A stretch of 64,000 bases of DNA from Patescibacteria group bacterium (GTDB lineage: Bacteria > Patescibacteriota > Minisyncoccia > Phycocordibacterales > UBA2100). Location: positions 170,361 to 234,360 of the forward strand of contig JBBTSD010000001.1 in the NCBI GenBank assembly GCA_038064835.1, given 5' to 3'. A program made the position numbers and the translations under genes. This document shows, one piece after another, positions 1 to 64,000 of this stretch. Positions within the stretch are counted from its first letter, which is position 1. Each line of letters opens with the position of its first letter. The notes under the pieces were generated by a model. It searched no databases and was not told where the DNA came from. It saw only the letters and a list, made by a program, of their open reading frames with translations.

Positions 1-245
1 TCACTTTTCCGTTTTGGAAAGTAGCTTAAAACAAGGGTATTTTAACGCTCACTTTCCAAAACTACTGGCGGGGACGATGCCCGGAACTTTGAACCGGAAA
101 CACGGCTCAAATTCGAGGATCTTGATAAAAGTATACAGAAACTAAGAGCAATCTACAAAGTTCACCCAGAGTGGTTTGAGGTGCCAAAACCAAGGTCAGA
201 TAAGGGCAAGAATGCAGTGGATTATTCCGTAAAATAAAAAGTTTA

Positions 246-767
246 CTAGAGCGGTGTTCTGAAAGAATTCAGCCAATTATCAAGGTCATTCATAGCATTT
301 CTAGTAGTTTCTTCAAATAATTTTTGGACTTCAATTCTTGAATTAAATGCTAGTTGATATTGAATAGCTCTCTTTTTCAAGGCGTCGATCATGTTAATAA
401 TATCTGTACCTGTTAATTGATTCTCTTCAAGAAAGGATTTTTTGTTTCGCATTACGGAAAGGTCATTATGGGCAATGATACTATTCCGCATATTGATAAT
501 TTTTTCAGAGATTTGATTTAACTCCTGACTATCAAACTTTCTTCCAAAATAATTCTCTTCAAGTAATTTTGCCAAGCCAAGTACAACTCCAGTCTCTAAA
601 CTGAGGAGTATAGTATTCCATGTAGCGGGATTCTTTTGGTAAACCTCGGTATTTACTCTTTTATGTAAATTTCCATTTAGCAACAATTGTCGATAAGTAA
701 ATAAAAGATCCCAAAATACATTTTCAAAGTCAGCTTGTTTTAACATTTTGTTTATTTTCAAAATCAA
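246..767 (-). CDS. HEPN-like protein (Rx4-6H motif RNSIIAH), paralog of the upstream overlapping gene; Abi-like, function unknown
   Basis: 173-aa ORF. Motif M-R-N-S-I-I-A-H-N-D matches the HEPN Rx4-6H signature. Alignable with ORF 730..1314 in the motif region and in the following helix. Overlaps the upstream gene by 17-38 nt depending on start (alt start 746). Confidence 0.5.
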   Translation of the reverse strand: MILKINKMLKQADFENVFWDLLFTYRQLLLNGNLHKRVNTEVYQKNPATWNTILLSLETGVVLGLAKLLEENYFGRKFDSQELNQISEKIINMRNSIIAHNDLSVMRNKKSFLEENQLTGTDIINMIDALKKRAIQYQLAFNSRIEVQKLFEETTRNAMNDLDNWLNSFRTPL

Positions 768-1314
768 TCAACATAATACAGTCCCACCATAATTTATCTG
801 CTTCTTGCAGCATTTGTTTAATTTCGGCTAAATCACCACCAAGATCTACCGGGGTATATCGTTCTTGTTCTTTCCCGACCGCCTTAATACGAGAAAAGTC
901 AGTTTGATAAAGACTCCTTAGTTTATCAATGTGCGCTTGGGAAAAACCTAACTTTAAAAAGTCTTTGTCGGTATGCGCAAATAATTTATCCCGGTTACTC
1001 TTAACTTTTCCAATGATATCTTTGTGGTCATCATACATTTTGTTAACCCTCTCAATAGTTTCTGGAAAGAGATTTTTAAATTTATCCAAACTAAAATGCT
1101 CATTTGAGGATTTACTATAAATCTTCCCTAAATGCATAATTATCGCGTACATGTAGACTCCCTCTACTGTCGGTAAGGACTTTTTTATTTCCGTATTTCC
1201 AAAGACTTTTTCAAATTCAGATAAAAACAGGTTTGTAACTGAAACCATCTCACTAAAATTACCAACCAGTTGAGATTGTTTTTCTTGTTCTTCCATAACT
1301 TTATTCATATTCAA
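730..1314 (-). CDS. HEPN-like protein (Rx4-6H motif RDKLFAH), paralog of the downstream gene; start overlaps guaA stop
   Basis: 194-aa ORF. Motif N-R-D-K-L-F-A-H-T-D. Start codon overlaps the 3' end of guaA by 14 nt (1301-1314), which suggests translational coupling. Confidence 0.5.
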   Translation of the reverse strand: MNMNKVMEEQEKQSQLVGNFSEMVSVTNLFLSEFEKVFGNTEIKKSLPTVEGVYMYAIIMHLGKIYSKSSNEHFSLDKFKNLFPETIERVNKMYDDHKDIIGKVKSNRDKLFAHTDKDFLKLGFSQAHIDKLRSLYQTDFSRIKAVGKEQERYTPVDLGGDLAEIKQMLQEADKLWWDCIMLIDFENKQNVKTS

Positions 1315-2848
1315 TGGTCGCAGGTGGCTTTTGAGTAATATCGTAAAGTACTCGATTTACTCCTCTCACCTTACCGATAATCGCGTTGGAGATTTTTTCC
1401 AGCAGCTCGTTCGGGATTTTGTGCCAATCGGCACTCATACCATCTATCGAATCAACTGCACGGAGCGCAATGACATATTCATAGGTTCGGCCGTCGCCCA
1501 TAACTCCAACCACCTTAACCGGTAGCAGTGCGGCAAAAGCTTGCCAAATCTTTTCGTATTCTCCAGCTTTACGTAGCTCCTCGATAAACACTGCGTCGGC
1601 TTCGCGAAGTATTTGGAGCCGATCTTCGGTAATTTCTCCGACAATACGAACAGCAAGCCCAGGACCTGGGAACGGGTGTCTCCAAAGTAGCTCTCTTGGA
1701 AGTCCGAGAGTTAGACCTACGCGACGCACCTCGTCTTTGTATAAATCTCTTATAGGCTCAAGAATCTTAAAGCCCATCTTTTCAGGAAGAGTAAGATTAT
1801 GGTGGCTTTTAATTTTCGCCGCTGTTTTTGAAGTCGAAGCGGATTCTATACGATCGGGATAAATAGTGCCTTGAGCCAGATATGCGATTGTGTGATTCTT
1901 GAGCTCGTTCTTAATCGCCTTTTCAAATACTTCGATAAAACTATGCCCGATGATTTTACGCTTTTGTTCTGGATCAGAAATGCCCTTTAACCGTTTCAAG
2001 AAAAGTTGGCTTGCATCAATAACATGAAGTTGTTTGAAGCCATTCTTGCGCAAGTATGAAGCAACTTGTTCGACCTCTCCTTTACGCAGAAGCCCCGTAT
2101 CGATAAAAACTGCATGGAGACGATTGCCGATAGCTCTATGGATAAGCGTAGCGGCTACCAATGAATCAACGCCACCAGAGATACCTACTACAACATGTCT
2201 GTCTCCAAGCTCGCCTTTTACTTCTGTAATGATATTTTCAGTAACCGAGCTTATTTTCCAGTTTTTCTTAGCTTTGCAGATTGAGAAAAGGAAATTCTTG
2301 AGTAACTTTTCTCCATGCTGGGTGTGAGTCACTTCTGGATGAAACTGGATGCCACAAAAATTGCTCTTTGAAGCAGCAAAAGCAGCATACTTACAACTGA
2401 CCGTAGATGCTGTTTGCTTAAATCCTTTCGGTAATATCGACACTTGATCGCCGTGCGAGAACCAAACAATTTCTTTTGCAGAAAGTGTTTGGAAAATTCC
2501 TTTCTTATCTTTAATACTCAAGACCTCTTTGCCAAATTCTCGATGTTTGCCTTTGATGACTTTGCCGCCAAGCATGTGCGCCATGACTTGATGACCATAG
2601 CAGATACCAAGAACCGGAATACCGAGCTTGAAGATTGCTTTGTCCGCTCGAGGACTACCTTTCTCTAACACCGAAGCAGGACCGCCGGACAGAATGATAC
2701 CAACAGGATTGTATTTTTGTATTTCAGAAGCTGGAGTATCAAAAGGCAAAATCTCGGCTTTTACGCCGAGATCCCGCACGCGCCTTGCTATGAGGTGAGC
2801 AAACTGACTTCCAAAATTGAGGATTATGACCATAGTAGATAATATCAC
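1301..2848 (-). CDS. guaA: GMP synthase (glutamine-hydrolysing)
   Basis: 515 aa. N-terminal class I glutamine amidotransferase region (GICYGHQ) and ATP pyrophosphatase region (SGGVDS), with a C-terminal dimerisation domain. Full-length architecture. Confidence 0.95.
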   Translation of the reverse strand: MILSTMVIILNFGSQFAHLIARRVRDLGVKAEILPFDTPASEIQKYNPVGIILSGGPASVLEKGSPRADKAIFKLGIPVLGICYGHQVMAHMLGGKVIKGKHREFGKEVLSIKDKKGIFQTLSAKEIVWFSHGDQVSILPKGFKQTASTVSCKYAAFAASKSNFCGIQFHPEVTHTQHGEKLLKNFLFSICKAKKNWKISSVTENIITEVKGELGDRHVVVGISGGVDSLVAATLIHRAIGNRLHAVFIDTGLLRKGEVEQVASYLRKNGFKQLHVIDASQLFLKRLKGISDPEQKRKIIGHSFIEVFEKAIKNELKNHTIAYLAQGTIYPDRIESASTSKTAAKIKSHHNLTLPEKMGFKILEPIRDLYKDEVRRVGLTLGLPRELLWRHPFPGPGLAVRIVGEITEDRLQILREADAVFIEELRKAGEYEKIWQAFAALLPVKVVGVMGDGRTYEYVIALRAVDSIDGMSADWHKIPNELLEKISNAIIGKVRGVNRVLYDITQKPPATIEYE

Positions 2849-2899
2849 TAATCATTGGCCAAATGAACCTTATTTTACTTCGGTTCAAAGTTGCCAATC

Positions 2900-2990
2900 T
2901 GGCGGAGAGGGAGGGATTCGAACCCTCGGAACCCTTTTGAGGCTCAGCACATTAGCAGTGTGCTGCATTCGACCGCTCTGCCACCTCTCC
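2900..2990 (-). tRNA. tRNA-Ser (anticodon GCT), long variable arm, CCA encoded
   Basis: The reverse complement folds as acceptor GGAGAGG/CCTCTCC, anticodon stem GCACA/TGTGC with loop CTGCTAA, a long variable arm, and T-loop TTCGAAT. Confidence 0.85.
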
Positions 2991-3059
2991 GTTATTCATA
3001 TGTACTTTACATCGCTTCTGCCCGGCAAGTATAGCTGAACATACCCCATCGTGCACCTT

Positions 3060-3938
3060 CTACGAATCGAGTGTTGCGAGGAGGGCAAAGAGCCCTGTAA
3101 AGGCAATACAAGCCCCCAGGACTTGGTGCCTACTTAGTTTTTCGCGCCCCACAAAATAGCCTAAGAGTGCAGCAAGAACAATATAGCTTTCGCTGATCAT
3201 GACGGTGATAGAAATGGATATTATACTGGTAGCGTATGCATAGGAAATCCATGCCATGTTATCAAAAAAGGTCTGCGCCAGAATGATATAGGGGTGCGCT
3301 CGTATGTCCTGCATCAATGATCTCACCTCACCTCGCACTATGATGTAAACACCACACAGTGCCGCAAGCATCCCATGGGTTGCCCAAATAACAAACAAGG
3401 GCGACATGCTTTGCGAGTAGGTACCGATATAGAAATTAGTGAGTGCCGAGAGAAATGCGGAAACAAAGGCGAGAAGCACCCCTTTCTCGAAGATGTGCCT
3501 GTGATAGCGCAGGTTATCAAGGCGGGGTGTAGTTGCCAAAATAACACCTGCAAATATAGCAAAAAAGATAATAAACTGGTGCACAGAGAGCGACTCACCA
3601 TTCACAAATACTCCCAAGCCGACTGTGATGGGCAGTTCAAGTGCCACCACCGACTCAACGACAGAAATCTTCCCGCGCTTGAGTGCTTGGAAGAGGAAGA
3701 GTGCGTAGACAAAAATTATTCCACTCAGTAGTGCGAGCGATTGATAATCCTCGAAAGTTCGTACGGAAATCTCATCTCCAATAAAAGGAAAAAGAATCAC
3801 CGTCGAACTGATGCATATAAAGAAGAGTGCCTTGTAAATACCGATAATGCGTGTCGCTTTTTGAATGAAAAAATCGCCGAGACCCCAGCCAATCATCGCG
3901 ATACATGCATAGAGAATGCCTAGGTGCATTCTTGCCAT
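3060..3938 (-). CDS. EamA-like / DMT-superfamily membrane transporter
   Basis: 292 aa, about 10 predicted TM helices arranged as two EamA-like halves. Confidence 0.55.
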   Translation of the reverse strand: MARMHLGILYACIAMIGWGLGDFFIQKATRIIGIYKALFFICISSTVILFPFIGDEISVRTFEDYQSLALLSGIIFVYALFLFQALKRGKISVVESVVALELPITVGLGVFVNGESLSVHQFIIFFAIFAGVILATTPRLDNLRYHRHIFEKGVLLAFVSAFLSALTNFYIGTYSQSMSPLFVIWATHGMLAALCGVYIIVRGEVRSLMQDIRAHPYIILAQTFFDNMAWISYAYATSIISISITVMISESYIVLAALLGYFVGREKLSRHQVLGACIAFTGLFALLATLDS

Positions 3939-3959
3939 TGTACCAGTCTGTTAGAGAGA

Positions 3960-4478
3960 TTAGATGAGGCCTGTTTCTGGGCGCGATGAGGGAGGCTTGC
4001 TCCACGATGTATTAAATTGTCGTGATGGAGGTTTCGGTTTTGAAAGGTTCATGTCGGGCCGTGTTGGACGGGGGGTGAATGCCGGCGCGGTAATCAAGGG
4101 TTTTTCGGTAGCATGTGGAAGATTGATTACGACAGGTGCTGGGCGAGGTTCGAGTGTTGGAGTTTTCGCAATGACAATCGGCGGCGCATCTTCAGTAACC
4201 GCGGCCTTTCGTTCGATGGAAAGAAGGCGTCCAAGGAATGTACCAAGGACAAAAGAAACAAGAAGCATGATGAGGATTTCGCCCGCAGACCCTGAAAGCG
4301 TATAGATTTCGGCTACCGGCTGTTCAGTAACGGTGGAAATGGTCGTTTCGGCAGCTTGTGCGATGCATAGGTTGCGTACGCCACACAAAAACCAACCTGT
4401 AGAGATGGCCCCCCAGGCGAGAAATGTAATGAGAATGACGCCTACGGATTGTGGGGTACTAAGTCTTGGAATGGTCAT
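3960..4478 (-). CDS. hypothetical membrane-anchored protein with Pro-rich C-terminus
   Basis: 172 aa, two N-terminal hydrophobic segments then a P/T/S-rich tail. No recognisable family. Confidence 0.4.
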   Translation of the reverse strand: MTIPRLSTPQSVGVILITFLAWGAISTGWFLCGVRNLCIAQAAETTISTVTEQPVAEIYTLSGSAGEILIMLLVSFVLGTFLGRLLSIERKAAVTEDAPPIVIAKTPTLEPRPAPVVINLPHATEKPLITAPAFTPRPTRPDMNLSKPKPPSRQFNTSWSKPPSSRPETGLI

Positions 4479-4520
4479 AGGGGTTGAGTACGCCGAATAT
4501 ACGCGTGTTGCGGGGCGAGG

Positions 4521-5198
4521 TCAACCGGCTATGGCAAGTGCAAGTACGCGTAACCCTGAGGCCTCGAGGGTTCGGGCCGCTTCGTTCATGGTGGCGCCCG
4601 TGCTCACCACATCATCAATTAAATAGACTGTTTTGTATGGAAAAGGAGTATGCGTAGAAGAAACCGCGAAAGCGTCGGCAATATTTGCATAGCGGGCTTG
4701 TTTTGACAGTGTGGACTGTACCGATGTGTCGCGTGTTCGCACAAGCAAGTGCGCAATAGGCACCTCGGCATCTCGAAGCGCCTGCGACTGTTCCAAAATG
4801 CGATCGATTTGATTCTTGCCGCGCTCTACCAAACGCTTTTCTCCTAATGGTATGGGAACGCAAGCAATCTTTTCACTATATAAATGGTGGCGGTCCGCAA
4901 GTTCTTCATACAAAAAATCGTCGAGGAGACGCGCGAGCAACTGGGCGGCGGCTTCATCTTTATCAAATTTGAGAGCACACACCGCTTCACTGATGTGCGG
5001 GTCTTTGTATGTGCTCAATATAATGACATCTCTGCCTGAGCGCACTTCGGTGCGTATATGCAAGGGAAGTGTGCCTCGGGTACGCACTCGCCCAGCGCGT
5101 GCAGTTGGTGGAAAAAGTGCGTCTGCAAGCAGAGTGTCCACAAGGGTGCACCATCTACGCACATGCGCGGGGAGTTGCATAATGTTGGCATGATACAC
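4521..5198 (-). CDS. comF: ComF-family phosphoribosyltransferase (competence protein ComFC-like)
   Basis: 225 aa. C-terminal PRT motif VYLIDDVVSTGATM. Sits next to the type IV pilus block, as is common for competence loci. Confidence 0.8.
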   Translation of the reverse strand: MYHANIMQLPAHVRRWCTLVDTLLADALFPPTARAGRVRTRGTLPLHIRTEVRSGRDVIILSTYKDPHISEAVCALKFDKDEAAAQLLARLLDDFLYEELADRHHLYSEKIACVPIPLGEKRLVERGKNQIDRILEQSQALRDAEVPIAHLLVRTRDTSVQSTLSKQARYANIADAFAVSSTHTPFPYKTVYLIDDVVSTGATMNEAARTLEASGLRVLALAIAG

Positions 5199-5212
5199 TG
5201 TACATAAATACT

Positions 5213-6364
5213 ATGTCATCATTGGGTAACATGTTTGGGTCGTTGAGCTCCATGCTTTCAGGTAATGGCGGTACCAATAGCGTGTTGGGTATCGATATCG
5301 GATCGTCGTCGATCAAGATTGTGCAGTTGCGCACCAACAAAGAGAGTGCGATTTTGGAAACATACGGAGAAATCGCGCTCGGCCCCTATGCGGGTGTTGC
5401 TGTGGGCAAGGCAACCAAACTTCCTGTAGACAAAACAGCCGAAGCACTGAGGGATTTGATGAAAGAAGCAAATGTGACAGCGGTACACGCTGGCGTCTCT
5501 ATTCCATTTGCATCCAGCCTCATCTCCATGCTGGATCTTCCCAATGTGGATGATGTGCAATTAAAGCGCATGATTCCCATCGAAGCGCGGAAATACATTC
5601 CCATACCTATATCCGAAGTGCTTCTCGATTGGTTTGTGATCCCCGAGAGCGAAAAAGAAGACGACGCCTTTGACCGTGTCGTCAAGGAGGGTGTGATGCA
5701 AAAGAAGGGGCGTGAGGTGCTCTTGGTTGCAATCCATAATGAGGCACTACGCGCATACCAAACCATCATGGAGACGGCTGGAGTCTCGGTGTCGTTCTTC
5801 GAGATTGAAATTTTCAGCACTATCAGGTCGGCATTGGATCGCTCTCCTGTCCCTATTGCGGTGGTAGATATGGGCGCATCCACTACAAAGATTTACATCG
5901 TCGAGAGAGGGGTAGTGCACATGACACATCTTCTAAACATCGGTGCCCAACACATCACTGAATCGCTTGCCCGTGCGATGGGATGGACATTCGAGAAGGC
6001 CGAGCGTATGAAAAGAGAAATAGGACTAACTGATTCTCCCACCTACACGCGTGAGGAAAACGATCGTATCCATCAGACCATCGAGTCAACTTTCAATCGC
6101 ATGTTTACCGAAGTAAATCGCGTGTTGCTGAGCTTTGGCAAACGCTACAATAAAAATGTATCGCATGTGGTGCTTTCTGGCGGCGGTTCGTCCATGCCGA
6201 ATCTCAGCCGTACTGCACAAGACGGCCTTCATGCCGAGCTACAAATCGCACACCCTTTCGGCAAGGTTGAATCTCCGGCATTTCTCGAAGAAGTGTTACG
6301 CACCATTGGTCCTGGGTTTTCAGTCGCCGTTGGTGTGGCCCTGCGGAAACTTTCAGAGAAATAG
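5213..6364 (+). CDS. pilM: type IV pilus assembly ATPase-like protein PilM
   Basis: 383 aa. Actin-like ATPase fold signature VLGIDIGSSSIKIVQL at the N-terminus. First gene of the pil block. Confidence 0.85.
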   Translation: MSSLGNMFGSLSSMLSGNGGTNSVLGIDIGSSSIKIVQLRTNKESAILETYGEIALGPYAGVAVGKATKLPVDKTAEALRDLMKEANVTAVHAGVSIPFASSLISMLDLPNVDDVQLKRMIPIEARKYIPIPISEVLLDWFVIPESEKEDDAFDRVVKEGVMQKKGREVLLVAIHNEALRAYQTIMETAGVSVSFFEIEIFSTIRSALDRSPVPIAVVDMGASTTKIYIVERGVVHMTHLLNIGAQHITESLARAMGWTFEKAERMKREIGLTDSPTYTREENDRIHQTIESTFNRMFTEVNRVLLSFGKRYNKNVSHVVLSGGGSSMPNLSRTAQDGLHAELQIAHPFGKVESPAFLEEVLRTIGPGFSVAVGVALRKLSEK

Positions 6365-6482
6365 GAGTATCTCGTTCGCGGTTATATTTATCCCCTTGTG
6401 TGGATATCTGCATGCGTTTTGTATGGGATACTGTACCCATGTGCGTACGGATGATACCGAATAGCGGTGGCTACTTCACTAC

Positions 6483-7148
6483 ATGGAATCTCAAATAAAA
6501 TCATCGTTCATTCCCCGAGACACCGCACAATATGGCGGCGGTGGTTTTGCACGACACAAAAGCGGTGCATCAGATTTGTTCCTACTTTTCTCCATCGTCA
6601 CACTGGTCGCCTCAGTTGCCTTGGGTGTGGGCGTGTTTCTCTACGAGAAGTTGTTGTCTTCGACATTGACAGGCAAGAAACAGACGCTGGTGCGTGCGCA
6701 GGAGAGTTTCGAACCGACGCTCATAGCCGAAATGAATCGTCTCGATGACAGAATGAGCACGGGTGAGGATCTCCTTGAAAAGCATCTTGCGCCCTCCGTA
6801 CTCTTTCATACATTTGAAGAGCTAACGCTCGATACAGTTTCGCTACGGACACTTGCATACGAAATGACAGAGGGGGGAGAGATAAATCTCAAGCTAAGCG
6901 GACTCGCGCGGAGCGTGAACTCGATTGCGCTTCAGGCTGATTTGTTTGGAAAACATGGCGCCATCATTAGTCCTATATTTTCAAACATAAATCGTACCGA
7001 CGATGGGGTGAAATTCGACATGGTGTCGACGGCAAACCCAGGGAGTATGCGTTACGCAGGGTTGATACGACAGGCAATTGAGCAAGCTCCGGAGCTCCCG
7101 CCGGCAGAGGGTGAGTTGCCAGAGGAAATACCTGGATTTGCGCCATGA
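6483..7148 (+). CDS. pilN: PilN-like pilus assembly protein (single N-terminal TM)
   Basis: 221 aa, one TM helix after a short cytoplasmic N-terminus. Position between pilM and the pilO-like gene. Confidence 0.5.
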   Translation: MESQIKSSFIPRDTAQYGGGGFARHKSGASDLFLLFSIVTLVASVALGVGVFLYEKLLSSTLTGKKQTLVRAQESFEPTLIAEMNRLDDRMSTGEDLLEKHLAPSVLFHTFEELTLDTVSLRTLAYEMTEGGEINLKLSGLARSVNSIALQADLFGKHGAIISPIFSNINRTDDGVKFDMVSTANPGSMRYAGLIRQAIEQAPELPPAEGELPEEIPGFAP

Positions 7149-7747
7149 CAAAAATACTCGGTACAATTTTATCTCTCGTGATTGCTGGTGCAGTATTCTT
7201 CATCTACACCCAACCCGCCTATGTGCGTATCAAGGGTCTGCAGGCACAAGGTTCTGAATATGATGCAGCACTTCAAAAATCAAAAGAGCTTGCCACGCTC
7301 AAACAGTCACTTATTAGTCGGCTCAACGCGTTTCCCACGGAACAACTCGAGAGACTAGCAAAGCTGTTGCCCGATCATGTTGATAATGTGCGCCTGGTAC
7401 TCGATCTTGACAGTTTGGCAACGCGATATGGTATGGCTATACAGAATGTTTTGATTAGTCGTGAAGACGAAAAAGCAACCAAAGATGCGACCGTTATTGG
7501 TGCGCTAACCGACCAAAAAAAGAAACATGACTCACTCACTCTTCAATTTTCTACTCGTGCGACCTACGGCGACTTCGTGCGATTCCTCGAAGACCTCGAA
7601 TCAAGCCTTCGTATTGTCGATTTGGTTGGACTCAAAATTGAGCCAGAGCCGATCGTGCGCAGGAATGGTGAGGACCTGACTCTGCCCCCCGAAATCGAGC
7701 CCACCTATGTGTACAATATCGCTATTCGTACCTACTGGTTGAAATAA
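7145..7747 (+). CDS. pilO: PilO-like pilus assembly protein
   Basis: 200 aa, N-terminal TM plus coiled-coil. 4-nt overlap with the preceding gene. Confidence 0.5.
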   Translation: MTKILGTILSLVIAGAVFFIYTQPAYVRIKGLQAQGSEYDAALQKSKELATLKQSLISRLNAFPTEQLERLAKLLPDHVDNVRLVLDLDSLATRYGMAIQNVLISREDEKATKDATVIGALTDQKKKHDSLTLQFSTRATYGDFVRFLEDLESSLRIVDLVGLKIEPEPIVRRNGEDLTLPPEIEPTYVYNIAIRTYWLK

Positions 7748-7748
7748 T

Positions 7749-8114
7749 ATGCTTTCAATTATTAAAGAGAACAAAATAATCCTTGGCGTCGTGGTGCTTT
7801 TGATTATTGCTGCCTTGTGGTACGGAATTTCCGGAGGTGCATCAAAACCAGAGACACTTTTAGCAACTGATAATGTATCTGGCGCCGCCGCGGAACAAGA
7901 GCGGGCAATCCTCGACTTGATATTCCAACTGCGCGAGATTCAGCTTGCTGGCACCATATTTAATAACCCTGCGTTCATCAGCCTTCGCGATTTCCGGACA
8001 GAGATAGTTGCAGAGCCAATTGGGAGGCGCAATCCATTCGCACCACTTGATACCTTGTCGACTTCAACACCACCGCTCTCACCTCGAGAGCGTGGGTCGC
8101 TCCTGAGCGAGTAG
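7749..8114 (+). CDS. small single-TM protein, possible PilP-like component
   Basis: 121 aa, one TM helix. Located between the pilO-like gene and pilB. No motif. Confidence 0.35.
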   Translation: MLSIIKENKIILGVVVLLIIAALWYGISGGASKPETLLATDNVSGAAAEQERAILDLIFQLREIQLAGTIFNNPAFISLRDFRTEIVAEPIGRRNPFAPLDTLSTSTPPLSPRERGSLLSE

Positions 8115-8121
8115 TCTATGT

Positions 8122-9945
8122 ATGGTAGCAACAAACAGTGCGCTTGGGACGAATCCACTAGCTACAGCAGGCGCCGTTTCTGACGATGATATACACGGGC
8201 ACGATGGAGCACCCGAAAGGGCATTGGGTGAGACGAAAGTCCCTTATGATGTACTAAAATACATTCCGGAGACCTCAGCAGTACACTATCAGTTCGCCCC
8301 ACTTGGGGTTGTAGACGGTGTGCTTGAGGTGGGTATGGTAGACCCCGAGAATCTTGCGGCCATCGATGCGTTGAGTTTTATTGCACGAAAAACAGGTACA
8401 CCATTCAAGATATTTAAAATCACAGCCGACGACTTTGAAAAAATCAAAGTCATGTATCGAGGGATTGGAGGCGATGTTGATAAAGCACTTTCAGATCTCG
8501 AAAGTGAAAATCTTGCACAAAGCAAACAGCCAAAAGTCGATTCCCACGACGAAGTTGAAGAGAAAGTTGATTTGAGCGGTGGATTGGCTGCTGTGTCGGG
8601 CAAGGGAGGAGGGGGTGACCTTCGCGAAGATGCGCCCGCAATCAAACTCGTCTCCACTATTCTTCGCTATGCAATCGACGGCAAGGCATCAGATATTCAC
8701 ATCGAGCCCACAGCGAGTGGTGTGCGTATTCGGTATCGTGTCGATGGCTCGCTTCACACAAGTGTCGTGCTACCTATTGAAACCCATCGCGCGCTTGTGG
8801 CGCGTATCAAAGTGCTTTCGTCGATTCGACTCGACGAACGACGCAAGCCACAAGACGGTCGCTTCTCTGCTTCTATTGATGGTCGCCAAGTAGACTTCCG
8901 CGTATCAACATTTCCATCCTACAATGGAGAAAAGATAGTGATTCGTATTCTAGACCGCGAACAAGGCTTCATTCCTTTGAGCGACTTGGGATTCACTGAT
9001 CGGGCGCTTGCTTCGATTCGGAGTGCACTCAAGCGACCATACGGCCTCATACTTATATCTGGCCCGACCGGTTCTGGTAAATCAACTACTTTGTATTCAA
9101 TGCTCGCAGAAGTCGATCGCGAAACGCAGAATGTGCTTTCACTCGAAGATCCTGTCGAATATTATATGGAGGGTGTCATCCAATCGCAGATTCGCCCCGA
9201 AATCGGCTATACCTTTGCAAACGGTTTGCGCACCACACTGCGTCAAGACCCAAATGTCATCATGGTGGGAGAAATCCGTGACGGTGAGACGGCCAAGCTT
9301 GCTGTGCAAGCAGCACTCACTGGTCACTTGGTACTCGCCACTATTCACACCAACAGCGCGATTGGCACCATCCCACGCTTGATTGATATGGGTGTTGAGT
9401 CGTATCTGATTCCACCAACACTCGTGCTCTCGATGGCACAGCGACTCACGCGCAAGTTGTGTCCAGATTCCGGTGAGCCAATTCCCGTTTCGGAAAGTAT
9501 GCGGAGTATGATGGATGCACAAATGTCGACACTTGCGCCAGAGTACCGCATTCCTATCCCCGATTCTGTATTTGAGGCAAGGCGCACACCATCGTGTCCC
9601 AACGGGACACGGGGCCGTCTAGCTGTGTTCGAAGTGATGGAAATGACAGCCGAGGTGGAAAAAATTATTCTCAAATCACCAGTCGAATCTCGTATTTGGG
9701 CGGCCGCGCGCAAGCAGGGAATGATGAGTATGAAGGAAGATGCTATGATAAAAGCCTTTGCAGGAAAGATTCCGTTTGCTGAGGTGAGTGCACTGAGCGG
9801 AATCCTTCTTTCAGAAGAGGATGAATTCAAAGCCGATGTAGTGGTCCCGACAGCAGAGACAGTGAAAAGTGTCGTTGCTCCTGTACTTCAGGCGGACGCA
9901 AACGATACTCTCGAGAGTGATTCGCTGACAGCAGATAAAATGTAA
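8122..9945 (+). CDS. pilB: type IV pilus assembly ATPase PilB/GspE
   Basis: 607 aa. Walker A GPTGSGKSTT, Asp box, His box, and a tetracysteine motif region typical of GspE-family secretion ATPases. Confidence 0.9.
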   Translation: MVATNSALGTNPLATAGAVSDDDIHGHDGAPERALGETKVPYDVLKYIPETSAVHYQFAPLGVVDGVLEVGMVDPENLAAIDALSFIARKTGTPFKIFKITADDFEKIKVMYRGIGGDVDKALSDLESENLAQSKQPKVDSHDEVEEKVDLSGGLAAVSGKGGGGDLREDAPAIKLVSTILRYAIDGKASDIHIEPTASGVRIRYRVDGSLHTSVVLPIETHRALVARIKVLSSIRLDERRKPQDGRFSASIDGRQVDFRVSTFPSYNGEKIVIRILDREQGFIPLSDLGFTDRALASIRSALKRPYGLILISGPTGSGKSTTLYSMLAEVDRETQNVLSLEDPVEYYMEGVIQSQIRPEIGYTFANGLRTTLRQDPNVIMVGEIRDGETAKLAVQAALTGHLVLATIHTNSAIGTIPRLIDMGVESYLIPPTLVLSMAQRLTRKLCPDSGEPIPVSESMRSMMDAQMSTLAPEYRIPIPDSVFEARRTPSCPNGTRGRLAVFEVMEMTAEVEKIILKSPVESRIWAAARKQGMMSMKEDAMIKAFAGKIPFAEVSALSGILLSEEDEFKADVVVPTAETVKSVVAPVLQADANDTLESDSLTADKM

Positions 9946-9947
9946 TT

Positions 9948-10364
9948 ATGACCGAAACAACTTCACCACCTATATCAGGCACAAAGTACTCCATCCTACT
10001 TCTCGACGACGATCGATTCCTTCTCGACATGTATAGCAGGAAGTTTGCCCAGGAGGGGCACGCGGTGCAGTCTTGTTTTTCAGTGGCCGAGGCCCTTCAG
10101 CTTTTGCGGGGCGGACTAGCACCGGATGTTATTGTGTTCGACCTCATAATGCCTCAACAAGACGGTTTCGATCTCTTGCGTATCATGAGAGACGAAAAGC
10201 TTGCCCCAAAGGCAGTCAAAGTCGCTTTGACCAATCAGATGGCAAGCGAAGAGCGGAAAAAGACCGAAGAGTTGGGTGCTGATGAGTTCATTATTAAAGC
10301 CTCTGCAATCCCCTCAGAAGTGATGACACTTGTGGTTGCGGCAATCGCGCGCCATCAAAAGTGA
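9948..10364 (+). CDS. stand-alone response-regulator receiver (CheY-like REC) protein
   Basis: 138 aa. Conserved DD pair (LLLDDD), phospho-acceptor Asp context VIVFDLIMP, conserved T/K downstream. Embedded between pilB and pilT. Confidence 0.8.
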   Translation: MTETTSPPISGTKYSILLLDDDRFLLDMYSRKFAQEGHAVQSCFSVAEALQLLRGGLAPDVIVFDLIMPQQDGFDLLRIMRDEKLAPKAVKVALTNQMASEERKKTEELGADEFIIKASAIPSEVMTLVVAAIARHQK

Positions 10365-10407
10365 TCTGATACCATCTCCAACTAATCTCTGAACACCAAG
10401 TCTTGAA

Positions 10408-10490
10408 AATTGTGGCTGTGACTCGAAGAAAAAAGCTCAATGTATCTATGGATATATTTCACTTTTTTCTTCATCGCCCCAGCCACAATT
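10408..10490. repeat. long nested inverted repeat / hairpin between the REC gene and pilT
   Basis: AATTGTGGCTG (10408-10418) pairs with CAGCCACAATT (10480-10490). Inner arms GAAGAAAAAAG and CTTTTTTCTTC are also complementary. Total extent about 83 nt. Confidence 0.5.
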
Positions 10491-10617
10491 TCCTACGACT
10501 TTTGTTCAGATCCTACTTGTCGATGGTATGACCTCTCTGATTTTCTGTGGATAGCGCCAAAAGGCACTATGCCATGTGTCATACTATGTGGTGCCGCTTA
10601 GCACTAACAGACAAGAC

Positions 10618-11679
10618 ATGGATTACGCGCAACTTTTCAAGAAGTACATTAATGTCCTTGTGCATGAAGGCGGGTCCGACCTGCACTTCTCGACCGAGGC
10701 GCACCCCACCATCCGTGTCGCGGGCATGCTCACACCACTCCTCAAGGAACCTGTTTTGCGCGCCGAAGACACGCTCGGATTTGCTGACCACCTCCTTTCA
10801 AAAGAACAAAAAGACCGGTTCATCAAAGACCACGAAGTAGACTTTGCATACGAGACAGCCGATGGATATCGTTTGCGCGGGAACGCGTTCTTCCAACGAG
10901 GTTCAATCGGAGTTGTATTGAGGCTCATTCCGAAGCAAATAAAAACGATTGCCGAGTTGAATCTTCCCCCGGTAGTCGAGACATTTGCGCGCAAGTCTCA
11001 GGGATTTTTCTTGGTGGTTGGCCCAGTTGGGCAGGGCAAGACCACCACACTCGCAGCACTTCTCGAGATGATTAATCTTGAGCGCATGGAACACATCATT
11101 ACCATCGAGGACCCGATTGAGTATGTGTATACACCAAAGCAGTCAATGATTGACCAACGCGAAGTGCGTATCGATACCAAAGATTTTGCCACCGCGCTTC
11201 ACTCCGCATTTCGTCAGGATGTCGATGTTATTCTCATTGGTGAAATGCGTGGTGCCGAAACCATGTCTGCGGCAGTTACTGCGGCAGAAACAGGACATTT
11301 GGTCTTTTCGACACTACATACCAACAATGCGGCGCAAACCATCGATCGCATCATAGATACCTTTCCATCAACACAGCAGGATCAGATTCGCCTTCAGCTC
11401 GCCTCTTCGCTTGCTGGTATATTCTCGCAGCGCCTTATACCGCGTGTGTCTGGTGGGCTAATCCCGACATACGAGTTGCTGATAAACAACAAGGCAGTTT
11501 CAAACCTGATTCGTGAGAAAAGGACGCATGAAATCAATACGGTCATTGAAACTTCCTCCGAAGAAGGCATGATTGATATGAATCGGTCGCTTGCCGAACT
11601 GGTTGCACGCGGCGAAATTACCGTAGAAAATGCCTACTCCTACTCTCTCAATCCTAAGGTTCTCGACAAACTTTTGTAA
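10618..11679 (+). CDS. pilT: twitching-motility / pilus retraction ATPase PilT
   Basis: Walker A GPVGQGKTTT plus Asp and His boxes. About 354 aa from ATG 10618 (the ORF opens at 10576). Confidence 0.9.
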   Translation: MDYAQLFKKYINVLVHEGGSDLHFSTEAHPTIRVAGMLTPLLKEPVLRAEDTLGFADHLLSKEQKDRFIKDHEVDFAYETADGYRLRGNAFFQRGSIGVVLRLIPKQIKTIAELNLPPVVETFARKSQGFFLVVGPVGQGKTTTLAALLEMINLERMEHIITIEDPIEYVYTPKQSMIDQREVRIDTKDFATALHSAFRQDVDVILIGEMRGAETMSAAVTAAETGHLVFSTLHTNNAAQTIDRIIDTFPSTQQDQIRLQLASSLAGIFSQRLIPRVSGGLIPTYELLINNKAVSNLIREKRTHEINTVIETSSEEGMIDMNRSLAELVARGEITVENAYSYSLNPKVLDKLL

Positions 11680-11697
11680 AATAGGAGACTTCACATC

Positions 11698-12906
11698 ATG
11701 GCAGTCTTTTCATACAATGCGGTTGACCAGGAAGGTAACCAGCGGAAGGGGACAATCGACGCAGTCAATATGGATGTGGCGGTTACCGCACTCCAGAGGC
11801 GTGGCCTAGTTGTTGCGGGTATCGATGAAGCACAAAAGCCATCGGCACTTTTCGAACGACTTAATCTGTTCCAAGGTGTGAGTAATCGCGATGTCGTGAT
11901 GCTCTCGCGCCAGATCACTACGCTTTTCGAAGCTCAAGTTTCGGCACTGCGCACATTTCGGCTTTTGGCATCCGAGGCTCGCACGCCACTGCTGAGTGAG
12001 AAACTCACAGAAATCGGAAATGATATCCAGAGTGGTAGTACGATCTCGGCAGCGCTTTCCAAACACCCGAGTATGTTCTCGGCATTTTATGTAAACTTGG
12101 TGCGTGCCGGTGAAGAGTCTGGAAAGCTCGATGAAACATTCTCTTTCCTCGCCGACTACCTCGACAGAAACTATGAAATCACACAAAAAGCCCGCAACGC
12201 GCTTATCTATCCCGCCTTCGTGACTGCCACATTCGTAGTTGTGATGGTTATGATGATGACATTGGTTATCCCGCGTCTTTCAGCGATTCTGACCGAAGTG
12301 GGTCAAGAGGTGCCGATCTACACCAAAGTGGTCATTGGCATCAGCACATTTATGACAAATTACTTCCTCCTATTCGCTCTGGCGGTTGTCATCGGCGCTG
12401 TTCTTTTGTTGCGTTACAGCGGCACTGAGGGTGGGCGACTAGCACTCTCACAAACGCGACTTCGTATCCCGCAAGTAGGGCTCATCTACCAACAGCTATT
12501 TCTTTCGAGACTTACCGACAACCTCAGTACTATGTTGCGAAGCGGTATTCAAATGGTGCGGGGGCTCGAGGTTAGCTCATTTGTGGTGGGGGATGCGGTA
12601 TATGAACGGATACTGACCGAAGCGACGAACGATGTGAAAGGTGGTCTTCCTGCATCAGAAGCATTTCGCAAGCATCCTGAGATTCCAGGTATCGTTGTTG
12701 CGATGATAAAGATTGGTGAAGAGACGGGAAACTTGAGTAAAATTCTCGATACGCTTGCGCGATTTTATCGTCGCGAAGTTTCAAACTCTATTGATACTTT
12801 GGTCGGGCTCATTGAACCGTTCATGATCGTCGGACTTGCCGTAGGTGTCGCATTTCTCCTTGCCGCAGTGCTTATCCCGATTTACAACATATCTGCTGGA
12901 TTCTAG
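11698..12906 (+). CDS. pilC: type IV pilus platform protein PilC/GspF
   Basis: 402 aa, two GspF-type repeats with three TM helices. Confidence 0.9.
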   Translation: MAVFSYNAVDQEGNQRKGTIDAVNMDVAVTALQRRGLVVAGIDEAQKPSALFERLNLFQGVSNRDVVMLSRQITTLFEAQVSALRTFRLLASEARTPLLSEKLTEIGNDIQSGSTISAALSKHPSMFSAFYVNLVRAGEESGKLDETFSFLADYLDRNYEITQKARNALIYPAFVTATFVVVMVMMMTLVIPRLSAILTEVGQEVPIYTKVVIGISTFMTNYFLLFALAVVIGAVLLLRYSGTEGGRLALSQTRLRIPQVGLIYQQLFLSRLTDNLSTMLRSGIQMVRGLEVSSFVVGDAVYERILTEATNDVKGGLPASEAFRKHPEIPGIVVAMIKIGEETGNLSKILDTLARFYRREVSNSIDTLVGLIEPFMIVGLAVGVAFLLAAVLIPIYNISAGF

Positions 12907-13066
12907 CAAGTCATGATGCATTTCATGGTTATCCACAGTGATTTTGCACGGGGAGTAGAGAAGCATATAATGGGGGCACACTGGTCGTGTAACAATTAAT
13001 TACTAGGACGCCCAATACAACATGGGTGTGCGGGGGTAAAACCCCATTATAAATTTTCAAGAAAGT

Positions 13067-13516
13067 ATGTTTAAGAAAGAGAAGCGCGGCTTCACGCTCA
13101 TCGAATTGCTCGTGGTCATCGCCATCATCGGGATCCTCTCGTCAGTTGTGCTCGCATCGCTCAACAGCGCACGCAAAAAGGGTCGTGATGCTCGTCGTAT
13201 CGCAGATGCCAAGCAGCTCCAGCTCGCGCTTGAGCTCTATTACGACGCCCAGGGAAGCTATCCTGCGGCCTTGAGCGCTGCAAACTTGGTCACCCCTGGA
13301 TACATCGCCGCAATTCCAGTTGATCCAAGTGGTGGTAGCTATGCCTACGATCAGGTTTCAAGCGGATCAGTGTACTACCTCGGTGTAAACCTCGAGACTT
13401 CCGGTCATTCAGCTCTTTCAACAGATGCTGACAGTGCTGGTACAAATGTTGAGGGAAGTGACACTGACGGCTGTGGCAACGAAGTTGGTCGCTACTGCTA
13501 CGACGTACGCCCATAG
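13067..13516 (+). CDS. pilA: type IV pilin (major pilin candidate), class III signal peptide
   Basis: Prepilin leader MFKKEKRG|FTLIELLVVIAIIGIL with Glu at +5. Followed by a strong intrinsic terminator. Confidence 0.85.
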   Translation: MFKKEKRGFTLIELLVVIAIIGILSSVVLASLNSARKKGRDARRIADAKQLQLALELYYDAQGSYPAALSAANLVTPGYIAAIPVDPSGGSYAYDQVSSGSVYYLGVNLETSGHSALSTDADSAGTNVEGSDTDGCGNEVGRYCYDVRP

Positions 13517-13547
13517 GTTCCGCACGACTTGTCGGAGCACTATGCTC

Positions 13548-13580
13548 AAGAGAACCAGGACACTGTCCTGGTTCTCTTTT
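13548..13580 (+). terminator. rho-independent terminator after pilA
   Basis: AAGAGAACCAGG / CCTGGTTCTCTT stem followed by TTTT. Confidence 0.7.
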
Positions 13581-13769
13581 GCTTATGCAGGATTTGTGAA
13601 CATACTATGTCTCGCTACACCGTCTTGTAAAATCTCATTGCGGATAGCGAGGAGCGAAGCGAGCGCAAAAGCAGGTTCGGGGCTCTGCCTCGGGGGTGAA
13701 TACTGTTTATTTGGAATACGCTCGAATACATCACCTTCACAAATCCCGTGCTGTATACTGAGAACTCTC

Positions 13770-14618
13770 ATGTACGAAATTTTGATAGGCATACACGCGG
13801 TCCTTGGCCTCATTATCGGGAGTTTTCTTAATGTGTGCGTGTTGCGACATAATACCGGTCGCTCACTACAGGGCAGGAGTGGATGTATGTCTTGTGGTTC
13901 GACGCTTCAGGCACGGCACCTTGTTCCAGTTTTGTCTTGGTGCTTTCTGCAAGGTCGTGCCGCCTGTTGCGGAGTGCGTATTTCAAAGCAGTATCCTATA
14001 GTCGAGCTTCTCACGGCCTTTCTGTTTGCATTCATTGCAGTGTTAATGTTCCCACCCCTCCTACATACGGTTGCCCTGTTCCTTGTATGTCTCCTCATCC
14101 TTATCACTGTATACGATGCTCTGCACACGGTCATTCCTGACGAATGGGTGTATGCATTTTTGGTAACAGCAATCATATTTCGGAGCATCATCTTGCTTGG
14201 CACGGGCGATAATCTGTTTGAAACGGTGCTCTATACACTATTTTGTGCAATAAGTATCGCAGCCCCACTTTACTTCTTATGGTTCATAACACAGGGTCGT
14301 GGCATCGGATTTGGCGATGTAAAACTGGGTCTTGGTATTGGCGCTCTCCTAGGATTGGCAAATGGTTTGCTTGCGCTAGGGCTATCGTTTGTGGTTGGGG
14401 CGATTTTTTCAGTCGGGATATTGTTACCACTTCCATGGTACATTCGTATTTTTAAGGGGTGTGGACTACTTGCTAATACTCCGAAACCTTCGTTTACAAT
14501 GAAGAGCGAAGTTCCCTTTGGTCCATTTCTGATTTTTGGGACGCTTTTGATATGGTTTCTAACTCTCACCTTTGGCGAGACAAGCATACTTGGCTTTCTC
14601 GGGCTGGCTTCTCTCTAA
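13770..14618 (+). CDS. pilD: prepilin peptidase PilD (A24 family)
   Basis: N-terminal Cys-rich zinc-binding region (CMSCGSTL...CCGVRI). Multi-TM with a GFGDVKLG catalytic-Asp context. ATG at 13770 inside the longer ORF 13425..14618. Confidence 0.85.
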   Translation: MYEILIGIHAVLGLIIGSFLNVCVLRHNTGRSLQGRSGCMSCGSTLQARHLVPVLSWCFLQGRAACCGVRISKQYPIVELLTAFLFAFIAVLMFPPLLHTVALFLVCLLILITVYDALHTVIPDEWVYAFLVTAIIFRSIILLGTGDNLFETVLYTLFCAISIAAPLYFLWFITQGRGIGFGDVKLGLGIGALLGLANGLLALGLSFVVGAIFSVGILLPLPWYIRIFKGCGLLANTPKPSFTMKSEVPFGPFLIFGTLLIWFLTLTFGETSILGFLGLASL

Positions 14619-15151
14619 TCGAGCTTCTGGTAGTCACTGCAGTGCTGGTGGTGATTAGTAGCATTATTCTCGCCAACAACGCAAAGTTCGGTGGTGCTAT
14701 AACGCTACGCAACCTTGTGTACGATATGGCCTTGTCCGTGCGGGAAGCACAGACCTACGGTATCTCCGTGCGCAAATTTGGCTCGGGTGCGGGGGAGTTT
14801 GGCGCAGGGTACGGTGTTCATTTTCAACTATCAAGTCCAAGCGAGTACACAATTTTTGCCGATGCCGTCCTGTCCAATGGTCTGTATGATAGTGGCGAAG
14901 TTGTCCAACTCATCAACATAAATGGTAACTACCGCATCGTAAATTTGTGTGCGATACCAGCCGGAGGGAGTACAGAATCTTGTGGGTACAGCAAAATAGA
15001 TGTTCTTTTTGTTCGGCCCGAACCTGACGCTTATATTCGAATCAACGACGGAACGACGGTATACCAAAGCGCAAAGATTACCGTGCAATCTCCTCGCGGC
15101 GACCTTCTGTCGGTCTTGATTGAGGCAACTGGTCAGATCTCAGTGCAATAG
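14552..15151 (+). CDS. minor pilin / pseudopilin (prepilin-type N-terminus RAGFSLIELLVV)
   Basis: GFSLIELLVV leader + hydrophobic helix. The only in-frame ATG is at 14552, which gives an unusually long 17-aa leader and about 67 nt of overlap with the pilD 3' end. Confidence 0.6.
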   Translation: MVSNSHLWRDKHTWLSRAGFSLIELLVVTAVLVVISSIILANNAKFGGAITLRNLVYDMALSVREAQTYGISVRKFGSGAGEFGAGYGVHFQLSSPSEYTIFADAVLSNGLYDSGEVVQLININGNYRIVNLCAIPAGGSTESCGYSKIDVLFVRPEPDAYIRINDGTTVYQSAKITVQSPRGDLLSVLIEATGQISVQ

Positions 15152-15152
15152 T

Positions 15153-15713
15153 ATGAGCAAACGAGGATTTTCACTGATCGAGATGATGGTGGCGGTAGCA
15201 CTTTTCTCGATTGTCATGGTTGTCTCAACTGGTGCGCTTCTTGCACTGGTCAGTGCCAATAGAAAAGCCCAAGCACTCCAGTCAGTGATGAACAACCTTA
15301 ATACTGCTGTTGACGGTATGGTGCGTGCGGTGCGCATGGGCGCTACATTTCATTGTGGGAATACAGGGTCATATGGCACTGTCCAAGATTGTATAAATGG
15401 AGATACTCTCTTTGCATTCGAGCCATTTGGAGGTACTTCGGCAACGACAAATGATCAATGGGTGTACTGGTATGATGCCAGCACAAAAAGAATAAAAAAA
15501 TCTGAGAATGGTGGAGCCACGAATTTCACACTCACTGCTCCCGAAGTGGAAATAGATGAAGCAACTTTCTATGTACTAGGCTCAACTGAGGGTGATGCAG
15601 TACAGCCCAAGGTGGTGATTGTTGTGCGTGGGACTGCCGGAGCGGGGAATGCAAAGACTCGCACCACATTCAATATCCAAGCAACTGCAGTGCAACGAAT
15701 ACTTGATCTATGA
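15153..15713 (+). CDS. minor pilin / pseudopilin
   Basis: MSKRGFSLIEMMVAVALF prepilin N-terminus. Confidence 0.65.
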   Translation: MSKRGFSLIEMMVAVALFSIVMVVSTGALLALVSANRKAQALQSVMNNLNTAVDGMVRAVRMGATFHCGNTGSYGTVQDCINGDTLFAFEPFGGTSATTNDQWVYWYDASTKRIKKSENGGATNFTLTAPEVEIDEATFYVLGSTEGDAVQPKVVIVVRGTAGAGNAKTRTTFNIQATAVQRILDL

Positions 15714-16261
15714 TTTCTTTTACTCCACATACTAAATACGGAAGAGGATTTACTCTTATCGAGACGCTGGTGGCGGTATCGCTCTTAGTCGTAGCGGTTG
15801 CAGGTCCTATGTCGCTTGCCGCGCAAAGTTTGTCGTCGGCGTTTTACGCGCGCGACCAGGTGACCGCGTTTCATCTAGCCCAAGAGGCGGTGGAAGCGGT
15901 GCGCAGTGTGCGCGATAACAATGTACTTTTGAATATTGAAGGGACACAGACCGATCTTCTTTCAGGGATACCGAGTACAGACGGGGATCCTTTCACTATC
16001 GATACACGAGATAACACTATGACAGCATGCATCAGCGGAACATGCGGCAAATTGCGTAATAACGGATCACTATACGGATATGGGGTCGGGGGAAACTGGG
16101 CGGACACCAGGTTTACTCGGACTGTTCGAGTTTCGATGGTCGATGGTGGGACTGACGAAATAGAAGTTCTTGTTGAGGTGCGCTGGCGGTCAGGCGCGTA
16201 TCAAGAACGGTCATTCACAATAGCTGAAAATTTATATCGTTGGGTCTATGATGGTACATAA
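15710..16261 (+). CDS. minor pilin / pseudopilin (PilV/GspH-like)
   Basis: KYGRGFTLIETLVAVSLL prepilin N-terminus. 4-nt overlap with the upstream gene. Confidence 0.65.
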   Translation: MISFTPHTKYGRGFTLIETLVAVSLLVVAVAGPMSLAAQSLSSAFYARDQVTAFHLAQEAVEAVRSVRDNNVLLNIEGTQTDLLSGIPSTDGDPFTIDTRDNTMTACISGTCGKLRNNGSLYGYGVGGNWADTRFTRTVRVSMVDGGTDEIEVLVEVRWRSGAYQERSFTIAENLYRWVYDGT

Positions 16262-16264
16262 AGT

Positions 16265-16726
16265 ATGCGCATAAAAAATAATCAACGAGGGTTTACGCTT
16301 CTGCTGGCAACGATTACGGCCTCACTCTTGCTTATTTTAGGGGCAGCAATTTTTTCCATTACCAAAAAAGAAGTCATGCTCTCTTCGATTGGTCGCGATT
16401 CACAGTTTGCGTTCTATGCCGCGGATACTGCTGCAGAATGCGCACTTTATTGGGATGTTCGACATGATGCGTTTAGCTCAACAACTTCCTTCACCACGGC
16501 AACTTGCGATGCGCAAAGTCTTGGGGCTCTTACATTTGTCGCTTATGGGACACCGATGACTTTTGAATATCAGCCAAATGGGTACTGTGCTCGTGTCTCT
16601 GTGACAAAGAATAACGACCCAAATCAACCCGAAACAACAGTGTATTCTCGCGGATACAACTCAACCTGCTTAGGGATAGAAACCAATCCCCGTGCACTTG
16701 AACGAGCGGTACAGCTGACTTACTAA
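16265..16726 (+). CDS. minor pilin (PilX-like)
   Basis: NQRGFTLLLATITASLLLIL prepilin-like N-terminus. Last gene of the block. Confidence 0.6.
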   Translation: MRIKNNQRGFTLLLATITASLLLILGAAIFSITKKEVMLSSIGRDSQFAFYAADTAAECALYWDVRHDAFSSTTSFTTATCDAQSLGALTFVAYGTPMTFEYQPNGYCARVSVTKNNDPNQPETTVYSRGYNSTCLGIETNPRALERAVQLTY

Positions 16727-16761
16727 TAGTTTCAAGAAAATACCCCTCGTGTAGAGGGGTA

Positions 16762-17340
16762 TTATCGATATCGTGCGATGAGTGTATCCAACGCGGTCGC
16801 TTCGTTGTGTGCCCGAAGAACAGACTCCTGGTGACCTGCGACCACATGGAATTCGTTTAGAATGTACACGATGCCTGCCCAGGTTGAAAAAAATATAGCA
16901 AGTGTCATACCAACAAGTCGGGCATCTTGGAATGTGGGTACCAACCAAGGGAGTATGAACGCGGAGAGCCATGGCGTCACAAACATAATGACCGCGAAGT
17001 GAGGTATCATATTTCCCGGCTCTTCAAAGAAGTGACCAACGGGATCTCTGCGGGTGTGCACTAAGGAACTCAATGACCTGATTTCAGGTTTGGTCGTTGC
17101 TATCTCCCAGAGGTACTGCATGTGTGTCCGTGAGCGGGATGGCTTCATGGACTCACTTGGGCCGACGAATGGCTCTATCAGGCTTGCGATTCTAAACTCG
17201 GGTTCCCTGAGTGCTTTTTCCAGGAGAGGATGGGAAGGTGCAAGTGCCTTAAGAATCTCAGACATGAGCGTGTGCTGATTTGGAGCACCGCTAAAACTTT
17301 CTTCAAGCGAGGTTAGTTTCTCAAGGATGGTTGAGTCCAT
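16762..17340 (-). CDS. hypothetical membrane protein
   Basis: 192 aa, C-terminal half hydrophobic. No motif. Confidence 0.4.
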   Translation of the reverse strand: MDSTILEKLTSLEESFSGAPNQHTLMSEILKALAPSHPLLEKALREPEFRIASLIEPFVGPSESMKPSRSRTHMQYLWEIATTKPEIRSLSSLVHTRRDPVGHFFEEPGNMIPHFAVIMFVTPWLSAFILPWLVPTFQDARLVGMTLAIFFSTWAGIVYILNEFHVVAGHQESVLRAHNEATALDTLIARYR

Positions 17341-17358
17341 GAATGTCTCCCTGTCTAA

Positions 17359-19742
<2,384 letters not shown>

Positions 19743-19747
19743 CCAGT

Positions 19748-21163
19748 ATGGATACAGCGAAGCTGACAATTGCCGGTGCTCGTCGCGCGCTTGATGCGAA
19801 GGAATATTCTGCAGTCGAGCTTGTACGCGCGTTTCGCACGGTAGCAGAAAAAGAAAACCCTGCACTCAATGCCTACCTCGAAATTTTTTCTGACAGCGAA
19901 CAGCAAGCAAAAGAGGCTGACATCACTATCGCACAAGGGTCCGCAGGGCCACTTACCGGAATCCCATTAGCAATAAAAGACAACATTCTTATCAATGGGC
20001 ATCGCGCAGGCGCCGCTTCAAAGATTCTTGAGGGCTATGTCGCTCCGTACGATGCTACGGTCATAGCACGACTTAAAAAACAGCATGCTGTTTTTATGGG
20101 GCGTACTAATATGGATGAATTTGCCATGGGAAGTTCCACGGAAAATTCCGCCTATGGAGTAACCAAGCACCCGCTTGATCCGACACGAGTGCCTGGTGGA
20201 TCATCTGGTGGCTCGGCGGTGGCGGTGGCGGCGCACCTTGCACTTGGTGCGCTTGGCTCCGACACGGGAGGCTCAATCCGTCAGCCTGCGGGGCTTTGTG
20301 GCGTTGTGGGGTTAAAGACCACATACGGGATGGTGTCACGCTACGGACTCATGGCGATGGGTTCATCACTCGACCAGATTGGGCCATTTGCGCACACGGT
20401 CGAAGACGCACGACTGCTTTTTGATGCAATCAAAGGACATGATTCACTGGACAGTACTTCCTTGCCTAACGGATTTTTTCCTAACGATGCAGGGCTTAAA
20501 AAGAGAGTCGGTGTCCCGCGTGCATTTCTGCAAGCGGGAATTGATGCAGATGTTCTTGCACGGTTTGAAGAAACTCTTGCGTACCTAAAAAAACAGGGGC
20601 ACACCATCGTTGATGTTGCTATCCCGTCGCTCGCTCATGCCCTTGCGGTGTATTACATCATCATGCCAGCAGAAGCGTCGACTAACCTCGCGCGTTTCGA
20701 CGGTATCCGCTTCGGACTTTCAGTCGACTCCGATGATATTATCGATGTCTACAAGAAAACCCGAGGAATGGGTTTTGGGAGAGAAGTACGACGACGGATA
20801 CTCGTTGGCACATTCGTTCTTTCATCTGGGTATGTTGATGCGTACTATCGCAAAGCGATTGCTGTACGCAATGTGATTCGCAACGATTTCAAAAAAGCCT
20901 TTACCGATGTCGATGTTATCGTGACACCAACTTCCCCGACTCCCGCGTTCAAGGCGGGAGAAAAAGAAGATCCGCTTGCTATGTACGCGGCTGACATATT
21001 TACCGTGCCAGTCAATTTGGCGGGAGTGCCGGCTATCTCGGTGCCGACGGGTAGTGTGGCGCGCGATGGAATTAATTTGCCAGTGGGTTTCCAGATTATT
21101 GCTCCCATGGGACGCGAAGACAGACTGTTTACTGTTGGGTCGGTGGTTGAAAAAATGGAGTAA
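19748..21163 (+). CDS. gatA: Glu-tRNA(Gln)/Asp-tRNA(Asn) amidotransferase subunit A (amidase signature)
   Basis: 471 aa. Amidase signature GGSSGGSAVAVAA. Ser-cisSer-Lys triad context. Confidence 0.95.
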   Translation: MDTAKLTIAGARRALDAKEYSAVELVRAFRTVAEKENPALNAYLEIFSDSEQQAKEADITIAQGSAGPLTGIPLAIKDNILINGHRAGAASKILEGYVAPYDATVIARLKKQHAVFMGRTNMDEFAMGSSTENSAYGVTKHPLDPTRVPGGSSGGSAVAVAAHLALGALGSDTGGSIRQPAGLCGVVGLKTTYGMVSRYGLMAMGSSLDQIGPFAHTVEDARLLFDAIKGHDSLDSTSLPNGFFPNDAGLKKRVGVPRAFLQAGIDADVLARFEETLAYLKKQGHTIVDVAIPSLAHALAVYYIIMPAEASTNLARFDGIRFGLSVDSDDIIDVYKKTRGMGFGREVRRRILVGTFVLSSGYVDAYYRKAIAVRNVIRNDFKKAFTDVDVIVTPTSPTPAFKAGEKEDPLAMYAADIFTVPVNLAGVPAISVPTGSVARDGINLPVGFQIIAPMGREDRLFTVGSVVEKME

Positions 21164-21172
21164 CATATTCAT

Positions 21173-21964
21173 ATGGATTCTGAAGGAGGAATAAACCCGG
21201 CCACTATACTTGCAGGAATTATTGCACTCGCTTTTTTTTCCCCATTTGCGGGCGAGATTGTTTTTAAATGGGTTCCAGCGACACTTAGTGTCGTCACCGG
21301 TGTAGAAATGGACGGGGACCTTCGTGATATCCCAGCTCCACTGGTCGTCTCTGTGCCACTTGCCCCGGTCCTCGTAGCTGAAGAGCCAGGGATGTTCTCT
21401 GGAGTTATGCGCCAAGCTTTGCTTGCACAAGCGGCGCCCGCCTACGACGCGGCAGTGGGGACCGGTGGTATTACCGGAGATGTCACGCGCGCGTGGAGTA
21501 TTTTTGCACCCATTTCTATTTTCGTGTCGCTGATGCTTGCTGTGGGTATTTTATATTCTATTTTCCGCATTAGACAGATTCGAAGAGATGAGAAAGCGAT
21601 TTGGAATGCTGGAGTCACCGCAGGAGGAGAGAGTGCTGTTCAGGAAAAAACAAATGCGCGCTGGCAGATGATTGTTGAGCATGTAAATACTGAGAATCCG
21701 AACGATTGGAGGCAGGCAATACTCGAGGCCGATATCATGCTTGACGAGCTCATCACCGCACAGGGATATCACGGGGACTCGATGGGAGATAAAATGAAGC
21801 AAATAGAACGGAGTGATTTCAATACCATTGATTTGGCATGGGAAGCACATAAAATCCGCAACCGCATTGCACACGAAGGCTCTGCCCATAGTCTCAATTC
21901 TCGCGAGGCGCGTCGTGTTGTATCGTTGTACGAACAAGCCTTTCGCGAATTTGAAATAATTTAA
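21173..21964 (+). CDS. membrane-anchored protein with C-terminal HEPN-like (DUF4145-like, R-N-R-I-A-H motif) domain
   Basis: 263 aa. One clear TM (WSIFAPISIFVSLMLAVGILYSIF), then a helical domain ending in KIRNRIAHEGS, which matches the Rx4-6H pattern. Confidence 0.5.
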   Translation: MDSEGGINPATILAGIIALAFFSPFAGEIVFKWVPATLSVVTGVEMDGDLRDIPAPLVVSVPLAPVLVAEEPGMFSGVMRQALLAQAAPAYDAAVGTGGITGDVTRAWSIFAPISIFVSLMLAVGILYSIFRIRQIRRDEKAIWNAGVTAGGESAVQEKTNARWQMIVEHVNTENPNDWRQAILEADIMLDELITAQGYHGDSMGDKMKQIERSDFNTIDLAWEAHKIRNRIAHEGSAHSLNSREARRVVSLYEQAFREFEII

Positions 21965-21986
21965 TGCCCGCACGAATGCGGGCATT
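21963..21986 (+). terminator. hairpin (possible terminator) after the HEPN-like membrane gene
   Basis: AATGCCCGCA cgaa TGCGGGCATT, a perfect 10-bp stem. No T-tract. Confidence 0.4.
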
Positions 21987-22142
21987 ACGCGGCCTTGCGC
22001 TGAGTTGCTAGGCGCTCTGGGAGGAACGCACTCCAATCCTCGATGCGGATACGGTAGAGGAATTTGAGTGAATTCGCTCAGCTTGCCTTGGTTCACCACT
22101 ATTGCTAGTATTAATAAGTTGTTTGCAATGCATACAACTTAT

Positions 22143-22214
<72 letters not shown>

Positions 22215-22225
22215 CAGCCAAAATC

Positions 22226-22258
22226 AAAAATGCCCCTTGTGGGGCATTTTTGTTTTTG
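22226..22258 (+). terminator. rho-independent terminator after tRNA-fMet
   Basis: AAAATGCCCC ttgt GGGGCATTTT followed by TGTTTTTG. Confidence 0.8.
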
Positions 22259-22265
22259 TTGCTGT

Positions 22266-22419
22266 GCGGAGGGCTGGACTCGAACGGGAGGGGGTCGGGG
22301 AACGGGAGTTCCCCGTGGAGGAGAGTAGCGAACGAAGCAAAGCGGAGTGAGCGTTGAGAACCGTGGGTTCTCAAGGAGGAGCGCCGAAGGACGCGACGAC
22401 TTCGCAGTCCAGCCCCCGC
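22266..22419 (+). ncRNA. 154-nt highly structured element closed by a tRNA top-half-like helix; carries an 18-nt exact copy of the tRNA-fMet 3' end (candidate ncRNA or att-site remnant)
   Basis: 5' GCGG-A-GGGCTGGACT pairs with 3' AGTCCAGCCC-CCGC (14 bp with a single bulge). Internal hairpins include CGGGGAA/TTCCCCG, GAGAACC/GGTTCTC and CGAAG/CTTCG. The 18-mer AGTCCAGCCCCCGCAACA occurs at 22199-22216 (tRNA) and at 22406-22423. Confidence 0.4.
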
Positions 22420-22422
22420 AAC

Positions 22423-22449
22423 AAAAAAGCTCTCCCCAAAAGGAGAGAG
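22423..22449 (-). terminator. rho-independent terminator (minus strand) for gene 22455..22739
   Basis: On the minus strand: CTCTCTCC ttttgg GGAGAGC followed by TTTTTTGTT. Confidence 0.65.
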
Positions 22450-22454
22450 TAGAA

Positions 22455-22739
22455 CTAGAGTGGCCAGGTGTGTCGCGTAACCCAATCAATATCGTGTTCG
22501 CAGCGGTCATGTCGCCACTCTTTTCCGAGTCTAACCAACGCCTTTCTCGTTGGATTTTTTTGCGCAAGCAATTCACCAAGAATGTCCTTTTGAAATGGTG
22601 TAAGGGATTCAAAAAGTGCGTTGACCGCAGTTTGCCACTTTTCCTCACTATGTGGTCTGGAGAATTGGGCTTCTTTAAAAGCACGCATGATGCGCTCATC
22701 GCTGTCCGATGGTGTTCCAAAAACGAAAAGACGACTCAT
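22455..22739 (-). CDS. hypothetical small protein
   Basis: The ORF extends to 22898, but that region overlaps the divergent kinase gene. ATG at 22739 gives 95 aa (MSRLFVFGTPSD...). No motif. Confidence 0.4.
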   Translation of the reverse strand: MSRLFVFGTPSDSDERIMRAFKEAQFSRPHSEEKWQTAVNALFESLTPFQKDILGELLAQKNPTRKALVRLGKEWRHDRCEHDIDWVTRHTWPL

Positions 22740-22839
22740 ATTCAGTCCTGTATTGCTACTTCCCATGTGATTGTACTTTTTAATCCAGTACCTGACCAGA
22801 TGGAGACAGGAAATAGAGACAGAGTGGTACACTGGGCGC

Positions 22840-23400
22840 ATGACCAGTGTCATTGGACTTATCGGAGAGAAGGGAGGTGGAAAGGGCACATTCGCCATTC
22901 ATCTGGCGTCGGCAATAAGTCCGCGGACGCTCAAAGTCGTGCGCTTTTCGACGCTTTTGCGAGAGACACTCGATATGTGGCACCTCTCACCAACTCGGGC
23001 GAATTTGCAAAAGATTGCAGTGGTTATGGACGATGCGTTTGGTGTGGGAACTCTTGCAAATGCAACCTATGAGCGGGTGGCACAAGTAACGGCGGATGTC
23101 GTCTTGTTGGATGGTGTGCGTTGGGATAGTGATTTGGCGCTGGTGCGGCGCTTCCCGAAAAATGCATTGGTGTATATCACTGCATCGCCAGAGGTACGGT
23201 ATGCACGCACGGTGACTCGCGGAGAAAAAGTGGGAGAATCAGAAACAAGCTTTGAGCAATTTATGCGCGAAGAACAAGCGGCTAACGAGGTGCATATCGC
23301 GCGTTTGGCCGAGTCGGCAGACCAAGTCATAAAGAACGACGGAGACATCGACTCCTTTGCTCGGGCAGTGGAAACATATGCCCGTGGACTCCCTTTGTAG
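22840..23400 (+). CDS. P-loop nucleotide/nucleoside kinase-like protein
   Basis: Walker A-like GLIGEKGGGKGT close to the N-terminus (from ATG 22840). About 186 aa. Family not resolved. Confidence 0.55.
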   Translation: MTSVIGLIGEKGGGKGTFAIHLASAISPRTLKVVRFSTLLRETLDMWHLSPTRANLQKIAVVMDDAFGVGTLANATYERVAQVTADVVLLDGVRWDSDLALVRRFPKNALVYITASPEVRYARTVTRGEKVGESETSFEQFMREEQAANEVHIARLAESADQVIKNDGDIDSFARAVETYARGLPL

Positions 23401-23445
23401 CGACATCTTTTCTTGGGGGACGCAAGGTGGTATTCTAATTCTCAC

Positions 23446-23521
23446 GCCGGCATAGCTCAGTGGTTAGAGCGAGCGCTTCATAAGCGCTAGGTCCCAAGTT
23501 CGATCCTTGGTGTCGGCACCA
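23446..23521 (+). tRNA. tRNA with CAT anticodon, elongator-type (tRNA-Met or lysidine tRNA-Ile2), CCA encoded
   Basis: Acceptor GCCGGCA/TGTCGGC; D-stem GCTC/GAGC (C11:G24); anticodon stem AGCGC/GCGCT with loop TTCATAA; T-loop TTCGATC. Confidence 0.85.
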
Positions 23522-23620
23522 GAAACAGCAAGAAATAAAAATCGAAGGATACAGAGATGTCGTGGTACCCTATGGATGTGGCCTGGCAAAACCACTAATT
23601 CCTGGTATGATTTTGCCGTT

Positions 23621-23694
23621 GCGGCTGTAGCTCAACTGGTTAGAGCACTCGCCTGTCACGCGAGAGGTTACCGGTTCAAGTCCGGCCAGCCGCG
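23621..23694 (+). tRNA. tRNA-Asp (GTC)
   Basis: Acceptor GCGGCTG/CAGCCGC; anticodon stem CTCGC/GCGAG with loop CTGTCAC; T-loop TTCAAGT. Confidence 0.85.
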
Positions 23695-23706
23695 CAAGTA
23701 ACAAAC

Positions 23707-23733
23707 CCCAAAGCTTATGCTTTGGATTTTTGT
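23707..23733 (+). terminator. rho-independent terminator after the tRNA pair
   Basis: CCAAAGC ttat GCTTTGG followed by ATTTTTGTT. Confidence 0.75.
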
Positions 23734-23777
23734 TGGATAAGTAAGGCTTGCGTACCGGTTTGTTTGGGTGCTAGCGT

Positions 23778-25286
23778 GTGGCTATGGATGAAAACACTTC
23801 CGCAACGACTGCTAGGCAATCGGGTCTCATTGTGGGGGTGGCCCTTATCCTTGGGATTCTGGCAGATCATCTCTTTTTCGAGATTGTGCCTGGCCTGAAT
23901 TTCACCGTCTTTGCCGTGGCGGTGGTAGCCTCTTTTCTGGGGTTGCAGGTGTATCTGGGGAAGATCTTTCAGAGAGATTTATTCTGGCCGGTCCCGCTAC
24001 TACTTTTTCTCGCTCTCATGGTGTCGATTCGCGCCAATATCCTTCTTACATTTTTGAACATTGTTGGCTGTGGGCTTTTACTGCTCTTGATTGCCGAGGT
24101 TTCGGTCCGAGGGTCGGTCCGAAATTTTGTTCTATTTGATTATCTTAAGCTTCTCGTTCCGGCAAATTTTGTTACCGCTTTTTTCAAAGTGATCGGGAAT
24201 GTGTGGTCAATACGCAAGGCGGAGGGGGATAGTGCCAGGATGCCACACATCATCCGTGGCATCCTTATTACAGCGCCGGTACTCATTCTTTTCACTGTTC
24301 TTTTTTCATCCGCCGATCTCGTCTTCAGCAAGTATGTTTCTCAAGTATTTTCCTTCGATTTCAATGTGGTGCCCCATGTTTTCGTAGTCTTGTTAGTAGC
24401 GGTCTATTTGGTCGCCGTCTTCGGGTATGCGTTCTTTGGAGTGTACTCACACGGCCGAGTTTCCTCACGAGCATTCTTTCGGCTGGGGTATACCGAGATT
24501 GCTATTTTGCTTGGATCAGTGAATGCGCTTTTTCTCGCGTTCATTTTGATACAAATTACTTACCTATTTGGTGGCGAAAGTAACATAACTAGCCAGGGCC
24601 TCACTTTTGCTGAGTATGCACGAAAGGGCTTCTTTGAGCTGATTGCTGTTGCAACCTTTTCGTACTTGCTACTTCTTGCCACAGAAAAATTGATTGAGCG
24701 AAATGGCACCACCCATTCACGCACATTCAAAATAGTGAGTACTGCAGTGGTAATTCAGCTGGGGGTTATCATGATTTCAGCATCCATGCGCCTGTCTTTA
24801 TATGAAAATGCATTCGGGTTTACCACCCTGCGTTTGTATAGCCATGCGTTTATTTTATTGCTGGGAGTAGTATTTGTTTTCCTTGCGCAAAAAATCCTTG
24901 TTGATGGGAAAGACGAGACGCTCGCTTTCCGCACATTTTTGGCGGTGGCCTCATTCCTGGTTCTGATGAATATGTTCAACCCCGATCTTTTTATTGCCAA
25001 AAAGAACATTGAGCGATATCACACAATCCAAAAAATAGATGCGGCATATTTGTCTGAGCTTTCTGCAGATGCAACACCTGCAACACTGCAGCTACTCGAC
25101 GCTGTGGACGAAGATGTTCGGAATCATGTGGGGCGGGTCCTTTATGCAAAGATACATGTTGGGCCATTGGGGTTGTACTCACTCAACTATGCGCGCTCCG
25201 TTGAGCAGTCTATGCTTAGCCAGAAGTCTGAACAATTAAAAGAATATGAGTTTGCAGGAAGTAATCCGACCTTTCTCGCTCCATAG
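23778..25286 (+). CDS. large polytopic membrane protein (about 12 TM), function unknown
   Basis: 502 aa, hydrophobic throughout. No catalytic motif recognised. Confidence 0.6.
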   Translation: MAMDENTSATTARQSGLIVGVALILGILADHLFFEIVPGLNFTVFAVAVVASFLGLQVYLGKIFQRDLFWPVPLLLFLALMVSIRANILLTFLNIVGCGLLLLLIAEVSVRGSVRNFVLFDYLKLLVPANFVTAFFKVIGNVWSIRKAEGDSARMPHIIRGILITAPVLILFTVLFSSADLVFSKYVSQVFSFDFNVVPHVFVVLLVAVYLVAVFGYAFFGVYSHGRVSSRAFFRLGYTEIAILLGSVNALFLAFILIQITYLFGGESNITSQGLTFAEYARKGFFELIAVATFSYLLLLATEKLIERNGTTHSRTFKIVSTAVVIQLGVIMISASMRLSLYENAFGFTTLRLYSHAFILLLGVVFVFLAQKILVDGKDETLAFRTFLAVASFLVLMNMFNPDLFIAKKNIERYHTIQKIDAAYLSELSADATPATLQLLDAVDEDVRNHVGRVLYAKIHVGPLGLYSLNYARSVEQSMLSQKSEQLKEYEFAGSNPTFLAP

Positions 25287-25295
25287 CGCAGCAAA

Positions 25296-25315
25296 AGACC
25301 GCCCGAAGGCGGTCT
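25296..25315. terminator. bidirectional hairpin between convergent genes
   Basis: AGACCGCC cgaa GGCGGTCT, a perfect 8-bp stem. Confidence 0.5.
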
Positions 25316-25319
25316 GTCG

Positions 25320-25937
25320 TTAGGCTGTGGCAAGTACGAGTGCGGGCGGCTTCTCGACAAACTGACGCCTCGCAACGATGGTGAGCATCAATACTGTCAT
25401 GAGTGTGCCAAACCACACAGGCACCGCGATTGCCTCAAAGCTGTAGTCTGGCGAGGCGAGGAATTGTGTGACGGCCGCACTCCAGAACATTCCCCACGCC
25501 CCGAGCGGCTCGGAGTAAGGTTCCTTGATTGTTTTCCAGAACATAGGAAGGGAGCCGAGAGTCACGGCGATGAGGGATGCAAGGAGCACCCACCATGGCG
25601 TGCCGCCAAAGTGTATCGACGCTCCCATGCCGACCATGATGACTGCGGCAATGAAACCATCGCTCTTTGCCCACGGCACCAGCATTCCTCGCCATGCACC
25701 GATCGCGAGAATGATCAGGATGCCGATAATCGACCCGATCATTTGGTACGAAATGATGCCGGCCCAGAACATGGCGACGAATCGAAGGGTGTCGAGGCCA
25801 CCCCAGATTGTCCAAGTGGACAGGGTCGGCTTTGCGTGCCCACGCCAGACTTCGACTGCGTAGGGGATGTTGCCGAGGACATTCAGACTGGTAGACGCCA
25901 GACCGAGATACACGGCCATTTCTGTGGATATCTGCAT
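25320..25937 (-). CDS. hypothetical membrane protein (about 6 TM)
   Basis: 205 aa, hydrophobic profile. Opposite-strand ORFs in the same region look like GC-driven artefacts. Confidence 0.5.
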   Translation of the reverse strand: MQISTEMAVYLGLASTSLNVLGNIPYAVEVWRGHAKPTLSTWTIWGGLDTLRFVAMFWAGIISYQMIGSIIGILIILAIGAWRGMLVPWAKSDGFIAAVIMVGMGASIHFGGTPWWVLLASLIAVTLGSLPMFWKTIKEPYSEPLGAWGMFWSAAVTQFLASPDYSFEAIAVPVWFGTLMTVLMLTIVARRQFVEKPPALVLATA

Positions 25938-26042
25938 GGTCTCTCCCTGTAGCTGTCGGTATTATACATCGAATAAAAGAAATAGCAAGTGTCGTGCTTG
26001 AAAATTCCACAAGGGTTATTAAGGAGCATGGTGCAATCGTTA

Positions 26043-26591
26043 TTAAAAAGTCGAAGCAGGTGTGTCTATAGCTCCAAACAACATCTCTCTTTTTATTGTG
26101 TCAGGAAATACTTCGCGCTCGTAATGCATGCCATCCGCATCGAGTGAGATGATTGGTTTTTCGAGTAGCTCAGAAGCTTGTGTGTTTGGAATATGGGGAA
26201 CCTGCGCTACGCGCAGAATCTTTTCAAGATGTCCGCTAAATTCACCCCAGCAATTGCCGTGCGCAAATCCAGACAAAAATATATCCTTCATCGCATCTTT
26301 TCCATCGCGAGTATCATTGTGCAGGACAAGGCGTACTTTGTTTCCCTTGAATGATCGGTACACGACTCCGGCGATAATCTCATTACTTTTCTTTGTTAGC
26401 TTCCAAAGACCAGGAGTTTGGATAAGGTTCTCAATTTCCGCACCGTACAAGTTTCCATCTTCGCTATTTCCGTACCCTTCATATGTTTTCACGATGAGTT
26501 GCCAAACTTGCTCGGCGTGCGCGCGGCGACTTTCGGGGGTAGCTAGTGTTACAGTAATAAAAGGTGCCGGAGCCTGATCAGGTGTTCGCAT
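26043..26591 (-). CDS. hypothetical cytoplasmic protein, no recognisable family
   Basis: 182 aa. Clean ORF with plausible spacing to its neighbours. Confidence 0.45.
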   Translation of the reverse strand: MRTPDQAPAPFITVTLATPESRRAHAEQVWQLIVKTYEGYGNSEDGNLYGAEIENLIQTPGLWKLTKKSNEIIAGVVYRSFKGNKVRLVLHNDTRDGKDAMKDIFLSGFAHGNCWGEFSGHLEKILRVAQVPHIPNTQASELLEKPIISLDADGMHYEREVFPDTIKREMLFGAIDTPASTF

Positions 26592-26697
26592 GGAGTCCAG
26601 TATATCTGGTATGCTCCTCTGCGGTATGCAGTTTTGCTAGACAAGCCAAATCCACCCAGTACTGTGGACACAGTTGTTTCGTCGAAAGTAAAAAACC

Positions 26698-27027
26698 ATG
26701 AATCATCTCACTTCAAAAAAATGTGCCCCTTGTAGGGGAGATACCCCAACACTTTCTTCCGAAGCCATATCGGCATTTTTGGAAATGGTTCCTGGATGGA
26801 CGCATGATGGGAGTGTCATAAAAAAGACTTTCTCATTCAAGAACTTCAAAGAGGCTTTGGTCTTTTTCAATGAAGTCGCCAAGCTTGCGGATCAAGAGGA
26901 CCATCACCCCGACATGGGTATCCGTGGGTGGAAGTATGTGGATATGGCTTTCTCAACCCATGCAGTCAAAGGGTTGACCGAAAACGATTTCATCATGGCC
27001 GCAAAGGTTGAGGCGCTGAGAATATAA
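26698..27027 (+). CDS. phhB: pterin-4a-carbinolamine dehydratase (PCD/DCoH)
   Basis: 109 aa. PCD signature E-D-H-H-P-D...W...H...D (QEDHHPDMGIRGWKYVDMAFSTHAVKGLTEND). Confidence 0.85.
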   Translation: MNHLTSKKCAPCRGDTPTLSSEAISAFLEMVPGWTHDGSVIKKTFSFKNFKEALVFFNEVAKLADQEDHHPDMGIRGWKYVDMAFSTHAVKGLTENDFIMAAKVEALRI

Positions 27028-27042
27028 CTATCGAGAGATAAC

Positions 27043-27071
27043 AAAAAACCGCTGATATCAGCGGCTTTTTC
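27043..27071. terminator. bidirectional rho-independent terminator between phhB and the IDO-like gene
   Basis: AAAAAACCGCTGAT / ATCAGCGGCTTTTT. Confidence 0.75.
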
Positions 27072-28231
27072 TATATCTTCACAGAAAGGGTTTCCTCGAG
27101 ATGCTTTGCCAAGGAAGGCATGAATGGTGTTCCGCCCGTTCCTACCGCGGCAGGGTTGGCACCTTGGTCGTGTATACGGGACTGCTTGTGAATGTACGAC
27201 ACCGCGTACTCGAGATGTTTCTTGCGCACCGCGTAGAGTGTTTCGGCACATCTATTGAACACGGGGGCAAGTTCGCGACGAGTTGCAACAAATGCTCTGA
27301 TCGAAGGTCGGGCTTCGACAGCTGCAATCAGTGCGCGGTGTGGCATGGGCATGTACGCTCGCATTTCAGCCAGATGCTCGCTCAGCATGCCCTGTGCATG
27401 TGTGACCCCCAGTACCGCGTCAAGGACCGGAACGATTGAGCTCTGCGCGCCGGTCTCGCCACGGAATTGTTGCGGGGCATCACCGTATTCGGTTCCTTCA
27501 TAAATAACTCCTTCGGGAATTAGCGGATGATTCTTCCATCCATGAATGAAAGGGCGAACCCGATTGTAGTAGATGTATGGGTCGCATCGTTCAGGCATAC
27601 GACAGAATGTCGCATACACCTGTTCTAGGGAACGATTCATGGTGCGCAAGCACCGTTCAAGTGCTTGGGTATTGAAGGAAAGAGCCGCTTCTTGGGCTCG
27701 CGTTGCCGCAACGAGTGCCTCACCTGCTCGTGCTTCCATGTCGATATGCACGAGCGTAAACCACTCCTCGTCTAGCCCTCCCAGAAAATGCTGAAGGAGC
27801 ACAATGTTGCCCAGGGCAATAGATCCCTTCAGATCGAGGCGACGCCAATTGTTAAGTGCATAAGACGCGTACGAAAGTATGGGAGGTCGCCCCACAGCTT
27901 TCGAAACAGCAACCAATGGAGCGGCCACACTCTTTGGTATGCGTGCGGCAGCACTGTCATCTTGCCATCTTTCCCACACCATCCCTGAAGCAAAGAATGA
28001 GAGGAGTAAGTAAGCCCGTTCGAGCTCGCATCCTTGCAGACTTCCTGTGGCAAGCTCGGGCATGGCCCGGATTTTTGCACCGAGGCTTCGTGCAGCAATT
28101 AGCCCAGGGAGTTCTTCGGCGAGTCGCTCCCACTGTTGGAATCGACGAGGAAGATGGCGTAATGGGTCTGCTTTTGGCAGAAATCCCCGCTCCGCACTTA
28201 CATCAAAGCTTGTAAGATTAAGGCCTTGCAT
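27071..28231 (-). CDS. indoleamine 2,3-dioxygenase-like haem dioxygenase
   Basis: 386 aa. IDO-family signature RGETGAQSS (compare eukaryotic GGSAAQSS). Further conservation around the proximal-His region. Confidence 0.75.
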   Translation of the reverse strand: MQGLNLTSFDVSAERGFLPKADPLRHLPRRFQQWERLAEELPGLIAARSLGAKIRAMPELATGSLQGCELERAYLLLSFFASGMVWERWQDDSAAARIPKSVAAPLVAVSKAVGRPPILSYASYALNNWRRLDLKGSIALGNIVLLQHFLGGLDEEWFTLVHIDMEARAGEALVAATRAQEAALSFNTQALERCLRTMNRSLEQVYATFCRMPERCDPYIYYNRVRPFIHGWKNHPLIPEGVIYEGTEYGDAPQQFRGETGAQSSIVPVLDAVLGVTHAQGMLSEHLAEMRAYMPMPHRALIAAVEARPSIRAFVATRRELAPVFNRCAETLYAVRKKHLEYAVSYIHKQSRIHDQGANPAAVGTGGTPFMPSLAKHLEETLSVKI

Positions 28232-28354
28232 TGGGTGTCCTTGTTAAATAGCTCACTCAGATGAGCCTATGAAAAAAGAACTCTCGAGTCAAACACACAT
28301 AAAAGCACCCGACGATCACCGGATGCTTTTGAGCGGTTTAAAATCCGTCTGGGT

Positions 28355-28879
28355 CTATTCGTCGTGCAGAAACGCTGACAGACTCAAATAATCACTCTTG
28401 CCGATATCGACACCGTTCTTACGAAGAATTGAGTATGCGGTAGTGAGGTGAAAATAGAAGTTAGGGAGAGCGTAGTAAGTAAGGTACTCAAGTCCTACGA
28501 AATGCTTACCAGGGAAGTAGGGGAGGGTTACTTTAATTTCTTCGTTCCCGATAATTTGTTCTGGCTTGATGGTGTCCAAAAACGCAATGGTCTTTTCAAT
28601 GCGTACCTTGAATTCCTCGGCAGTTTTTTCTTCGTCAGCAAACTTCGGGATGTCGATACCTGCCAAGCGGGCAGCTGTTCCTTTGGCGTTGTCGCACACC
28701 ATACGAATCTGGCGGGAAAGAGGGAATTGGTCAAAGACCAGCTTCTCGGCAAAGAGATGCGTCACTTCACCCTTTTTCATATCGGCATGAATCACGGCTT
28801 TGTCGATAAGTCCGGAGAGATTCTGTAAAGCAGTCTTCAAAGGCGGTATCGAAGCGTTGTAAAGATTTATTTTTTCCAT
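28355..28879 (-). CDS. DUF1993-family protein
   Basis: About 174 aa from ATG 28879 (MEKINLYNASIPP...). The ORF opens further upstream at 28996. Family assignment from recall. Confidence 0.5.
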   Translation of the reverse strand: MEKINLYNASIPPLKTALQNLSGLIDKAVIHADMKKGEVTHLFAEKLVFDQFPLSRQIRMVCDNAKGTAARLAGIDIPKFADEEKTAEEFKVRIEKTIAFLDTIKPEQIIGNEEIKVTLPYFPGKHFVGLEYLTYYALPNFYFHLTTAYSILRKNGVDIGKSDYLSLSAFLHDE

Positions 28880-29080
28880 AAGGTAGGTGCTAGTAATAAT
28901 GGTAAGAGTATAGCATGAGTCACCTGTGGATAACTCATTGCGGCCACTTTTAAGCGCGTACACTATCAGGAATTTGTGTATGCGATATGAATACAAGCAG
29001 TGCGCATACGCAAAGTATTATCAAGAACCGCCGTATGGCGGATTTTTTCTATCCGAGACCGTAAGTCTCGCGAATTGTGT

Positions 29081-29968
29081 ATGATCAGAAACCACATGCC
29101 GACACGCGACATTGTCGCCTTTAGTAAAACCGCGAATGCTCTTCGCGGTTTTTTTATCAAAAAAGGATTTGTCGAAGTCCACACACAGGATCGGCTGTCG
29201 ATTCTCGCGGCGTGCGAGGACCCCACCACGGTCGCTACTTTCGAGTATGAGGGGCAGGTCTGGCCTCTCCCGCAAACGGGTCAGATGTGGCTGGAATACG
29301 AGTTGCTTACCAGGCCAAAACTCCCCGGAGTGTTTTGTCTCTCGACTAGTTATCGCAACGAGCCTAATCCTGTCCCTGGGCGCCACGAGCGCATGTTCCC
29401 CATGTTTGAATTTGAGTCTGCGGGCACTATGGATGACCTGAGAAAACTTGAAGAAGATTTGTGCAGTCATCTTGGCTTGGGTAAAAAGAAAGCATTTGCG
29501 CATGCGCGTTATGCCGATATGAGCACGCGCTACGATGTTGCGGATATAAGTAGTCGCGAAGAGGCGCGCATGAAGGAAGAGTTTGGACGAGTGGTGTTTC
29601 TCGAATATTTTCCCGAGCATACTTCGCCCTTCTGGAATATGCGTCGCGGCAAAGGAGTGGCACACAAGATAGATGTAATTATCGATGGTATGGAAACAAT
29701 TGGGTCGGCGGAACGAGGCTCTGATTCAGTCGAGATGCGCGAACGATTCCATACTATCTCGGGTGGTGACTATGCAAAACTGCTGTACAAACTATTCGGA
29801 AAAAAACGAGTCGAGCGTGAGCTCGAAGACTTCTTGTCACTTAAGTTTTTCCCGCGCTTCGGTGGCGGTATCGGTATGACTCGCCTCATGAAGGCCCTTC
29901 AGGGGAGCAACAGCATGCCATCGCCAAATGAAAAAAAACGAAAGTCTTTCTCGATGGCCACCCGGTAG
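29081..29968 (+). CDS. class II aminoacyl-tRNA synthetase catalytic-core paralog (AsnA-type asparagine synthetase or EpmA-like), no anticodon-binding domain
   Basis: Class II motif 2 (SYRNEPNPVPGRHERMFPMFEFE) and motif 3 (GGGIGMTRLM). About 295 aa from ATG 29081. The N-terminus enters the catalytic fold directly. Confidence 0.65.
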   Translation: MIRNHMPTRDIVAFSKTANALRGFFIKKGFVEVHTQDRLSILAACEDPTTVATFEYEGQVWPLPQTGQMWLEYELLTRPKLPGVFCLSTSYRNEPNPVPGRHERMFPMFEFESAGTMDDLRKLEEDLCSHLGLGKKKAFAHARYADMSTRYDVADISSREEARMKEEFGRVVFLEYFPEHTSPFWNMRRGKGVAHKIDVIIDGMETIGSAERGSDSVEMRERFHTISGGDYAKLLYKLFGKKRVERELEDFLSLKFFPRFGGGIGMTRLMKALQGSNSMPSPNEKKRKSFSMATR

Positions 29969-30930
29969 AGCTCAAACAATTTCTCGCGTCCAATGAAAGC
30001 TGCTACGAGCATCAGGAGAGACGACTGTGGCACATGAAAATTGGTGATGAGTCCGTCCACGACTGTAAAGTGATACCCCTCACGAATAAAAAGTTGAGTC
30101 GTGCCTCCCCCACTCTCGACTACACCGTCCTTTGTTGCAGACTCCAGGGTGCGCAGTGCGGTGGTACCGACCGCAATGACTGGATGGTTTGCCGATTTTG
30201 CCTCGGCAATCTTGCTAGCGGCCTGGGCAGAAATCGTATAGCGCTCCTCATGAAGCTTTCCTTCGGCAATAGCTTCTTGTGTGAGCGGGGCAAATGTCCC
30301 CAGGCCTACATGGAGTGTCAGCTCGGTTGAGTCGACTCCTGCTTTTGCAAGCTTGTCGAGTAATTCAACAGTGAAGTGGAGAGAAGCTGTTGGAGCGGCG
30401 ACTGATCCAGGCTCTTTTGCAAACAGTGCCTGGTAGCGAACGCGCAGTTCGGCTTCGGTGAGTGGTGTGTATTTGAGGTATGGCGGAATGGGCGTGGCGC
30501 CGTGCACAGTGACTAGTTCGATGAAAGGTGCGGTTGCAGTTAATGCATACTCGCTTCCTGTTACCGAGGAGACAGTAATGGTTTCCCCACCTACAGTCAC
30601 TGCTTCCCCTGGATCGAGGCGTTTATTGATAAGCGCCTGACAAGTATTGTGTGTGTTGTCTATGGCTGTGCAGAGTATCTCCACAACCCCTCCGGTTTTC
30701 TTTGTTGCGTACAAGCGGGCAGGGATAACCTTGGTGTTGTTGAATACCAGTAATGAGTGCGCTGGTAGGTACATGTCGAGATGAGCGAAGGTATCAAAGA
30801 AAACTTCCTGTGTCGATTTCTTGTAAACCAACAGTTTCGCGCTGTCGCGAGGTGTTGCGGGACTGAGTGCAATCCGTTCTTTTGCGAGTGGGTAGTCGTA
30901 TGCGGCGAGTAGCCGCTCAAAATCGGTCAT
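29899..30930 (-). CDS. queA: S-adenosylmethionine:tRNA ribosyltransferase-isomerase
   Basis: About 344 aa from ATG 30930 (MTDFERLLAAYDYPL...). QueA-typical N-terminus. Start abuts the tgt stop. Confidence 0.9.
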   Translation of the reverse strand: MTDFERLLAAYDYPLAKERIALSPATPRDSAKLLVYKKSTQEVFFDTFAHLDMYLPAHSLLVFNNTKVIPARLYATKKTGGVVEILCTAIDNTHNTCQALINKRLDPGEAVTVGGETITVSSVTGSEYALTATAPFIELVTVHGATPIPPYLKYTPLTEAELRVRYQALFAKEPGSVAAPTASLHFTVELLDKLAKAGVDSTELTLHVGLGTFAPLTQEAIAEGKLHEERYTISAQAASKIAEAKSANHPVIAVGTTALRTLESATKDGVVESGGGTTQLFIREGYHFTVVDGLITNFHVPQSSLLMLVAAFIGREKLFELYRVAIEKDFRFFSFGDGMLLLP

Positions 30931-32081
30931 AAATCGCCTGAAGCAATTTTCTCGCGCATGTTTTTTGCAAGCGCGTTTAGATACTGCAGATTGTGTATGG
31001 TGGCCAGTGTCATTCCCGTGAGCTCGTGGGATTTTATAAGATGCGACACATAGGCGAGCGAATAATTTTTGCAGGTGTGGCATGCGCAGGTAGGGTCGAT
31101 TGGCACATGTGCATGCTTGTGAATAGATTTTCGCAAATCAAGGCGTCCTTGCGAAGTAAAAAGCATGCCGCGGCGTGCATAGTGCGTGGGCGCAATGCAA
31201 TCAAAAGTATCAGCACCTCCTTCCATAATGTAGGAAAAGTCTTCGGGGTGTCCCACTCCCAGCAGGTGCCGAGGTTTCTCGGCGGGGAGCGCATTGCTCG
31301 TGAGCTCGACAACTTCACGCAAAGAACTCTTGTCATAGCCAAACTCACCACCAATACCAAATCCTTCGAATGGCAACGCGCCAATTACTTGTGCGCTTTC
31401 AGTGCGTAGATGCTTGTAGGCACCACCCTGCACAATGCCGTACAAGGCCTGAGTTGATTTCTTTGCATCAAGACATAGGTGTGCCCAGCGATGTGTTTTT
31501 TCAAGCGATGCGCGCATGTACATTTCGTCGGCCAGGGGAGACGGGCACTCGTCAAAGGCAAACATAATGTCAGCGCCGATTGACTCTTGTATTTGGATTG
31601 ATTCGCGGGGACCAAGAAATAGTTGTGCACCATCGCGCGGTGAGCGAAACCACACGCCATCGTCTGTAATTTTCACCTTGGATGGCTGTGCCTCGACCTC
31701 GATGTTTTCCTCGGGCTTCTCTTTTAGAATTTTTCCCATGCCATGGTCGGTGCCAAATCCCATGCTGAAGACTTGAAATCCACCCGAATCAGTCATGAGT
31801 GGCCGCTGCCAGTGCATAAATTGATGCAAGCCCCCTGCCTCCTTCACCACATCCTCGCCGGGGGTTATATGGAGGTGAAAGGTGTTGCAAATAAGTGCTT
31901 GAGAGCCAAGCTCGGCGACAGTATCGCTGGTGATTGTGCGCACAGATCCGCGTGTGGCAACGGGTATGAATGAAGGAGTTTCAATATCGCCGTGAGGGGT
32001 AGATATCACCCCGAGGCGCGCGCTCGAGCGCGATGACTTTTTCAGTATTTGGAACGAAAACATATACACAGATATAAACAC
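30927..32081 (-). CDS. tgt: queuine tRNA-ribosyltransferase
   Basis: 384 aa. Catalytic Asp region (MTDSGGFQV) and zinc site C-x-C-x2-C-x-H (CACHTCKNYSLAYVSHL). Confidence 0.95.
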   Translation of the reverse strand: MFISVYMFSFQILKKSSRSSARLGVISTPHGDIETPSFIPVATRGSVRTITSDTVAELGSQALICNTFHLHITPGEDVVKEAGGLHQFMHWQRPLMTDSGGFQVFSMGFGTDHGMGKILKEKPEENIEVEAQPSKVKITDDGVWFRSPRDGAQLFLGPRESIQIQESIGADIMFAFDECPSPLADEMYMRASLEKTHRWAHLCLDAKKSTQALYGIVQGGAYKHLRTESAQVIGALPFEGFGIGGEFGYDKSSLREVVELTSNALPAEKPRHLLGVGHPEDFSYIMEGGADTFDCIAPTHYARRGMLFTSQGRLDLRKSIHKHAHVPIDPTCACHTCKNYSLAYVSHLIKSHELTGMTLATIHNLQYLNALAKNMREKIASGDL

Positions 32082-32109
32082 ACTTTCAATTTTTTGGTAC
32101 CAATGAAAA

Positions 32110-32129
32110 GGCCGCCCGAAGGGGCGGCC
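32110..32129. terminator. GC-rich hairpin between tgt start and the downstream minus-strand gene stop
   Basis: GGCCGCCC gaag GGGCGGCC, perfect 8-bp stem. Short T-run on the minus strand. Confidence 0.5.
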
Positions 32130-32134
32130 GCTAC

Positions 32135-33061
32135 TTAGCTCACTACTCTCTTGTCTGCACGCATATTGTAGTACGCAAACAAAAGCGCGACAGCAATACC
32201 AATAACGCTTCCCAGCAATAGCGCACTCGGTTCACGGGCAAACCACTCGTGCCATTGGGTGAACAGATTAATCGAGAGGAAGACTCCTCCCAAGTTTACT
32301 GCCGCTCGCTTGTTGAGGAACAGACCTGCCACCATCAGAAGTCCGGAAAGAGCGGCCCAAGCGAGTGCAAACTGTGTTGGTGTGATGACAGAATCGTATC
32401 GGTTTCCACCAAGTGAATCGCCCCACAGAGACCCAACCCAGAATCCCAGATTTACGATAAAGAACGAGGTACCTGCGGCAAATCCGCTCATACGAGCATA
32501 GGCACCCTCAAGTTTCCTCGCAAGGACAATCGCGCCAACACCAATCAAGGTGTATGTGGCGATGGTCATAAGTGGTTTTTGAACGATCAGTCCATACATG
32601 GCATGGTGGTACATACCGCTCAAATTCAAGAGCGGTGTCGTTGCGACAACCGCAAGTCCTACCAAGAGACTGTTTTTTGACATGACCCCGGCAACAAGAA
32701 GCAGGAGTGCAATCGGGACAAAACTTTCCGTCGCCGGGTTCATCTTCAGCACCCAGGCGCATAGACCAATGGTGCCAATAATGACGGATGTGTGCGTTGC
32801 CACAAACCACTCTTTGCCAGCGTAATGTGTCGCAAAAAGACCGGCGGCAAAGAGCGCGAACGCCCCAAGCGGTATGAGTCGGAATTCCGGATCAAGCAGT
32901 GCGGACGCAGCTGCGAGCCCGGCAATGCATACTCCAATAAAAAATTGGATGGCAAAGAGTGTGGTGCTCGTACCACTTCGTGCCGCGATTTTTTCTGCTG
33001 TTGCCTTGTCCACGACCCCCTCGGCTACGAGCGAATCAATGTCCACAGTAACGCGTCTCAT
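32135..33061 (-). CDS. hypothetical polytopic membrane protein
   Basis: 308 aa, about 9 TM. No motif. Confidence 0.5.
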   Translation of the reverse strand: MRRVTVDIDSLVAEGVVDKATAEKIAARSGTSTTLFAIQFFIGVCIAGLAAASALLDPEFRLIPLGAFALFAAGLFATHYAGKEWFVATHTSVIIGTIGLCAWVLKMNPATESFVPIALLLLVAGVMSKNSLLVGLAVVATTPLLNLSGMYHHAMYGLIVQKPLMTIATYTLIGVGAIVLARKLEGAYARMSGFAAGTSFFIVNLGFWVGSLWGDSLGGNRYDSVITPTQFALAWAALSGLLMVAGLFLNKRAAVNLGGVFLSINLFTQWHEWFAREPSALLLGSVIGIAVALLFAYYNMRADKRVVS

Positions 33062-33167
33062 GTGTCGGCCCTCCAGTGAACCTCGAAAGGTTTACCACAA
33101 GAAGTTGGCAATGGCTAGTTTCCACAGGCGAAGAAACTAGCAAGGGTAGACATGCGATACTGGATGT

Positions 33168-33752
33168 ATGGCAAAGAAGAAAGCGTGGCTGCCGCTCACC
33201 GAACCCGAGAAAATACTTTTCTGGAGCAGTAATATATGGGCGCTCGCCGATGGAATGCTTGGTCCATTGTTTGCGGTGTTCGCCCAACAGCTCGGAGGCG
33301 ACATACTTTCCATCACCTGGGCATGGGCCACATTCTTAGTGGTCACTGCTGTTGGCACTTTGGCTGTGGGAAAGATGGGGGATATGTTTGGAGGGCACCA
33401 CACTCTTTCGGTGATGGGGTATTTCACCACTGCTTTTTTCACCTTTGGCTACTTACTGGTCACCACACCCTTCGAACTTTTTGTGGTGCAAGCCGGGCTC
33501 GGTTTGGGGCTCGCGCTTTCAAATCCCACTTGGTACGCATTGTATGATCGCTACTCAGGAACAGGTAAGCACGACGGTCTTGTGTGGGGATTTGCAACTG
33601 CGGGTGGTCAGATTGCCCAGGCATGTGCCATTATGATTGGCGGCCTCATCGTGACTCATTTTTCGTTCGCGACACTGTTCACGATCATGGGCACACTCTC
33701 TTTGTGCGCCGCATTTTGGCAAGCAAAAATTCTTCGCTACGCGGCGCGTTGA
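33168..33752 (+). CDS. MFS-like half-transporter / 6-TM membrane protein
   Basis: 194 aa, six hydrophobic helices. Loop between TM2 and TM3 (GKMGDMFGG) resembles the MFS motif A region. Confidence 0.45.
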   Translation: MAKKKAWLPLTEPEKILFWSSNIWALADGMLGPLFAVFAQQLGGDILSITWAWATFLVVTAVGTLAVGKMGDMFGGHHTLSVMGYFTTAFFTFGYLLVTTPFELFVVQAGLGLGLALSNPTWYALYDRYSGTGKHDGLVWGFATAGGQIAQACAIMIGGLIVTHFSFATLFTIMGTLSLCAAFWQAKILRYAAR

Positions 33753-33785
33753 GATTCATTGCATTGCATAGTATTCTGGCATCAC

Positions 33786-33861
33786 GCCGATGTAGCTCAG
33801 TTGGCAGAGCACGTCCTTGGTAAGGACGAGGTCTCCGGTTCGATCCCGGACATCGGCTCCA
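33786..33861 (+). tRNA. tRNA-Thr (GGT), CCA encoded
   Basis: Acceptor GCCGATG/CATCGGC; anticodon stem CGTCC/GGACG with loop TTGGTAA; T-loop TTCGATC. Confidence 0.9.
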
Positions 33862-33986
33862 GTTTCAAAGTCAGAGAATCCCCGCCGTCAGAAAAATGTT
33901 CCGCAGACTTCCCAAAGCGATTCACCGCGTTGCCGCCGACTACCTCGGGTCCCACGAGTGGCTCGGCTACTTCCGGTGGCGGCGTC

Positions 33987-34316
33987 ATGCTGCCCGCAGG
34001 AAATAATGTAACGCCACCCACGACGAACACTGAAATCTCGATCGGTATTCCGGCACTATGTCCGAACCTCTCGCGCAATCTCGCGCGTGGCTCACGCGGC
34101 GAAGATGTCCGACAGCTCCAAGTATTTCTTAGCTACAAGAGCCGTTACCTTGAAGCGGGAAATGCAACAGGCTTCTTCGGCCCCCTCACCGAAGCTGCCG
34201 TCAAAAAATTCCAATGTGAGCGTGTGAACTTGTGTTCTGGTTCCGTCGCAACGAACGGCTACGGATCAGTAGGACCACGCACGCGCTCAGTGATTGCAGC
34301 GCAATGTCAATTATAG
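33987..34316 (+). pseudogene. stand-alone peptidoglycan-binding (PG_binding_1-like) module, a duplicate of an internal domain of the downstream giant protein; possible gene fragment
   Basis: CPNLSRNLARGSRGEDVRQLQVFLS...ATGFFGPLTEAAVKKFQ...NGYGSVGPRTRSVIAAQC aligns residue-for-residue with CPNLTRNLSRGSRGSDVISLQQVLIA...ATGFFGAMTEASVQRWQ...TGYGVVGVRTRAAIAARC at aa 620-705 of ORF 34470..37604. No signal peptide from the first ATG. Confidence 0.35.
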
Positions 34317-34469
34317 TTATTTCTTCCCGACGCATCATAGGGAGCTATCCCCGCCGTTTATGCTGTTCCTCAAAACGGCGGGGATGATTGCGCGCGCATC
34401 GGCGACAGGAGGCAGGGGCGACGATAATATAGCACTCTGGAAGAGTAAAAAGCATGTTATTCTGATTTT

Positions 34470-37400
34470 ATGATTTTGGTGCGGGGGCTATCTTTTATAG
34501 TCACAATAATTGCAATAACGGGTCTACCTGTTCTAGTATCCGCAGCAACTCCTACTGGCTACCTTGATGGCGTACAAGCGGATGGCATTGCTCTTGGTTG
34601 GGCACTTGATCCCGACATGGCATCTCAATCAATTCAGGTACATTTCTATATCGACGGCCCCGCAGGTCAGGGCACATTGATTGGTGCATCCACCGCAAAT
34701 GTGCCGCGTGCCGATGTAAATTCGGTGATGAATGCGACAGGCAATCATGGTTTCTCATTTCAAATTCCTGCTGCCTATGTCGGAGGGTCACACCAATTGT
34801 ATGCATACGCTATCGACTCATCAGGAACAGGAGAAAATCCGAATCTTCCTAACTCGCCAAAAACTTTTACGATAAGTGCAGTAAATAAACCTGTTGTTGG
34901 GTACATCGATCAAGTCGCGAGTGACGGCACGGTATCAGGCTGGGCCTTTGATCCAGATGCTCCGTCACAGTCAATCGGTGTACATGTGTATATTGATGCG
35001 CCCGCAGGACAAGGTTCGCCAGTCGCTTTCAGTCAGGCTGCTAGTGCGAGGCCGGACGTCAATAATACGTACGCGATTACGGGAACACATGGATTCAACA
35101 TCCCGATTCCGCAGAATCTTCACGACGGCAAAAGTCATACAATGTACGTGTACGGCGTCGACACCACTTCAGGAGTTATAAATCCACAATTGCAGGGTTC
35201 GCCACGAACGGTCACACTCGTTCCGCGAGTACAGTCATCGATCGGTAATGCGGTTATTAATGCAAACGGTATCACCATAAAGACTTCGGCTCGTGTTTCG
35301 GGTGCTATAGATTCACTCATGTGGAATGGCAAAGAGTTTGTTGACAGCGCTGATCACGGGCGGCAGATTCAAACCGCATGGGCAGGTGGCGACTTCGGCG
35401 AGTGTTTTAACCCTACGGAGGCAGGTTCGTTACGTGATGGTCCAGGGCACTATTCAACAAGTCAGCTCCTCTCGCTAACGACATCGGTAAATTCACTCAC
35501 AACGGTAAGTCACCCTGCGTTCTGGCAAACGCCTGGAACGTATGGTGAAAATTGCAATTTTGACAATAATCCTGCAGATCAGTGGTTGGGTGGTCCAACT
35601 ATCAACGCGACGGATCAGACACGCGGGACACTTAATAAAACCATAACAATAGGCGTTCCAGGGCTGCCTAGCGTGATTGAGTATATCTCGCGTATTACAT
35701 TCGACGCTCAAGAGCTCTCAAAAGTTCCGCTCAAATATATCATTCTCGAGAATCCGGCGGTATACATGCCGACTGAGTTTAAGAGAATTTATCGCGTTGA
35801 CGCAACCGGCGCACTCGTTGAGCTCGGTCCAAATAAACCGCATTTTAATAAGTTCATACTAGATCCTGTAATATTAGCAACTGAGGACGGGAAATACGCA
35901 CTCGGGCTCTACTCGGATGAAATTCCACGCACTGGGTACACACAGGGCGCCCAAACAGGGTATACGGGCTACGGTATTTATAACTGGGTCGTTGCCATGG
36001 GAATGGACACTCGTGCCCCCAAGTTTCCAACGAGCGGGAATTTTTTTAGTGCTGGAACATATACATACACATCATATCTCGCAGTGGGAACGCTAGAGGA
36101 TGTGAGGGCGGCCATACAAAAATTAGCCACCCCGAAACCAACTACTACAGTAGTAGATTCTGTCACCGTGCCCCCAACGATATCGCCATTTATAGACACG
36201 AGTAACGGCGCGGTAACCTCGTCGCCCGGCGCTGAGCTCACCAGAACAACCATTGACGCGCTTCGCGCGCAAATTCAGACGCTGATCGCTCAAATTGCTG
36301 CGTTGAAACGAAAAGTAGTTGCTCCAACTGCGCCGTTCGCCAGTAGTGCGTCATGTCCGAATCTTACACGAAATCTCTCGCGCGGCAGTCGAGGTAGCGA
36401 TGTGATTTCGCTTCAGCAGGTTCTCATCGCGCAAGGGCTTTTGAGCAGAGATTCCGCGACAGGATTCTTTGGGGCAATGACCGAAGCATCTGTGCAAAGG
36501 TGGCAGACGCAAAATTCAATCGTCGCGGATGGTGCTGCGAATACGACTGGTTACGGCGTTGTTGGTGTAAGAACACGCGCGGCGATAGCCGCGCGATGTG
36601 GAACGAAATCGGCTGTCGCGCGGTCCTGTCCCAATTATGCTCCAATATTCTGTAGTAACGGCCAGCATGTGCAGCCAGGCGCTACAGACGCAAACGGTTG
36701 CCAGGGCGTGTCCATGTGCGTGAATGACACTGTCGTCCAATCTTGTCCCGTCTACAATCCATGCCCATCTGGATATTCCACCAATACATCCATTGACTCG
36801 AATGGTTGCGCAAAAAATAGTTGCACACCTGTGTCTCAAAACACCGGCTCGTTAACAGTATCGCACACATATGGCTCCGCTCCTTTGACCGTCATGTTCA
36901 GTGGATCAAGTGGACAGAGCGTCGTATCGGAAGTTGCAGTATGGATTGATTTCGGTGATGGCTCGGTAGATGATTCTATTGGGCCCGGCAGCTTCTCGAA
37001 AACGCACACCTACGCATCACCTGGCACTTATTCAGCGAAGCTTCAATGGCGCACCTTTGGTCAAGCAAGTTCGAATTTCCCGACGAATACAATCGGTACA
37101 GTGACAGTTACAGTGGGCGCACAAGCGAGTTCGACACCGACCATTCATGTAATGAATCCAAATGGCGGCGAAACACTCAATGCTGGTAGTGCGACAACTG
37201 TACAGTGGGACGCGTCAAATGTTCCTGCAACTGTGAATGTTGGAAACGCGCAGGTAAGCTACAAAATCGGATTGAAGTTAATAAATCCGAGCGGGAATGT
37301 CGTTGGCTATATTCCGCTCGGTTCAGATCTGTTCGATGGTGCTGTGAGAAGTACACGATGGGACCCCGCGTCGCTTAGCGGCGGATTTTCAGCACTGAAT

Positions 37401-37604
37401 CAGCTGAAAGTAAAGGCTTCAGTCATCAAGCAAACAAACCAATGCGTTTCAGCCGCCACCACGAATTCGTCGCTTGCAGATTCGCAGATCACTTGTATCA
37501 GCGAAGAAACGGTTGCATCCGACGATAGCGACAGCTGGTTTTCGGTGAAAGGGGCGACAGTTTGCGATAACACTGTTTCGCCGATGATTTGCACACAATC
37601 ATAA
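34470..37604 (+). CDS. giant secreted multidomain surface protein (signal peptide, two tandem ~115-aa repeats, coiled coil, PG-binding domain, Cys-rich segment, PKD/Ig-like repeats)
   Basis: 1044 aa. Signal peptide MILVRGLSFIVTIIAITGLPVLVSA. The repeat GY(L/I)D.V..DG...GWA.DPD..SQSI.VH.YID.PAGQG occurs twice. Heptad segment IDALRAQIQTLIAQIAALKRK. A PKD-like TVSHTYGSAPLTVMFSG segment. Confidence 0.85.
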   Translation: MILVRGLSFIVTIIAITGLPVLVSAATPTGYLDGVQADGIALGWALDPDMASQSIQVHFYIDGPAGQGTLIGASTANVPRADVNSVMNATGNHGFSFQIPAAYVGGSHQLYAYAIDSSGTGENPNLPNSPKTFTISAVNKPVVGYIDQVASDGTVSGWAFDPDAPSQSIGVHVYIDAPAGQGSPVAFSQAASARPDVNNTYAITGTHGFNIPIPQNLHDGKSHTMYVYGVDTTSGVINPQLQGSPRTVTLVPRVQSSIGNAVINANGITIKTSARVSGAIDSLMWNGKEFVDSADHGRQIQTAWAGGDFGECFNPTEAGSLRDGPGHYSTSQLLSLTTSVNSLTTVSHPAFWQTPGTYGENCNFDNNPADQWLGGPTINATDQTRGTLNKTITIGVPGLPSVIEYISRITFDAQELSKVPLKYIILENPAVYMPTEFKRIYRVDATGALVELGPNKPHFNKFILDPVILATEDGKYALGLYSDEIPRTGYTQGAQTGYTGYGIYNWVVAMGMDTRAPKFPTSGNFFSAGTYTYTSYLAVGTLEDVRAAIQKLATPKPTTTVVDSVTVPPTISPFIDTSNGAVTSSPGAELTRTTIDALRAQIQTLIAQIAALKRKVVAPTAPFASSASCPNLTRNLSRGSRGSDVISLQQVLIAQGLLSRDSATGFFGAMTEASVQRWQTQNSIVADGAANTTGYGVVGVRTRAAIAARCGTKSAVARSCPNYAPIFCSNGQHVQPGATDANGCQGVSMCVNDTVVQSCPVYNPCPSGYSTNTSIDSNGCAKNSCTPVSQNTGSLTVSHTYGSAPLTVMFSGSSGQSVVSEVAVWIDFGDGSVDDSIGPGSFSKTHTYASPGTYSAKLQWRTFGQASSNFPTNTIGTVTVTVGAQASSTPTIHVMNPNGGETLNAGSATTVQWDASNVPATVNVGNAQVSYKIGLKLINPSGNVVGYIPLGSDLFDGAVRSTRWDPASLSGGFSALNQLKVKASVIKQTNQCVSAATTNSSLADSQITCISEETVASDDSDSWFSVKGATVCDNTVSPMICTQS

Positions 37605-37667
37605 AGGTGGGGGAGTCTAGGGAGCAACCACGCCGTTTTAAAATATTCTTTCAAAACGACCCAGCCA

Positions 37668-38630
37668 TTGACTTATACCCGTATTTGGTATATAATACCG
37701 ATAGGAATGTCTATCGCTCAAGCGGAGAGCGGAGGCATTTCTTTCCTCTGGCAGAAGCGGAGTAAAGAAGTGAACACTCACACTCAGTATACGCACCCGC
37801 TGGGCGCATTCGTTGGCGTCGGCCTCGGCGCGTACCTGTCGATGCATATCATGCATTGGGGCTTCGGCCTCGTGCTCGGTATGGTTACCGGCGCACTCAT
37901 GGGTGATATCGTCGCGATCGCGAAGGGCTTCGGCCGAGCGGCCATATTCCTTGCACGGTTTCCACATTGGGGTCGATGGTGGGCCGCCTACCTCTCGAGC
38001 AGTCTCGCCTTCGCGGTGAATCTGTTCCTGTGGTTCTCACTCGTCGTCGGGCTCGATTCGGTGGGGAATCCGGCTGCATCCATTCAGCATCTCAGATGGT
38101 GGCACGAACGGTTCATCGGCGGCTTCAGTGCCGATGCGATGACCGGCGGCGCCTACATTGCGTTGTTTTTCGGCCTGCTCGTGAGCCTCATCATTACGCT
38201 TATGAGTGTTTGCGAACCGCGGTGGGGTGACAAGCGGGGCACTGGCCAGATACTCAGCGACATCAGGAACACCGCGATCAAGGGCGGCGTTATCGCCACC
38301 CCGGTGGCACTGCCGTTCTTTGTCCTGTTGTGGGCCTTTCGTTCTCGGTCTGTGATGTGGCGATATGTCACTGCCCAGATCTATTTCACCGCCGGCTTCT
38401 TCGCTGAAGTGAATGGGCATGTGGTCTCGTCGGCAGCGTTCGGCTCGCTGATCGGGGGCCTGTTCGGTCTTCTGGTCGGCGACTGGCGCATCGGTGCCGT
38501 GACCGGCGCAGTCCTGTGTGAGTGCTTCTATTTCGTCCATGAGCCGGTTGGCCAGTGGGCGGAGGCGAAGATCGAGGCGATGGGAATTCGCCACGAGGAT
38601 CGCGACGGCGTCTACTACAAGTACAACTGA
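37668..38630 (+). CDS. GC-rich hypothetical polytopic membrane protein (possible horizontally acquired gene)
   Basis: 320 aa, about 8 TM. Local GC is visibly higher than the ~50% background, and an open antisense ORF (38037..38657) appears as expected for high-GC DNA. Confidence 0.55.
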   Translation: MTYTRIWYIIPIGMSIAQAESGGISFLWQKRSKEVNTHTQYTHPLGAFVGVGLGAYLSMHIMHWGFGLVLGMVTGALMGDIVAIAKGFGRAAIFLARFPHWGRWWAAYLSSSLAFAVNLFLWFSLVVGLDSVGNPAASIQHLRWWHERFIGGFSADAMTGGAYIALFFGLLVSLIITLMSVCEPRWGDKRGTGQILSDIRNTAIKGGVIATPVALPFFVLLWAFRSRSVMWRYVTAQIYFTAGFFAEVNGHVVSSAAFGSLIGGLFGLLVGDWRIGAVTGAVLCECFYFVHEPVGQWAEAKIEAMGIRHEDRDGVYYKYN

Positions 38631-38716
38631 GCATGCAGGAAAGAAGCGGCCGGGCAAGCAATTGCCCGGCCGTGTTTTGTTGTGGATATGCTATATTCTG
38701 ACAGCATACAAAGCAT

Positions 38717-38792
38717 GCCGAGGTAGCTCAGTTGGTAGAGCAACCGCTTCGTAAGCGGTAGGTCGCGGGTTCGACTCCCGCCCTCGGCTCCA
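38717..38792 (+). tRNA. tRNA-Thr (CGT), CCA encoded
   Basis: Acceptor GCCGAGG/CCTCGGC; anticodon stem ACCGC/GCGGT with loop TTCGTAA; T-loop TTCGACT. Confidence 0.9.
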
Positions 38793-38869
38793 GAAAGAAA
38801 CGAACAGGATGCGGTAGCATCCTGCGAGTGTTCTTTCTTGCCGAGGAGGGAGTCGAAAGGCGGAGGCTC

Positions 38870-39883
38870 ATGAAAATATTCACACATGCTATGACTTCAC
38901 TATTTTTTGCGCCGACTGTTATTTCTGTTGCCGCGTTGGGGCTTGTAGGAATCTTTCTGGGCCCACTTGCGTTCCTTACAGCAGCGCTCCTTGTTATCCT
39001 TGAGGTCACACTTTCGTTCGACAACGCTGTGGTCAACGCAAAAGTTTTGCGCACCATGAGCCCGCTCTGGCAACAACGCTTCCTCACTTGGGGTATTTTT
39101 ATGGCCGTCATTCTGACTCGCGCAGTGCTCCCGATACTCATTGTTGCCGCATCGGTGATGTCGTCGCCATGGCTCATTGCAAAAATTGCTGCAACAGATC
39201 CGCAGAGGTACGCACATCTCCTTGAAGGTGCAGAACATATCATCGCGAGTTTTGGGGGTATTTTTCTCACGATGGTCGGTCTCAAATACTTTTTCGACGA
39301 AGGCAAAGATGTGCACTGGATTCACGCAGTAGAAGAACGACTTGCGCACTGGGGAAGTATTGAGGCGTTGGAAATAGCGCTCGGCCTCGGAGTCCTAGCA
39401 CTCGTTGCATGGCTCGTCCCTGCACATGGCTTGGGAATTTTGTTTGCAGGTATTATTGCTATCATCCTTTTTATTGTGGTGCAGGGCCTGGCCAATGCGT
39501 TTTCGGCATCGACAGAAAGTGTTGCTCAGGCTGGATTCGCTCTGTTCATATATCTCAACATCCTTGATGCCGCTTTCTCGCTGGACAGTGTGGTGGGTGC
39601 GTTCGCGCTTTCCACTCAGCTTCCCATCATTATCGTTGGTCTTGGCATCGGCGCATACTTCGTACGCTCACTGACGGTATACATGGTGCGACACGGCACG
39701 CTGGAACAAATCCGGTATATCGAGCATGGAGCACATTGGGCAATTCTTGGTCTTGCCGCCGCTATGATTGCGAATTTATTTATAGATGTGCCCGAGCCTG
39801 TTACCGGCCTTATAGGACTTCTCTTTGTCGGTGCCGCGTATGTCTCATCAATTCGTTCGGTCCATAGCAATATTGCAAAGTAA
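38870..39883 (+). CDS. TerC/DUF475-family integral membrane protein
   Basis: LEVTLSFDNAVVNA motif characteristic of the TerC/YjbE-DUF475 group. About 337 aa from ATG 38870. Confidence 0.65.
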   Translation: MKIFTHAMTSLFFAPTVISVAALGLVGIFLGPLAFLTAALLVILEVTLSFDNAVVNAKVLRTMSPLWQQRFLTWGIFMAVILTRAVLPILIVAASVMSSPWLIAKIAATDPQRYAHLLEGAEHIIASFGGIFLTMVGLKYFFDEGKDVHWIHAVEERLAHWGSIEALEIALGLGVLALVAWLVPAHGLGILFAGIIAIILFIVVQGLANAFSASTESVAQAGFALFIYLNILDAAFSLDSVVGAFALSTQLPIIIVGLGIGAYFVRSLTVYMVRHGTLEQIRYIEHGAHWAILGLAAAMIANLFIDVPEPVTGLIGLLFVGAAYVSSIRSVHSNIAK

Positions 39884-39933
39884 TAAAAATTATTGTATAG
39901 TCGAATCGGTAAAAATGACAGGAAGGGTACGAC

Positions 39934-40932
39934 ATGTCGCTGACATGGGGGACATTCAGTCTTTCAATCTCATTTTGGGCGGTCTTTGCAAGCGTTGCGC
40001 TCTTCATTCTGTGGCGCATTCTGCGTGCAGATAAAATGAAGCGGCGTATTCGGATTGGCAAGACGCAATCCGAGGGCGAGCATGCAATCGCTGTGTTGGA
40101 TGTGCAGGGGCCTATCCTCGACGACACGCGAGGCATTCCGTTTTTCTTGCGCGGTCGTGTGTGTTCGGGCTCGCAGATACGAAGCGTGCTCGAACAGCTT
40201 GCTGAAGATGATGCCGTGAAAGGTGTCATTGTTCGATACAACACACCCGGAGGCACCATGAACGGTGCCGAATCAATCCGACGAGGTGTCGCCTTGTGCA
40301 AAGCAAAGAAGCCAGTGTACGCGCATGTGGGTGATGTGTCGGCTTCGGGTGGTTTGTGGGCAATGTGCTCGAGCACCAAGACTTTTGCGCGTGCCGGAAG
40401 CCTGGTGGGCAGTATCGGTGTGCGTATGGGCACCATCCTCAGCTATCAAAATGTGCGTGAGGTGGGTGACAAATTTAGCTATGTTGCCGCAGAAAAAGTC
40501 ACGGCAACGCCACTTTCGGCTGGCCGAGGGAAGATGTTTAGTGACCCCTTCTCGCCCCATGATCCAGAAGTGCTCGCGCATTATCAAAGTATGCTCACGG
40601 CCTCATATCAACAGTTCTGTGGCATTGTTGCTCGTGAGCGCAAGCTCGAACCGGCAAAAGTCGAGAGCCTTGGCGCCCTCGTTTTTCACACCGAGGATGC
40701 GATTGCGCATGGCCTGATAGACGGCTGTGCCGATGAAGGCGAAGTTGTTGAAAAAATGGCCGAGGAGCTTGGTGTCGACAAAGACGACTGTGCAGTTATG
40801 GTTGTCCAAATGGGTGGCAGACTTGCCGCACTGACAGGCCAGGTTGCTGAAATATTGCACGCCGGTGATGTGCGCCAGCACATGCGTCTCGCGCTTTCGC
40901 GTGTGCCCATTCTGGCAATGTTGCACGATTGA
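39934..40932 (+). CDS. sppA: signal peptide peptidase SppA (S49 family, 36K type)
   Basis: N-terminal TM, then the S49 fold with NTPGG and catalytic Ser context GDVSASGG. Confidence 0.85.
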   Translation: MSLTWGTFSLSISFWAVFASVALFILWRILRADKMKRRIRIGKTQSEGEHAIAVLDVQGPILDDTRGIPFFLRGRVCSGSQIRSVLEQLAEDDAVKGVIVRYNTPGGTMNGAESIRRGVALCKAKKPVYAHVGDVSASGGLWAMCSSTKTFARAGSLVGSIGVRMGTILSYQNVREVGDKFSYVAAEKVTATPLSAGRGKMFSDPFSPHDPEVLAHYQSMLTASYQQFCGIVARERKLEPAKVESLGALVFHTEDAIAHGLIDGCADEGEVVEKMAEELGVDKDDCAVMVVQMGGRLAALTGQVAEILHAGDVRQHMRLALSRVPILAMLHD

Positions 40933-40937
40933 TGATT

Positions 40938-40961
40938 GGCGGGCCTGTGGCCCGCCTTTTC
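40938..40961 (+). terminator. rho-independent terminator after sppA
   Basis: GGCGGGCC tgt GGCCCGCC followed by TTTTCT. Confidence 0.75.
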
Positions 40962-41005
40962 TACACCCCTATTTTTATGTATCAGCAGTCGGTATACTGC
41001 CATGC

Positions 41006-41896
41006 ATGAAGCGCAGTAAAGAAGCTATTGAGGCGCGTATCGCGGAAATTGAGGCCGGCATGGCCGCCCCTGATTTTTGGGCACAAAAGGACAGGGCGCA
41101 AAAGATGATGCAAGAGTACCAAGATTTAAAACTGGAACTCGCAGGCGCGGATGTTTACGACAAAGGTGGTGCCATAATTTCAATCCTGTCAGGTGCTGGT
41201 GGTGACGATGCCGAAGATTTTTCAGGCATGCTTTTCCGTATGTACATGCGCTATGCAGAAGGGCGTGGCTGGAACACATTGCTTCTAGCTCAGAACCAAA
41301 ATTCGCACGGCGGGTTTCGCAATGTGTCGTTCGAGGTGTCTGGGAAAAATGTATACAAATCACTCAAGCATGAAAACGGTGTGCATCGATTGGTGCGCAT
41401 ATCTCCCTTCAACGCACAAGGAAAGAGGCAGACCAGCTTTTCTCTGGTTGAGGTGGTTCCGATTCTGCCACCTGGAACCGCCATTGTTCTTAAGGACGAT
41501 GAAGTGGAAGTGATTTTTGCCAAGGCTGGTGGGCCGGGTGGGCAGAATGTAAACAAGAGAGAGACGGCAGTGCGTGCGACACATAAGCCAACCGGTTTTA
41601 CCGTACATGTCACAACCGAGCGCAACCAAGCGCAAAATAAAGAAAAAGCACTTGAGATGTTGCGTGGGAAGCTTTTTAAGAAACAGGAAGAAGATCGTGA
41701 CAAAGAAGCGCGAGGTCTTTCCATTTCGTCCACAACCTCGATTGAGTGGGGGAATCAGATTCGGTCCTATGTGCTCCACCCATATCAGCTGGTCAAAGAC
41801 CACCGTACCGACTCCGAGCGGTCCGATCCGGATCGGGTACTCGACGGAGATATTCAATCATTCATTGATGCGATGGAGGCACAATCTGGCCAGTAG
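41006..41896 (+). CDS. prfB: peptide chain release factor 2 (no programmed +1 frameshift site apparent; short N-terminus)
   Basis: SPF tripeptide motif (RISPFNAQG) and GGQ motif (GGPGGQNVNK). ATG at 41006 follows the sppA terminator directly, so there is no room for a short upstream frame-0 ORF. Confidence 0.85.
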   Translation: MKRSKEAIEARIAEIEAGMAAPDFWAQKDRAQKMMQEYQDLKLELAGADVYDKGGAIISILSGAGGDDAEDFSGMLFRMYMRYAEGRGWNTLLLAQNQNSHGGFRNVSFEVSGKNVYKSLKHENGVHRLVRISPFNAQGKRQTSFSLVEVVPILPPGTAIVLKDDEVEVIFAKAGGPGGQNVNKRETAVRATHKPTGFTVHVTTERNQAQNKEKALEMLRGKLFKKQEEDRDKEARGLSISSTTSIEWGNQIRSYVLHPYQLVKDHRTDSERSDPDRVLDGDIQSFIDAMEAQSGQ

Positions 41897-41941
41897 CGAT
41901 TTTTCCACACATACAAGGTGTAGTGGTATACTAAAAGGCGC

Positions 41942-42622
41942 ATGATCCATTTCAGTCAGGTTACAAAGCATTACAGCACCGGTCGTCCGGCGCTTTCAGA
42001 CATCTCCTTTAAGATCGAGCCAGGCGAATTCGTCTCGATTGTGGGGCATTCAGGTGCTGGTAAAACCACCCTGCTCAAGCTCCTTTTTGCCGAAGAGTCC
42101 CCATCTGAAGGTTCGGTATTTTTCCGCGAGCGAGCGCTCGCGGATCTGCTCCCGCGAGAGCTAACCCAGCTACGCCGCCAAATGGGCATGGTATTTCAGG
42201 ACTTCCGCCTCCTTTCTACAAAAAATGTGTATGAAAATATTGCCTTCGCGATGGAAGCCGCTGGCCGTTCCGATGAAGACATTAAAGCTGATGTACCCTA
42301 TGTGCTCGAACTCGTTGACTTGGCAGAAAAGATGTGGAATTTTCCGCACGAATTGTCTGGTGGAGAGCAGCAACGGATTGCGATTGCACGCGCCATAGTC
42401 AATCAGCCCGATGTATTGATTGCTGACGAGCCCACAGGGAACCTTGACCCCATTAACACCTATGAAGTCGTGCAGATTTTGAAAAAGATTAACGACTTGG
42501 GTACCACCGTCCTCCTCACGACTCATAATCGTGGGGTCGTTGATTCCGTAGGGCGTCGGGTAGTCACCCTCGATCAGGGCAGAATCATCCGCGATGACCC
42601 CAGCGGTAAATACAGTCTTTAG
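41942..42622 (+). CDS. ftsE: cell-division ABC ATPase FtsE
   Basis: Walker A GHSGAGKTT, ABC signature LSGGEQQR, Walker B VLIADEPT. Confidence 0.95.
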   Translation: MIHFSQVTKHYSTGRPALSDISFKIEPGEFVSIVGHSGAGKTTLLKLLFAEESPSEGSVFFRERALADLLPRELTQLRRQMGMVFQDFRLLSTKNVYENIAFAMEAAGRSDEDIKADVPYVLELVDLAEKMWNFPHELSGGEQQRIAIARAIVNQPDVLIADEPTGNLDPINTYEVVQILKKINDLGTTVLLTTHNRGVVDSVGRRVVTLDQGRIIRDDPSGKYSL

Positions 42623-42801
42623 TACTCCCTCAAATTAATTTAACACCCATTATGTACCAAAAATTGTGGCTACACCTTGTTTCGAAACCCTCTCTGATGC
42701 TTTGGCATCAGTTCGGATTTCTCAACTTCGGCTCGCTCACAATTTTAGGCACCTCTGGGCGCGAAATTAACTTAAGGGAGTACTGGTGCTAGAATGAATC
42801 T

Positions 42802-43734
42802 ATGAATTTTTGGATGGGAATCAAACGAGTGAGCAGATACGGCATGGTTGGATTTTTCCGCAACGGCTTTGTCTCGCTCTCCGCAATTCTTATCATGACC
42901 ATTACACTGTTTGTCATCGCAAGTCTCGTGGTGGGCGGAGCCGCATTGCAATCAACGCTTAAGGGCCTCACTGAAAAAGTAGACATCAATGTGTATTTTC
43001 TAGCCGAAGCCACTGAAGAGCAGATTCTCGACCTCAAGAAATCGATTGAAACGCTTCCTGAGGTGGCGACAGTGCAGTATGTGTCGCGTGGGGATGTGCT
43101 CACGCGATTTCAAGACCGTCATAAAAACAATTCCCTGATGCTTCAAGGAATTGACGAATTAGGACAAAATCCTTTCGGTGCATCCCTCGCGATTCAGGCA
43201 AAAGAAACCAGTCAATATGAATCCATTGCAAAGTTCCTCGATAGCACCCCTGCCGCTGGAGCAGAGGGCTCTGCGCGCATTATCGAAGATGTGAACTTTG
43301 GTAAGAATCGTGAGACCATCGATCGTTTGACAAACATCATCGCTACGCTACGAAAGCTCAGTATGGCCATAGCTATATTCTTTGGCATTGCGTCAATACT
43401 CATTGCGTTCAACACGATTCGACTAGTGATTTACACCTCAAAGGATGAAATTGGAGTAATGCGATTGGTAGGTGCAGAACGATGGTATGTGCGCGGACCG
43501 TTCATGATTACGGGGGTGCTCTATGGCCTCACGGCAGGCACTCTAGTGCTCTTGGTGCTCTATCCACTTTCATATTGGCTTGCTGCTGACTCTGAAAAAT
43601 TCCTCATCTATTTCAATACCCTTACTTATTTTACCTCCCACTTCGCATACATCTTTTTAGTAGTCATGGGCACGGGAGTACTTCTCGGTGCCATATCTAG
43701 TTTCTTGGCGGTTCGCCGCTACCTTACTCACTGA
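42802..43734 (+). CDS. ftsX: cell-division permease FtsX
   Basis: 310 aa. TM1, large periplasmic domain, three C-terminal TM helices. Position after ftsE. Confidence 0.85.
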   Translation: MNFWMGIKRVSRYGMVGFFRNGFVSLSAILIMTITLFVIASLVVGGAALQSTLKGLTEKVDINVYFLAEATEEQILDLKKSIETLPEVATVQYVSRGDVLTRFQDRHKNNSLMLQGIDELGQNPFGASLAIQAKETSQYESIAKFLDSTPAAGAEGSARIIEDVNFGKNRETIDRLTNIIATLRKLSMAIAIFFGIASILIAFNTIRLVIYTSKDEIGVMRLVGAERWYVRGPFMITGVLYGLTAGTLVLLVLYPLSYWLAADSEKFLIYFNTLTYFTSHFAYIFLVVMGTGVLLGAISSFLAVRRYLTH

Positions 43735-43744
43735 CACAACCCTT

Positions 43745-45388
43745 ATGAAAAATTCGCGTGCGCACAAATATATTTTCGTTCTCGGCGGGGTAATGTCGGG
43801 TGTAGGCAAGGGAGTTACTACATCCACAATCGGACTCATTCTCAAGGCACGGGGCTTTACGGTGACAGCCCTCAAAATAGACCCCTATATTAATGTGGAC
43901 GCAGGTACTATGAATCCCACCGAGCACGGGGAAGTATTCGTGCTTAATGACGGCGACGAAACAGACCAAGACATGGGCAACTACGAACGGTTTCTCGGTG
44001 TTGATTTGTCACGGACCAACTACATGACGACGGGGCGTGTATATCAGACGGTCATAGAAAAGGAACGCAATCTTGAGTATAAAGGAAAATGCGTTGAGGT
44101 GGTGCCGCACATTCCTCTCGAAGTCATTCGCCGCATCGAACACGCTGCAAAGGAGGCGAATGCAGACATAACCATTGTAGAGATTGGGGGGACTGTTGGC
44201 GAGTATCAAAACATCCTATTTCTCGAAGCGGCACGCATGCTCAAGTTTAAATACCCGCACGACATCGCGTTCGTTATGGTGAGCTATCTCCCCATCCCTT
44301 CGAAAATCGGTGAAATGAAGACCAAGCCTACACAGTATGCTGTGCGTACTTTGAATGGCACAGGTATACATCCAGATTTTATCATAGCTCGTTCCGAACG
44401 GGCGCTTGATCAGAAAAGGAAAGAGAAGCTTGGTGTCTTTTGCACTATTTCCGAAGACCATGTCATCTCGGCGCCCGATGTAGACTCTGTATACGATGTG
44501 CCGATGAACTTTGAGCGGGACCGACTATCGACCAGCCTCTTGAAAACACTCGGGCTTACACCAAAGAAACCGTCCAATCTTTCTGCGTGGAAGAAGTTTG
44601 CAGCAAAGGCTCATAACGGTCACACAAAAGTGAAGATAGGTATCGTCGGTAAATACTTTGGTTCAGGTGATTTTGTACTTTCAGACGCGTATCTTTCAGT
44701 AATCGAAGCACTAAAGTATTCCGCGTACGCTATTGGTGTAAAGCCAGAGCTTACTTGGCTTAACGCCGCTGACTATACAGACGGAAAGCGAGTGAAGGAG
44801 CTTGAGCAATATCACGGACTTCTTGTGCCTGGTGGATTTGGCGAAACAGGTATAGAAGGGAAAATTCGCGCAATTCAGTATGCACGCGAGAAAAAGATTC
44901 CCTACTTTGGCCTCTGTTATGGTATGCAACTGATGGTGGTTGAATATGCGCGGAATGTTGCAAAGCTCAAGGGTGCGCACACCGTAGAAATCAATCCAAA
45001 AACTCTGCATCCGGTGATTGATGTGATGCCCGATCAGAAAGATAAAATCGCATCAAAGCGCTATGGTGGTACCATGCGCCTTGGCAGCTACCCGGCATAT
45101 CTGAAGCAGGGCACTATCGCGCGTGAATCCTACGGAAGTGAGCTCGTCCACGAAAGGCATCGGCATCGCTACGAAGTGAATCCGCTCTATGTTGAGCGTC
45201 TCGAGAAAGCAGGCATGGTGTTTTCAGGTATTTCTCCCACCAAAGAGTTGATGGAAATCGCCGAGCTTCCTGCCGACAAGCACCCATTCATGCTGGGTAC
45301 GCAGTTCCATCCTGAATTTCTCGCGCGCCCGCTTGCACCGCACCCTCTCTTCACTTCATTTATGAAGGCGGCAGGGAAACGGGTATGA
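43745..45388 (+). CDS. pyrG: CTP synthase
   Basis: N-terminal synthetase domain (YIFVLGGVMSGVGKG) and C-terminal glutaminase domain with catalytic Cys (GLCYGMQ). Confidence 0.95.
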   Translation: MKNSRAHKYIFVLGGVMSGVGKGVTTSTIGLILKARGFTVTALKIDPYINVDAGTMNPTEHGEVFVLNDGDETDQDMGNYERFLGVDLSRTNYMTTGRVYQTVIEKERNLEYKGKCVEVVPHIPLEVIRRIEHAAKEANADITIVEIGGTVGEYQNILFLEAARMLKFKYPHDIAFVMVSYLPIPSKIGEMKTKPTQYAVRTLNGTGIHPDFIIARSERALDQKRKEKLGVFCTISEDHVISAPDVDSVYDVPMNFERDRLSTSLLKTLGLTPKKPSNLSAWKKFAAKAHNGHTKVKIGIVGKYFGSGDFVLSDAYLSVIEALKYSAYAIGVKPELTWLNAADYTDGKRVKELEQYHGLLVPGGFGETGIEGKIRAIQYAREKKIPYFGLCYGMQLMVVEYARNVAKLKGAHTVEINPKTLHPVIDVMPDQKDKIASKRYGGTMRLGSYPAYLKQGTIARESYGSELVHERHRHRYEVNPLYVERLEKAGMVFSGISPTKELMEIAELPADKHPFMLGTQFHPEFLARPLAPHPLFTSFMKAAGKRV

Positions 45389-45684
45389 ACAAAGAACAGA
45401 AAGCGCTCGATGCTTGGTATCGAAAAATAAAGTGGCCGTATTGGGCGCCCGAGTGGGTGCTGGCACGACTTACCGAAGAAGTGGGGGAATTCGCACGAGC
45501 TATCAATCATGAATACGGCCCCAAAAAGCGCAAGACAGAAGAGGGGAGTCAAGAGATAGAAGCAGAGCTGGGGGATATCCTCTTTACGCTCGCATGCTAT
45601 GCAAACCAGAAAGGTATAAACTTAGACACAGCACTTGCGAATAGTTTAAAAAAAGTAAAAGAGCGTGATAAGAATAGATTTTAA
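45385..45684 (+). CDS. MazG-like nucleotide pyrophosphohydrolase domain protein
   Basis: 99 aa. EExGE...E..D metal-binding pattern (LTEEVGEFARAI ... EAELGDILFTLA). Confidence 0.65.
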   Translation: MNKEQKALDAWYRKIKWPYWAPEWVLARLTEEVGEFARAINHEYGPKKRKTEEGSQEIEAELGDILFTLACYANQKGINLDTALANSLKKVKERDKNRF

Positions 45685-45686
45685 GT

Positions 45687-46202
45687 ATGATGAAATCGTT
45701 TTGGGACTGGTACGAACGGACATACACCCTCAATCTCTCGATAGCACTTGGCCTGTTCCTATTGCAGATTGTGCACCTGATCTGGCTCTTTGGTGCCGTG
45801 GTGTGGACGAATGCATTTGGTGCCCCGCTGTTTGAATTGACGGGTATCTGGCAGACCATCATAGTCTTTGTCGATTATACGGAAATCCCCGCACTCCTCT
45901 CGGTGTCACTGATTTATATACACGAGCTCAGGAGTGGCTGGCGTCCTAAAACTGCACTCTACCTCGGTTTGCTCTTGGTGCAGTTGCTACATATGTTTTG
46001 GATTACCGATGAATTCGTCCTCGATGTATTCATCGCCAGTGGGCACGGCACAGTGCTTCCCGCGTGGCTTGCATGGGTAGCGATCCTTATTGATTACCTA
46101 GAAGTCCCTGTCATATTCGATGCCACACGCAGATTGATGGTCGCGCTCAAAGAGAAAAAAGGACTTGCTGGCGTAAAAGATGCGCTGAAGGAGGATGAAT
46201 AG
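45687..46202 (+). CDS. hypothetical membrane protein (4 TM)
   Basis: 171 aa, hydrophobic helices. No motif. Confidence 0.45.
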   Translation: MMKSFWDWYERTYTLNLSIALGLFLLQIVHLIWLFGAVVWTNAFGAPLFELTGIWQTIIVFVDYTEIPALLSVSLIYIHELRSGWRPKTALYLGLLLVQLLHMFWITDEFVLDVFIASGHGTVLPAWLAWVAILIDYLEVPVIFDATRRLMVALKEKKGLAGVKDALKEDE

Positions 46203-46734
46203 TATGGAAATTGCCGTATTTGGGGGCGGATGTTTTTGGTGCACCGAAGCGACCTTTAAAATGCTCAAGGGTGTCTCTGCCGTTACGCCGGGGTACACTG
46301 GAGGCACTACCGACAACCCCACCTATGATGCCGTGAGTAGTGGCCGCAGTGGACACGCCGAAGTGATTCGCATCGAATTTGATCCCGAGAAAATTGCGTT
46401 CACAGACCTACTCACTGTTTTCTTTGCCACCCACGATCCGACGACGCCAAACAGGCAAGGGGCCGATGTGGGTACGCAGTATCGCTCTGCTGTCTTCTTC
46501 ACAACACCTGCACAGAAAAAAGAAACAGAAGCTTTTATTGCTGATCTGCAGAAAGAAGGTGTCGCGGTGGTGACCGAAGTTGCGTCGCTCGGCATATTTA
46601 CCGAAGCCGAGGAGTATCACAAAGACTACTTTGCGAAAAACGCCACCGCAGGATACTGCCAAATAGTTATCGCACCCAAGGTAGAGAAAGTGCAAAAACG
46701 CTTCGCACAACTCTTGAAGGAAGGCAGTGTGTGA
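46195..46734 (+). CDS. msrA: peptide methionine-S-sulfoxide reductase MsrA
   Basis: GCFWC active-site motif close to the N-terminus. An alternative ATG at 46204 removes the 8-nt overlap with the upstream gene. Confidence 0.9.
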   Translation: MNSMEIAVFGGGCFWCTEATFKMLKGVSAVTPGYTGGTTDNPTYDAVSSGRSGHAEVIRIEFDPEKIAFTDLLTVFFATHDPTTPNRQGADVGTQYRSAVFFTTPAQKKETEAFIADLQKEGVAVVTEVASLGIFTEAEEYHKDYFAKNATAGYCQIVIAPKVEKVQKRFAQLLKEGSV

Positions 46735-46770
46735 TAGACTTAATGTATTAGTAGCTAGCTCTCAGAATAT

Positions 46771-47322
46771 ATGAAACCACTTAGAATAGTGGGGCTTGTT
46801 GGAAGCCTCAGACAAGGATCGCTCAACAGGATGCTTATGAATGCCCTTGTCGCACGCGCGCCCGAAGGAATGAATATTACCGTGCTCGAAATCGGCGATC
46901 TCCCACATTTCAACGGCGATCTCGAGACAATACCTCCAGCAACAGTTGTCAGTGCGCGCGAAGCGGTAAAGGCAAGCGACGGTGTCCTTTTCGTCACTCC
47001 GGAATACAACCGCTCGTTCCCAGGTGTTCTAAAGAATGCAATCGACTGGCTTTCTCGTCCGTATGGGGCGAACACTCTTGCGGGTAAGCCGGTGTTGGTC
47101 ACTGGGGCAACAGGTGGTGCTGTCGGTACAGCGCTCGCTCAGTATCACCTCAAGCAGGTGCTCTTGTATCTGGATACACATATCCTCGGTCAGCCAGAGC
47201 TTTTTGTTGGAAGTGCTGAGAAGAAATTCACTGATGGCGAGCTTACCGACACAGATACGGCAGAACACCTGACAAAGGCACTCGCTTTGTTTGCCGTACA
47301 TGCACAGAAATTCCAGGTGTAG
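46771..47322 (+). CDS. NADPH-dependent FMN reductase family protein
   Basis: 183 aa. Flavodoxin-like N-terminus (IVGLVGSLRQGSLN) and FMN_red-typical TPEYNRSFPG segment. Confidence 0.8.
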   Translation: MKPLRIVGLVGSLRQGSLNRMLMNALVARAPEGMNITVLEIGDLPHFNGDLETIPPATVVSAREAVKASDGVLFVTPEYNRSFPGVLKNAIDWLSRPYGANTLAGKPVLVTGATGGAVGTALAQYHLKQVLLYLDTHILGQPELFVGSAEKKFTDGELTDTDTAEHLTKALALFAVHAQKFQV

Positions 47323-47378
47323 CTTTTTCAAGCACCTTGCACATTTGCTTTCGCAGATAATGAGGTCACAATAAAAAG

Positions 47379-48362
47379 ATGTTTGTGCGACTACTTGTTG
47401 CGGTTGGTGCGCTCTCGCTTCCTGTGATGGCACAGGCACACACCCGCTGGTTTTCTGACAGTTCGATAATGCCCTATATCACCACCGAGCCGACAAGCCT
47501 CTATCTCACTATCTGGGCAATCATTGCCGCGGTCGTTGTTGCTGTTGCTGTGTATTTTGAAAGACATCGCGTGCTTGCTCTCGACTTTCTCGAGCCGCCT
47601 GGATCGCATGCATTCGAGCGCGCCGCGTCCACCTTTACAATGGTCACGGGGGCATTTTTTGTTATTGCGGGCACACATGAATATCTCTTCTCTCCCAACC
47701 TGACGACCGATGCTGGGATACCGATGATTTTTGTGTTTGCACAAATTTTTATCGGGCTCGCCTTTTTGGTGGGGCTGTATCCGCGCATTGCCGCTGTCGG
47801 GCTCGCCACCTTGTGGGGCGCGACCTTTCTCTATACCGATGTCGTGTCCTTGCTTGAGAATGTGTGGGTACTCTCGACTGCTGTATTTGTGTTTGTGGCA
47901 GGGAATGACTACTTCTCCTTTATGGCGATCAAGTCGTTCGACAAGTGGGCAAAGCAATTTCGTTGCTACGGTCTCTCTATTTTACGCTGGGGTACAGGAG
48001 GAACTTTGTTGGTTCTTGGGTTCTCTGAAAAGATTTTACATCCCGAACTGGGAGTGCACTTCCTCTCACTCCACCCGTGGAACTTTATGCAGCTCGTTGG
48101 GCTCCCTTATTCAGATTACCTGTTCACTTTGTCCGCAGGGTCGGTCGAAGCGCTCTTCGGTCTTATTTTCATTCTCGGTGTTGCTACTCGTTTGAATGCG
48201 CTTGTGTTGGCACTCTTCTTTACGACACCGCTCTTTATCCTCGGCCCTATCGAACTTGCGGGGCACTTGCCACATTTCGCCGCTGTAGTCCTTCTCTTGT
48301 TATTTGGTTCCGGTGGGTACTTCAAAATCGCACATCCAGTGTCCGCGCATCGCAGGCGCTAA
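47379..48362 (+). CDS. hypothetical polytopic membrane protein with signal peptide
   Basis: 327 aa, cleavable-looking N-terminus (LPVMAQA|HT), about 8 TM. Confidence 0.5.
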   Translation: MFVRLLVAVGALSLPVMAQAHTRWFSDSSIMPYITTEPTSLYLTIWAIIAAVVVAVAVYFERHRVLALDFLEPPGSHAFERAASTFTMVTGAFFVIAGTHEYLFSPNLTTDAGIPMIFVFAQIFIGLAFLVGLYPRIAAVGLATLWGATFLYTDVVSLLENVWVLSTAVFVFVAGNDYFSFMAIKSFDKWAKQFRCYGLSILRWGTGGTLLVLGFSEKILHPELGVHFLSLHPWNFMQLVGLPYSDYLFTLSAGSVEALFGLIFILGVATRLNALVLALFFTTPLFILGPIELAGHLPHFAAVVLLLLFGSGGYFKIAHPVSAHRRR

Positions 48363-48468
48363 TGGGGGCGTCAGAGGTAACCCCGCACCCCCTGGGTAGG
48401 GAGTCGCTGTGAGAACTTACGCTGGGGGCACTGGAAAGAGCGCCTGATTTTGGTAGAATGCGCCCTAT

Positions 48469-48539
48469 TGCCAGATCGTCTAATGGTAGGACTTCAGATT
48501 CTGGATCTGAATATCTTGGTTCGAGTCCAAGTCTGGCAG
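48469..48539 (+). tRNA. tRNA-Gln (CTG), U1:A72 as typical for bacterial tRNA-Gln
   Basis: Acceptor TGCCAGA/TCTGGCA; D-stem GTCT/GGAC; anticodon stem TCAGA/TCTGA with loop TTCTGGA; T-stem CTTGG/CCAAG with loop TTCGAGT; discriminator G. Confidence 0.8.
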
Positions 48540-48550
48540 CTAATCGTAGT

Positions 48551-48907
48551 ATGCAATCAATCTCACTTGACCTCGCAAAGCAACTTCTCGGCAAAGAAGT
48601 GGAAGTGACGATGGATCGGCCGCTGGGTACTAAACATCCCAAACATGGATTCGTGTATGAGGCCAACTATGGCTTTATCGCGGGCGTAAAGGCTCCCGAT
48701 GGAGAAGATCTGGATGCCTATTATTTGGGAGTGAGTGAGCCACTGGAAAAAGCAAAAGGCGTTTGCATAGCCATTGTTCACCGATTTGATAACGACGATG
48801 ACAAGTTGGTGGTAGTGCCTGCCGGAACGCAACTGACTGATGAGGAGATTCGCTCGCAGGTGCACTTTCAGGAACAGTGGTTTAAGAGTGAAGTTTTGCG
48901 GAAATAA
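48551..48907 (+). CDS. hypothetical protein (faint inorganic-pyrophosphatase-like D-G-E-D-L-D segment), first cassette of the island
   Basis: 118 aa from ATG 48551, immediately after tRNA-Gln. The upstream part of ORF 48458.. overlaps the tRNA and was ignored. Confidence 0.45.
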   Translation: MQSISLDLAKQLLGKEVEVTMDRPLGTKHPKHGFVYEANYGFIAGVKAPDGEDLDAYYLGVSEPLEKAKGVCIAIVHRFDNDDDKLVVVPAGTQLTDEEIRSQVHFQEQWFKSEVLRK

Positions 48908-48908
48908 G

Positions 48909-48938
48909 TTCAATGTCGTCCAAGACAGCCAGCAAGTG
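48909..48938 (+). repeat. island repeat copy 1 (consensus AGTTCCAATGTCGYCCAAGACAGCCAG), directly after a stop codon
   Basis: AGTTCAATGTCGTCCAAGACAGCCAGCAAG begins 2 nt after the stop of gene 48551..48907. Confidence 0.6.
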
Positions 48939-48998
48939 ATTTTAGCCCTACTTCGCAAGTGAACATGGTTCGAGTCCTGAGTTTGTTATAATCTAGAC

Positions 48999-49433
48999 AT
49001 GCGGAAGAATCCTCAAGAATTTGACTGGGGTACGGTTGGACTAAATTTTGGAAACTGGGATGAGAAGAAAATTTGGGCGCTCAACATTCCCGAATCCACG
49101 CTAGATATATCTGAGTTAGAATGGCACTTGGACTGTCCATTTTGGGAAAACGACAGCGGAGTGGAATATTCCGTAACTCCTCGTGAAGTACTAGAAAAAA
49201 TTTCAGGAACAACTAACGAACAAGAAAAAGTCGAAAACGCAGACACTAAGCACCCCATTGATATTTACTTTAACAAGAACAAGTGGCTCGTTCTCGATGG
49301 AATTCACAGGCTTGCAAAACTCTATGCTGCCGGGGCAGAAAGAGTGAGGGTAAGAATTATTACTGCAGACACCCTGCCTCTAGTTTCAACAGGTGAACCC
49401 ATTGAAATGCCAACATGGTGGAATAAGTCTTAG
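48999..49433 (+). CDS. ParB/Srx-fold nuclease-like domain protein (LVLDGIHRLAKL motif)
   Basis: 144 aa. D-G-x-H-R motif in a beta-strand/helix context typical of ParB-like N-terminal domains. AT-rich codon usage relative to the core genome. Confidence 0.5.
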   Translation: MRKNPQEFDWGTVGLNFGNWDEKKIWALNIPESTLDISELEWHLDCPFWENDSGVEYSVTPREVLEKISGTTNEQEKVENADTKHPIDIYFNKNKWLVLDGIHRLAKLYAAGAERVRVRIITADTLPLVSTGEPIEMPTWWNKS

Positions 49434-49439
49434 TCAATA

Positions 49440-49470
49440 AAGTTCCAATGTCGCCCCAAACAGCCAGTTC
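49440..49470 (+). repeat. island repeat copy 2
   Basis: AGTTCCAATGTCGCCCCAAACAGCCAGTTC begins 7 nt after the stop of gene 48999..49433. Its CCAAACAGCC segment can pair with GGCTGTTTTGG about 40 nt downstream (49498-49508). Confidence 0.6.
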
Positions 49471-49557
49471 ATAAAATTCGGCTTAATGGAAAAATGTGAG
49501 GCTGTTTTGGCGTAGAATGCTTTGTATAGCAACAAGAAATAGCTAATCAAGGTATGA

Positions 49558-49875
49558 TTTCAAAAAAAGTGCCCGAAATGCAGCTCTAGTAAGACGAAAA
49601 GGAACGGTCATTTTCGCGGTACACAACGATACAAGTGCCGCGATTGCAGTGCGCAGTTTGTCCACGACACTTCAGTGAGCGCGAAGACGCTCTGGCAGCA
49701 CTTTGCATACGAACATGCGACCGCTCCGGTGTTGGCAAAGCGATATCATAAGAGCGCGCGATGGGTGCGAGACCGGCTCGACGAGTACGAGCTACCAGTG
49801 CGTGTGCCGAATCCTCGTGAGATAGTCGCGGTCGCTGAAGCCACCTGGATCCACGGTTCGTGGATGCTCGTTTAA
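49558..49875 (+). pseudogene. IS1 / IS1595-type transposase N-terminal fragment (zinc ribbon + HTH), truncated, no in-frame start
   Basis: Frame translation reads FQKKCPKCSSSKTKRNGHFRGTQRYKCRDCSAQF... and stops after about 105 aa. The only ATG (49554) is in another frame, across an A7 run (TCAAAAAAAG). Confidence 0.55.
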
Positions 49876-50112
49876 CTCCCTCGACGGCTTTTTCAAGAAG
49901 GTGAAGACGGGCGATCAGCATCCATGCAGGACTGACGCACGCACGCAAATTGAAACTCATTACATCATTATTTTATCCGCTTGCATAGCCTCACATTTTT
50001 CCATTAAGCCTAAAATTCAAAAACCAGCGCATTGCGCTGGTTGTGGCGTAAGTCAGCGGAGAAGTGCTTCGCGAACCTCTCGCCAAGATTGCACCTGTCG
50101 AGGAGGAAAGGT

Positions 50113-50231
50113 GACAGGCAGAATTAAATAGACAATCGCAAGGTATAGCGCTACGCAGAGAATGGGCAGAGAATGGGGACAACAGAGAATGGGGACAGGC
50201 ACAATTAAATAGACAACCGCATGGTATAGCG
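50113..50231. repeat. pair of ~38-bp imperfect direct repeats flanking three tandem AGAGAATGGGGA-like units
   Basis: GACAGGCAGAATTAAATAGACAATCGCAAGGTATAGCG (50113-50150) versus GACAGGCACAATTAAATAGACAACCGCATGGTATAGCG (50194-50231). Between them: CAGAGAATGGG CAGAGAATGGGGA CAACAGAGAATGGGGA. An inverted partial copy TGTCCCCGTTGTCCCC lies at 50376-50392. Confidence 0.55.
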
Positions 50232-50449
50232 TTGCCGTGGGTCGCGTTGCCCGGGTCGATTTTGACGATGCTACTTGGGCGACACAGATGGTCGATACAT
50301 ACCATCTGGATGCGACAGCTCGAAGTCCTGGAAGACCGAAAGCAGATTAGGCATAGAATTAAAAAAGAATTGTGTCTGTCCCCGTTGTCCCCCTACACTT
50401 GTTGTACCCCATTTGCCAATACCCGCCATCCGCGATACTATATTTACAC

Positions 50450-50644
50450 ATGAATAGAAGTGTGTTTAAACAACTCGCCCAGGTAATGGAGCAGGGAGAG
50501 AAAGTGCTTTCAAGCCTGAGTAGCGATCAACGAGAAAAACTCGAAAAATCGTGGGATGTTGAGCATGCCTATTACTCCAGTGCTCTAGAAGGAAGTATGC
50601 TGGACAGGAAGGAGTTCGAGAAGCTTGCACAGGGCGTACATTAA
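50450..50644 (+). CDS. small Fic-antitoxin-like protein carrying the inhibitory S-x-x-x-E-G motif (class I FicA/VbhA-like)
   Basis: 64 aa from ATG 50450. YYSSALEGSMLD matches the (S/T)xxxE(G/N) inhibitory-helix motif. Lies 75 nt upstream of the Fic-domain gene, in a different frame. Confidence 0.5.
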   Translation: MNRSVFKQLAQVMEQGEKVLSSLSSDQREKLEKSWDVEHAYYSSALEGSMLDRKEFEKLAQGVH

Positions 50645-50718
50645 AACAGCATGCCTGTGCGGCCGGAAAACGAGGTGGAGCTACAGAAGCGCGAAGCGGC
50701 CGGCGTTATTCGCGCTTT

Positions 50719-51276
50719 GTGCGCAAGCATGCCCATTCGCGTGCGGATATAACATTGGATACCATTTTGGAAATCCATGCTGAAATATTCAAGGAAGCTT
50801 GGCCGGAGATTGCGGGCAAATACCGAATCGCCCCTGTCGAAATAACCAACTCGAAACACCTCCCGCCGCATCATACGGCGGTTCCGGGCCTTATGCTTGA
50901 ACTGGGAAAGGAGCTTGAAGCGCGATTGCAAACACTTGAGCGCGCAGAGGGTATGGTATCGAAAGTCATGGACACTAGTGACGAACGCTTCGGTACGATT
51001 CTCAGACTCCTACAAATCGCTGCGTGGTTGCACCATAAGATCACCCACATCCATCCGTTTTCGGATGGCAATGGCCGGACGGCGCGTCTGGCCGCGAATC
51101 TCATACTGGAACGATATGGACTTGTTGGGCTTTCAATAAAGGTAGAACGGGAGAACAAAGATCGATACCGTGCTGCATTGGCGCAGATGGATTTACACAG
51201 TGACGACGGGCCTCTCCTTGATCTTATGGTCGAAGGGATCATTGAGCGCTATAGCGGAGTTCCCAAGAAGATATAA
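50719..51276 (+). CDS. Fic/Doc-family protein (Fic motif HPFSDGNGRTARL), toxin partner
   Basis: 185 aa from GTG 50719. Canonical HPFx(D/E)GNGRxxR. Preceded by helices ITLDTILEIHAEIF typical of the Fic core. Confidence 0.8.
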   Translation: MRKHAHSRADITLDTILEIHAEIFKEAWPEIAGKYRIAPVEITNSKHLPPHHTAVPGLMLELGKELEARLQTLERAEGMVSKVMDTSDERFGTILRLLQIAAWLHHKITHIHPFSDGNGRTARLAANLILERYGLVGLSIKVERENKDRYRAALAQMDLHSDDGPLLDLMVEGIIERYSGVPKKI

Positions 51277-51379
51277 CTAGGGAAAAGGACGACCAAGGTG
51301 AGGTGTGAGAATAAACACACCTCTCGACAGCGCGTTCGAATGAAATGTTCCGGCAGAGAACTTTTGCTATACTGCGCAT

Positions 51380-51832
51380 GTGAAAGATGTCGTTCAGAAA
51401 CTTGCGCAAGATATCCTCGACAAGGGATATTTTCTCAGTCTTGCGACGCTTGACGGCGGCGGCTTGTGGGTCAGCGATGTCTTCTATGTTGCCGACGACG
51501 AGTGGAATATCTACTGGCTTTCGGCGCGCGACACTCGCCATTCGAAAGCCGTTGAGCAAAACCCCGAAGTTGCGGGAACAATAACCATAACCACAACACC
51601 ACAAGAGCCCAGTGAAGCACTTCAGATAGCGGGGCGTGCTGAAAGAGTCGGCGAAGAGTCGAACGAAATGGTAGAGAAGCTCTTTCTGCAAAAACGCGGC
51701 AAGGAAAAGAAAACCGAAGCAGGTAGAAACAAAGAAAGCCAATCGTGGTACAAACTCACCCCCACAAAGATACGACTGTCACACCAGGAGACATTTAACC
51801 TAGAGAAGCAGGATGTTGCTGTTAAGGGATAA
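51380..51832 (+). CDS. pyridoxamine 5'-phosphate oxidase-like (general stress protein 26-type) FMN-binding split-barrel protein
   Basis: 150 aa. LATLDGGGLWVSDVFYVADD...IYWLSARDTRHSKAVEQNPEVAG pattern of the PNPOx-like family. Confidence 0.65.
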   Translation: MKDVVQKLAQDILDKGYFLSLATLDGGGLWVSDVFYVADDEWNIYWLSARDTRHSKAVEQNPEVAGTITITTTPQEPSEALQIAGRAERVGEESNEMVEKLFLQKRGKEKKTEAGRNKESQSWYKLTPTKIRLSHQETFNLEKQDVAVKG

Positions 51833-51834
51833 AT

Positions 51835-51864
51835 TAGTTCCAACATCACCCAAGACAGCCAGAC
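51835..51864 (+). repeat. island repeat copy 3
   Basis: AGTTCCAACATCACCCAAGACAGCCAGACA begins 3 nt after the stop of gene 51380..51832. Confidence 0.55.
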
Positions 51865-51932
51865 AACCTGAGGCGTGCCCACGCTGCGCGGGCTTTCTTC
51901 ATATAGTTCGCTTGCTGGGTTAAGATGGAGTT

Positions 51933-52304
51933 ATGAAGGTCACAAGTGCCGCGACGCTCAAACGAGTGTATGGGATGATTTTTTCACGAATATACCCGCT
52001 GTACATTGCCAAGGCAGAGAAAAAAGGACGCACGAAAGCAGAAGTCGACGACATTATTCAGTGGCTCACAGGATACAGTCAGAAAAAATTGGAAACACAG
52101 CTGAGGAAGCAGGTCGATATCGAGACCTTCTTTGCAGAAGCGCCCCGAATGAATCCTTTGCGCACCCTGGTCAGGGGTCTCATCTGCGGTGTTCGGGTGG
52201 AAAATATCAAAGAACCGACCATGCGAGAAATCCGTTACCTGGATAAATTAATCGACGAGTTGGCGCAGGGAAAGTCGATGGAAAAGATTTTACGGAAACA
52301 GTAA
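51933..52304 (+). CDS. DUF2200-family protein
   Basis: 123 aa. [31 protein letters not shown]...[23 protein letters not shown] resembles DUF2200 members (from recall). Confidence 0.55.
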
Positions 52305-52365
52305 GCTTCGAGCATCGGTTCCACCTTCATTCTAAATACAAAATTATCGAGTATACTTACATTCT

Positions 52366-52704
52366 ATGAAATTCCTTGTCACATACCAGATGCCGCACGC
52401 AGGACTCGACGATTGGCAAAAGATACCTGAGGCCGAACGAAAAACCCAAGAGGCGCACATGCAATCCGAGTGGGAATCTTGGATGGCGCAGCACAAAGAA
52501 TCTATTACCGAAACTGCCGGTATTGGAAAGCCAAAGCGCATTACCTCTGAGGGCATTGAGGACTCGCGCAACGATATTATGATGTATTCGTTTGTAGAGG
52601 CTGAATCATTGGAAGCAGCTGCAGACATATTTAGGAGTCACCCACATTTTGGTATTCCCGGTGGGTGGATAGAAGTCATGTCCGTAAACAAGAACATTGG
52701 CTAA
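52366..52704 (+). CDS. hypothetical small protein
   Basis: 112 aa, no motif. Its stop codon overlaps the first base of the palindromic element. Confidence 0.45.
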   Translation: MKFLVTYQMPHAGLDDWQKIPEAERKTQEAHMQSEWESWMAQHKESITETAGIGKPKRITSEGIEDSRNDIMMYSFVEAESLEAAADIFRSHPHFGIPGGWIEVMSVNKNIG

Positions 52705-52868
52705 GTAACTGTTCATAATCTCGTGGTACCCAATCTGAAAAATGCAGGTTTTGTGCGAAAAACAAGGCGGAGGCCGAAATGATGCAAAAGCGTCATTGAG
52801 GTCGAGCCGCGGTTTTGCAGCCAAAACCCGGCATTTTTCAGATAGGGGGAAGATTATGAACAGTTACT
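52704..52868. mobile_element. 165-bp imperfect palindrome with 17-bp perfect terminal inverted repeats (MITE-like element or giant bidirectional terminator)
   Basis: AGTAACTGTTCATAATC (52704-52720) versus GATTATGAACAGTTACT (52852-52868). Nested inverted pairs CTGAAAAATGC/GCATTTTTCAG and GGTTTTG/CAAAACC. Sits between convergent genes. Confidence 0.5.
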
Positions 52869-52894
52869 AAGGGCTCGTCTGTAAAGTCGCGCTG

Positions 52895-53590
52895 CTACAT
52901 CGGATCCTTGTTGCCTATATCTCGATAGTTCTTTCCTGTACCGAATGTGATCAAGATGATGATGGAGCCGGCAAGGATGCCTCCTACATTGAAAACGAAG
53001 ATGAGAGAAGCTTCCCTAAAGAGCGAGAGATCGAGTATGCTCAATGCGAGCGCACTCGCAACCAGGGGCGGCATAAGGGAAACCGCAACCCCGATACCAG
53101 TGAGCGCTCCGCCCACCTTGGCGCGCACATGTCCGTAGGCGGCTATGGCGCCCGCAATCAGCGCTATCGCGATATCGTAAAAGGGATGCGCGACGAATGA
53201 GATGAAAGTCCCGTTGATCGTGAATGGTGGCAAGAAGTGCGCCACGACGGCTGTGACGACAGCTGCAAGCAGTGAGGCAACCATGAGAGTTGAAAGTGAC
53301 CGCGCCGCAAGGCGCAGGTCTCCTACGGAAAGGCCGAGGCCGAGCGCCAAGATGGGAGCCGCGAGCGGTGCCACGATCATCGCGCCGATAAGCACTGGCA
53401 AACTGTCGAGTGCTATACCGCACAAAGCGAAGAGCGCTGCACCTACTACCAGTATATAAAAATCGCGGTCAGGCCGGGCGTTTTCAAGTAAGTCGAGAAT
53501 TGCTGTGCGTCTGCTTTCTTCACTGAACGGCCGTGTCTCAAAGAGAAATGCCATAAGAGCAGTGTACCACCAAGAATCTCTGGTAGGCAT
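52895..53590 (-). CDS. hypothetical polytopic membrane protein
   Basis: 231 aa, Ala/Leu-rich TM helices. Overlapping ORFs in other frames were ignored. Confidence 0.5.
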   Translation of the reverse strand: MPTRDSWWYTALMAFLFETRPFSEESRRTAILDLLENARPDRDFYILVVGAALFALCGIALDSLPVLIGAMIVAPLAAPILALGLGLSVGDLRLAARSLSTLMVASLLAAVVTAVVAHFLPPFTINGTFISFVAHPFYDIAIALIAGAIAAYGHVRAKVGGALTGIGVAVSLMPPLVASALALSILDLSLFREASLIFVFNVGGILAGSIIILITFGTGKNYRDIGNKDPM

Positions 53591-53714
53591 TGTGGAGTGA
53601 CCTTTCCGTATCGGGGACGAATAGTGGCAGGGGACTACTCTCCTGTGCCGTTTTCAAGTGAGTCCAGTATCCCGCTCTTCTGCACACCTGTTTGGGGATT
53701 GCCCCATTGCTCAA

Positions 53715-53731
53715 ATACCCCTAGGGGGTAT
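53715..53731. promoter_or_regulatory. CsoR-type operator palindrome upstream of csoR
   Basis: ATACCCC-TAG-GGGGTAT sits 10-26 nt upstream of the csoR ATG. It matches the GC-rich pseudo-palindromes bound by CsoR-family repressors (established knowledge). Confidence 0.6.
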
Positions 53732-53740
53732 ACTACAAGT

Positions 53741-54013
53741 ATGAAAGCAGAAATTAAAAAGAAAGTCCTGCGTCGTCTCAGCATTACTCAAGGCCAGCTT
53801 AAAGGTTTAGGAAAAATGGTTGCTGATGAAAGTTATTGCGTCGACATCATTACCCAAGCAAGTGCGATAAAAGAGGCTCTTTCCGGAGTCGAAAGTCTGA
53901 TTTTGGAAAACCACCTGACTACGCATGTGTTACATCAGATAAAGACGGGAAAAGAAAAGAAAGCCGTCGATGAAATCCTCAAGGTGTACAAGCTCGCTCA
54001 GAAGAAGAAATAG
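53741..54013 (+). CDS. csoR: CsoR/RcnR-family metal-sensing transcriptional repressor
   Basis: About 90 aa from ATG 53741. W-x-Y-C-x-D-I-x-x-Q core (ESYCVDIITQ) and downstream H/C ligands (HL..H). Confidence 0.8.
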   Translation: MKAEIKKKVLRRLSITQGQLKGLGKMVADESYCVDIITQASAIKEALSGVESLILENHLTTHVLHQIKTGKEKKAVDEILKVYKLAQKKK

Positions 54014-54037
54014 TTTAACAACATAGTTATATGTACC

Positions 54038-55585
54038 ATGAGTAACAAGTATCTTTATCTAGGAGGAATCATGCTGTTGGCCGTCGTTGTCTTTGGGACT
54101 ATGGACGGGAGTAATTCGTTGAAGCGTAACATCGCACCCGCGCTACAAAGCACGGTGGTCGAGCTCCAAGATGGGAATACTTACAACCTCACCGCACACT
54201 ACATTACCAAAACAATTGCAGGCAAAGAGCACACAATGCTCGCATACAATAATTCGATCCCTGGTCCTACAATTAAAATCGCACAAGGTGCAGAAATCAC
54301 GATAAACTTCAAGAACGACACTGATCTTCCTGCGCTCCTCCATGCGCACGGCGTGCGCATGGACAACGCGTTTGATGGGTCGCAACTACAGCAGGCAGAA
54401 ATGAAGCCTGGCGAGTCTTTTTCATACAAGCTGAAGTTTCCAGATGCAGGTGTGTATTGGTACCACCCACACGCAAAAGAAGTATTCGGTCAGGGGCTAG
54501 GACTCTATGGCGCGTTTATTGTTTCTCCCAATGACCCCAATTATTTCCCACCGGTAAATCGTGAAATGCCGATATTCCTTTCAGATGTACCCATCGAGAA
54601 AGGAAAGATAGCACTCGACAAGAACACAACAAGCCACTCTCTCATGGGTCACTATGGCAACGTCATGCTGACAAATGGAGAGGATGCATACAATCTTGAT
54701 GCAAAAGCCGGAGAGGTGCTTCGGTTGTATATTGTAAATGCCGCTAACGCTCGTCCGTTTAATTTCGCAATTAGAGGGTTAAAGCTCAAGCTGGTTGGGG
54801 CCGATAGTGGGGCATACGAGAAGGCGTCGTTCGTGGACAGTGTCATTCTCGGACCATCAGAAAGAGCGACCGTAGATGTTCTTGTCTCGGAGGCAGGGGT
54901 GTACGACATACAAAACAAGACACCAGACAGGACCTACCCACTCGGAACCATCTCCGCACGTAATGAAAGTGTCGTCGTGTCATACGCTGAAGAGTTTGGT
55001 GTTCTCCGAGACAACCAAGCAACGATGCAGAGTAGTAATCCATTCAAGGCCCTTGCTGATTCAGAGCCGACTAAACGGCTTGTACTCACGCTTGATATGG
55101 GAGGGAATGGGATGAATATGCAAGGTGGTGGTCATATGATGTCGGACGGCTCCGCGATGGGCGGCCCGATGATGTCGGGCAGTGCAGACGGCATCGAATG
55201 GGATGACACCAACCAGATGATGAATCAGATGTCCAATGCTGATGTAATAAAGTGGAAATTGGTCGATCAAGATACTGGAAAAGCAAACATGGATATTGAC
55301 TGGGTGTTCAAACAAGGAGAACCCGTCAAGATCAGAATCTTCAACGATCCGAAATCGATGCACCCCATGCAACATCCAATCCATTTTCATGGGCAGCGCT
55401 TCCTTGTTGTCGCCCGAGATGGGGTAAAGCAAACTAATCTAGTTTGGAAAGATACTACTTTAGTGAGAGCAGGGGAAACGGTTGATATTGTTCTGGATCC
55501 ATCAAACCCAGGAGAATGGATGGCACACTGCCATATTTCTGAACATCTAGAGGCGGGGATGATGCTCCGGTTTAGAGTGGACTGA
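54038..55585 (+). CDS. multicopper oxidase (CueO/CopA-like)
   Basis: Sec signal. Copper-ligand motifs HAHG, WYHPH, HPIHFHG and HCHISEHLEAGMM. Met/Gly/His-rich insert (GGHMMSDGSAMGGPMMSG). Confidence 0.9.
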   Translation: MSNKYLYLGGIMLLAVVVFGTMDGSNSLKRNIAPALQSTVVELQDGNTYNLTAHYITKTIAGKEHTMLAYNNSIPGPTIKIAQGAEITINFKNDTDLPALLHAHGVRMDNAFDGSQLQQAEMKPGESFSYKLKFPDAGVYWYHPHAKEVFGQGLGLYGAFIVSPNDPNYFPPVNREMPIFLSDVPIEKGKIALDKNTTSHSLMGHYGNVMLTNGEDAYNLDAKAGEVLRLYIVNAANARPFNFAIRGLKLKLVGADSGAYEKASFVDSVILGPSERATVDVLVSEAGVYDIQNKTPDRTYPLGTISARNESVVVSYAEEFGVLRDNQATMQSSNPFKALADSEPTKRLVLTLDMGGNGMNMQGGGHMMSDGSAMGGPMMSGSADGIEWDDTNQMMNQMSNADVIKWKLVDQDTGKANMDIDWVFKQGEPVKIRIFNDPKSMHPMQHPIHFHGQRFLVVARDGVKQTNLVWKDTTLVRAGETVDIVLDPSNPGEWMAHCHISEHLEAGMMLRFRVD

Positions 55586-55658
55586 GCTTTCAAGCGCGGC
55601 GCATGGTCTATTTACTAGCGTAAGTTATCAAAAATGCACAGGCTAAAAAGGAAATACT

Positions 55659-57971
55659 ATGCTCACACAAACCTACAGAGTAAAAGGGATGCACTGCGCG
55701 TCATGTTCCTCAACGATCGAGAAAGCCTTCAAAAAAACGGATGGTGTTGACTTGGCTGAAGTGAACTACGGTACTGAAACCGCAAAGGTATCTTTTGATG
55801 AACAAAAAACGAATCCCCGCGAGCTCTCGAAGAAAATTGAGAAACTTGGCTACTCTCTTATTCTTCCCACCGTAGACCACTCAACAATGTCCGCAGAAGA
55901 AATGGGGATGTCCCCCGACGAGCATGCGGCGCATCTCGGGTTGAAGCAGTCAAAAGAAGAGAAACTGAAAGAAGTTGCGGAAATGAAGACGAAATTACTC
56001 TCCGCAATTCCTATTGCGATTTTTGCGGGCTTCGTTATGAGTTGGGATATCTTGGCACAATTCAAGATTGTTTCTGCGATGCCGTATGTGTGGTCTGAAT
56101 TTTTCCATCACCTACTTCCAGCACTTGCCACCTATGTACTTTTTGTAGTAGGCAAACCATACTTACTGGGCGTGTACCGATTCCTGCGTTACGGCAAAGC
56201 CAACATGGACACATTGATCGGAATCGGAACACTCACGGCCTACCTCTACAGTTTGATGATTGCAGCGCTCGAGACACCACTGCGCTCTTATTTAAATGTC
56301 GAACAAGGTTATTACGATGTGACAATCGTGGTAATTACTTTTATCGCGCTCGGCAAATATCTTGAAGCGAAATCAAAATTAAAAACAGGTGATGCCATTG
56401 AGAAGCTCTTAAATCTGCAGGCAAAGACCGCATTAGTTGTAAGAGACGGCAAAGAGATTGAGATCCCGATTGATAGCGTGGCGCACGGTGAAATAATTGT
56501 CATAAAGCCTGCTTGGAAAATACCTGTCGACGGCACGGTGGTCGATGGTTCCTCATTCGTAGATGAATCAATGGTGACTGGTGAGCCAATGCCTATCAAG
56601 AAGGAGCCCGGAGATTCTGTCGTGGCCGGAACCATCAACACCTCAGGAGCGTTTACTTTTACAGCAACGAAAGTTGGATCAGAAACCCTACTTGCCCAAA
56701 TTATTAAAATGGTCGAAGATGCTCAGGGAAGCAAGGCGCCTATTCAGGCATTGGCTGACAAGATCTCGTCGGTTTTTGTGCCAGCAGTTTTGGTCTTGGC
56801 CGTCATCACCCTTGATGCGTGGCTGCTTTTCGGTACGCCGTACTTAGGATTTTCACAGGCACTCTCGTATGGCCTGGTTTCTTTCGTGGGAATCTTGGTC
56901 ATCGCGTGTCCGTGCGCCTTGGGACTCGCCACACCAACCGCGATCATCGTGGGGGTAGGTAAAGGTGCGCGCGAAGGGATTTTAGTGAAGGATGCGGCAA
57001 CTTTGGAAAAACTTCATAAAGTAAATACGGTAGTCGTAGATAAAACGGGAACTCTTACTCGAGGAAAGCCCGAACTGGCATCAATAAAAAATCTTTCGGG
57101 AAAATCAGAACACGAACTCATTTCGATATTGGCTGGATTGGAAAATAAGTCTGAACATCCGATTGCCCACGCCATTGTCTCATCTGCCAAAGACAGGGGA
57201 ATCGATCTCCCCGCGGTTGCCGATTTTGAAGCCATAAAAGGCAAAGGAGTAAAAGGACACATTGATAGCGTTGAATACTATGCAGGCAATACGAAACTGA
57301 TACAAGACCTTTCAATCAACTTTGACATCGAATCAATCGTCCAAGAGACAGCCGAAGGCAAAACGCCGGTCTTGCTCGCGACAAAAAAGGAGCTCTTGGG
57401 AGTTTTCATGGTTGCGGATGCGATAAAACCCGAAGCGATTGAAGCGGTAAAGAATCTGCACGCGCTGGGGATACAGGTGGTGATGTTAACTGGCGACAAC
57501 AAAAATACTGCGCGTTATATCGCAGGCCAGGTTGGCATTGATGAAGTGGTGGCTGAAGTTATGCCGGCTGAAAAGCTTGCCAAAATCGTCGAATTACAAA
57601 GCAGGGGTCACATTGTTGCCATGGCCGGAGATGGCGTCAATGACGCGCCAGCACTAGCCCAAGCTGATGTAGGTATCGCCATGGCCACGGGGACCGATGT
57701 GGCGATTGAGAGCGCAGGCATTACCTTGCTTCACGGAGACATCTCTAAACTGGTACAGGCCATACGACTGTCAAAACTTACCATGCGTGGGATCAAGCAG
57801 AATTTATTCTGGGCGTTCATCTACAATATTATTGGAATCCCTCTGGCGAGCGGAGTATTTTTCCCGCTCTTTGGCTGGCTGTTGTCCCCCGTTTTTGCGG
57901 GATTTGCTATGGCTATGTCGAGCGTGTCAGTAGTCGGGAATTCACTGCGCCTAAAGGTCAAAAAAATATAG
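55659..57971 (+). CDS. copA: copper-translocating P1B-type ATPase
   Basis: N-terminal HMA (GMHCASCSS), TM CPC motif, DKTGTLT phosphorylation site, GDGVNDAP hinge. Confidence 0.95.
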   Translation: MLTQTYRVKGMHCASCSSTIEKAFKKTDGVDLAEVNYGTETAKVSFDEQKTNPRELSKKIEKLGYSLILPTVDHSTMSAEEMGMSPDEHAAHLGLKQSKEEKLKEVAEMKTKLLSAIPIAIFAGFVMSWDILAQFKIVSAMPYVWSEFFHHLLPALATYVLFVVGKPYLLGVYRFLRYGKANMDTLIGIGTLTAYLYSLMIAALETPLRSYLNVEQGYYDVTIVVITFIALGKYLEAKSKLKTGDAIEKLLNLQAKTALVVRDGKEIEIPIDSVAHGEIIVIKPAWKIPVDGTVVDGSSFVDESMVTGEPMPIKKEPGDSVVAGTINTSGAFTFTATKVGSETLLAQIIKMVEDAQGSKAPIQALADKISSVFVPAVLVLAVITLDAWLLFGTPYLGFSQALSYGLVSFVGILVIACPCALGLATPTAIIVGVGKGAREGILVKDAATLEKLHKVNTVVVDKTGTLTRGKPELASIKNLSGKSEHELISILAGLENKSEHPIAHAIVSSAKDRGIDLPAVADFEAIKGKGVKGHIDSVEYYAGNTKLIQDLSINFDIESIVQETAEGKTPVLLATKKELLGVFMVADAIKPEAIEAVKNLHALGIQVVMLTGDNKNTARYIAGQVGIDEVVAEVMPAEKLAKIVELQSRGHIVAMAGDGVNDAPALAQADVGIAMATGTDVAIESAGITLLHGDISKLVQAIRLSKLTMRGIKQNLFWAFIYNIIGIPLASGVFFPLFGWLLSPVFAGFAMAMSSVSVVGNSLRLKVKKI

Positions 57972-57993
57972 CACTCATCTGTAATTCATCCGT

Positions 57994-59127
57994 ATGAAAA
58001 AATTACTATTGATCGCAGCAATCGGACTCGCGCTATCGCCGTTCATGATTAGCGCATTGGTTCTTAATCTTGATGCCGCAAACAGTTCTGAGGAGGGCTA
58101 TGACGAGAAAGTCTATGTTGCGATAGAGGCTGAAGGAAGAGTGGGTGTCATTGATACGGCGAGCAGAAAAATGATCAGGTCAATTGATTTGTCCGAGGTT
58201 CAAAATAATACATTTGTAAAGTATACAACCCATAATGTTCAAGTCGCGCCTGATGGGAGAATGGTTCTTGCTACAGCTAATGTTGATCGCGATGTGATGG
58301 GAGAAAATAAATCGGCCAAAGCGGAAGATGTTTCAGATGGGTTATTTGATAAGATTTTTATCATTGATCCGCTAAGCGACACAATAGTCGGGTCGCTGCC
58401 CATCGAAATTGATTCTCACCTTGCACATGTTGTTGTTACTAACGATGGCACCCTTGCCTATGTAGCTTCCCAAGTGAAAGACAGGCTTTACATTATCGAT
58501 CTCCGAGACAAAAAAATCATCAAGACTATTTCTCTTGATGAAGGAAGCGCGCCCCACGGTCTGCGTCTCTCGACGGACAATTCGAAGCTCTATGTTGCGT
58601 TAATCGGCGGAAAGGCGCTTGCCGAGATAGATCTCGAAAGTTACTCGGTTCGGAAATATCCATTGTCAGGCGCGGTAATCCAGACCGCGGTGTCTCCCGA
58701 TGGAAACTATGTGTTCGGGTCAGTGTATGACACAAAAAAAGTGGCATGGATCAATACGCTGACGAATGAACAAGGGTATATAGATTTGCCTGCGGATGCG
58801 AAAGGATCGGTACAACTCTACCCCACTCCCGATTCAAGGTATCTGTATGTCGTGAATCAAGGCTACTATTTTGAACAACCGACCGGAAATACAGTCTACC
58901 GGATTGATATTGAGCGCAAAAAAGTTGACGAGATCATTCCCGCAGGGGACGCGCCGCATGGTATTGTTGTGGACAAGAAGGGGCAGTTCGTGTATGTCAC
59001 CAATCTTCTCAGTGAAGATATTTCAATCATTGAGACCGCATCAAGTAAGGAAGTCGCTCGCGTGAAGGTCGGTGAAATGCCTAACGGCGTTAGCATATGG
59101 CATACACAGATGGGTGGGACACCATGA
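57994..59127 (+). CDS. secreted YVTN-family beta-propeller repeat protein
   Basis: Signal peptide. Repeated about 40-aa units with Y(V/I)..N / DG...YV patterns (LAYVASQ, LYVALIG, YVFGSVY, LYVVNQG, VYVTNLL). Confidence 0.7.
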   Translation: MKKLLLIAAIGLALSPFMISALVLNLDAANSSEEGYDEKVYVAIEAEGRVGVIDTASRKMIRSIDLSEVQNNTFVKYTTHNVQVAPDGRMVLATANVDRDVMGENKSAKAEDVSDGLFDKIFIIDPLSDTIVGSLPIEIDSHLAHVVVTNDGTLAYVASQVKDRLYIIDLRDKKIIKTISLDEGSAPHGLRLSTDNSKLYVALIGGKALAEIDLESYSVRKYPLSGAVIQTAVSPDGNYVFGSVYDTKKVAWINTLTNEQGYIDLPADAKGSVQLYPTPDSRYLYVVNQGYYFEQPTGNTVYRIDIERKKVDEIIPAGDAPHGIVVDKKGQFVYVTNLLSEDISIIETASSKEVARVKVGEMPNGVSIWHTQMGGTP

Positions 59128-59143
59128 ATTTTAAAAAATAGAT

Positions 59144-59551
59144 ATGATATCGAAAAAATTAAAATATATATTTGCCCTGTCCATACCGGTTTTTATCGCG
59201 CATGGAATAGAGGAGATACTCACGGGATTCTATGCTGTAGATGCGTGGGACGCATATCTTTTCCAGCCTTTCGCACAACTCTCAATGCACGGGGTCATGT
59301 TTGTAACCTTCCAGCTCATGTTCTGGTTGCTGCTCCTTGTCTCACTGGTGCTCCTATTGGGCGAGAAGTGGCGCTTCCACATGCTTGCGATTATAGGGGT
59401 TGTGTATGTCTTTGAGCTACACCACATCGTCAAGGCAGTTATAGCTGGCGGATACTATCCAGGGCTTGTTACCTCGCTCGCGTTCCCCGTCATTGCGTAT
59501 TTCTTTTGGATGGAGTGGTTAAAAAATTACAGGTTAATCAAGCAAAAATGA
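59144..59551 (+). CDS. HXXEE-domain membrane protein
   Basis: H-G-I-E-E motif (AHGIEEIL) in the first TM region, then three more TM helices. Confidence 0.5.
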   Translation: MISKKLKYIFALSIPVFIAHGIEEILTGFYAVDAWDAYLFQPFAQLSMHGVMFVTFQLMFWLLLLVSLVLLLGEKWRFHMLAIIGVVYVFELHHIVKAVIAGGYYPGLVTSLAFPVIAYFFWMEWLKNYRLIKQK

Positions 59552-60555
59552 AAACATTCACATTCCATGTCTCTGGCACCCATTGTCCCTCATGCAAAAT
59601 CTTCATTGAAGACACCCTGAACGAACACAGTGGTGTTCAGAGTACCGTGGTAGATTTGAAACAAAAAACGGTAACGATTAACACCACCCTTGATGAGAGT
59701 CAGCAAAATCTCGCCGAGATGCTGACCGAAAAAATAAAGCACAACGGCTACTCACTTTCGGTAGAGATGCAGTCTACAGAGAAAAAAGATGCCGGGGTCA
59801 TATGGCACGCTTTGCCTATTGGCTTGGCACTTCTGGCTCTTTTTTTCGTCGTCCAAAAATCCGGGATTTTGAACTTTGGATTAGGCGGAACAGTAACCCC
59901 AGCCACGAGTTTTATCATCGGTCTTGTTGCGTCTGTCTCGAGTTGTCTCGCGGTCGTTGGAGGGCTTGTTCTCTCTCTTTCTGCAACGGTGTCTCAGGAC
60001 ACGATAAGTGATGTAAAGCCGATGATACTTTTCCACGCAGGCCGTCTAATCAGTTTTGCCGTTCTTGGCGGTGTGCTCGGTGCCATTGGAAGTGCCATTG
60101 GTATCAGTTTTACCGCAACGCTAATCCTCGGGATTATCGCATCACTTGTGATGATTGTGTTGGGACTTAATCTGGTAGGAGTATTTGAGAAAAACATGAT
60201 TGCGCTACCTTCTGGAATTTTCAGCTTCTTCCGTAAGCTAGAACACAAGACAATAGCACCATTTCTGGTTGGTGTGGGCACATTTTTCCTGCCGTGCGGA
60301 TTTACTCAGGCGATGCAAGTTGCGGCACTTTCAAGCGGTTCATTTGTCTCGGGGCTTCTCCTCATGACAGCGTTCGCTGTCGGCACACTACCAATGCTCG
60401 CTCTCCTGTCGTTCGGCTCTGCGTCGTTCGCGCACTCAAAACACGCCCCACTTTTCTTCAAATCTGCAGGAGTGCTTGTGGTTGGTCTTGGGACTTTTGC
60501 ATTTCTGGCGGGACTGGCCGGGCTCGGTATTATCAATCCTTTATTTAACATCTAA
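59548..60555 (+). CDS. HMA-domain fused TauE/SafE-like (or DsbD-like) membrane permease, probable metal exporter
   Basis: From ATG 59548: N-terminal heavy-metal-associated domain (GTHCPSCK), then about 6 TM helices that are Gly/Ala/Leu-rich. 4-nt overlap with the upstream gene. Confidence 0.6.
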   Translation: MKTFTFHVSGTHCPSCKIFIEDTLNEHSGVQSTVVDLKQKTVTINTTLDESQQNLAEMLTEKIKHNGYSLSVEMQSTEKKDAGVIWHALPIGLALLALFFVVQKSGILNFGLGGTVTPATSFIIGLVASVSSCLAVVGGLVLSLSATVSQDTISDVKPMILFHAGRLISFAVLGGVLGAIGSAIGISFTATLILGIIASLVMIVLGLNLVGVFEKNMIALPSGIFSFFRKLEHKTIAPFLVGVGTFFLPCGFTQAMQVAALSSGSFVSGLLLMTAFAVGTLPMLALLSFGSASFAHSKHAPLFFKSAGVLVVGLGTFAFLAGLAGLGIINPLFNI

Positions 60556-60571
60556 TTATAGTGATTGGTCT

Positions 60572-60970
60572 ATGCAAAAAAATATAATCATATCGATAGT
60601 TATGAGCGGCACCCTCATTGCCGGAACCATTTACTTTGTTTCTGACAAGTCAGCAAATCCCGATGGAGAAGTCGCACAATCACAAAATAGTGAAATAAAA
60701 GACGGTGTACAGTACATAACCATTACCGCAAAAGGTGGTTATTTCCCACATGTCACTGAAATCAAAGGAGGATTGCCTACCAAGCTGATCGTAAGGACCG
60801 ATGGTACATACGATTGTTCGGCAGCGCTTGTGATTCGCTCTGTTGGTTTCCAAAAGATATTGCAACCGACCGGCGAGGAGATAATAGATTTAGGCACTCC
60901 AAAATCTGGAGATACAGTGCAGGGTGTGTGCGGAATGGGTATGTACAATTTTCAGATTGAAGTTAGTTAA
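60572..60970 (+). CDS. small membrane-anchored exported protein (possible cupredoxin-like accessory protein of the copper island)
   Basis: 132 aa from ATG 60572, N-terminal TM, then a beta-rich domain with a Cys pair. No canonical copper-site motif resolved. Confidence 0.4.
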   Translation: MQKNIIISIVMSGTLIAGTIYFVSDKSANPDGEVAQSQNSEIKDGVQYITITAKGGYFPHVTEIKGGLPTKLIVRTDGTYDCSAALVIRSVGFQKILQPTGEEIIDLGTPKSGDTVQGVCGMGMYNFQIEVS

Positions 60971-62213
60971 CCCCTGACGCTTTGAGGTATTCATCGAAGA
61001 ATTGTTTGCAACCAACATCAGTTTGCGCGGTAGAGCCGTGACCACAGCCATCACCGGCAGGATCGGGCTTTCCGCAGAGCATGCCGTGACAATGGTAATA
61101 ATCGCATTTGTCAGGCTTTGCCAGGTGGAGCGCGGTGGGGAAGTTTCTCTGACGAGCTTCGTTCTCTTTTTTGATTTGATTCAGACGCGCTTGAATCTGT
61201 GCCTGCACATCACGCAATTCTTGCTCGAGCGCGCTTTTCTCACCCTGCTTCCTTGTAAGGAGATTCTTGTAGAAGTCCAGGCTCGCTTCGATTGCTACTT
61301 TGCGCTCGGCGCGCAACGCATTCAATGCTCCTTCAAACTGCGTTTTTGTGGCCTCTGGCGGTATATACGTGTCTACATCCGCGAGATCACGCTCGAGCGG
61401 ACTCATGCGCTTTTTGATATTTTCGATACTCGTATCCACTGATTGGATTTCGAGCACAATAGCGGCAGCTCTCTGACGAAGTGCAGACAAATCGCTATCG
61501 GTGTCAGAGCTGATCATCTTACAATTCATGAGCTCAACAGGGGCTGAGGCGACTCCTTCCTCGTTATTCCCGCCTGCTGTGCGTGGCGGGTCAGTAAACT
61601 TCTCGCTTCCCGTAGGGGGGTTGCAAGCCTTTTCGCGTGCGTCCAAACCGGCAAGCGCAGCGTTGAGGGCGGCACGCATCGTCTGGGTATCCTGCGTGAA
61701 CTGATTTTGCGTAGTTGCCATTGATGCGTCGTACGCATCAAAACATGCCTTGGTGTCAGACTGCTCGTAGGGCACATCGGTCTTTGGGGGGTTTGCAGCA
61801 CGGCACTGAGCCAGCGCATCTCGTGCTGTCTTATAGGTGTTATACGCTTCTTCGCGCTTCTGGAAATATGTCTGAAATTCAGCATGCGGTGCATTGTCAG
61901 GTGGCGACTTGATACTGTTGTAATGTGCGACAGCGGCATCGCGTGCTGCTTGTGCGTCTGCACAAGGGTCCACAGGCTTTGCGTTTAGACACTGGCTGAG
62001 GCGATCCTCTGTCGCCGCTCTCTCATCGGCAAAAATCTCCACACTGGCAGAAACTCCCGAGTCATACGCTACCTGGAGGCTCGTGCGGGCCTCGTCGATG
62101 GCGTTACATGCCACTGTTTCTGCATTAAAACCCTGAAGGTATGCTATGACCCCCACGACGATCGCTGCGGCGGTTGCCACGGCTGCAATTGTTTTTGTAT
62201 TCATAGTAGCCAC
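60963..62213 (-). CDS. exported coiled-coil protein with Cys-rich C-terminus, function unknown
   Basis: 416 aa, N-terminal TM/signal, long Ala/Gln/Glu-rich helical region, C-terminal CDYYHCHGMLCGKPDPAGDGCGHG cluster. Confidence 0.55.
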   Translation of the reverse strand: MATMNTKTIAAVATAAAIVVGVIAYLQGFNAETVACNAIDEARTSLQVAYDSGVSASVEIFADERAATEDRLSQCLNAKPVDPCADAQAARDAAVAHYNSIKSPPDNAPHAEFQTYFQKREEAYNTYKTARDALAQCRAANPPKTDVPYEQSDTKACFDAYDASMATTQNQFTQDTQTMRAALNAALAGLDAREKACNPPTGSEKFTDPPRTAGGNNEEGVASAPVELMNCKMISSDTDSDLSALRQRAAAIVLEIQSVDTSIENIKKRMSPLERDLADVDTYIPPEATKTQFEGALNALRAERKVAIEASLDFYKNLLTRKQGEKSALEQELRDVQAQIQARLNQIKKENEARQRNFPTALHLAKPDKCDYYHCHGMLCGKPDPAGDGCGHGSTAQTDVGCKQFFDEYLKASGVN

Positions 62214-62286
62214 AGTATATCCCTCGGCGCGATTTGCTCAATATCGCCTACAGTCAACCGCCATTGTGTTGTGGTACCCTAGATAT

Positions 62287-62721
62287 ATGAACACAAAAGT
62301 GAAATCTAAGGCTGGTGGGAAAGAGGCAGAGGCCAAGGTGCCAACGGATCTGCGCACCACCCTTGCGGCGACTCCAAAAGTTTTGGCGTTGTGGCAGAGC
62401 CTTACACCGATTGCGCGCAGGGACTGGATTAGCTGGATAGATTCGGCAAAACAAGCCGAGACGCGTACACGACGGATCGAGCAAACCGCATCGAAGCTTA
62501 TATCTGGAAAGCGACGACCTTGCTGCTACGCACTGGTGCCAATGAATTTATACAAAGCGTTGGGGGCAAGTCCGAAAGCAAAGGCCCAATGGAAAACGCT
62601 TACACCAACCGAACGCAGAGATTTTATTGGTTGGATAGATGTGGCAAAGGAATCGGAAGCGCATAAAATCCGCATCGCAAAAGTTTGCGCACTGCTTTCA
62701 GCAGGAAAGCGGCATTTCTGA
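62287..62721 (+). CDS. YdeI/OmpD-associated (OmdA-domain) protein with internal tandem duplication
   Basis: 144 aa from ATG 62287. Two repeats of L..W..LTP..RRD(W/F)I.WID.AK..E.....I......L..GKR. Confidence 0.55.
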   Translation: MNTKVKSKAGGKEAEAKVPTDLRTTLAATPKVLALWQSLTPIARRDWISWIDSAKQAETRTRRIEQTASKLISGKRRPCCYALVPMNLYKALGASPKAKAQWKTLTPTERRDFIGWIDVAKESEAHKIRIAKVCALLSAGKRHF

Positions 62722-62842
62722 CCCATCCTTATTTGTTGTCGAACACGAGACAGGGGACCTCGAGGATTTTGAACTTGCCAAACTGATAAAATTGTTATAC
62801 GGTCTTTCCGGCAATAGAAGACAATAAGAGGATAGAGAAGTC

Positions 62843-63403
62843 ATGGACATAGCACAGTTTGCCCCCCAACTCTTGTGGGGTGGCATCGGGGCAATCGTCG
62901 CTACCGGCCTTTTCGCCATCATTGTCGTGCTTGTTGGCGGATTCAACGAATTCACGGTAAGGGCGCTCGCAAGCACATTTGTGCTGGGCTACTACTGCCT
63001 CACTATGGTGGCCACATTCGGTCAGGGGCCGACCTTTCTCGTGCTCTCAACGATGGGCGCGATGATTGCCGGATTTGGTCTCTTGCTCACGCTACCAGTA
63101 ATCTGGGCCAGAAAATTTGACATGGGGGAGGCCACTTTCAAGATTGTGTTTTCGCTCGCAGTAGTCGCCTTCGGCCTCGCGCTTGGGTGCATCAACTTCC
63201 GCATGGCAGGGACATCACCCTTGGGGGTTTCTGTGATGATGGGGGCTGTCGCTACCGTGGCGGTGGTTACGCTCATGATGCTGAGTATCATCACCAATGG
63301 TCTACGCACCACCGGCGAAGGGTTCATGCGCGTCTTAATCGCACTTGCCATTCTGATGGTCATGCTCAGTATTTTGAATCCAGTCATAGGCAAGATGGCC
63401 TGA
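62843..63403 (+). CDS. hypothetical membrane protein (6 TM)
   Basis: 186 aa, hydrophobic. No motif. Confidence 0.5.
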   Translation: MDIAQFAPQLLWGGIGAIVATGLFAIIVVLVGGFNEFTVRALASTFVLGYYCLTMVATFGQGPTFLVLSTMGAMIAGFGLLLTLPVIWARKFDMGEATFKIVFSLAVVAFGLALGCINFRMAGTSPLGVSVMMGAVATVAVVTLMMLSIITNGLRTTGEGFMRVLIALAILMVMLSILNPVIGKMA

Positions 63404-63412
63404 GACAGAATA

Positions 63413-63437
63413 AGCCCCGGTTAATCCGGGGTTTTCT
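63413..63437 (+). terminator. rho-independent terminator
   Basis: CCCCGG ttaat CCGGGG followed by TTTTCTCC. Confidence 0.7.
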
Positions 63438-63492
63438 CCATGTCGCAAGATCGTCCTATTGTATCTAAAACCGGTTGCTATACTGGATGTCA

Positions 63493-64000
63493 ATGAGTTT
63501 GGTAGTCGGTAGTACGCGACGAAATCTAATCGCCCTGGCTTTCTTTCTGTTCTTCTACGGTGCGTTTGGAGCTCTTCTTTTTTTCAAGCAAGAGTCTATC
63601 GTGTATCAGCCATGGCCTCAGGATTTTGATAATTGCCCTGCGCTCACAAGTGCTGAGCGGGTAACGCATCAAGACACTCGGATATATTTTAAAAACAATG
63701 GGCCAAAGATCGTGGTCATTTATCACGGGAACGCAGGATCTGCGTGCGACAGGGCATTTATGGCATCATTTTTCGAACAGTACGGATATTCGTACGCATT
63801 AGTCGAATACGCAGGGTATTCAAACGATGCGGTTTCGCCTCGACACGATCGGGTCAAAAAAGATGTCGAGCATATAGTTTCTTTTCTGGAGGAGCACGAA
63901 TTTCGGCAAGTGATGGTTGTGGGTGAGAGTATTGGTACGGGTGCAGCTGCATTTCATGCAGCTATTAAGTCGCCATCGAAACTCGTTCTGATCTCGCCGT
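63493..64000 (+). CDS. alpha/beta-hydrolase fold protein (5' partial; continues beyond window)
   Basis: N-terminal TM, HGNAGS oxyanion-hole-like segment and GESIGTG nucleophile elbow (G-x-S-x-G). Open to the window end. Confidence 0.6.
   Translation, partial: MSLVVGSTRRNLIALAFFLFFYGAFGALLFFKQESIVYQPWPQDFDNCPALTSAERVTHQDTRIYFKNNGPKIVVIYHGNAGSACDRAFMASFFEQYGYSYALVEYAGYSNDAVSPRHDRVKKDVEHIVSFLEEHEFRQVMVVGESIGTGAAAFHAAIKSPSKLVLISP

What the first reader, a model, noticed from the sequence alone, without database searches (positions are those of the whole stretch)
246..1314. Two overlapping paralogous HEPN-motif genes translationally coupled to guaA
Both ORFs carry a textbook Rx4-6H HEPN signature in equivalent positions (MRNSIIAHND and NRDKLFAHTD) and align through the following helix, so they are diverged tandem paralogs. 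The upstream copy starts inside the guaA stop region (14-nt overlap), and the second starts 17-38 nt inside the first. That is tight coupling, typical of toxin or abortive-infection modules that hitch onto a housekeeping operon. HEPN pairs usually come with a MNT or antitoxin partner. Here the partner is another HEPN, which would be unusual: a heterodimeric HEPN RNase or a toxin/pseudo-toxin pair.
Basis: partly seen in the sequence, partly recalled or inferred. Interest (0 to 1): 0.6.

Follow-up and report, generated by a model that had tools for sequence, protein, structure and literature searches.

The report
Two stacked AbiU2-type HEPN defence genes
Two small genes right after the GMP synthase gene of an uncultured Patescibacteria bacterium are very divergent members of a known family of predicted anti-phage RNases (HEPN_AbiU2); they look like two separately acquired mobile genes parked side by side, not an obligate toxin pair.

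Summary
The ORFs are real. ORF2 is 730..1296(-), 188 aa. ORF1 is 246..746(-), 166 aa. Both pass Pfam's own cut-off for HEPN_AbiU2 and keep a conserved R-x5-H motif. Both evolve under purifying selection, and both have about 32% GC in a 49% GC genome.

They are not recent tandem paralogs. BLASTP finds nothing between them, and only profile methods link them.

The best-supported ORF2 start lies 4 nt after the guaA stop, so there is no overlap with guaA. The 17-nt ORF2/ORF1 overlap is real. It looks like an insertion scar, because unrelated Type ISP restriction genes overlap ORF1 homologues by the same 17 nt.

Across about 30 related loci the two families mostly occur alone, usually inside restriction-modification islands. 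One sister genome has guaA-ORF2 without ORF1.

Some evidence still allows an optional interaction. A second sister genome has the two genes fused into one 350-aa protein through a 1-nt deletion, and a distant locus repeats the same gene order.

Verdict: new members of a known kind, of modest interest.

Side observation: an unexplained 165-nt element and precise 'CCGCCAG' junctions suggest that guaA and the HEPN genes sit in shufflable cassettes anchored at tRNA-Ser.

The parts
730..1296 (-). ORF2: 188-aa HEPN_AbiU2-family protein. The NCBI call AAB421_00760 uses ATG 1308 and gives 192 aa; the longest ORF starts at TTG 1314.
   Evidence: Pfam PF18734 at 31.9 bits against a cut-off of 26.8. The start at 1296 is conserved in homologues. 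The family is rare: 109 representatives at E<=1e-3 among 1.84e9 proteins. dN/dS is 0.09-0.14.
973..993 (-). ORF2 R-x5-H motif (RDKLFAH, within SNRDKLFAHTD)
   Evidence: Read from the sequence. H is invariant and R is present in 13 of 14 relatives.
246..746 (-). ORF1: 166-aa HEPN_AbiU2-family protein (AAB421_00755)
   Evidence: Pfam PF18734 at 36.3 bits. 70 homologues, nearly all 164-182 aa. AF2 model is all-helical with pLDDT 87. dN/dS is 0.06-0.20.
468..488 (-). ORF1 R-x5-H motif (RNSIIAH, within NMRNSIIAHND)
   Evidence: Read from the sequence. R87 and H93 are invariant in 30 relatives.
730..746 (-). 17-nt ORF2/ORF1 overlap (ATGTTAAAACAAGCTGA). The ORF2 stop TGA lies inside ORF1 codons 5-6. 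This is the site of the 1-nt deletion that fuses the genes in L007.
   Evidence: The same 17-nt overlap with an unrelated Type ISP restriction gene is seen in L047, and the same gene order in L016. Homology with the ORF1-less sister genome L032 ends at about window 763.
1301..2833 (-). guaA (GMP synthase, 510 aa by gene call). Its stop is 4 nt before the ORF2 start.
   Evidence: Pfam GATase plus GMP_synt_C; gene call.
63..227 (+). 'el': a conserved ~165-nt element just downstream of ORF1. Its coding-type conservation is on the strand opposite the HEPN genes (peptide GGDDARNFEP...KLRAIYKVHPEWFEVPKP...DYSVK*). No in-frame start codon is present.
   Evidence: nhmmer copies after ORF1 homologues in L007, L008, L016, L046 and L047, after the ORF2 homologue in L032, and after a 59-aa gene in L001 and L032. 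Substitutions fall at codon position 3, with counts [4,1,15] and 15 synonymous against 4 non-synonymous codons. No Rfam, Pfam or PHROG hit.
65..71 (-). 'CCGCCAG' junction at the end of el (read on the - strand). It is the same heptamer as the 3' end of tRNA-Ser.
   Evidence: flanks are swapped precisely at this heptamer between L001, L032, L007 and L008.
2900..2990 (-). tRNA-Ser(GCT) immediately upstream of guaA. Its 3' 27 nt are repeated 4.25 kb downstream, beyond the left end of the window.
   Evidence: ARAGORN and Rfam. Direct repeat L001 7822-7848 / 12074-12100, 93% identical.

Best explanation
These are two separate, functional, horizontally acquired genes. Each encodes a small stand-alone HEPN_AbiU2 protein, a predicted metal-independent endoribonuclease of the abortive-infection or restriction-modification-associated defence type.

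They are stacked one behind the other at the 3' end of the guaA module. They are not a duplicated or obligate pair.

ORF2-type genes sit alone behind guaA in a sister genome and inside R-M operons elsewhere. ORF1 travels as an 'ORF1 + el' unit found behind several unrelated genes. Here it landed exactly on the ORF2 stop codon, which created the 17-nt overlap.

Both genes are probably transcribed from guaA read-through or from a promoter inside guaA. This is inferred: no promoter or terminator signal stands out.

By analogy with characterised HEPN RNases, each protein would be active as a dimer that juxtaposes two R-x5-H motifs and would cut RNA on phage infection. Homodimers suffice, because each family usually occurs alone. 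Heterodimers are possible but not required.

Shown here: family membership, motif conservation, purifying selection, independent distribution, and the insertion architecture.

Inferred: RNase activity, dimerisation, defence role, and co-transcription.
For: Family membership:
- Pfam PF18734 above cut-off for both; 14 of 14 and 28 of 30 family members hit it.
- Motif residues are conserved.
- dN/dS is 0.06-0.20 for both genes.

Foreign origin:
- GC is 31-33% against 44% for guaA and 49% for the window.
- Synonymous divergence is decoupled from guaA. Window against L007: HEPN genes dS 0.21-0.24, guaA 1.21. Window against L032: ORF2 dS 2.2, guaA 0.98.

Independent occurrence:
- L032 has guaA-ORF2 only, and the el segment follows directly.
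- ORF1 homologues lie behind Type ISP, Type IIG and GmrSD-HNH genes and in front of type III Mod/Res genes.
- ORF2 homologues lie behind GmrSD-HNH and EcoRI-like methylase genes, between a type III Mod gene and a ResIII gene with a 158-aa gene in between, directly in front of a ResIII-like helicase gene as judged from its sequence, or alone.
- L046 keeps an intact ORF1 next to a truncated ORF2.

Insertion scar:
- An identical 17-nt overlap occurs with an unrelated upstream gene.
- Homology with other ORF1 contexts starts about 10-15 nt before the ATG.

Literature:
- AbiU2 is a HEPN family with the Rx4-6H motif, found in R-M operons (PMC3710099).
- Canonical HEPN dimerisation through the motif is required for activity in RnlA (PMC8266594).
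Against: - No biochemical or phenotypic data exist for any close relative.
- Lactococcal AbiU2 was not toxic when expressed in E. coli (PMC3985639), so RNase or toxin activity cannot be assumed.
- Fold searches against the PDB gave no significant match. HepT and other HEPN chains appear only at E 1.5-2.3 for ORF1, and none appear in the 50 matches listed for ORF2.
- No PADLOC model matches.
- The window locus has no R-M partner.
- Three observations are more linkage than pure chance stacking predicts: the in-frame fusion in L007, the repeated ORF2-type to ORF1-type order in distant L024, and the near-equal dS of the two genes between the window and L007.
Confidence: 0.55

Rival explanations
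1. The two proteins work together as a hetero-dimeric HEPN RNase. One R-x5-H motif from each chain forms the composite site. The pair is on its way to a single-chain tandem-HEPN effector.
For: - A 17-nt overlap places both genes in one transcription unit.
- Both catalytic motifs are intact and both genes are under purifying selection.
- Sister genome L007 has a 1-nt deletion in the overlap that yields one 350-352-aa protein with two HEPN_AbiU2 stretches, scoring 59 bits.
- ORF2-type followed by ORF1-type recurs in L024, at 25% and 56% identity, both with motifs intact.
- Given how rare the ORF2 family is (109 representatives among 1.84e9 proteins), two adjacencies are unlikely by chance.
- P0089 and P0113 are ORF2-like proteins with a second, weakly HEPN-like domain.
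- The two genes have the same dS between the window and L007, so they moved together.
Against: - Most members of each family are solitary.
- L032 has ORF2 without ORF1 at the same site.
- L046 keeps ORF1 while ORF2 is truncated.
- The L007 fusion rests on one base in one co-assembled MAG and may be an assembly error.
- The second domain of P0089 is not ORF1-like and appears to lack the Arg of the motif, judged by eye from the sequence.
- No heterodimer model could be computed.
Confidence: 0.25
2. This is a toxin / pseudo-toxin (antitoxin-like) pair. One HEPN protein neutralises the other by forming an inactive heterodimer.
For: - The arrangement is bicistronic and overlapping, like a toxin-antitoxin module.
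- No other antitoxin candidate is adjacent.
Against: - Both keep the catalytic R and H, and both are under purifying selection, so neither looks like a degenerate decoy.
- Each family is usually found without the other. That is hard to reconcile with a toxin that needs this particular antidote.
- The in-frame fusion in L007 would covalently tie toxin to antitoxin.
- L. lactis AbiU2 is not toxic in E. coli.
Confidence: 0.07
3. These are housekeeping RNA-processing proteins functionally tied to guaA or purine metabolism, not defence genes.
For: - The 4-nt spacing from guaA, no terminator in between, and a purine nucleoside phosphorylase-family gene downstream.
- The guaA-ORF2 adjacency is conserved in three related genomes.
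Against: - GC is 12-17 points below the surroundings.
- Synonymous divergence is decoupled from guaA.
- Distribution is patchy, and all more distant relatives lie in R-M or mobile contexts without guaA.
Confidence: 0.05

Closest known systems
HEPN_AbiU2 family (Pfam PF18734; defined by Anantharaman et al. 2013, PMC3710099, from L. lactis AbiU2)
   Same: Both proteins pass the family's curated cut-off. Both have the R-x(4-6)-H motif. They are small, all-helical proteins. Their relatives sit in restriction-modification operons, as described for the family.
   Different: They are very divergent, and PADLOC's defence models find nothing. The host is a Patescibacteria (CPR) bacterium. In the window there is no R-M or Sel1-repeat partner. 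Two family members are stacked with a 17-nt overlap.
Lactococcal AbiU two-gene abortive-infection system (abiU1 + abiU2; Dai et al. 2001, cited in PMC3985639 and PMC3632139)
   Same: Both are two-gene loci that contain an AbiU2-type HEPN protein. In relatives L008, L024 and L034 the HEPN gene lies one or two genes from a ParB/DUF262-type (GmrSD_N-HNH) gene, the superfamily to which AbiU1 is assigned.
   Different: In the window the partner is a second HEPN_AbiU2 protein, not an AbiU1/ParB-like protein. No phenotype is known.
HEPN-HEPN operons noted by Anantharaman et al. 2013 (family 'Bxe_C0808: in operon with AbiU2')
   Same: An AbiU2-type HEPN gene is paired with another HEPN gene in one operon, so a HEPN partner for a HEPN is not unprecedented.
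   Different: Here both partners belong to AbiU2 itself. The Bxe_C0808 family was not tested here because no model was available.
R-M-linked HEPN anticodon nucleases (PrrC, RloC) and HEPN-MNT (HepT-MntA) toxin-antitoxin systems
   Same: The predicted chemistry is the same: a HEPN RNase active as a dimer. The role is also the same, a latent suicide or backup nuclease. For ORF1, HepT chains appear among weak fold matches.
   Different: There is no ATPase/ABC domain, no MNT partner and no R-M partner in the window, and no significant sequence or fold match.
Single-chain tandem-HEPN effectors (e.g. Cas13)
   Same: The fused 350-aa form in L007 has two HEPN domains in one chain.
   Different: There is no homology, the protein is much smaller, no guide-RNA machinery was seen, and the window itself has two separate genes.

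Membership tests
HEPN_AbiU2 (PF18734) | Whole-protein score at or above Pfam's gathering cut-off (26.8 bits) | tested here: met
   ORF1 scores 36.3 bits and ORF2 31.9 bits. 28 of 30 and 14 of 14 family members hit the model at E<=0.01, and no other family matches.
HEPN_AbiU2 (PF18734) | Conserved R-x(4-6)-H catalytic motif | tested here: met
   RNSIIAH: R87 and H93 are invariant in 30 sequences. RDKLFAH: H is invariant and R is present in 13 of 14. The motifs align in register by hhalign.
HEPN_AbiU2 (PF18734) | All-alpha HEPN fold resembling solved HEPN domains | tested here: inconclusive
HEPN_AbiU2 (PF18734) | Genomic association with R-M operons (PMC3710099) | tested here: inconclusive
   Not met in the window, where the neighbours are guaA and PNP_UDP_1. 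Met for many relatives of both families.
HEPN_AbiU2 (PF18734) | Endoribonuclease activity or phage-resistance phenotype | not testable with these tools
   Needs biochemistry or genetics.
Lactococcal AbiU system (AbiU1 + AbiU2) | Adjacent AbiU1-type (ParB/DUF262, COG1479) partner gene | tested here: not met
   The window neighbours are guaA and PNP. There is no PADLOC hit. GmrSD_N-HNH genes lie near homologues only in L008, L024 and L034.
HEPN-MNT type II toxin-antitoxin | Adjacent minimal nucleotidyltransferase (MNT) antitoxin gene | tested here: not met
   No MNT domain was found in the flanking genes.
   Of 22 related ORF1-family loci with enough upstream sequence to judge, only L007 and L024 have a complete ORF2-type gene upstream. 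Two further close relatives have none, although L046 keeps a truncated remnant. Outside the window/L007 lineage, none of the ORF2-family contexts with at least about 450 nt of downstream sequence has an ORF1-type gene downstream.
Single-chain tandem-HEPN effector | Two HEPN domains in one polypeptide | tested here: not met
   The window has two ORFs in different frames, found on 12 contigs from at least six samples. This feature is met only in L007, through a 1-nt deletion.
Integron-type gene cassette | 3' recombination site that folds as a conserved imperfect hairpin (attC), with an integrase nearby | tested here: not met
   el has no conserved structure: consensus energy is -2.9 kcal/mol and the DNA fold z-score is -1.85. 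No integrase-type Pfam family was listed among the called genes of the 20-kb locus. The junction sequence CCGCCAG differs from the integron core, as recalled from general knowledge.

The most novel reading that the evidence does not exclude
The HEPN genes, and guaA itself, may be cargo of an undescribed cassette-shuffling system in Patescibacteria. In this reading, modules that end in the ~165-nt 'el' element recombine precisely at a 'CCGCCAG' core shared with the 3' end of tRNA-Ser genes, so defence and metabolic genes are stacked, swapped and occasionally fused. The ORF2-ORF1 overlap, and its 1-nt-deletion fusion in a sister genome, would then be a snapshot of how a two-HEPN single-chain RNase arises from two stacked mobile genes.
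Probability: 0.2. Interest if true: 0.6.

Novelty: new member of a known kind. Interest (0 to 1): 0.3.

Why it matters
As it stands, this adds two very divergent AbiU2-type HEPN genes from the poorly studied Patescibacteria (CPR) to a known defence family. It also shows that tight gene overlap can be an insertion scar and is not evidence of partnership.

If the optional-heterodimer or fusion reading holds, it would give a small, tractable natural example of two mobile HEPN genes becoming a tandem-HEPN protein.

The side observation may be more informative about genome plasticity in CPR bacteria than the HEPN genes themselves. That observation is the el element and the precise CCGCCAG junctions that reorder modules containing guaA next to tRNA-Ser.

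Tried and rejected
Searches on the two ORFs that found nothing:
- PADLOC models: no hit for either ORF, even at E<=10.
- NCBIfam: nothing meaningful.
- PHROGs: nothing below E 0.07.
- tblastn against 50,697 phage records: no match for ORF1, ORF2 or the el peptide.
- PDB sequence profiles: only chance hits, E 0.06 or worse.
- Foldseek against the PDB: no significant match.

Signals near the genes:
- Promoter and terminator scans of 1..3100 were at chance level (7 found against 6.7 expected; 3 against 2.2). None lies between guaA and ORF2.

Readings rejected:
- Recent tandem duplication, because of BLASTP E 5.4 and the ORF1 indel in L032.
- Overlap-based translational coupling to guaA, because the conserved start is 4 nt after the stop.

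Work on el:
- No Rfam match, even at E<=1, apart from a chance snoRNA hit.
- No Pfam hit.
- No conserved RNA or DNA fold.
- Not a tRNA or tmRNA by ARAGORN.
- A junction-spanning ORF was considered. In L032 and L008, an in-frame stop separates the leader from the conserved reading frame of el.
- The inverted repeat across the el/leader1 junction is only 9 of 11, which I estimate is not beyond chance.
- Only one IMG/VR contig carries el.

Literature: the original AbiU paper (PMC93294) is not held in the library.
Full report
**What is there**

The window comes from an uncultured Patescibacteria (CPR) genome, contig CAYHZP010000001.1. The two ORFs are annotated there as hypothetical proteins AAB421_00755 and AAB421_00760.

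On the minus strand, guaA (1301..2848; GATase plus GMP_synt_C) is followed by ORF2 and then ORF1. The 253 nt beyond ORF1 have no called gene. A PNP_UDP_1 (purine nucleoside phosphorylase family) gene starts just outside the left end of the window. tRNA-Ser(GCT) lies immediately upstream of guaA.

**Gene boundaries**

- ORF1 starts at ATG 746. It gives a 166-aa protein identical to database entries and was called the same way on 12 contigs; the six places shown come from six samples.
- The longest ORF for ORF2 starts at TTG 1314, and NCBI uses ATG 1308. That ATG is part of guaA's last codons, TAT GAA TAA.
- Homologues of ORF2 that are not next to guaA begin at the equivalent of ATG 1296, 'M-x-EQEKQ'. 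Other gene callers also start there.
- ORF2 is therefore most likely 730..1296, 188 aa, beginning 4 nt after the guaA stop. There is no overlap with guaA.
- ORF1 overlaps ORF2 by 17 nt (730..746).
- Promoter-like and terminator-like matches in 1..3100 are at chance level, and none separates guaA from ORF2. Co-transcription with guaA is plausible but only inferred.

**Family assignment**

- Both proteins exceed Pfam's curated cut-off for HEPN_AbiU2 (PF18734): 36.3 and 31.9 bits against 26.8. 28 of 30 ORF1 relatives and 14 of 14 ORF2 relatives hit this family and no other.
- The motif NMRNSIIAHND has R87 and H93 invariant across 30 relatives. SNRDKLFAHTD has H invariant and R present in 13 of 14.
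- AlphaFold2 models are confident and all-helical, with pLDDT 87.
- Foldseek against the PDB gave no significant match. HEPN chains (HepT 6m6w and 7bxo, and 2hsb) appear only at E 1.5-2.3 for ORF1, and none appear in the 50 matches listed for ORF2. Fold-level confirmation is therefore inconclusive. More sensitive libraries were not available.
- PADLOC, NCBIfam, PHROGs, phage genomes and PDB sequences gave nothing.

**Are they paralogs?**

They are, but only in the sense of belonging to one old family.

- BLASTP between them finds nothing (E 5.4).
- hhalign of the two family alignments aligns the helix before the motif and the motif itself in register: 45 columns, 22% identity, E 2e-4, probability 46%.
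- A few sequences score with both profiles. These are the most divergent ORF1 clade and P0166, P0170 and P0122.
- There is no sign of a local duplication.

**Foreign origin and selection**

- The two genes have 31-33% GC. guaA has 44% and the window 49%.
- Both are under purifying selection, with dN/dS 0.06-0.20.
- Their history differs from that of guaA. Between the window and sister genome L007, dS is 0.21-0.24 for the HEPN genes but 1.21 for guaA. Between the window and sister genome L032, ORF2 has dS 2.2 while guaA has 0.98.

**Co-occurrence**

ORF1 has 70 database relatives, nearly all 164-182 aa. ORF2 has 8 close and 7 more distant relatives. An exhaustive profile search finds only 109 ORF2-family cluster representatives among 1.84 billion proteins.

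In the loci fetched, scanned with both family profiles, the picture is as follows.

- *ORF1-type genes are normally alone.* They lie:
  - behind Type ISP genes (L016, L047);
  - behind a Type IIG gene (L019);
  - near GmrSD_N-HNH genes (L008, L024);
  - in front of type III Mod or Res genes (L015, L027);
  - next to serine recombinases (L010, L046).
- *ORF2-type genes are also normally alone.* They lie:
  - behind GmrSD_N-HNH and an EcoRI-like methylase (L034);
  - between a type III Mod gene and a ResIII gene, with a 158-aa gene in between (L036-L039);
  - directly in front of a ResIII-like helicase gene, as judged from its sequence (L043);
  - next to an N6_N4 methylase, or isolated.
- *Sister genome L032* (guaA 93% identical) has guaA followed by the ORF2 homologue with the same 4-nt spacer but no ORF1. 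The ~170 nt that follow ORF1 in the window follow the ORF2 homologue directly in L032.
- *L046* carries a 93%-identical ORF1 preceded only by the last ~150 nt of ORF2, abutting a truncated serine recombinase.

This matches what Anantharaman et al. (2013) described for AbiU2, 'R-M operons'.

**The overlap as a scar**

- Homology between the window and L032 ends at about window 763. Homology with ORF1 units in other contexts begins about 10-15 nt before the ORF1 ATG.
- In L047 an unrelated Type ISP restriction gene runs into the ORF1 homologue and stops at the same TGA inside ORF1 codons 5-6, giving the same 17-nt overlap.
- The C-terminal tail of ORF2 (ENKQNVKTS) is therefore encoded by the leader and first codons of ORF1. 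The overlap reflects where the ORF1 unit lands. It is not evidence of selected coupling.

**Evidence that keeps an interaction open**

- In sister genome L007 (guaA 91% identical) the overlap differs by one deleted base, AAACAAGCTGAC against AAACAAG-TGAC. The deletion removes the ORF2 stop and joins both domains in one 350-352-aa ORF. Pfam finds two AbiU2 stretches in it, at 59 bits. This rests on a single MAG.
- In the distant locus L024 an ORF2-type gene (25% identity, motif QNRNRIISH) precedes an ORF1-type gene (56% identity) by 83 nt, in an R-M island.
- P0089 (351 aa) and P0113 are ORF2-like proteins with a second, weakly HEPN-like domain. That domain is not ORF1-like and appears to lack the Arg, judged by eye from the sequence.
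- HEPN-with-HEPN operons involving AbiU2 were already noted in 2013 ('Bxe_C0808: in operon with AbiU2').

**Mechanism**

Inferred from family knowledge, each protein is a small HEPN RNase. In characterised HEPN enzymes the active form is a dimer with the two Rx4-6H motifs juxtaposed (RnlA, PMC8266594). Because each family usually occurs alone, homodimers should suffice. The stacked arrangement would give two independent latent RNases, or optionally a heterodimer.

A toxin/pseudo-toxin reading is unlikely, for three reasons. Both motifs are conserved. Each gene occurs without the other. Lactococcal AbiU2 was not toxic in E. coli (PMC3985639).

A housekeeping role linked to guaA is unlikely given the composition, the decoupled dS and the patchy distribution.

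**Side observation (unexplained)**

The ~165 nt after ORF1 (window 63-227, called 'el' here) recur in several places:
- after every ORF1 homologue of at least 83% identity (L007, L008, L016, L046, L047);
- after the ORF2 homologue in L032;
- in a second type after a 59-aa gene in L001 and L032;
- in one IMG/VR contig, between a holin-like gene and a LexA-like repressor, near CBASS-like genes and a large serine recombinase (these gene identities are judged from the sequences only).

On the strand opposite the HEPN genes, el shows coding-type conservation. Differences fall at codon position 3 ([4,1,15], [1,3,9], [5,4,15], [8,5,18]), and the length differences I could size, 24 nt in L007 and three extra residues in L008, are multiples of three. 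Yet no in-frame start codon is present where I checked, in the window and in the viral contig. There is no conserved RNA or DNA fold and no Rfam, Pfam or PHROG match.

el ends in '...CCGCCAG', the same heptamer as the 3' end of tRNA-Ser. Flanks are exchanged exactly at this heptamer:
- The leader of guaA follows tRNA-Ser(GCT) in the window, a tRNA-like fragment in L007, and el type B in L032. Its first ~23 nt also follow el in L008.
- The leader of the PNP gene follows el type A in the window. The homologous leader of a DUF218 gene follows tRNA-Ser(CGA) in L032.

In both L001 and L032 the whole set of modules lies between a tRNA-Ser gene and a duplicate of its 3' end.

This looks like site-specific reshuffling of modules that include guaA and the HEPN genes. 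No recombinase was identified in the window locus.

**Verdict**

The sequence observation is largely right and the HEPN call is right. The 'paralogous, coupled, heterodimeric pair' interpretation is mostly not supported.

These are new, divergent members of a known defence-associated family, stacked by mobile-element traffic. Interest is modest. A low-probability, more interesting reading is fusion in progress, or a cassette system.

Noticed in passing
window 63-227 (= L001 10520-10684); copies at L007 6517-6702, L008 2052-2225, L016 6507-6596, L032 4338-4502 and 2078-2190, L001 11729-11853, L046 1800-1876, L047 982-1173, L044 7107-7227: A conserved ~165-nt element ('el') lies downstream of the HEPN genes and of some other genes. 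On the opposite strand it shows codon-position-3-biased substitutions, and the length differences I could size are multiples of three. The conserved peptide reads GG.D...EP..RL...D..I..LR.IY...P..F[ED][VI]P. No in-frame start codon was found where I checked (the window and the viral contig). There is no known RNA, protein or PHROG family match and no conserved fold.
   Followed up: partly
window 65-71 and 2899-2925; L001 7840-7848, 10676-10682 and 12074-12100; L032 1125-1133, 2181-2189 and 4662-4680; L008 about 2216-2222: Precise junctions fall at 'CCGCCAG'. The left partner is tRNA-Ser(GCT), tRNA-Ser(CGA) or an el copy. The right partner is one of two conserved leaders, one leading to guaA and one to PNP or DUF218. 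The modules occur in different orders in sister genomes, always between a tRNA-Ser gene and a duplicate of its 3' end. This suggests site-specific cassette shuffling that includes guaA.
   Followed up: partly
L007 5440-6498 (junction about 6009-6012), against window 730-746: A single-base deletion in the 17-nt overlap fuses ORF2 and ORF1 into one 350-352-aa two-HEPN protein in a sister MAG. It could be a real fusion or an assembly error.
   Followed up: partly
window 246-2833 against L007 and L032: Synonymous divergence of the HEPN genes is decoupled from the adjacent guaA. dS is 0.21-0.24 against 1.21 (window-L007), and 2.2 against 0.98 (window-L032). This indicates recent transfer or replacement of the HEPN genes at a fixed site.
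   Followed up: yes
L046 142-1781: A 93%-identical ORF1 is preceded by only the last ~150 nt of ORF2. That remnant is joined directly to a large serine recombinase gene for which no Resolvase (N-terminal catalytic) domain hit is listed, so it looks truncated. A deletion appears to have removed parts of both genes.
   Followed up: partly
P0089 (351 aa) and P0113 (286 aa, partial): These are ORF2-like HEPN_AbiU2 proteins with a second, weakly HEPN-like C-terminal domain. Its motif position reads GNTFTIH, apparently without the Arg, judged by eye. This may be an independent lineage with a HEPN plus pseudo-HEPN architecture.
   Followed up: partly
L036-L039, 3429-8581: A distant ORF2-type gene (195 aa) sits inside a type III-like R-M operon, between the N6_N4 methylase and the ResIII helicase. 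It is followed by a 158-aa protein with a sub-threshold LPD3 match. AbiEi/AbiEii and a SocA_Panacea-domain gene lie nearby.
   Followed up: no
L044/L045 (IMGVR_UViG_3300025154_002045, about 31.8-44 kb): This is the only viral contig with an el copy. The copy lies between an amidase plus holin-like pair and a LexA-like repressor. These are followed by a CD-NTase-like gene with a TM effector, a 456-aa serine recombinase and a type I HsdR fragment (gene identities judged from the sequences only). It could be a prophage end or an accessory island.
   Followed up: partly

Follow-up and report, generated by a model that had tools for sequence, protein, structure and literature searches.

Organization of the tRNA-Gln locus

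The locus lies within a 64-kb window, by which we mean the whole stretch of Patescibacteria DNA analysed here, and consists of a tRNA-Gln(CTG) gene followed by three gene modules, referred to below as cassettes, each of which closes with a copy of the same 25-26-nt motif. Its features are as follows.

48432-48459: promoter-like site upstream of tRNA-Gln
48469-48540, plus strand: tRNA-Gln(CTG), called by ARAGORN and Rfam; the anchor of the array, immediately upstream of it and co-oriented with it
48519-48539: predicted attB-type left half-site, the last 21 nt of tRNA-Gln (GTTCGAGTCCAAGTCTGGC followed by AG), from the half-site alignment with the motif
48541-48932, plus strand: cassette 1, a PPase-like ORF (48551-48907) closed by motif copy 1 (48908-48932)
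48933-49467, plus strand: cassette 2, a 5′ module (48933-48998), a ParB-fold ORF (48999-49433) and motif copy 2 (49442-49467)
49468-51862, plus strand: cassette 3, an IS-interrupted multi-gene module with a repeat-rich leader (50020-50446), a small Fic partner (50447-50644), Fic (50719-51276, Pfam) and a PNPOx-like gene (51380-51832, Pfam), closed by motif copy 3 (51837-51862)
49480-50010, plus strand: IS1-like remnant of 531 bp
51873-51898, plus strand: terminator-like hairpin with a T-run, directly 3′ of the last motif
51933-52871, plus strand: DUF2200 gene (51933-52304, Pfam), orphan gene (52366-52704) and palindrome (52701-52871)

The motif, AAAA-GTTCYAACATCGTCCCAGACAGCCAG-CAA, is non-palindromic, and its three copies are co-oriented within one 3-kb stretch beside tRNA-Gln, copy 1 being a variant with one base deleted (GTTC-AATG). 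Searching with up to three mismatches returned three copies in the window and none in 100 shuffles, and a position-weight scan of both strands of all 64 kb recovered only the same three, at 30-38 bits, compared with a top score of 10.6 bits in shuffled windows. The copies begin 0, 8 and 4 nt after the stop codons of the PPase-like, ParB-like and PNPOx-like plus-strand ORFs, respectively. The initial annotation had described three genes closed by a conserved repeat immediately downstream of tRNA-Gln, together with a T-arm-like copy just past copy 1 and the Fic, PNPOx and DUF2200 assignments, all of which were borne out. The same annotation had called the island low in GC, but its GC content of 0.481-0.485 is near the 0.492 of the window, and only the ParB-like gene lies lower (0.43).

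The PPase-like ORF (118 aa), which begins 10 nt past the tRNA, lacks its own promoter. The 5′ module of cassette 2 contains the T-loop-like sequence GGTTCGAGTCC (48969-48979) and an extended -10 element, TGTTATAAT (48984-48992), and it recurs in relatives both after an intact tRNA-Gln (locus L027) and after many motif copies. In cassette 3, the IS1-like remnant has 23-bp perfect inverted repeats, is bounded by an 8-bp target duplication (TAAAATTC, at 49472-49479 and 50011-50018) and encodes a frameshifted Zn-ribbon transposase N-terminus; it is a later insertion that stands outside the cassette system. The hairpin previously proposed for copy 2 depended on a downstream complement, GGCTGTTTTGG, which lies in the left inverted repeat and the interior of this remnant and was therefore absent before the IS arrived. 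Nor did the attC-like hairpins suggested for the other two copies materialise, since copies 1 and 3 with their flanks, folded on both strands, showed no excess over shuffles (z +0.99, +0.28, +1.18 and -0.21).

The hairpin at 51873-51898 probably represents the native tRNA-Gln terminator, pushed outward, and marks where the array, as far as it can be demonstrated, ends; the same order, last motif followed by terminator, is also found at many other loci. The DUF2200 gene, the orphan gene and the palindrome are putative array members only, because no motif stands behind these genes, although homologues of the two genes adjoin an array end in a relative (L072), in a different orientation. The palindrome is real and strong (171 nt rather than the 165 first given; RNA MFE -91 kcal/mol, z = -11), but as the end of the array, its earlier reading, it is no more than a candidate. 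The window array looks old, because its copies score 30-38 bits against 45-54 for canonical ones, an IS has inserted and the array is unchanged in eight assemblies. The window's species is represented by eight contigs, which do not differ at the array, and the comparison yielded no empty/occupied pair within one species and no circular cassette.

Distribution of the motif and reshuffling of cassettes in Paceibacteria

Scanning 185,579 species genomes with a motif pattern returned 114 stretches, 102 of them Patescibacteria tiles carrying 128 strict copies, whereas a scan of viral contigs returned no motif copy. The pattern fixed 19 bases and so inflates the apparent conservation, a bias from which loci L129-L133, obtained by protein search, are free; its free positions are 78-92% conserved across strict copies. 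The repeat is conserved across the Paceibacteria, a class of very small, uncultured CPR bacteria, and is linked to tRNA-Gln, which accounts for 31 of the 45 tRNAs in motif tiles and lies upstream of, and co-oriented with, the motif in 31/31 tiles that have one. Each genome contains only a few motif loci. On the 528-kb contig CAYMNZ010000001.1, for instance, all strict copies fall into four 8-kb tiles, which make up just three regions, and two of these regions are located at tRNA-Gln genes. On CAYGLK010000002.1 the array behind tRNA-Gln extends over at least 13.5 kb and contains no fewer than 10 motif copies. The genes closed by the motif are diverse: 77 ORFs (median 149 aa) end within 40 nt before a motif and fall into 74 clusters, and HAD, methyltransferase, GNAT, NUDIX, HIT and toxin-antitoxin genes are among them.

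The cassettes are also reshuffled. A ParB-like cassette, its stop codon again followed by the motif, occurs in four other arrays (L129, L131, L132 and L133) beside differing neighbours, and L129 and L133 form a mosaic in which common motif-bounded cassettes, 88-91% identical, are interspersed with different ones. The earlier proposal of a cassette array punctuated by a recombination-site repeat is upheld to this extent, the repeat being best read as such a site, but its attC analogy is not supported. Across the five ParB-like cassettes, whose genes share ~66-80% nucleotide identity, 18 of the motif's 26 columns are invariant and no column 3′ of it is; judged from these alignments, the motif is constrained where its flanks are saturated.

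Junctions fall directly past ..CAG and before C, and identical downstream sequence can stand behind either a tRNA end or a motif (L027 versus L081 and L131; within L059; L112 and L021 versus L100). A TTGACA or extended -10 element lies 2-10 nt past the junction at the left edge of cassettes, which usually have their own promoter and sometimes their own terminator. The right side of the motif, by contrast with the motif itself, is highly variable, and most copies therefore appear as lone half-sites. Partial tRNA copies are found in L059, L040 and L137.

Large serine recombinase elements between tRNA-Gln and the motif

No homologue of a large serine recombinase (LSR) is encoded within the 64-kb window. 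In relatives, an LSR gene lies between tRNA-Gln and the motif, and the enzymes encoded at L064 and L136-L142 combine Resolvase, Recombinase and Zn-ribbon domains. The 3′ end of the gene lies on tRNA-Gln, whole or partial, in 7/7 contexts (L064, L136, L137, L138, L139, L141 and L142), a rolling-circle Rep gene adjoins it in five of these seven loci, and the motif stands at the far end of the LSR stretch, 3.3-5.9 kb long, in all five contigs that extend far enough. Where an array has a recombinase, this is encoded on the strand opposite to the array. As in tRNA-seeded additive islands, the array starts at the tRNA-Gln 3′ end, and integrase elements are tRNA-proximal in some genomes. At L087 the motif is followed directly by P′-like sequence inside a full-length LSR ORF, an arrangement that, on its sequence, is an intact attP. 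The central AG is common to the motif and the tRNA-Gln end in all att sites compared, except at L138, where both end in AA.

The initial annotation had envisaged an integron-type IntI. Our phmmer search of six-frame ORFs, with approximate XerD and lambda Int sequences as queries and hence limited sensitivity, detected no tyrosine recombinase in Patescibacteria loci L009-L135 or in the window, and the enzyme linked to the motif is the LSR. Two Phage_integrase genes are present at L138, ~4.6 and ~6.5 kb from the element and beyond housekeeping genes.

Proposed half-site geometry

We aligned the motif (P: GTTCCAACA, TCGTC, CCAGACAGCC, AG) with the tRNA-Gln end (B: GTTCGAgTC, a five-position gap, CctGTCcggC, AG). 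In this alignment the distal block spans P positions 16-24 and B positions 11-19. The GTTCNA element, which covers motif positions 19-24 and tRNA-end positions 14-19, is placed exactly 5 bp further out in the motif, while the GTC-containing region at positions 13-1 is in register between the two. In serine integrase half-sites the distal ZD motif is likewise displaced by 5 bp between attP and attB with a common proximal region, and the positions numbered for it in A118-type attP and attB agree with those of the P and B distal blocks (PMC3783163). From this register shift and the common centre, we infer that the motif and the tRNA end represent attP-type and attB-type left half-sites, with AG at 48538-48539 as the likely crossover dinucleotide.

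The displacement is seen in the left half-sites only. P matches reverse-complemented P′ at just 2-8/24 positions and B matches its right flank at 3/19, so that dyad symmetry was not found, and such left/right asymmetry is unusual among serine-integrase sites. In addition, GTTCRA is common to all tRNA T-loops, with distal-block scores of 4.0-6.0/9 for other tRNAs against 5.3 for tRNA-Gln, and part of the 5-bp-shift signal, as read from these alignments, rests on this general T-loop element.

Interpretation and alternative explanations

Taken together, these data lead us to favour, with a probability of roughly 0.65, a reading in which the repeat is the attP-type left half-site of a family of tRNA-Gln-specific LSR elements found across Paceibacteria, and in which the window preserves a cassette array that has no integrase and has partly decayed. 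The 26-nt repeat would then comprise a 24-nt P arm and the crossover dinucleotide AG. Autonomous elements, measuring 3.3-5.9 kb from tRNA end to motif and carrying an LSR, often a rolling-circle Rep and a few cargo genes, would insert exactly at the 3′ end of tRNA-Gln, where the last 19 nt plus AG would serve as the attB-type half-site. In the integrated state, attL would consist of the tRNA end set against the recombinase gene, and attR of the motif at the far end. An integrated element could pick up cassettes by excising at any downstream P site and, once re-integrated, could drop them by excising at the nearest one, and the tRNA end with any right flank would remain a usable target. What remains in the window would be three modules stacked 3′ of tRNA-Gln, each with an optional promoter, one or more genes and a P half-site. 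Both array growth and the movement of single cassettes may have proceeded in this manner. Serine integrases, however, normally need both half-sites (PMC3783163). The textbook enzymes do not recombine lone ones and strictly join attP to attB, so repeated insertion at one tRNA would require a relaxed right-half requirement.

The same constraint lends some weight to an unlikely alternative, in which each motif is an attR left by a separate integration of a full element whose interior was later deleted, the cassettes themselves being immobile. Most copies do consist of a P arm followed by unrelated sequence, that is, of incomplete att sites of an enzyme class that normally requires both half-sites, and the degenerate copies of the window are the same in all eight assemblies. 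Random deletions would not leave the tight left edges seen in cassettes, with their promoter elements 2-10 nt past the junction, and this history also sits poorly with a motif kept although its flanks are saturated and with cassettes that recur in changed order beside changed neighbours. Moreover, re-integration at one tRNA demands a regenerated target here as well.

An improbable further reading dispenses with a dedicated recombinase: the motif and tRNA-Gln would be short anchors of portable homology for RecA-dependent cassette exchange after DNA uptake, akin to the Neisseria minimal mobile elements. In its favour, DNA uptake is presumed for CPR bacteria, most arrays have no recombinase, and the conserved stretch, ~33 nt long, comes close to the shortest length on which homologous recombination can act. 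This leaves unexplained, however, why the motif mimics tRNA-Gln with a precise 5-bp shift, why it stands at the ends of recombinase elements and why breakpoints fall at one dinucleotide.

We regard as highly improbable that the motif is a REP-like or terminator-associated repeat acting at the RNA level, in 3′-UTR stability, processing or as a tRNA-like tag. Its position just past stop codons, its resemblance to a tRNA 3′ end and the terminator that often comes next (40/252 copies) would suit such a role. Terminators nevertheless stand before or after the motif depending on the copy, and where the cassette's own terminator precedes it, the motif would often stay untranscribed. The motif forms no hairpin, matches no Rfam family and does not covary with the variable acceptor stems of tRNA-Gln. 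A REP/terminator family had been the other option of the initial annotation; the search in relatives did uncover further copies, but these are restricted to a few tRNA-Gln-linked loci per genome (three clustered copies in the 64 kb of the window), and genome-wide spread was not seen.

Finally, we attach next to no credence to integron-type cassettes with attC-like, single-strand-folding sites served by an IntI-type tyrosine recombinase encoded elsewhere: co-oriented small genes with a repeat at the stop, toxin-antitoxin and small-enzyme cargo and arrays of at least 10 copies resemble that system, but the absence of excess folding on either strand contradicts its defining structural feature, the sole complement (that of copy 2) belongs to the IS, conservation lies in sequence rather than structure, a single 26-nt block with no conserved inverted partner downstream replaces the inverted R″ (RYYYAAC) and R′ (GTTRRRY) cores, the cassettes have their own promoters, no tyrosine recombinase turned up in L009-L135 or the window, the two Phage_integrase genes of L138 lie ~4.6 and ~6.5 kb from the element, and a serine recombinase is the enzyme that adjoins the site physically.

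Comparison with known systems

The sites described here share with LSR att sites of the A118/LI, Bxb1 and phiC31 type the Resolvase/Recombinase/Zn-ribbon enzyme, an attP at the 3′ end of int, P-type half-sites of 24 nt and B-type half-sites of ~19 nt, the 5-bp distal shift and the common central dinucleotide. They differ in that integration is directed to a tRNA gene, at its 3′ end, the half-sites have no dyad symmetry, most copies are lone P half-sites closing single-gene modules, and the carrier is a 3-6-kb Rep-bearing CPR element rather than a phage. Composite SCC islands of staphylococci offer a second parallel. There, Ccr large serine recombinases insert at the 3′ end of rlmH (orfX), direct repeats of the integration site lie between tandem elements, and recombinase-less pseudo-SCC are mobilised in trans. 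The arrays would share with them serine-recombinase insertion directly behind a conserved gene, tandem units and recombinase-less members, whereas SCC elements span tens of kb with many genes and the units here are single genes of 0.4-1.3 kb, in a different host phylum and with a different target and site sequence.

Tycheposons of Prochlorococcus are tRNA-seeded additive islands, a minority of which use large serine recombinases, and they resemble the present arrays in specific-tRNA integration, build-up beside the tRNA and partial tRNA copies (10.1101/2020.12.28.424599). In the arrays described here, however, the repeated site is a class-wide variant of the tRNA end in attP register rather than a copy of the host tRNA, and single-gene cassettes take the place of multi-kb elements with integration and replication modules. 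REP/BIME elements are likewise short repeats past genes, but the motif is non-palindromic, is not genome-wide and is strictly linked to tRNA-Gln. With integrons and CALINs, the arrays have in common co-oriented small cassettes ending in a recombination site just past the stop, diverse small enzymes and toxin-antitoxin pairs, the predominance of arrays without a linked recombinase and, where one is present, its placement on the strand opposite to the array. In contrast to those systems, the site is non-folding and conserved in sequence, the enzyme is a serine recombinase, a tRNA replaces attI as the anchor, and cassettes usually carry their own promoter and sometimes a terminator. The layout is thus integron-like, and it would appear to have been built with different machinery.

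Gene-closing repeats behind tRNA-Gln in the window

The window is found in CAYHZP010000001.1 (GCA_964361175.1), a groundwater-type Patescibacteria MAG. The demonstrable array, present in identical arrangement in eight assemblies, spans window positions 48541-51862 and is followed by a terminator-like hairpin at 51873-51898; so delimited, it leaves out the DUF2200 gene, an orphan gene and a 171-nt palindrome.

Features of the array and its tRNA gene (window coordinates)
48469-48540, same strand as the motif copies and upstream of them: tRNA-Gln(CTG)
48908-48932, motif copy 1: starts 0 nt past the stop codon of a PPase-like gene (48551-48907)
49442-49467, motif copy 2: starts 8 nt past the stop codon of a ParB-fold gene (48999-49433)
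49480-50010, IS1-like remnant: 531 bp; inverted repeats of 23 bp, perfect; 8-bp target duplication TAAAATTC
51837-51862, motif copy 3: starts 4 nt past the stop codon of a PNPOx-like gene (51380-51832)

A common pattern at up to three mismatches matches all three copies and gave 0 matches in 100 shuffles. In a position-weight scan of both strands of the 64 kb the copies scored 30-38 bits and nothing else was found, the top score in shuffled windows being 10.6 bits. These analyses substantiate the three gene-closing repeats described in the initial annotation, but not the low-GC setting or the copy-2 hairpin that went with them. With a GC content of 0.481-0.485 versus 0.492 for the window, there is no low-GC island, and an island of shifted codon usage beside tRNA-Gln was rejected together with it; the complement offered for copy 2 is located in the IS1-like remnant. 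Copies 1 and 3 fold no better than shuffles: with their flanks, as single-stranded DNA on both strands, they gave z-scores from -0.2 to +1.2 (+1.0, +0.3, +1.2 and -0.2), which rules out the attC-type hairpins that had been suggested. Also rejected were the motif as a degenerate or permuted tRNA (the T-stem cannot form), as a pairing partner of the tRNA-Gln 5' strand (the motif is constant while acceptor stems vary) and as a dif/Xer-type site (on inspection, the arms are not inverted). No known RNA family matched it at gathering score or at E ≤ 1.

The first cassette is promoterless and begins 10 nt past tRNA-Gln, the second is a complete promoter-gene-site unit whose ParB-fold gene had no Pfam hit, and the third is a multi-gene module (a Fic pair plus PNPOx) split by the insertion sequence. 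The latter lies 12 nt past motif copy 2, with its target duplication at 49472-49479 and 50011-50018, and carries an InsA-type Zn-ribbon transposase stub that is frameshifted in an A-run and truncated. All three sites score well under canonical copies, one having a deletion in the distal block, and no homologue of the large serine recombinases (LSRs) described below was found within the 64-kb window. The array looks old and is possibly inactive.

Two other structures were noted here. Upstream of the Fic partner gene is a repeat-rich non-coding stretch (50020-50446). It contains two 45-nt direct repeats (50106-50150 and 50187-50231) and GAATGGGGACA repeats, an inverted partner of which lies at 50379-50399; a terminator-like hairpin occupies 50022-50042 on the minus strand. 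Similar sequence is absent from the other loci. The near-perfect 171-nt palindrome (52701-52871; RNA MFE -91 kcal/mol, z -11) sits between the convergent orphan and DUF389 genes, occurs once in the window, is absent from all fetched loci and has no credible Rfam match.

The motif marks arrays of unrelated small genes in Patescibacteria

A degenerate motif pattern was scanned over 185,579 species, one genome each, and matched 114 stretches, about a dozen of them by chance inside genes of other phyla. Patescibacteria accounted for 102 tiles, most of which carry the label Paceibacteria or Parcubacteria; they hold 128 strict copies. The consensus reads A-AAAA-GTTC[C/T]AACATCGTCCCAGACAGCCAG-CAA; positions left free in the scan pattern are 78-92% conserved, and in degenerate copies the variation is concentrated in the final 8 nt. 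No copy was present in the viral contigs of IMG/VR, and a phage att site was rejected on this ground.

An open reading frame of at least 50 codons ends no more than 10 nt before the motif in 54 of the 128 copies, and within 30 nt in 72. The 77 reading frames ending just before a motif fall into 74 blastp clusters (median 149 aa) and include HAD hydrolases, methyltransferases, GNAT, NUDIX, HIT, HD and MBL-fold proteins, an Imm5-like protein and toxin-antitoxin pairs. The 102 tiles contain 45 tRNA genes, 31 of them tRNA-Gln (CTG or TTG), and each of these 31 lies upstream of a motif in the same orientation. On CAYGLK010000002.1 (adjacent tiles L027 and L081), the array behind tRNA-Gln extends over at least 13.5 kb and contains no fewer than 10 copies. 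Given this linkage and the unrelatedness of the small genes, the motif is not a generic REP, as had been offered as an alternative, and instead marks arrays behind tRNA-Gln, to which it is confined.

Relatives of the window's own flank offer limited comparison. The contig of the closest (L123, 84% DoxX identity) stops 64 nt past DoxX, so no cassette comparison can be made there, and in a 63% relative (L124/L125) the locus is rearranged and lacks the motif. In L124 (14843-18498) tRNA-Gln is flanked by LAGLIDADG-like and GIY-YIG genes; cassette-like genes (NADAR, MazG-like) come next, but the motif is absent.

Cassettes recur as units with different neighbours

Metagenome homologues of the window's ParB-like protein (62-68% identity) lie again in motif arrays at four loci (L129, L131, L132 and L133), with the motif 10-20 nt past the stop codon. 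A co-oriented tRNA-Gln is upstream in the first three; none was found in the fetched part of L133. Homology to the window is limited to the ParB-like gene and its motif (window 49009-49468), with different neighbours in each array. Of 26 motif columns, 18 do not vary across the five ParB-like cassettes, and conservation is absent downstream; the motif is thus constrained even in recombinase-less arrays. L129 and L133 also have cassettes in common at 88-91% identity, bounded by motifs, with varying numbers of others between them. Since cassettes recur with different neighbours, the genes are not syntenic and vertically conserved, and the cassette organisation proposed in the initial annotation proves right in substance.

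Junctions coincide with the site

The same downstream sequences are found behind either the tRNA-Gln 3' end or the motif. The module CAACACAATTTAGCTATATTTAGCAAC...GGTTCGAGTC...TTTGATATACT follows an intact tRNA-Gln in L027 and a motif in L081, L131, L064 and others. Window copy 1 bears it too, where it supplies the extended -10 of the ParB-like gene and explains the partial T-arm copy noticed earlier at 48969-48979, which is real. In L059 a 26-nt segment plus partial tRNA lies behind both the tRNA and a motif, and a native terminator flank follows the tRNA in L112 and L021 and a motif in L100. Two contigs of one MAG (L016 and L091) have in common a gene end, the motif and CA, and then diverge. 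All breakpoints fall directly after ...CAG|C. A cassette's own terminator, where present, sits before the motif, and a terminator past the last motif is part of the flank; the site therefore acts at the DNA level and at the cassette boundary.

In MAG JBGSSW01 the assembly graph forks exactly at the site (k141 contigs, positions 1-140 of L016 and of L091), an indication that cassette content varies within the population. Relatives' contigs, too, are prone to break at tRNA-Gln (L123, L141 and L142).

Sequence past the motif is heterogeneous, comprising terminators, TTGACA promoters, the tRNA-flank module, P'-like stubs (P' being the right-hand arm of the site) and unrelated sequence. Many spacers between cassettes of L129 and L133 (e.g. 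L133 2576-2620) read CATGCAATAATTCACCCCTTTTGGGGTG + TTTT + GGTATACT, doubling as terminator plus -10; they resemble the P' arm (CATTGAGGTTAAATCACCATTTTTAGGTGC), and by this resemblance some boundaries amount to near-complete attP sites. An inverted fragment like the tRNA-Gln 3' end, ..GCTAGCCAGACAGGGAATCGAAC, lies after the last motif and terminator hairpin in L029, L108, L119, L129 (past 2964-2989) and L133 (three copies); it has B-type spacing on the opposite strand and may be a right-hand boundary site.

The motif and the tRNA-Gln end as putative serine-integrase half-sites

Positions were counted outward from the dinucleotide AG (A72-G73 of the tRNA).

Half-sites, from distal block to centre
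Motif (P): distal block GTTCCAACA, insert TCGTC, proximal region CCAGACAGCC, centre AG
tRNA-Gln consensus, n = 42 (B): distal block GTTCGAgTC, insert -----, proximal region CctGTCcggC, centre AG

In the motif the distal block spans positions 16-24, in the tRNA 11-19; from position 13 inward the two are in register. A118-type serine integrases have their ZD motif at 16-24 in attP half-sites and at 11-19 in attB half-sites, and the binding position of the proximal domain does not differ between the two (PMC3783163). All site types have AG at the centre, except that L138 has AA in both tRNA end and motif. From the ZD-like register and the shared centre, we interpret the motif as a putative P arm together with the crossover dinucleotide, and assign the B arm to the tRNA-Gln end. 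Dyad symmetry was sought in the sites but was absent, P matching the reverse-complemented P' at only 2-8 of 24 positions; P' is conserved, yet also encodes the recombinase C-terminus.

Recombinase-bearing elements at tRNA-Gln

A Pfam scan of large reading frames inside arrays, and then phmmer over all six frames, brought the LSRs to light; they are too remote from Hin for it to serve as a query. In L064 a rolling-circle Rep (PF23343) lies beside a 496-aa LSR with Resolvase, Recombinase and Zn-ribbon domains, whose gene overlaps tRNA-Gln with its 3' end on the opposite strand. The family comprises more than 3,800 proteins at E < 1e-30, its named members coming from Pacebacteria, Parcubacteria and Campbellbacteria. 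In 7/7 contexts (L064, L136, L137, L138, L139/L140, L141 and L142) the LSR gene finishes on the 3' end of a tRNA-Gln, complete or partial. Five contigs reach far enough to show the other end, 3.3-5.9 kb away, and all five have a motif there in the orientation of the tRNA; in L137 this distance takes in two cargo genes situated between full tRNA and element. Rep accompanies the LSR in L064, L137, L139, L141 and L142. The housekeeping flanks are those of the window (RF-1, ABC, FtsX, pyrG) or dnaX/His_Phos. The 3.4-kb contigs L141 and L142 were considered as circles, but their termini do not overlap and tRNA-Gln forms the end, which makes them integrated copies.

In L087 a P'-like sequence directly follows the motif inside a full-length LSR reading frame (4768-6507). 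Motif and P' together are, to judge from their sequence, an intact attP, and integration would replace the protein's C-terminal tail.

Three side observations concern these loci. L137 has a partial tRNA-Gln 3' end (GGGTTCGAGTCCTCGTCCGGCAG; reverse complement 5095-5125) ahead of the LSR gene and a full tRNA-Gln 1.3 kb upstream of it, with NUDIX and hydrolase genes between; some cassettes therefore close with a B-type rather than a P-type half-site. A LOOT RNA (RF03000, 66 bits) lies between LSR gene and motif array in L100 (1694-1802). Finally, L055, L068 and L087 come from a 906-kb record named 'Parvibaculum chromosome 2' (OZ223206.1, 816-840 kb), which has Paceibacteria-type motifs and serine recombinases and is probably a Patescibacteria (CPR) genome.

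A proposed route of cassette exchange

We propose, with a probability of roughly one in three, that Paceibacteria possess an integron analogue built on an LSR, in which a 3-6-kb Rep-bearing shuttle at tRNA-Gln serves a pool of self-expressed single-gene cassettes common to the whole class of these ultra-small, host-dependent bacteria. The shuttle would recombine with alternative downstream P half-sites, gaining and depositing single-gene cassettes: an integrated element might excise with any downstream P site and carry cassettes away, and after re-integration excise with the nearest P site and leave them behind. This route agrees with the anatomy of the arrays. Textbook serine integrases recombine only a complete attP with a complete attB, and under that rule repeated insertion at one tRNA and the movement of single cassettes need a relaxed right half or another route. 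If the proposal is true, the enzyme acts on sites with only one half specified, a property that, to our knowledge, is undescribed for serine integrases.

The main rival explanation, that the motif copies are inert attR scars, accords poorly with tight cassette starts, a constrained motif and shuffled cassettes. Were cassettes mobilised in trans, this would be integron-like capture with an independent origin in serine-recombinase chemistry, and also a serine integrase using one-sided sites, of interest to genome engineering, where targeting with these enzymes is limited by the need for two specified half-sites.

Relation to known systems

Little is known of gene exchange in Patescibacteria, with their genomes under 1 Mb, and the data point to the tRNA-Gln 3' end as one conserved hot spot for it. 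They also single out one 26-nt site and one recombinase family which between them account for variable accessory arrays in at least 100 species-level genomes; the motif is a simple marker of flexible gene content in Paceibacteria assemblies, and it explains their frequent contig breaks at tRNA-Gln. Our literature search found neither the motif sequence nor a description of such a system, which spans a whole CPR class and is apparently undescribed. Its mechanism is in part deduced; the system itself draws on kinds already known, namely integration by serine integrases, islands seeded at tRNA genes and arrays of integron-like layout.

What the first reader, a model, noticed from the sequence alone, without database searches (positions are those of the whole stretch)
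50450..51276. Class-I Fic toxin with a separately encoded SxxxEG inhibitory-helix protein (FicTA-like) rather than a frameshifted Fic gene
The 185-aa gene has a canonical HPFSDGNGRTARL Fic motif. 75 nt upstream, in another frame, a 64-aa ORF contains YYSSALEGSM. This matches the (S/T)xxxE(G/N) inhibitory motif that in class I systems (VbhA/VbhT, FicA/FicT) sits on a small antitoxin and blocks ATP gamma-phosphate positioning. At first glance the pair looks like a single Fic gene broken by a TAA stop (50642) plus a frameshift. The motif placement and the clean 64-aa size argue instead for a genuine two-gene toxin-antitoxin module. The upstream region also carries iteron-like repeats, which could be autoregulatory operators.
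Basis: partly seen in the sequence, partly recalled or inferred. Interest (0 to 1): 0.55.

Follow-up and report, generated by a model that had tools for sequence, protein, structure and literature searches.

The report
Split Fic toxin-antitoxin pair, toxin frameshifted
This is a two-gene Fic enzyme-plus-inhibitor module found widely in Patescibacteria and descended from a one-piece Fic protein; in this genome the small inhibitor gene is intact but the Fic gene is broken by a recent 7-base deletion, so the pair is an ordinary, decaying member of a known kind of system.

Summary
The ORFs and motifs are real. A 64-aa ORF (50450-50644) carries SSALEG. A Fic ORF carries HPFSDGNGRTAR (51052-51087). 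The two-gene reading holds. The 64-aa protein belongs to a stand-alone family in which SS[ATV][LI]EG occurs in 44 of 44 aligned members. In 8 of 8 loci retrieved through the Fic protein, and in 70 of 80 retrieved through the small protein, it lies about 10 nt upstream of a ~215-aa Fic gene. The relative frame is 23/24/23, so the TAA is an old, genuine stop.

Three corrections apply. (1) The Fic gene starts at ATG 50651, 6 nt after the TAA. The "75-nt spacer" is its 5' end. (2) The Fic gene is frameshifted here by a 7-bp deletion at 50708-50710. That deletion is absent from a ~95%-identical relative and present in six other assembled contigs. The annotated 185-aa ORF is a truncated remnant. (3) The pair is not related to VbhA/VbhT. 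It is colinear with single-chain class II Fic proteins and closest to FICD, so it is a class II enzyme split after its inhibitory helix.

The upstream repeats are real but absent from relatives. Verdict: new, unannotated member of a known kind (class-I-type FicTA), with a decayed toxin. Moderate interest.

The parts
50413..50441 (+). Promoter-like site TTGCCA-17 nt-TACTAT, ending 8 nt before the ATG of the small gene (probable leaderless or near-leaderless transcript)
   Evidence: the only sigma-70-like match in 49400-51500. The site is conserved in L001 and L173. Many relatives have a TATAAT-like box 5-10 nt upstream of the ATG. Promoter function is inferred, not shown.
50450..50644 (+). Small inhibitor (antitoxin-like) gene, 64 aa plus TAA; intact
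   Evidence: About 90 homologs, mostly exactly 64 aa. NCBI calls it hypothetical protein MEK7627990.1. dN/dS against L001 is 0.08. The AF2 model has three helices (3-21, 25-46, 53-61) at pLDDT 88.
50576..50593 (+). Codons S43-S44-A45-L46-E47-G48, the [S/T]xxxE[G/N] inhibitory motif at the C-terminal end of predicted helix 2
   Evidence: D36, H39, A40, Y41, Y42, S43, S44, E47 and G48 are invariant in 44 sequences.
50651..50716 (+). 5' fragment of the Fic gene: the true start codon and codons 1-22 (MPVRPENEVELQKREAAGVIRA). After the deletion this frame runs on to a stop at 50750-50752.
   Evidence: alignment with homologs of 213-216 aa; family HMM positions 1-22, E 2e-6. The frame is shown.
50708..50710 (+). 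Site of a 7-bp deletion (TCCGTGC in relative L173) that shifts the Fic reading frame
   Evidence: L001 and L173 both carry the 7 extra bases and read ...GVIRASRFVRK uninterrupted. An identical deletion is present in L002-L006 and L172.
50710..51276 (+). 3' fragment of the Fic gene, codons 23 to the end, in the shifted frame. The annotated 185-aa ORF starts at GTG 50719, the first start codon in this frame.
   Evidence: PF02661, E 3.6e-19; family HMM positions 21-209, E 2e-88; dN/dS 0.03 against L001, with no further lesions.
51052..51087 (+). Fic signature HPFSDGNGRTAR, i.e. canonical HxFx(D/E)GNGRxxR
   Evidence: The motif is canonical in 48 of 49 family members.
50106..50389 (.). Local repeats upstream: 2 x 45 nt, 3 x ~15 nt CAGAGAATGGGGACA, and an inverted partner at 50368-50389. 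They are adjacent to the module but not part of the conserved module.
   Evidence: real, with 0 of 100 shuffles reaching 3 copies. They are absent upstream of the module in L173 and L001, where similarity to the window begins at the -35 box.

Best explanation
The locus is a bicistronic Fic module of the class I (toxin-antitoxin-like) architecture. It belongs to a family that is widespread in Patescibacteria.

In intact relatives the layout is as follows. A promoter sits directly upstream of the ATG. It drives a 64-aa three-helix protein, followed about 10 nt later by a ~215-aa Fic AMP-transferase.

By analogy with VbhA/VbhT, FicA/FicT and FICD, the small protein is expected to dock on the Fic core. 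Its invariant Glu47 sits at the end of helix 2. That residue would reach the second arginine of HPFx(D/E)GNGRxxR. This would occupy the ATP gamma-phosphate site and keep AMPylation off. Free Fic would then modify a cellular target.

The family arose by fission of a single-chain class II Fic. The break falls in the loop just after the inhibitory helix.

In this genome a recent 7-bp deletion after codon 22 frameshifts the Fic gene. What remains is an intact inhibitor gene plus a toxin pseudogene. At best the remnant is an N-terminally truncated protein lacking helix 1.

Shown here: gene structure, conservation, colinearity with class II, and the lesion. Inferred: binding, inhibition, toxicity, promoter activity, and loss of function.
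For: Two-gene module:
- Homologs of the Fic part are 203-247 aa and start at MxxRPxNExELQKREAIGVIRASRF, which is window 50651. None covers the 64-aa part.
- The small protein has about 90 stand-alone homologs. An exhaustive HMM search found 31 representatives with no fused forms among them: 29 are 41-112 aa, and the two longer ones (155 and 494 aa) match only in short repeated stretches.
- Adjacency holds in 8 of 8 Fic-first loci.
- Of 80 small-protein-first loci, 55 have an intact Fic and 15 have a Fic cut by the contig end. The median gap is about 10 nt. Relative frames are 23/24/23.

Motifs: SS[ATV][LI]EG is present in 44 of 44 small proteins. The canonical Fic motif is present in 48 of 49 Fic proteins. 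There is no conserved intrinsic [ST]xxxE[GN] in the Fic proteins. The motif lies at a helix C-terminus, as described for EcFicA (PMC5033356).

Fission of a class II Fic:
- 47 of 49 relatives at about 27-38% identity (the best 50 loci, minus the one true family member) carry a canonical S-x-x-[IL]-E-G motif in the same open frame, 19 residues before the residue that aligns with Fic residue 1.
- hhalign places the small family (residues 14-59) on class II residues 14-59 (E 2e-6). It places the Fic family on residues 75-237 (E 8e-37).
- One BLASTP alignment spans the junction (36% identity, E 6e-27).
- The closest solved relative is FICD: sequence E 4e-14 against VbhT 2e-4, and Foldseek E 1.7e-8 against 1.6e-4.

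Lesion:
- The 7-bp deletion is seen against L001 and against the ~95%-identical L173.
- It is identical in six other assembled contigs (L002-L006 and L172), from four sample sets.
- It disrupts the reading through the invariant A22-S23-R24-F25 block.

Recurrent toxin loss with the small gene retained: in 8 of 80 loci the Fic gene is internally deleted, truncated or absent.
Against: - No binding, inhibition or toxicity data exist for this family. A co-fold could not be run.
- The small protein shows no detectable sequence or fold similarity to VbhA or FicA.
- The remaining 188 codons of Fic show no further damage, and dN/dS against L001 is 0.03. A functional truncated product therefore cannot be excluded.
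- NCBI annotates a 173-aa Fic protein here, not a pseudogene.
- The loci showing a decayed toxin were found through the small protein. The opposite case, Fic without the small gene, was sampled in only 8 loci.
Confidence: 0.75

Rival explanations
1. The locus is an intact class I module: the 185-aa protein starting at GTG 50719 is the functional toxin, and the 74 nt before it are an intergenic spacer.
For: - The 185-aa ORF is open, keeps the full Fic core and motif, and shows no secondary lesions.
- The same sequence occurs in several samples.
- NCBI calls it a Fic family protein.
Against: - All close homologs start about 29 residues earlier with a strongly conserved helix. E15, G18, A22, S23, R24 and F25 are invariant; R14, A16 and R21 are nearly invariant.
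- The 'spacer' encodes exactly that helix, interrupted by a 7-bp deletion.
- GTG 50719 has no recognisable ribosome-binding site and lies inside the shifted 33-codon ORF.
- In the AF2 model, helix 8-30 is part of the fold.
Confidence: 0.12
2. The pair is not a toxin-antitoxin system. It is a two-chain version of a FICD-like bifunctional enzyme. The small subunit's glutamate is needed for deAMPylation as well as for blocking AMPylation. The subunits would then work together as a reversible regulator of a housekeeping target.
For: - The closest solved relative is FICD.
- In FICD, Glu234 blocks AMPylation and is required for deAMPylation (PMC6826200).
- The pair is colinear with class II enzymes.
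- Both genes are under strong purifying selection.
Against: - Genomic context is highly variable: 144 Pfam families among 126 neighbouring ORFs.
- The most frequent neighbour families are Zeta toxin and AAA_33 (4 ORFs each), followed by type I R-M subunits, a further Fic, Peptidase_M23 and NUDIX (3 each). An integrase, an IS1595 transposase and TOTE/DGR genes each lie beside one locus. This fits a mobile selfish or defence module.
- Fic is repeatedly lost while the small gene is kept (and this window). That is the decay pattern expected for a toxin and its antidote.
Confidence: 0.2
3. A single class II Fic gene was recently pseudogenised by a TAA nonsense mutation plus a frameshift. This is the alternative the reader argued against.
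For: - In this window the 64-aa ORF and the Fic 5' fragment happen to share a frame, separated only by TAA-AAC-AGC.
- Distant relatives are single ORFs colinear with both pieces.
Against: - The stop is conserved in every family member examined.
- The two genes sit in all three relative frames equally. In the 85%-identical L001 they are in different frames.
- No fused member exists.
- The small gene's dN/dS is 0.08.
Confidence: 0.02
4. The frameshift is a sequencing or assembly artefact and the Fic gene is intact in the organism.
For: Most of the contigs that carry it come from low-coverage metagenomes. For example, the ENA contig names record coverage of 3.
Against: - The identical 7-bp deletion appears in the NCBI MAG, three Logan assemblies of different runs, and two ENA assemblies.
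- A 7-bp deletion outside any homopolymer is not a typical Illumina or assembler error.
Confidence: 0.03

Closest known systems
Class I Fic toxin-antitoxin modules: VbhA/VbhT (Bartonella) and FicA/FicT, e.g. EcFicA(YhfG)/EcFicT
   Same: - A small (~55-70 aa) helical protein is encoded immediately upstream of the Fic gene in one operon.
- It carries [S/T]xxxE[G/N] at the end of a helix.
- The Fic protein has the canonical motif and no inhibitory helix of its own (definitions in PMC3667792 and PMC5033356).
   Different: - There is no detectable sequence or fold similarity between the 64-aa family and VbhA or FicA.
- The Fic part is much closer to FICD and class II than to VbhT.
- The small protein aligns with the N-terminal ~60 residues of class II proteins. 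It includes a long helix before the inhibitory helix.
- The family has a ~22-residue insertion between the helix that follows the flap and the helix that precedes the active-site motif.
- The target is unknown.
- In this window the toxin gene is frameshifted.
Single-chain class II Fic proteins: bacterial and archaeal ~245-aa proteins such as L017 (Chloroflexi MAG), and FICD/HYPE
   Same: - Homologous and colinear over both pieces. hhalign gives E 2e-6 for the small protein and 8e-37 for Fic. BLASTP across the junction gives 36% identity.
- The inhibitory motif is at the same distance from the Fic core.
- These are the best structural matches.
   Different: - Here the inhibitory helix is on a separate polypeptide. 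The stop codon and restart are conserved, and the reading frame is unconstrained.
- The motif is SSALEG rather than SNA[IL]EG(N).
- The loop GLTIGGK, where the split occurs, is replaced by the C-terminus of one protein and the MxxRP N-terminus of the other.
Fic-domain anti-phage defence candidates: PADLOC models SoFic and PDC-S04
   Same: - Fic-domain similarity: E 4e-19 to SoFic and 3e-19 to PDC-S04.
- Some relatives of this module sit in conflict-system neighbourhoods. Two lie between hsdS and hsdR of type I R-M operons. Others lie next to TOTE, Zeta toxin or an integrase.
   Different: - The similarity is at the level of the generic Fic domain only.
- Those models describe single-chain proteins.
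- No viral-contig copies were found.
- No defence phenotype is known for this family.
- The window's own neighbours are not defence genes.

Membership tests
Class I Fic (architecture-defined; Engel 2012 as summarised in PMC3667792 and PMC5033356) | Fic protein with the canonical HxFx(D/E)GNGRxxR signature | tested here: met
   HPFSDGNGRTAR at 51052-51087. The signature is canonical in 48 of 49 family members.
Class I Fic (architecture-defined) | No [S/T]xxxE[G/N] inhibitory helix within the Fic polypeptide itself | tested here: met
   The window's Fic has none. At most 6 of 49 homologs share a match at any one alignment column.
Class I Fic (architecture-defined) | A small protein carrying [S/T]xxxE[G/N] is encoded immediately upstream of the Fic gene | tested here: met
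   In the window it spans 50450-50644 and ends 6 nt before ATG 50651. The arrangement is conserved in 8 of 8 Fic-first loci and 70 of 80 small-protein-first loci. The motif is present in 44 of 44 aligned members.
Class I Fic (architecture-defined) | The small protein binds the Fic protein and blocks AMPylation through the motif glutamate; an E-to-G change relieves inhibition | not testable with these tools
There is only indirect support: the motif sits at a helix C-terminus, and E47 and the Fic R2 are both invariant.
Type II toxin-antitoxin module | An intact, potentially toxic enzyme gene is paired with its antidote in this genome | tested here: not met
   The Fic gene carries a 7-bp frameshifting deletion at 50708-50710. 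The module is intact in most relatives. Toxicity was not tested.
Type II toxin-antitoxin module | Autoregulation of the operon by antitoxin binding to operator repeats | tested here: inconclusive
   The repeats upstream are not conserved in L173 or L001. The 64-aa protein has no recognisable DNA-binding domain. There is no positive evidence either way.
VbhA/FicA antitoxin and FicT/VbhT toxin sequence families | Detectable homology of the small protein to VbhA/FicA, and of the Fic protein to the FicT/VbhT clade above other Fic proteins | tested here: not met
   - No VbhA or FicA hit in Pfam or NCBIfam, in PDB sequences or by fold.
- NCBIfam VbhT scores E 0.063.
- FICD outranks VbhT by 10 orders of magnitude in sequence and 4 in Foldseek E-value.
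Class II Fic | The inhibitory helix is N-terminal to the Fic core within the same polypeptide | tested here: not met
   The stop codon between the pieces is conserved. Relative frames are 23/24/23. No fused member was found.
Class II Fic | Sequence homology and colinearity with class II proteins over both the inhibitory helix and the Fic core | tested here: met
   The finding therefore descends from class II but no longer has the class II architecture.

The most novel reading that the evidence does not exclude
The class I ('antitoxin in trans') Fic architecture arose independently in Patescibacteria. A FICD-like class II enzyme was cleanly split just after its inhibitory helix. The resulting two-chain enzyme keeps FICD-like dual behaviour: the small subunit's glutamate both blocks AMPylation and supports deAMPylation. 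The small subunit's stoichiometry would then act as a switch. Some lineages exploit this as a back-up weapon inside type I restriction-modification operons. This window would be a recently disarmed copy, with its inhibitor kept as an antidote.
Probability: 0.25. Interest if true: 0.55.

Novelty: new member of a known kind. Interest (0 to 1): 0.35.

Why it matters
- It gives a name and a likely role to an unannotated family of 64-aa 'hypothetical proteins' with no Pfam domain. The family is common in Patescibacteria genomes.
- It shows that the Fic classes I and II describe gene architecture rather than separate lineages. Here a class II enzyme has become a class-I-type two-gene module.
- It offers a natural pair for testing how a cis-acting inhibitory helix works in trans.
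- For annotating this genome, the practical points are these. The Fic gene (called as 185 or 173 aa) is a frameshifted remnant. Its real start is 50651. The locus probably retains only the inhibitor.

Tried and rejected
No complex model was obtained.
- Foldseek of the isolated 64-aa model gave only noise, with E above 4.
- The PDB sequence search with the small-family profile returned only keratin coiled coils, which share LEG by chance.
- Pfam on 44 members gave only sub-threshold hits. The most recurrent were DUF4172, PEX-2N and COX_ARM (6 of 44 members each); DUF4172 scored best at E 0.0097.
- The genome-contig scan was swamped by a generic GNGRTARL pattern. Only 1 of 80 loci was a true family member. 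The rest turned out to be useful as class II comparators.
- No copies were found on viral contigs.
- Rfam found nothing credible in 49300-50700.
- I considered a slipped 7-nt tandem repeat (TCGCGCT x2) as the origin of the deletion, and hence a possible reversible switch. I dropped it because the closest relative L173 reads TCCGTGCTTCGCG, which is not a perfect repeat.
- I considered programmed -1 frameshifting or stop-codon read-through. I rejected both: there is no slippery heptamer at the site, and the relative frames across the family are random.
- I considered the upstream repeats as operators. I rejected this as unsupported, because they are absent in relatives that share the promoter.

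Full report
WHAT IS IN THE SEQUENCE

ATG 50450 to TAA 50642-50644 encodes 64 aa:
MNRSVFKQLAQVMEQGEKVLSSLSSDQREKLEKSWDVEHAYYSSALEGSMLDRKEFEKLAQGVH.
SSALEG lies at 50576-50593.

GTG 50719 to 51276 encodes 185 aa. This ORF matches Pfam Fic (PF02661, E 3.6e-19) and contains HPFSDGNGRTAR at 51052-51087.

A single [ST]xxxE[GN] is not rare. It occurs in 6.6% of shuffles of this 64-aa sequence. The motif in this one sequence therefore proves little.

In the same frame as the 64-aa ORF, 6 nt after its TAA, ATG 50651 opens MPVRPENEVELQKREAAGVIRA.... This frame then runs into a stop at 50750-50752.

THE FIC GENE IS ABOUT 215 AA, STARTS AT 50651, AND IS FRAMESHIFTED HERE

I searched with a conceptually repaired 275-aa sequence. 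The search returned 853 proteins. Apart from the window's own 185-aa call, the best 120 are 203-247 aa long and cover only the C-terminal ~75% of the query.

Aligned, these proteins all begin MxxRPxNExELQKREAIGVIRASRFVRK. That is the peptide encoded from 50651. None extends into the 64-aa region.

Two relatives define the lesion:
- L001 is 85% identical in DNA and encodes a 216-aa Fic.
- L173 is about 95% identical and comes from the same groundwater site.

Against both, the window lacks 7 bp (TCCGTGC in L173) at 50708-50710. The deletion moves the reading from ...GVIRA into the frame of the 185-aa ORF at the invariant A22-S23-R24-F25 block. The family HMM confirms this. Positions 1-22 match the 50651 frame and positions 21-209 match the shifted frame.

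The deletion is identical in the NCBI MAG, in three Logan assemblies of separate runs, and in two ENA assemblies. It is therefore a real allele, not an assembly slip.

The lesion is probably recent, for three reasons:
- L173 is intact.
- The remaining 188 codons carry no other lesion.
- dN/dS against L001 is 0.03, although dS is saturated.

GTG 50719 is simply the first start codon in the shifted frame. A protein made from it would lack nearly all of helix 1, which spans residues 8-30 in the AF2 model of the intact homolog (pLDDT 82).

THE 64-AA ORF IS A GENUINE, SEPARATE, CONSERVED GENE

It has 91 homologs at E <= 0.01, most of them exactly 64 aa. Where sources give a name, it is only 'hypothetical protein'.

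I ran an exhaustive profile search over 1.84 billion representative proteins. It found 31 hits. All true ones are small, and none is fused to a Fic domain.

In an alignment of 44 members, D36, H39, A40, Y41, Y42, S43, S44, E47 and G48 are invariant. All 44 carry SS[ATV][LI]EG.

AF2 predicts three helices (3-21, 25-46, 53-61; pLDDT 88). The motif sits at the C-terminal end of helix 2. This is the same placement described for the inhibitory segment of EcFicA (PMC5033356).

Gene order is conserved:
- Eight of eight loci retrieved through the Fic protein have the small gene 0-15 nt upstream.
- Of 80 metagenomic loci retrieved through the small protein, 55 have an intact Fic gene directly downstream and 15 have a Fic gene cut by the contig end.
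- The median gap is about 10 nt.
- The relative frame of the two genes is 23/24/23.

The stop codon is therefore ancient. The shared frame seen in this window is coincidence, and read-through is not selected for.

The Fic family has no conserved inhibitory motif of its own. It has a canonical HxFx(D/E)GNGRxxR signature in 48 of 49 members.

By the architecture-based definition (PMC3667792, PMC5033356, PMC5651007), this is a class I Fic system.

WHERE IT COMES FROM

The family is not related to VbhA/VbhT or FicA/FicT beyond the common Fic fold.
- The small protein hits no VbhA or FicA model and no PDB sequence or fold.
- The Fic part is closest to class II FICD/HYPE. By sequence, E is 4e-14 against 2e-4 for VbhT. 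By Foldseek, E is 1.7e-8 with TM 0.7, while VbhT ranks 40th.

The next-nearest relatives in reference genomes share 27-38% identity. They come from many bacterial and archaeal phyla and are single ORFs of about 245 aa.
- In 47 of 49 examined, a canonical S-x-x-[IL]-E-G motif (mostly S[NT]A[IL]EG) lies in the same open frame, 19 residues before the residue that aligns with Fic residue 1.
- In the window the corresponding distance is 22 residues.

Profile-profile comparison gives:
- small family residues 14-59 on class II residues 14-59 (E 2e-6, probability 89%);
- the Fic family on class II residues 75-237 (E 8e-37).

A single BLASTP alignment of the concatenated L001 pair against one class II protein runs straight across the junction (36% identity, E 6e-27).

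The simplest reading is that a class II Fic gene was split once. The split falls in the loop after the inhibitory helix, and it happened at the root of this family. So far the family carries only Patescibacteria/CPR names. That makes the split an old fission, not a pseudogene.

HOW IT MOST LIKELY WORKS

This section is inference from the characterised systems.

TTGCCA-17-TACTAT (50413-50441) ends 8 nt before the ATG. It is conserved in L001 and L173. Many relatives have a TATAAT-like box 5-10 nt upstream of the ATG. This suggests a leaderless bicistronic transcript.

The small protein would wrap the Fic core and place Glu47 against the second arginine of the signature. That would occupy the gamma-phosphate site, so ATP binds non-productively (mechanism in PMC3667792 and PMC5033356). 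Free Fic would then AMPylate an unknown target.

Three observations fit a selfish or defence-type toxin-antidote pair better than a housekeeping enzyme:
- The neighbourhood is highly variable: 144 Pfam families among 126 neighbouring ORFs.
- The most frequent neighbour families are Zeta toxin and AAA_33 (4 ORFs each), followed by type I R-M subunits, a further Fic, Peptidase_M23 and NUDIX (3 each). An integrase, an IS1595 transposase, and TOTE and DGR genes each lie beside one locus. In two genomes the module sits between hsdS and hsdR.
- Fic is repeatedly lost while the small gene is retained. This occurs in 8 of 80 loci (6 distinct sequences), plus this window.

An alternative deserves weight because FICD is the nearest solved relative. 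In FICD the same glutamate is also required for deAMPylation (PMC6826200). The complex could therefore be a switchable AMPylase/deAMPylase.

THE UPSTREAM REPEATS

They are real: 2 x 45 nt, 3 x ~15 nt, and an inverted partner. They lie outside the conserved unit. Similarity to L173 and L001 starts at the -35 box, and L173 has a different gene (PRiA4_ORF3 domain) upstream. The 64-aa protein has no DNA-binding domain. Nothing supports an operator role. The repeats belong to a ~1-kb gene-poor stretch that also contains a 27-nt inverted repeat pair. It looks like debris of a mobile element.

VERDICT

Three statements are wrong:
- that the Fic gene is not frameshifted;
- that the 185-aa ORF and the 75-nt spacer are real features;
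- that the module is akin to VbhA/FicA.

This is a new, unannotated member of a known kind. It has an instructive origin, by fission of a class II Fic. In this genome its toxin gene has recently been inactivated.

Noticed in passing
window 49434-50450: A stretch of about 1 kb with no credible gene, which is unusual in this otherwise dense genome. It holds a 27-nt inverted repeat pair (49477-49503 and 49987-50013, 96% complementary). The pair flanks 483 nt containing a 66-aa ORF (49675-49875) with no Pfam hit. A minus-strand terminator-like hairpin lies at 50042-50022. The 45-nt and 15-nt repeats are also here. Possibly the remains of a mobile element.
   Followed up: partly
window 48902-48932, 49437-49467, 51832-51862: A 31-nt motif, AAGTTC(C)AATGTCG..CCAAGACAGCCAG, recurs three times (74% identity to the reference copy). 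Each copy starts at or just after the end of a gene. It may be an intergenic REP-like or terminator-associated element.
   Followed up: no
window 48469-48540: tRNA-Gln(ctg) lies 2 kb upstream of the module. It overlaps the 5' end of the mechanically listed 149-aa ORF. G+C falls to 0.42-0.45 over 48750-49750. The region downstream of the tRNA could be an integrated island, but no att-like repeat of the tRNA end was found.
   Followed up: partly
window 53597-57971: A copper or metal resistance cluster lies just downstream: a CsoR-like repressor (Trns_repr_metal), a multicopper oxidase (515 aa) and a heavy-metal P-type ATPase (770 aa). This is in a genome that NCBI labels as a Patescibacteria group bacterium.
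   Followed up: no
L009:1-6654 and L012:75-5529: In two different genomes the small-gene/Fic pair is inserted between hsdS and hsdR of a type I restriction-modification operon. L009 additionally has an SduA_C-domain gene. This is the position that, from my own knowledge, the PrrC anticodon nuclease occupies in EcoprrI. It hints at a back-up defence role.
   Followed up: partly
L114:278-753; L152:790-1155 (= L153); L157:278-436; L129, L162, L168 (= L169): These are independent cases in which the small gene is intact but the Fic gene is internally deleted (active site lost), truncated after 33-48 codons, or absent. They parallel the lesion in the window.
   Followed up: yes
L092:1510-1878; also two other neighbouring ORFs counted: Some relatives carry a second Fic-domain ORF within a few kb of the module. 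Four loci carry a Zeta-toxin gene next to it. This suggests clustering of toxin modules.
   Followed up: no
Fic family, P0002 residues ~99-120 (window about 50940-51005): The family has an insertion of about 22 residues relative to class II proteins. It lies between the helix that follows the flap and the helix that precedes the active-site motif. Model confidence is low there (pLDDT 58 over residues 101-110). Its function is unknown.
   Followed up: no
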